A stretch of 20,000 nucleotides of DNA from Jimgerdemannia flammicorona (GCA_003990765.1 RBNJ01000007.1:47348-67347); one strand, 5' to 3'; positions 1 to 20,000 are shown, counted from the first letter of the stretch. Notes: generated by a model not told the origin, from the letters alone. Numbers and translations are program-made.

Positions 1-57
1 ACGCACTTATTAGCCGAGTAACCATGTTTTCCGGATGACCCACGATTTCGTACATAC

Positions 58-3193
<3,136 letters not shown>

Positions 3194-3661
3194 AGAATTC
3201 TTTATTTGGGGTAGAAGTAAACCAATTGGTGTGGCATGGGAAGCGAAAAAGTACGTATGTTGCGTAAAAAAGTCAATAATGTTTAACATGTTGATAGATC
3301 GAAATTATTGGCCTAGATGGCAATACAACGAATACGACCAAACTTTGGCTGAGACCATAATATTTCGCCAAAACGCGCTTTTGGCGTGTACGGAGTTTAA
3401 GTTTGAGGAGAGGGAGGTGATGGTGAATAGAGAGGGGGGGGAGCGATATGATTTTCTGTTGGGCGCCGATGGTATTTATTTTGGGGTTGGAATTTTGCAT
3501 TATTATATGAGCACTAGTCTTCAAATCCGGTCGTTCCAGACAATAATTCATATATGCCAGTCACAGTCACGTTTTGTGACGGATGACGCAACAGCCCACG
3601 TATGTCTCTTACGTCTTTGCTCCGCCTCTCTCAGCTGCCTCCCACATCCAAACCTCCAACA

Positions 3662-5810
3662 ATGGTAACCACATCACACCCCCCCACACTTCTCTGCTTG
3701 ATACCACTTGTTGACATGACTGACCCTCCCCCACGCCCCCAAACTCACACAGTTCCACGGCGCCTACGACGATGACGATGACGATGCATTCAACCAGCTC
3801 GGCCCGTTCGGCACCCACATGCCAACCCTCTTGAATCCGAATAGGAATTTTGTCGAGACGTACCGATGCTTCTCCGTCGCCATGATGCAGGGCAATGAGA
3901 GGGAGAATGTCAACTTTGGCGGCAAAAGTGAGTACGGCCCTTGATCCGAGCCACTCTGACGATGCTCTCCGGTGGCAGTTTCGGTGATTTGATTGGGTGC
4001 TCCTACTTGGAAGCTGAAACAGATCTTGCTGATTGAGACTCACTATCCACCTATTTTACCTTGTTTCCCGACAGTCATTCTTCCTCAGTCTGCACTGGTA
4101 AAATTAGGTATGATGCTTTTACCGTCACCACATGCACGGCAGTCGTATTCGTCGCCGAAATATGCTGATCCAATTCTTTCCCGATTCTATTGCGCTTCGA
4201 TGCTCTACATTACAGCGAGTCTCAACATCGAATACCCCATGCTCTTCAAGCTCGAAAACCTCGAAAAGGACCTCCACACGCACGCTGGTGTGCTCGAGTT
4301 CATTGCCGAGGAGGGACGATGCTATCTGCCGCATTGGGTTCGTTCTAACTGCATCCTATGGGGTTCTTGCCAAATTTATACTCGCGTTATTGACAATCAA
4401 AATCTAAGCCGTTTACGATTCTCCCTGTACACTTAGATGATGCAAACCCTGCTGCTCGAACCCGGTGAAATCATTGAGATCCGCAACACCACCCTGCCGC
4501 TCGGCACCTTCGTCAAGATTGAGCCACAGAGTGTCGACTTCTTGGATATCACCAACCCGAAGGCTGTGTAAGCATTTTGCCCCCTCACATTTCCAATTCC
4601 GAAATGCTTCCTCAGATTTTGATTTAGGGACGATTACTCATCAAAATTTTTGTATCCGATCAGGCTTGAGCAAGCGCTTCGCAACTTCTCCACCCTGACC
4701 CGCGGCGACATCATCCAGATCAATTACAACAGCAAGGTCTACGAGATCCGTGTGCTTGAGATCCGGCCTGAAATGCTGCACGGGGGCTTGTCCATTGTCG
4801 AGACGGACTTGGAGGTCGATTTTGCCCCGCCCGTGGGTTACGTCGAGCCCCCCCGATCCAAGCAGCAGCCTAAATTGGATGGACCGCGCATGGTATGAGG
4901 ACGAACTTTTCGGTTCGGGGTATCTTCTACTGCAGATCGTGCCCGTCTACCTTTGAATCTCGGATAGCTGACTTAATCCTAGTAATCGTTTGTTTAATGC
5001 GCAGGCTACGGAGATGGCCATCTCTCAGCAGGTGCAGCAGCAGAAAACATCGTTTGCGGGTGTAGGTGTGCGGTTGAACGGCAAGCCGCTTTCGGCGGGA
5101 AATGAGTAAGTACTGAATGTGGGAAGGAGGCTGAGGGATAATGTTGATCTGCGGGATATCGTGGAATTGGAATGGAACTTTGGGGAGGTGTACTAATTCA
5201 TCTCTTCTACACTTCCGAACCCGCGGTGTTGTGCTCGCTCCACAGGTCTGCGCAATCTACATCGGAACCTACAAAACCGGTGGAGGACGAAGACGGCGTG
5301 CCCGCGGCGCTCAATTTGCCATTTGGCCAGCTATTCTTTGGATATCCGATCGTTCCGTTCAAACCTAAGGATGGAAATGAAGAGGAAGCGGCTGGGGCGA
5401 TTAGTGCTCAGGTGTGTTTATTTATCGAAGTTGTCTAGTTATTCTGGGTTAATTTTTTAGGCAGGAGAAGCCCGCAATTGCGCCGTGTCCATCCATAATT
5501 CACCTCCCTCAATTTTGACTTGGTATAATTGCTGTCCCTACAGAGAACTTTCGTGGGCCAGGGACAGACGCTACGTCCGCGGCGCAACCCCACCAGTGCA
5601 ACCGCCTCGCGGACCGCGTCGCCGACTCCCGGATCTCCCGCATTGGCTCCGAGCCCGAGCCCGCGCGTGACTGGGGGAGACGTGGATCCGTTTAAGGGGA
5701 AGGGTGAGTTGCATGACACATGGGACGAGTAGTGGTTACCTGTCTTGAAATCGATTGGACCTGGCGTATCTAACCTCTCAATCACTTTCGTAGGTAACAC
5801 GCTGAAGTGA
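3662..5810 (+). CDS. UFD1: Ubiquitin fusion degradation protein 1 (Cdc48/p97 cofactor), ~378 aa. Exons 3662-3664, 3753-3927, 4075-4107, 4216-4337, 4437-4567, 4664-4892, 5005-5105, 5246-5411, 5544-5703, 5794-5810
   Basis: [96 protein letters not shown]. All introns are GT-AG and the phases sum to an intact frame. The first and last micro-exons are less certain. Confidence 0.93.
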
Positions 5811-5936
5811 ACGCAATGATCAGAAGTCGTCTTTCATACATCAATGTATCCTATCCTTTTCGACTCTCTTGAGAATCTATAATACGATACTTACATCAGT
5901 TGTTTGTGCTTTGGTGGTGATTCGCGGTTGATGGTA

Positions 5937-5938
<2 letters not shown>

Positions 5939-6017
<79 letters not shown>
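5939..6017. repeat. Poly-T tract (79 nt)
   Basis: Directly visible downstream of UFD1; flanked by GTTGATGGTACCT and GTTGATGGGCCCT. Confidence 0.9.
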
Positions 6018-6018
<1 letters not shown>

Positions 6019-7023
6019 TTGATGGGCCCTGAGCGATGGGTACAGTTGTTTGCTTTTCTCTCCCCTGATTTTTCTTGTATATAGTGATATAGTGCGTTTG
6101 GTTTATCAGTGACACCGATATCGTTGTGTAATGTCAAATTCGCGGTTTATAAAGCCAGGTTAGTAATGCAATATTATGTTGTCAAGATGGTTAAAATGGT
6201 GTGCGTGTGATGGTAGTTGAGACTGGAGGAAGATTTCTTGAGTATAGATAAAATACACCTATTTTTAATAATATTTATGTTTGGTTAATTATACTTCTAT
6301 ATTACGAATACTGCCGTTATCACCTATCATTGCTGTTGTCCTGATCACTGCACAACTTGAGAAGACGCACTCCAGAAAATATCCTAGTTGGAACATGACT
6401 TTGATGACAGAGAAGCCAAACGAGAAGCAAGAGGGTATTCACGCCAATATTATTGAATATAATAAGTTTTGGAGATGAGCGAAATTGTTATACCGAGATG
6501 AAATCTCCCTCGAGACTCACAAATGACATCAAGGTCATAGGTCACGGTCCCCATGAAGACCGGGCAGGATCCGGTGCTTTGGGAGAGGCCGCAACATATC
6601 CTGCAGCAGACGCCGAGCATATCTTCTGAAAAAAAGGTCCCAGAACAATTGAAGACATTGACGGCGATGAATCGATCCTCGGCTTTTAAGCTGAGCCAGG
6701 CGATCATCCCCACTCTGATTTATTTGGGGTTATCGCTGTTGATAAGGATATTTGCTATAAATAATGGGTTTGGAAATATGATAGCAGGAGTGTACGTATC
6801 TTGATTATTACCAAATAACACTATTGCCAGCTAATAACTCCTGCGCCAAAAAACAGTCCGGTATATCAAGGACATTTCAAGATGAGTGCTCGGCCTCGTT
6901 TTCAACTATGCTGAGACATGTAGGTCATCCAAACGTTATCACGGATGCTGCGGACAAATATCATCTTCGGATGAAAGATGTCTATAATTGGGACTTTTGG
7001 GCAGTCGCGGAAAGTATTTGATA

Positions 7024-7025
<2 letters not shown>

Positions 7026-7115
<90 letters not shown>
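7026..7115. repeat. Poly-T tract (90 nt, single A at 7078)
   Basis: Directly visible. Confidence 0.9.
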
Positions 7116-7116
<1 letters not shown>

Positions 7117-8244
7117 ATACACTCCCGCGGCTGAAGAGGGCAATGGACGTATTTTCCCTTTCATTATTTATATCTATGGTTTCTATCAAATAGCAATCAT
7201 TCTCTAAAATGATTTATGGTCATCATCTCAGTCGATGGGCAGATCGTCAGAATGCGAGTGCTTATCCGCAACATCCATTGCTAATGCACATATGGGAGCT
7301 AGACTCTATCTGGATCGTAAAATCGCACAATGTCCATAATGTCGGTGGTTGAATAGACCTTGATGACGAGCAACTGGGCAAATGATGAAGGATGCCACCA
7401 ATAAAGACATAAGGCTTTTGAAATGGGCTATTATGAAGAGTATGTAAGAGTTGTTTAAGTATAGTCAAACCTAAAATAAATGGCTCCCTTTTTATATATT
7501 TACTAACATAATAGGGGCTATTTTTATTCTAGGCTGGCAGGATGATCTCCAGGACAAACCATAATCCGTAGAGCTGAAACAATATTATTTACACAATATC
7601 ATGCATTGGAGTGGGAATGACCGCTGCCGTCGGCCATTCAATCTGAAGATCACGTCGCGCCTAGTTTTCTTGCCTTCGCCCTCAATTTATAGTTGACTGG
7701 ATCAATACACACACACAACACGACCCTCGAGATCCATTTGCTTGTCAACGTAGTATGAATCGGTTAAACGCGTCCATCAGATATGGCCTGTCAACCGACG
7801 CGAAGAGATATCGGCAACCCCACCAATGCTGAGTTTGAAATCATCACTGCATCCCACCTCAATCGTTCCGTATTCCGCGAGTAACCCAAGTTGGTCCCAA
7901 GGGTGTGGAGCTTCGCACTTTCCAGTTAAGCTTCCAGGCGTAATTTCTCTATATTCATAATCACCTTGCGACCCCCTCTCTTGTGGCATACGTAGATCTA
8001 CAATGCAATGGGTGACGACTCCTAAAAAAAACTTCGTCGGGATAACGACAATCTCTTCCACCAGCTTTCTTGCAAGATATTAATCGCAACTGAAAACTGG
8101 AACAACGATAAAGTTTTTTGCATGTATCGAGTATATGTGGAGAGCGAATCATACTCAATTGCAAAGAATAGTCGGTGCAGAATATAATTAGTAAGTATTT
8201 TATTGTTATCTTTCGAGTGACTGGGACATTTTAATTCACATTTG

Positions 8245-8922
8245 TTTGAAACGCCTGATATTACAGCTTCACTACAGCCATTGGAAAGCTTGCATGGCTA
8301 TTTCGGTGCTCGTACGAGACAGGAATGGCGAGATCCCCTTGTTCAGTTCACAGCTACGTTTCTTGGACAATGTATGGCTCGTATGGCCGGGTTGGATTGC
8401 GAAAAAATGTATATATGAACATAGTCTCTGGTTCAGTGACAGCAACATTTCTTGCACAGTGTATGGCTCGTTGGCCGGGTTGGAAAGTGTGTAAATGAAT
8501 ATAGCATCAAGGCAATATAACGAGAAGAGGAGGAATGGGATGAGTTGGTATGGGCTCTTTGCTGATCATAATGTAGAAGCCGAACAACTCACTGAAGTTG
8601 AATATGAGAAAAACACAGCATGGAATTAAAAGAAGCGAATGAGCTACGGAAAAAATCAAACCCCATCAATGGCTAAGCTTACCACAGCCTATGTAAGGAA
8701 GCGAGACATGCATGGGCTGTCATTCTTCCTTCGACTAAGCAATCTCATTTGTTTCGTCGACAAGTGCTTCGGGATCGACCGCCACAGGTGCTCAAGCGCG
8801 TTTCACTGTGTGTGCTGGACGTCATGAATCAAGCGGAAAGCTTGACGGATGCTGTTGACAATTATATCAACCAGAAGTCGGGGAGGTGTCGAGGTTCTCA
8901 TGTAAGGACAAAGCATCTGTAA
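8245..8922 (+). pseudogene. Decayed coding fragment of unknown family with an internal 90-bp duplication, frameshifts and stops
   Basis: Reads ...WRDPLVQFTATFLGQCMARMAGLDCEKM, then a diverged second copy, then MNIASRQYNEKRRNGMSWYGLFADHNVEAEQLTEVEYEK, a frameshift, and ELKEANELRKKSNPING*AYHSLCKEARHAWAVILPSTKQSHLFRRQVLRDRPPQVLKRVSLCVLDVMNQAESLTDAVDNYINQK. The two repeat copies differ mostly at synonymous positions. Confidence 0.5.
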
Positions 8923-9196
8923 GGGGTGGTTGATGGCTCATTGTATCAGGGCAAGCGTTGAAGATATGAAATAAGACAAATAAAAACACACATATATTAA
9001 TCACACCACTTGAAAGCAAAGAATACAGCCTTTCCGAAAGAAAGCAATATTGTAAGGGCCAGTTGAATTTTATTCGCCAGGATGATAAATAGTATCGTCA
9101 ATTAAAAGATGACCAATATAATGAGGATCAATGGCGAAAGTGAATTTCGCTTCAAAAGCGATGTCATTCTCCCCAGCACTCTACTCACGCCCTCCC

Positions 9197-10445
9197 CTAC
9201 TCATTCCCCAGCAGATCCACCACCTTCCTCACCAAACTCTGCAACTGCTCGGCCCTCATCGCGCTCGTCGCCAATACCTCTTCATGGCTCGCCACTATCG
9301 TATCGGTATCTTCCTCAAAATCCTCCACATGCTCACCAGCCTCCCTCAGAACCTCCTTGAACGCGTCCTTGCCCCTCTTCGTCACCACCGCATTTGTTAC
9401 AAGGCTCAAACCCAGCACCTTGATCCCGCAATGGCGCGCCACCACCACCTCCGGCGCGGTTGACATGCCCACGGCGTCGCCGCCCAGGGAGCGCAAGTAC
9501 CTGGCCTCGGCGCGCGTCTCGTAGCTGGGTCCGGAGACGAAGGTGTAGACGCCCTCGCGGATCGAGTCCCGCGGAAAGCCCGTGGCCAGGGCCGCGCGGA
9601 AGGCGAGTTTGCGTAGGCTATAGGTATATGCATCAGAAGTCGGCGGGAAGCGCGGACCGAACTTGTCCAAATTGGGACCAACGAGGGGACTATTGCCCGC
9701 GAGGCCAGGAAGGGAGATGTGGTCGTTGATCACCATAATATCCCCCACCTTGAAAACCGGGTTAAGGCCGCCGGCGGCGTTGGTGACTGGTGGAAGTATG
9801 AGATAAATCAATCAGAACGATGGCCCCGTTACCCCACCCTCAACTACTTTCCTGAATTTTATTCCCAAAAGACAAGATGGTTGCTTACCAATCAGATTCT
9901 GCACCCCAAGCAATTTCATAATCCGCACAGGGAGCGTCACCTGCGACAAGTTATGACCCTCGTAAAAGTGGAAACGACCCACCATGCACACAGTTGGAGT
10001 CCGGTGCTCGCCAAGGAGGCCAAAGACGAGTTTACCGGTGTGACCGACGACTGGGAAGGTGTGAATCAACAAATGAATATGATCAGGGCATTGCAGTACG
10101 CTTTAGGTGGGGTTTTTCGACTTTGTCTATTATTATTAATTTTTTTTTTTTTTTCCATCAAACGAGTCAGAATGCCGCTCTGAACGGCACGACCGAGGCC
10201 TACAAATCACATCATTGAAAGAGCAACCCGATTTCCCAAAACTCACCAGTGCTCACAGCGAAACCCGGAATTTTCTCATATGGGAATTCCACCTTTGTCG
10301 CCACATCGATAGTATCCACAATCCCTCCCAGCCCGGAGCCGCAAATAATGCCGACCTTGACGTTCGGCGGATGGAAGTGGGCGGGAAGGTTGAGCAGGAA
10401 AAACTCGAGGGCTTTCTCGAAGACGACGTTGGATTGAGCTGACAT
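9197..10445 (-). CDS. PNP1: Purine nucleoside phosphorylase (trimeric type), ~316 aa. Exons 10445-10247, 10050-9889, 9786-9197
   Basis: GIICGSGLGG, IPGFAVSTVVGHTGKLVFG, GRFHFYEGH, VTNAAGGLNP, GPSYETRAE, DAVGMSTAPEV, SLVTN, HEEVL; GT-AG introns in frame. Confidence 0.96.
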
Positions 10446-10768
10446 TCTTATGCAGGTGAGTATACAAGGTGGGGAGAGGAAGGTGAAGAAAGTTCGGCGA
10501 AGGAATTTTATACCGTTTGTGGCTTGGTTCCTTATGAGCCTATCTCCATATTGTGGATAATTATGTATCAGTCCTCCGTCCCTCCCATCCGCGCAGAAGT
10601 TTCTACTCAAAATTTGTAAAGTTCTTCACTTTTTGACGCATATCTCATCTCAGTCAATGGACTAACCAACCGAGTGTGTAGTATCTCGATGACGTCAACC
10701 CCAAGTCAAGCCACCAGCGAAATTTCCTGCTCAACGCGCGCTCCATACTTCTTTCGCGTCACATCACC
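10446..10768. promoter_or_regulatory. Bidirectional promoter region PNP1/TFC1 with a palindromic CRE (TGACGTCA, 10690-10697)
   Basis: 323 bp between divergent ATGs; perfect ATF/CREB-type octamer. Function is inferred. Confidence 0.45.
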
Positions 10769-13677
10769 ATGTCCGCAGAATATCAACAGGCTGCCATCCT
10801 TCCACTACCAACAAATCAGTTCTTCGTGATAGAGTACCCAGGCTATGTCAAGAACATTGACAAGGTCATGCGCACCCTGGGTGGCCAACATGCTCTTAAT
10901 AAGGTAACATACCAGTCCAATCAATTCACCCCACCATCGGTCTTGAGATATGGATCCTCACGAATGCACTTTGGATGAAAGGCTATTAATGAAGATCGAG
11001 GTCTTCTAGAGCTTAGTTACCGGCCGGGAGACCCATTCTCGCACCCCATTAGCGGTGACGTTGTCTCAACCTCGAACCTACTACTCAAGGTGACCCGGCG
11101 ACGGAAAAAGAACACGACAAACATGGAGATGGATCAACCGGGGAACGATTTGGACATGGAAGAGGAAGACGAGGAGGATTCTGGAAATTTTAAGGCCGAG
11201 ATCATTGGTCTCATTACGAAGACATGCAGGTTTCGAGGTGTGTTCTCGGAGTATTTTTACTGGCCTTGCCCTCTGCTACATTTTCGCCTTGCGTTCGGCA
11301 ATATTCCTCATTCAATGACTGACTAATGAACCCCATTCGCGTTCCTGATTCATAGGAATGGCTGATTATCAATACATCGTTAACCCTACCGATTCAATTC
11401 CCAAACTGCGCCGCGCCATGCAAACTGGCGATAGTACGTCCCTAGCTCCTTTCATTCTTTAGATTATCGCCCATGATACCATGGATGTCTTATTCGGGCC
11501 ATTACACTCTGTCGTCCACCAGTCGAAACTATTACATCCTTCCGTCTCTCCAACGACGACGAGGACCACGATAACCCACGCAACATTCCGCCTCCTTCGT
11601 TCTCCAGGATCGAAACCCCTATGAACTACAGGTTCGTTTTGCAACTTAAACAGTATTGTTAATTAAAAAAAAAGTACCGTTATTTAGGCTTCATTATCTT
11701 TCTCTCTCTCTCTCTCTTCCTAGCTATCGCCAGAACACCGCCGTCGTCAAAGTCAAGATTCAGAGAGGCGACGGGCAGGTGCGTGGTTCAAAGTCTGATC
11801 AAGTCATTAATGCAAGTTGAATAGTGGCTGATTGCACAATCACTCTCTGATTTATCCGTGACCTCCTTGGGCCGCTTTTCTTTCAATTTCCCGAATACAG
11901 CCCCCTGTAATCAAGCTTATCAACCGTAGCAGAGGAGCGAAATTCTTGGTAGTGTCCATCGACCACAACACAAAAGATATCCTTTCTTTAGTCTTATGTG
12001 TTCCGGTGAGAGTGAATCTGAAGGTTCTGCCCACCTTCACCTCGGTTTTCCTTGACGAATGTGAACACATGTCCCCACCGCTCCGCCGACAGATATATCG
12101 AAGCCTCGGGAGGGCTTACTGCCCACGATTCTACAGCATTTCAAAGACGTGAGTGATTGTAGTGATGAAACCTGACAGTCACGCGTTTTTAATGACCTTC
12201 AAGATTGAGGTATCTTTTCGCCTTTGACGCAATCCTCAGCTGTTTGAGAGGCGGCCCATCTGGACCAGGCTTGCGCTGCATAATAATTTGCCTCCAGAAG
12301 CTCGGCCACACATTAAGAGGTGAGATGGTGATCCTTGCTGACATCTAGATTATGTTTGTTTACATTCTTCCCTTTTTGTTTATGTGCTTAACATTTCCAT
12401 TCGCCTAGGCTTCTCCCTCTGGTGGCTTATCTGATGGTGAGCGGTGCCTGGCGTGATTGCTGGATCAAGTACGGCGTCGACCCAAGGAAAGATCGCGAAT
12501 TGCGGTTGTATGTAGAATTCTCACGTTTTCGTTGTCGCCATCACATCTGTCATGCCGTAGTATGTGAGGTTCTTGTTCAGAGGTACAATATATCTCAAGA
12601 TCACATATTGATCCTTTCACCCCATCTGGCCTAGCTACCAACTTCTTGACGTCCGCAGCACAGCCAAACCGCGTTCTTTTGCTCGTGCGAAACGTACGAC
12701 CCACGTGCGACCCGACCCACTGATTGGGCAAGAGGTGGCTGCGATGGAAGGTGATAGCGAGGAGGAATCGTCCGTCAAACGGTTCGTTTCTCTTACCATC
12801 TGTTCTTCTCCCTGAAGGTTTTAGTTGCTCACAACTGTTGTATTAAACAGATTTCCGCCCGACCTGTCGCACATGTTCGATGGCAAGACAAAGCCTCGCG
12901 ATACAGGCATTTTTCAGATGTGCGATGTCACCGATCCGCAATTGCGGCCGTTAATTGAGACGAAGGACTATTTGAGGCCGATATGTAATGTGAGTTTCTG
13001 TCCAGGTTTGACTCAGGTACTAGGATCATCTCTCTCTCATGCCAGATTCTTGCGTTGGGTTCTGACTTCCTTTCTTTCTATCGTTTCGTAGAAAGAGGAC
13101 GGCTGGTACGACCACTCGATCGTGCACCGCCTCCGGCGCGTCATCCGCCGTAAGTTCACCGAGCTCCACAACGGTCATGTACCCCAGGAACAGGATTATC
13201 ACAAACTCGTGGAGGGTTTGGATGCCGGAGAGAACGAGGAAGAGGAGGAAAATGCCCCGGGCTTGGAAGAGACGGCCGGGACTACGGCAAAAGCAGGCAA
13301 GGAAAAGGATGGGGTTTCTGGGAAGGTGAGCAGGTTGATCTGGTATTGCGGTATCTATAATGCTACGTTTTGGTTGTGGCTCCCTTTTGATATTTTCTTT
13401 CCCGAATTTAATCTGCGGTATCCTTTTATAACCAGGTCGAAGAGCTCATGCGTAACCTACAACACGCCCAACAACAGGCGAAGGACTTCGATGGTATAGC
13501 TGGCTTTGTGTGTGTGTGTGTGTTGCTTTAGTGGTGTTCATTGTTATCTGATGCTCGGATTTCATTCCTTTGAATGGTTTAGGAGAATTTGAGCAAGAGT
13601 TTCCGATTGAGGAGGTGGAGGAATACGAGGATGTATTCGGCGAAGACGAAGACGAAGACGAAGAAGCGGAAGAATGA
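10769..13677 (+). CDS. TFC1: RNA polymerase III transcription factor TFIIIC subunit tau95 (Tfc1/Sfc1/GTF3C5), ~546 aa. 14 exons: 10769-10903, 10982-11237, 11356-11433, 11523-11631, 11724-11778, 11901-11976, 12069-12148, 12240-12319, 12409-12507, 12635-12781, 12851-12989, 13092-13325, 13436-13493, 13583-13677
   Basis: IEYPGYVKNIDKVMRTLGG, LELSYRPGDPFSHPI..SNLLLKV, RFRGMADYQY, IPPPSFSR, LFERRPIWTR, GAWRDCWIKYGVDPR..FYQLLDVR, FQMCDVTDP, DGWY and an acidic C-terminal tail. Exon lengths total 1641 nt (in frame). Confidence 0.92.
11977..12068 (+). other. U12-type (minor spliceosome) AT-AC intron, 92 nt, intron 6 of TFC1
   Basis: 5' site ATATCCTTT (11977-11985); branch site TTTTCCTTGAC (12046-12056); 3' end CAC at 12066-12068. 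Splicing restores the frame: HNTK-D-VPTAPP...HFKD|LFERRPIW. Confidence 0.88.
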
Positions 13678-13906
13678 GCGCGTTGGACGACATATAGTAT
13701 TGCGAACTCGGTATTCCGAGGACTAATGTAGAGAGTACGTGTACATAGATCACATGTGAATAGGAAATGAAAAGATTGCTGTTCCTTGGATTGAAGGAAT
13801 CTGTTATTGTAAACGATTGAATGTTGAAAGCTCTTACATATATTGGATAAAATACAATTACAGAAAACCGAGCAAAGAACATAAAAATCTCTTTTTATTT
13901 TCATAA

Positions 13907-14899
13907 TTACATTCCACCGATAATCCTCCTGCTGCCTTCCTCTCTAACTGTCCTTACCATCTTTTCCACTGTCTCGAGATCGCCCTCGCCGCCTCGATAA
14001 TCCAACCAGAACCTCGTCTGGCCGATCCGATCCTGTCCCTCCTTCTCGAAGGCCTTACGCTTCACGCGCCATGTGAGGAACATATCCTTGCTGGTTGGCC
14101 TGAGGTCCCTCAGCTGCAATGTCGTGTGCACCGGCCGCGCGAGCAGATTAAGCGTCTCGAGCGTGACGGTCGTGCTGGGCGTGATAGCCGTAGGGCGTGG
14201 GGTGGTAGTGGAAAGTGGCGTGTCGCTGCGAGCGGCCGGCGAGGTGTCGGTGTGGAGGTACAGGTGGGTGATGTAAGGAGAAACAAAGTACTGCAGGAAA
14301 GCGGTAGAGCACGAGCTAGCGACCAGGGCTGCAACAAGATGGAGTAAGATGACGTGGCGAATGATGGATTCTGGAGATTGAGATCATGTTGCATAAGGAG
14401 CGATTGCTACGATTGAAACAGGCGGGACATCGAAGAGGTGGCGAGAGGTAATGAAATGGATCAGGCTTACCACCAAGGAACATATATCCACCGATGTCCG
14501 TGGCCTGAACTACGCAAAAGAATGCCGAATGTCGAGAGAAAATGTGAATGGAGGCGAACACGGCTGCGTAGCAAATGTATGTCTTTCTGCCCATGTGGAT
14601 ACGTACTAGCTGGGGACTCCCATAAGTACCATAACACAGGAGATGAAGTCAATGACACCTAGAAAACGGATTCAGCGATCAAAATAATGACATGGCCGAG
14701 AACAAGCGATCCAAACATAATCGAGGCATATGCGACCGAGTACCCCCAAAGTGCTGATCGAGAACGCCTTCAGTATGCGAACGGTGATGGCATTTGGTGC
14801 GGTATATATTAGGCGAGGCTCTCCTGATTTCGAAACGGCACGATGAAGGTAGCGGAAGTGAAGTGGCGGGTGGTTTGTCAGGGTTCGAAGTAGCAGCAT
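13907..14899 (-). CDS. TMEM70/TMEM186/TMEM223-family mitochondrial inner-membrane protein, ~222 aa. Exons 14899-14744, 14658-14607, 14509-14471, 14328-13907
   Basis: Basic presequence-like N-terminus, then PRLIYTAPNAITVRILKAFSISTLGVSLTSSPVLWYL...YMFLGALVASSCSTAFLQYFVSPYITHLYLH...LETLNLLARPVHTTL...FLTW. This matches the TMEM70-family pattern with two hydrophobic helices. The first donor (GTACTC) is weak. Confidence 0.72.
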
Positions 14900-14967
14900 C
14901 CTGAAGAGAACAAGCGTCGAAAGCTTCAGCCACGTGATGATAATTTTGGGGGCTTTTCTCACGTGTA

Positions 14968-15391
14968 CAGTCTGGCGAATCTATAAACCACACCACGCGA
15001 CTAAATAGTGTGGCTGCCGCCAAAATCCTGGGTCATGGATACGTCATCAAAATAGTCATGTGCTTGTCAATGATTGGGTAAAATAATACTTATGTCACTA
15101 AAATCATTGGTTTATATAATTCGATACTTATTAAGGCAAATCCAGTACACTAAAGAATATTAAATTTGGATGAATTAATTCAATTCGTTTGGGAGCACTA
15201 GTGCCAAATTTTGACTCAACATAATAAAAATTCTTTTTTTTAACCTTATACATAGAGAGACATAAATAATGATTCTAACTCTGTCAAGTTGTAGTAAAAT
15301 CAAGCAGAGAATCATTCTACAGAATTAGTATTTTTAATATATTTTTCAAAGTTCACCAAAATTTATTGAGGTTTATAGATTCGCCGGACTG
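14968..15391. mobile_element. MITE / non-autonomous Tc1-mariner (pogo-like) DNA transposon, 424 bp
   Basis: 22-bp TIRs CAGTCTGGCGAATCTATAAACC (14968-14989) and GGTTTATAGATTCGCCGGACTG (15370-15391), 21/22 match. TA on both sides (14966-67 and 15392-93). The interior is AT-rich and non-coding. Confidence 0.88.
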
Positions 15392-15881
15392 TACTCTACA
15401 TCCAGTCGCTATACTTCCAAGTTCGAGGGACCATGACACCCTCGGACTCGCTAAGCTGACGGCCCTTATAATCCAAGCCCATGAAATCGAGGCCTTGATT
15501 GAGGCAGGAAATGAGAAGGTTATGTCCGAGTTCGTGGCTGATATGTGATAAGTGAAGCCGAGAATGAGGAAGGAGATTGAGCAGCATGGGTCATATGAGA
15601 TGGTAATCGCGACTGGCGCAGGACGGGCTTTAATTGATGCGTACTGTCTTTCGGAATTGAATATCATCGGATGATCGTGATAGATTCGGCTTCACCCGAA
15701 ATCACGAAAGAAATATATCCGTGCCGAAGAAACGGCCACTGAAGAAACCTTTACACATTCACACTTGCAAGGCAAATGAATATTGCTACATTGAAAGTGA
15801 TAAAGCTCTTCGACGCATGTATTATTAAATCTATGTTCACTTATGACATTGCAGATGCAGATATTCATAAGAATATAAAAC

Positions 15882-18122
15882 ATGGGGTTTTTCAGTAAGA
15901 CAAAAACCAGCTTGACGTCTTCTTCCTACAAAATATTGAATCCAATCATGCCTTCCTCTTCCTCCATTCAAAAATTGTTCAACACAAGCGGGGTCTCTCT
16001 CTCGGGCCCCCCATGGCTTCGCTTTCCTTATCTTCTCTTCTTCTTGATCCTGCTCTCCTCTTATCAATCCTTCGTCGAGGCCACCCTAGCAGAAACTCAT
16101 ATTGTGCAAATCCACCCACGCTACTATGAACCCCATCTCCAGTGGCTGATAGACGATGATTCCTTCTCCCTCTCGTCCGAAGATCATCACTACGCCATCG
16201 GTGATGACTTTCGCGCCTACAGCACCGCCTTGACTGGAGATCAAATCGAGATGCTCAAGAAGAGGCCGGATGTGGTCGAGGTGTGGGAGGATGGGGAATT
16301 TACGGTTCACTTTGAGGAGGATACCGAAATGGATAAGGCAACAGGGAATGCGCATTGGAAACGAAGAAAAAATGACGATGACTATGAAATGCAAAGCGGT
16401 GCATCATGGGTAAGTTTTGATATTGGTAGTGTCGTCATTATCTCTGCCCTGCAAACAACAATGCCACTCACAATCCGTCCGCCCGCAGAATCTTGTTCGC
16501 ATCGCGCAAAGATACCTTCCCCTATCTGAGTTCTACACACTGCCGAAATCGGCCGGAAGAGGAGTAGATGTGTATGTGTTAGACAGGTGCGTTTTTGGCA
16601 TGTCTCTGTTCCTCTTGATCAATTCATGCGACATATGGTCGTTCGCGGGACAACACAATCAACACCGTTCTATTTATTTGCTTACCACCGCAAACATCAC
16701 AAGTGGTATCAACCTGAACCACACCGAATTCCTCAAGTTTGGCCTTTCTCGAGGCACCACGGCCAATCACGAAAGCAGCGAGGAAATCAGTCCCTTTACA
16801 GCCTCGCGAGCCAGGTGGGGTGCCACGGTGATACCACCCGCGAACGCAACCGAGGGTGTGGACAATTCGCTTCCCGACATTGATGAACTAGGACATGGAA
16901 CGCACGTTGCAGGTAGGGATGTGATTGAATTAAGTTAGTCATTTCCAGATTCATTCCTACCTCACATGTGCAAAGTTGTCATCGTAGGCATTATCGGTGG
17001 CAACACCTACGGTGTGGCCAAGGAGGCCAACCTCATCGCCGTCAAAATTTTGGGCAAGAACAAGAGTGGCAAATGGAGTTCGGTGCTGCAAGGACTTTCA
17101 TGGGTCTCTCAGGATGTGGCCAAAAACCGGAAGGAGAATAGGGCGGCGCGTGGGGTGGTTGCCAAGTAAGGCATCGACATTCGTCCTGAGGGGCTATAAT
17201 GTCACTCACCCTTTCTGCCTCTTGTCTCCTGCGCCTATACAAATTGCCGTGCCGATATTGCCTAATTCGACTCAATGCATAACGATAGCCTCAGCCTAGG
17301 CGGCCGCTTCTCCTCGCCCGTGAATGACGCTGTAAAGGCCATCATTGGGATTGGCGTGCACGTGGTAATCGCTGCGGGAAATTTTTACGGGGCGAATGCA
17401 TGCCTCAAAACACCAACAGCAGTGAGAGAAGGTGTGTTACGGATGCCTTCGTCATGGCAATGTGTATGGGTTCTTGTAAAAGAAATTTGGCTCGGATTAT
17501 GGTATTTACAATCGCAAGGTTAAAGTCCAGCTGACTCATGCTGATCGATACCGTTCCCCCCCCCAAAAAAAATGGTATCTACATTGCGAAGCTATCACGA
17601 CCGGTAGCACGAACCTTGAGGATCACATTTCCCTCTTCACAGCTTTGGGTCCTTGCGTCGACATTTTCGCGCCAGGTCAATATTTCGCATGTGGATGAGA
17701 CTTCTTTTTTTTTTTTTTTTTTTTTTTTTCTCTTGGACTGTTGTGGATGAGACTTCTGAACGTCCAATCTTTTATGCACCTACTTACAACCCAAATCAAC
17801 TGTTACCATATTACCCGCAACCATTCCATCCCCAATCTTTACCGCCACACCAACAGGCGAAAGGATTCCCTCGTGCTGGATCGGCTCCCTAACCGCGACT
17901 AAGGTCCTCCGCGGCACGTCCATGTCCTCCCCCCACGTAACCGGGATCATCGCGCTCGTGATCGGCGCGCTGGGCGACCTGGCGCCAGCGATGATGAAAC
18001 AGATCGTGTTGGGGGTCGCGACTGGTGGTGTGGTCAACGGGCCGCTGGAAGGGTCGGGGAACCTGCTGGCGTACAATAAGGTGGAGGTGCAGGAAGAAAT
18101 AGGGCCGGTAGAGAGAACCTGA
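15882..18122 (+). CDS. Subtilisin-like serine protease (peptidase S8, proteinase K-like) with I9-type propeptide, ~501 aa (alternative start 15948). Exons 15882-16409, 16489-16586, 16704-16912, 16988-17165, 17289-17431, 17592-17675, 17857-18122
   Basis: Catalytic triad motifs VDVYVLDSGI, GHGTHVAGII and RGTSMSSPHV; NLSLGG, AAGN oxyanion motif, CVDIFAPG. Prodomain ends LKKRPDVVEVWEDGEF; hydrophobic N-terminal segment. Confidence 0.92.
17690..17757 (-). mobile_element. Severely 5'-truncated non-LTR retroinsertion (12 nt + poly-A) with a 16-bp target-site duplication, in protease intron 6
   Basis: TGTGGATGAGACTTCT at 17690-17705 and 17742-17757 flanks T24-CTCTTGGACTGT (minus strand ACAGTCCAAGAG-A24). 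Confidence 0.75.
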
Positions 18123-18534
18123 TCTTGATGTAGGTAGGAACGAAGTGGCGTGCAGGTCTCTTGACATGCTAAGATCTTCGCTACCATATTCTCTTCAAAA
18201 ACTTTACACGACGATCGTCCACAACAATTGTAATCTGAATCCGATGGCACATGTGCAGTTTTGCTAAATTTGGCATAATTTTTCATAAAGACATCAAACA
18301 CCCCAGAATCCATAGCGCATCGTCCCAGCATACCACGCTGAATGTAATCAACGATGACAATCTTACTCTGATTTCTGCACACGATCAACAATTTCCGCCA
18401 AACAGACACGTTGACAACCTGCATTTATATTAACTATGTAGTGTACTCAGCCCGGCCGTATGCACGCAAACTTCCCCGACAGGATATATGAACACTTTGA
18501 AACCCAGGATCCTGCCGCAGACGACGATGTCAGC

Positions 18535-19591
18535 CTACTCCGAATGGCTGCTTTCTTCGTCGTGTATCGAGGCGGGTTTCAGTACCACGACGCGATCTGG
18601 GAAGGGAGGAAAGAATGGGTGAGAATGGGTGAAAATGTCCGAGTACGAATGTGGCACGCAAGACGGATTTCAAATCATTAAGAAATAGAGTATACGAACG
18701 TTGATGGACCTCAGTCTTGTTCCTCGTGTTACCCGCCTTGTCGACGTACTCGCTGTACATGATCTGGCCCTCGAGATAGACGAGTGCGCTGTGGGAAAAT
18801 GGCGGTCAGGATGGAACGCGCAGATGATCAGGATTAGGATGTGCACATCGTTCTCCCTTACGCCGAGCCAGAGTCACTCAGCGCTGCCGATATCCTTCCT
18901 CCATCGCCTTGTCCTTCGGCGTCATCGTACCAGGATCCTGCATCTCCTTCGAAACTGCATCTCCTTCGAAACTCGAGACATCATGCGTTGAGGTTCCTTT
19001 AAAAAATAAACCTACCCCTTCTTGATCCTATCAGTGGTATGCGGCCGCATGTTCCAGCCAACAATCCTGTGCCACTGGGTTTGCTTTATTGTGTTGCCTG
19101 CGAGGGACGAGAGATTCGGATGAGAACAGGATCATCGCGAATAAGCTCAGAAACTACAGAAACATATTCACAAGCGCAGCGCAACACTTCCATCCCTCCA
19201 TCGTTCCTTTTCTCCGAAATTCCAATGATCAATGCCCACCTTCTTTGTCCTTTCTCATTTCGGACGTGGCGAGCGAGTAGGTGGTAACGGTTTTTTCTTC
19301 GGAGATTTGCTTGACTTCACAGTCCGAGCCAACGTTGCCAATAAGAATGGCCTTGTTGACTTCAGAAGGATAATCAATAGATAATGTTGAATGCAGTTTG
19401 GGGTGATGTGAAATTTTTGGGGAAAATGCGAGGGCAGAACGGAATTTTATACCGTTGGAGCGCGTAGCGACAGATGTGGAGAATGCCTGATTTGAGCAAG
19501 ATAACGGTTAATGAGGGGGTGTTGGCGGTGGGAAAGCGAGGAGATTTTGCGGGAAGCTTACTCGGGATAAGGAGCGGCGAAGGAGAGACAT
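18535..19591 (-). CDS. RIM1: Mitochondrial single-stranded DNA-binding protein, ~138 aa. Exons 19591-19562, 19486-19453, 19359-19240, 19097-19016, 18788-18700, 18596-18535
   Basis: Presequence MSLLRRSLSRAFSTSVATRS, then SSB OB-fold motifs VNKAILIGNVGSD, YSLATSE, TQWHRIVGW, IKKGALVYLEGQIMYSEYVDKAG; GT-AG introns in frame. Confidence 0.92.
18938..18973. repeat. Tandem duplication, 17 bp x2 (CTGCATCTCCTTCGAAA), in RIM1 intron 4
   Basis: Directly visible perfect tandem copy. Confidence 0.85.
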
Positions 19592-19719
19592 GTCGATGAG
19601 AGGTATTTTTTTGAAGAAAGACACGCGTCGTCCAATCGAGGGAATGTGACGGTGCGGTGAGTATTTATCTTTTTGAGACGCGCGTGCCACACGACTGCTC
19701 TTTCTCAATCATTCCGACA
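19592..19719. promoter_or_regulatory. Very short bidirectional promoter RIM1/nicastrin with MCB-like elements
   Basis: 128 bp between ATGs; ACGCGT at 19623-19628, ACGCGCGT at 19678-19685, CCAAT at 19632-19636, TGTGACGG at 19645-19652. Confidence 0.5.
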
Positions 19720-19946
19720 ATGAGGATATTTGCTCTGTTCATACTCGCCGCATTCATCTCATCAACAGGTATACTGCCGTCCACCTCCTGTCCCATCCTT
19801 CCCTCCGATTCCCATCTCATCTCTCCCTCTCCCCGAAGTAAATGCACAGGATATCGCAACAACACTCTATCCTTACATCTACAAAGACCTGAGCACCTGG
19901 CCATGTGTGCGTCTGTTGAATGCCACAGGCACAATCGGATGCCAAT
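19720..19946 (+). CDS. NCSTN: Nicastrin (gamma-secretase subunit), first two exons 19720-19768 and 19839-19946; gene continues beyond the window
   Basis: Spliced product MRIFALFILAAFISSTVNAQDIATTLYPYIYKDLSTWPCVRLLNATGTIGCQ: a signal peptide followed by the nicastrin N-terminal motif PCVRLLNATxxIGCQ. Confidence 0.85.
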
Positions 19947-20000
19947 GTAAGCCTCCGTCGCCAACCTTCACTCTCCCCCCCCCCCCCCCCCCCACCCCCC

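Follow-up and report, generated by a model that had tools for sequence, protein, structure and literature searches.

An AT-AC intron with U12-type signals in the TFIIIC tau95 gene of an early-diverging fungus

Results

Genes in the Window

The window, i.e., the whole stretch of DNA that was analyzed (20 kb, G+C content about 48%), contains a gene for the tau95 subunit of TFIIIC and the following neighbors.

114-536, minus strand: exon of an AMP deaminase gene that runs off the window (PF19326, E = 8.7e-18)
2189-3190, plus strand: ALAD (delta-aminolevulinate dehydratase), one uninterrupted frame of 334 codons (Pfam, E = 7.9e-125)
9200-10625, minus strand: purine-nucleoside-phosphorylase-family gene, head-to-head with tau95 (PNP_UDP_1, E = 1.8e-36)
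10769-13677, plus strand: coding region of TFIIIC tau95 (Tfc1/Sfc1/GTF3C5-like), 14 exons, 13 introns, 546 amino acids
15879-18122, plus strand: subtilase gene of several exons (separate frames match the Inhibitor_I9 propeptide at E = 1.8e-05 and Peptidase_S8 at E = 1.9e-07)

The single-exon ALAD gene and the tau95 gene with its 13 introns are found only 8 kb apart.

The tau95 model, which was built from RNA joints and stop-to-stop frames, is an open frame of 546 residues from the ATG at 10769 to the stop codon at 13675-13677. A Pfam match to Tau95_N (PF17682) is found in exon 2 (E = 1.2e-18), and matches to the Tau95 HTH domain (PF09734) are found in exons 8 (E = 7e-05) and 9 (E = 2.7e-12). 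Because both defining domains, i.e., the Tau95_N triple barrel and the Tau95 HTH, are present, the gene is, judged by its predicted product, that of the tau95 subunit (Tfc1/Sfc1/GTF3C5). Alignments of the entire protein were obtained with tau95 from Glomeromycotina and from Basidiobolus (47% identity to the latter). The gene assignment given in a preliminary description of this DNA, as well as its numbering of exon 6 and intron 6, thus holds in the 14-exon model. Simple repeats are located in intron 4, (CT)n at 11688-11729, and in intron 13, (GT)n at 13496-13532, and the GAA/GAC-rich acidic codons at 13633-13675 encode the C-terminus.

Sequence Signals of Intron 6

In the 14-exon model, 12 of the introns start with GT and end with AG. 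The remaining one, intron 6, is bounded by AT and AC and is described by the following elements, all on the plus strand.

11901-11976: exon 6, ending ...ACA AAA G, phase 1 (sequence, RNA joints and gene model)
11977-12068: intron 6, AT-AC, 92 nt, very probably U12-type (joint 11976 to 12069 in contigs of runs X1 and X2)
11977-11985: 5' splice site ATATCCTTT (U12 consensus RTATCCTT), directly at the RNA-verified exon-intron boundary
12046-12056: branch-point sequence TTTTCCTTGAC, presumed branch A at 12055 (match to TCCTTRAC)
12057-12068: 12-nt tail GAATGTGAACAC with an AC end, free of a polypyrimidine tract (sequence)
12069-12148: exon 7, whose initial AT completes the Asp codon that precedes a conserved V-P-x-x-P-P (RNA joint, model and alignments)
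12149-12239: ordinary GT..AG intron, leading into LFERRPIW (RNA joint)

The sequence RTATCCTT is the U12-type 5' splice-site consensus. In PMC3584512, this consensus is treated as a defining feature of the class, and the optimal distance from branch point to 3' splice site is given as 11-13 nt. The presumed branch point A12055, the single A of TTTTCCTTGAC, is found 13 nt from the 3' end of intron 6, i.e., inside that published optimum (PMC3584512). Intron 6 combines the RTATCCTT 5' splice site, the TCCTTRAC branch sequence, the short 3' distance and the lack of a pyrimidine tract with AT-AC ends at which excision is observed. The intron lies in phase 1 after residue 236, and its length of 92 nt is not a multiple of 3.

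AT-AC termini as such are also found in introns of the U2 type, and AT-AC introns that depend on U2 have been described (Wu & Krainer 1997, cited in PMC3584512), so that intron 6 might be removed by the major spliceosome and carry no information on a minor one. We consider this very unlikely: U2-type AT-AC introns by definition lack the RTATCCTT 5' splice site and the TCCTTRAC branch sequence near the 3' end, whereas intron 6 has both, at full consensus and at the right spacing. Furthermore, conservation of the intron across distant orthologues is confined to these two signals (see below), and the 12 other tau95 introns have ordinary GT 5' sites.

The expected frequency of the motifs was estimated by shuffling. 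Over both strands of the 20 kb, RTATCCTT is found five times, compared to 1.05 expected (five were reached by 1 of 200 shuffles), and TCCTTRAC three times in the window, compared to 1.22 expected (three were reached by 27 of 200). An RTATCCTT followed by a TCCTTRAC within about 100-110 nt occurs at intron 6 and nowhere else in the window; from the motif rates, roughly 0.004 such ordered pairs would be expected per window. Both motifs of intron 6 coincide with splice boundaries that are verified in RNA.

The other RTATCCTT sites were rejected as minor introns. Those at 6744 (minus strand), 14082 and 18890 have no TCCTTRAC partner and are not found at splice sites, and GTATCCTT at 13418 resides inside intron 12, also without such a partner. 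The excess of RTATCCTT in the window (5 vs 1.05) is unexplained and may be due to chance; the copy at 11977 is the only one that is a splice site.

RNA Evidence for the Splice

Parts of tau95 were found in six runs, and the contigs of X1-X4 were aligned to positions 10500-13900. Runs X1 and X2 represent one organism in two studies (0.39 and 0.36 of the sampled words, respectively) and were used as assembled contigs, not reads, which are blind to rare isoforms, to the level of retention and to strand. The joint from 11976 to 12069, which skips 92 nt bounded by AT..AC, is found in one X1 contig (depth 345.6) and in one X2 contig (depth 53.9), with 79 letters on its shorter side. Both the intron and exon 7 start with AT, which leaves an ambiguity of 2 nt in the joint; TA..CA or AT..AT would fit the contigs just as well, and AT..AC was chosen only because it matches the consensus. 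With this choice within the 2-nt ambiguity, the pre-mRNA is shown to be cut exactly at G/ATATCCTTT and CAC/AT, where the slash marks the cut.

Across tau95, 11 joints are listed, 10 of them GT..AG and one AT..AC. The introns at 11632-11723 and 13494-13582 are missing from this list, in which repeats were skipped, and the coordinates of a 2231-nt X1 contig fit both exactly (289 and 59 record letters, respectively, between the pieces that flank them). This contig lacks every tau95 intron, and its piece coordinates are consistent with the 14-exon model. Within the bin 11982-12095, the depth is 81.8 in X1, i.e., 345.6 x 27/114, where 27/114 is the share of exon 7 in the bin, and 12.8 in X2. This depth is that of exon-7 cover alone, and therefore no X1 or X2 contig covers the interior of intron 6, which argues that both sets of contigs are derived from transcripts, the run type being on record only as a guess of RNA.

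Given that guess, X1 and X2 could be DNA runs, and the joined form could be a processed copy or contaminating cDNA-like sequence rather than mRNA of the locus. This explanation is highly improbable. The X1 and X2 records lack every tau95 intron and, unlike in a DNA run, no X1 contig extends over the interior of any intron; the depth is high (345.6 and 53.9), and the same joints are obtained from two runs of two studies that carry different single-base variants. In addition, introns 1 and 2 are missing, with identical GT..AG joints, from the contigs of X3 and X4, two root metatranscriptomes registered as RNA; these contigs cover exons 1-3 and 12 only, and the AT-AC site is located outside them.

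The preliminary description had placed a U12-type AT-AC intron at 11977-12068 from sequence statements that all hold, and had proposed that its junction be sought in transcripts; that junction was found in contigs of two runs from two studies. Its frame argument is also borne out: removal of the 92 nt yields ...K-D-V-P-T-A-P-P (KDVPTAPP), the frame is kept into the next exon, and the GT..AG intron at 12149-12239 leads into LFERRPIW. The outcome that it had named as contrary, i.e., use of the GTGAGA donor near 12006 or retention of the segment, is seen in no contig of X1-X4.

The short X3 and X4 contigs, at 10700-11416 and 13092-13334, are mostly at least 99% identical to the window and lack introns 1 and 2; these root samples contain transcripts of the window fungus or of one very closely related to it. 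At the other end of the alignment, the tau95 contig of X1 extends 253 letters beyond 10500 into the neighboring purine-nucleoside-phosphorylase-family gene; either the two transcripts overlap at their 5' ends or the assembly merged them.

Orthologous Introns in Relatives

A search of metagenome contigs with a profile of 13 tau95 proteins yielded six loci (L001-L006), five of which cover the site. The position of the intron could thus be compared across orthologues, as had been suggested in advance, and the same AT-AC intron was found in four of the five: in L001, L003, L004 and L005, ATATCCTT is located at the same codon and in phase 1 and, as in the window, follows base 1 of the codon just before V/I-P-x-x-P-P. 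The orthologous intron is complete in L001 (101 nt), L003 (69 nt) and L005 (70 nt), and all three display a U12 branch motif, i.e., TTCCTTAAC, TATCTTAAC or TTCCTTGAC, with the A 11, 9 and 11 nt, respectively, from a terminal AC. The L004 contig ends before the 3' part of the intron, and L006 begins downstream of the AT-AC site.

When the four complete introns (that of the window and those of L001, L003 and L005) are aligned, ATATCCTT (the first eight bases) and the terminal AC are invariant and the branch motif is conserved at 7 of 9 positions, whereas the interiors cannot be aligned. The relatives share with intron 6 the codon, the phase and the 5' end, but differ in length (69-101 nt compared to 92 nt), in G+C content (0.24-0.33 compared to 0.45) and in their interiors.

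Loci L001, L004 and L005 have a G+C content of 0.29-0.30 and contain segments up to 78-81% identical to tau95 of Rhizophagus irregularis; L003 has a G+C content of 0.39, and its exon 7 is similar to that of a Paraglomus model. By protein identity, the hosts of these four loci are probably Glomeromycotina-like fungi. At L002 (positions 1491-1871, G+C 0.32), an uninterrupted frame extends across the positions of window introns 6-9, which means that the minor intron and the introns next to it were lost in some relative. As judged from these comparisons, the tau95 AT-AC intron is apparently ancient and common to Mucoromycota subphyla.

Placement of the Fungus

The placement of the fungus is based on a single-gene tree and on identities, not on phylogenomics. 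Among the matches listed for ALAD, the best named ones are all from Mucorales (67-75% identity); the values are 68% for Basidiobolus and 64-68% for Dikarya and Glomeromycotina. In a tree of 38 ALAD proteins, hand-chosen from 120 listed, a clade with support 98/96 unites the window protein with two unnamed proteins and every Mucorales row; the window protein lies outside the Mucorales clade itself (100/96) and apart from the Dikarya clade. Window tau95 is closest to that of Basidiobolus and Glomeromycotina (45-49% identity), and identity to Basidiomycota is 32-36%. The tree and the tau95 identities therefore point to an early-diverging fungus, affiliated with Mucoromycotina and outside the sampled Mucorales, in agreement with the earlier proposal of an early-diverging Mucoromycota fungus. 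That the organism is instead a dikaryon (Ascomycota or Basidiomycota), in which case the intron would contradict the presumed absence of minor splicing from Dikarya, is hardly credible, since the intron density and the G+C content are not diagnostic and the ALAD matches, the ALAD tree and the tau95 identities all stand against it.

Consequences for the Reading Frame and for Gene Models

Retention of intron 6 shifts the frame and leads to a stop codon at 12150-12152, before the Tau95 HTH domain, and full-length tau95 therefore requires that the intron is spliced. The junction is found one codon upstream of a V/I-P-x-x-P-P motif that is conserved across fungi. In the region 11910-12147 (exons 6-7), there are 36 GT/GC..AG pairs that keep the frame; none reproduces the true junction, and all 36 lose V-P-x-x-P-P. 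The GTGAGA at 12006 was rejected as a real donor, as it is used in no contig and all of these alternatives drop the conserved motif.

Gene models were surveyed by aligning 126 tau95 proteins with the spliced window protein and reading the alignment by eye at the site. Orthologues from Mucorales, Umbelopsis, Basidiobolus, chytrids and animals were considered at the protein level. Twenty public Glomeromycotina models cover the site, and 14 of these are disturbed exactly there, i.e., they are split, truncated or contain substitute residues; the other six (P0128, P0131, P0139, P0140, P0142 and P0143) are smooth. Translated, A followed by ATATCCTT gives N-I-L, and these three residues stand at the site in two of the disturbed models, those of Diversispora epigaea (P0122) and Funneliformis geosporum (P0124). 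The expectation that gene callers confined to GT-AG introns would mis-model tau95 is supported both by the 36 alternatives in the window and by the 14 of 20 disturbed models.

Three tau95 models of Apophysomyces differ from each other at the site: of P0205, P0211 and P0215, one continues intact through it, another is missing the V-P segment, and the third stops at this point. At the level of protein models, these differences hint at an intron that is difficult to model in a member of the Mucorales as well.

Discussion

The data presented above make it highly likely that positions 11977-12068 are a genuine U12-type AT-AC intron, intron 6 of tau95, in a Mucoromycota fungus that is near but outside Mucorales. 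In minor splicing, the 5' site and the branch site are recognized by the U11/U12 di-snRNP (PMC3584512). By this established mechanism, U11 would pair with ATATCCTTT and U12 with TTCCTTGAC, bulging A12055, 13 nt from the 3' end, after which U4atac/U6atac.U5 would catalyze both steps. The G in TTCCTTGAC presumably forms a G-U wobble with U12 at the position where the consensus has a pairing A, and the same G variant is found in L005. An Rfam scan of the 20-kb window at E<=1 identified no snRNA, the only match being a sub-threshold one to a fluoride riboswitch at 16978-17049. As the preliminary description had proposed, the genome would encode U11, U12, U4atac and U6atac elsewhere, to judge from what has been published on related lineages.

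Minor splicing in Mucoromycota has been in the literature since 2006-2010. Minor snRNAs and EST-supported U12 introns are described for Rhizopus oryzae and Phycomyces blakesleeanus (PMC2846911). These Mucorales introns resemble that of the window in that AT-AC types (besides GT-AG) are among them and their hosts, of the same phylum, possess U12-type snRNAs, but the window fungus resides outside Mucorales. In Rhizophagus irregularis and Basidiobolus meristosporus, 205 and 249 minor introns, respectively, were predicted (Larue & Roy 2023, PMC10639083), and the former is reported to have all four minor snRNAs; for Ascomycota and Basidiomycota, the same source gives no convincing minor introns. 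The introns of Rhizophagus and Basidiobolus have a 5' splice site and a branch consensus as in animals and plants and are biased away from phase 0 (PMC10639083), and the window intron is found in phase 1, but in a different lineage, affiliated with Mucoromycotina and outside Mucorales. An orthologous Rhizophagus tau95 intron may already be part of the PMC10639083 catalogue.

A third case is that of the mucoromycote Bifiguratus adelaidae, the one Mucoromycotina species outside Mucorales in an annotation-based survey (PMC11347168, Table S4), which has genes for U11, U12 and U6atac and yet no annotated "minor" introns, with 45 classified as "minor-like" (PMC11347168, Tables S4/S7). The count of zero implies that minor introns in this lineage are few or that they were missed by annotation.

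From these reports (PMC2846911, PMC10639083 and PMC11347168), in which minor introns and snRNAs are documented for Mucoromycota, a minor intron in tau95 is to be expected, and the class is not new. What seems to be new is the tau95 intron itself, its conservation across Mucoromycota subphyla and the scale of mis-annotation, although the supplements of PMC10639083 and PMC2846911 could list the intron. In the literature searched, GTF3C5 was not found paired with a minor intron, nor TFIIIC with a U12-type intron, with the same reservation as to these supplements. An Ensembl identifier taken to be that of human GTF3C5 is absent from the PMC11347168 supplement, including the table of human minor-intron orthology (S8), which is a weak negative.

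A more far-reaching proposal, which we regard as unlikely when taken as a whole, is that the tau95 minor intron predates the split of Mucoromycotina and Glomeromycotina, that it has been kept because slow minor splicing throttles TFIIIC and thereby Pol III, and that it is a sign of further, hidden minor introns in a lineage of Mucoromycotina for which the annotation survey counted none despite U11, U12 and U6atac. If this were true, RNA-aware re-annotation would resolve the mismatch between the zero count of minor introns and the presence of these snRNA genes.

The known range of minor splicing is unchanged by the present results because Mucoromycota were already known to have it. They add a transcript-verified minor intron, very likely of the U12 type, in the gene of an essential Pol III factor from a little-sampled branch of Mucoromycota, and indicate that this intron is old and common to fungi of the arbuscular-mycorrhizal type. 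The tau95 site is also a recurring annotation error, and surveys of minor introns that rely on such annotations will under-count them.
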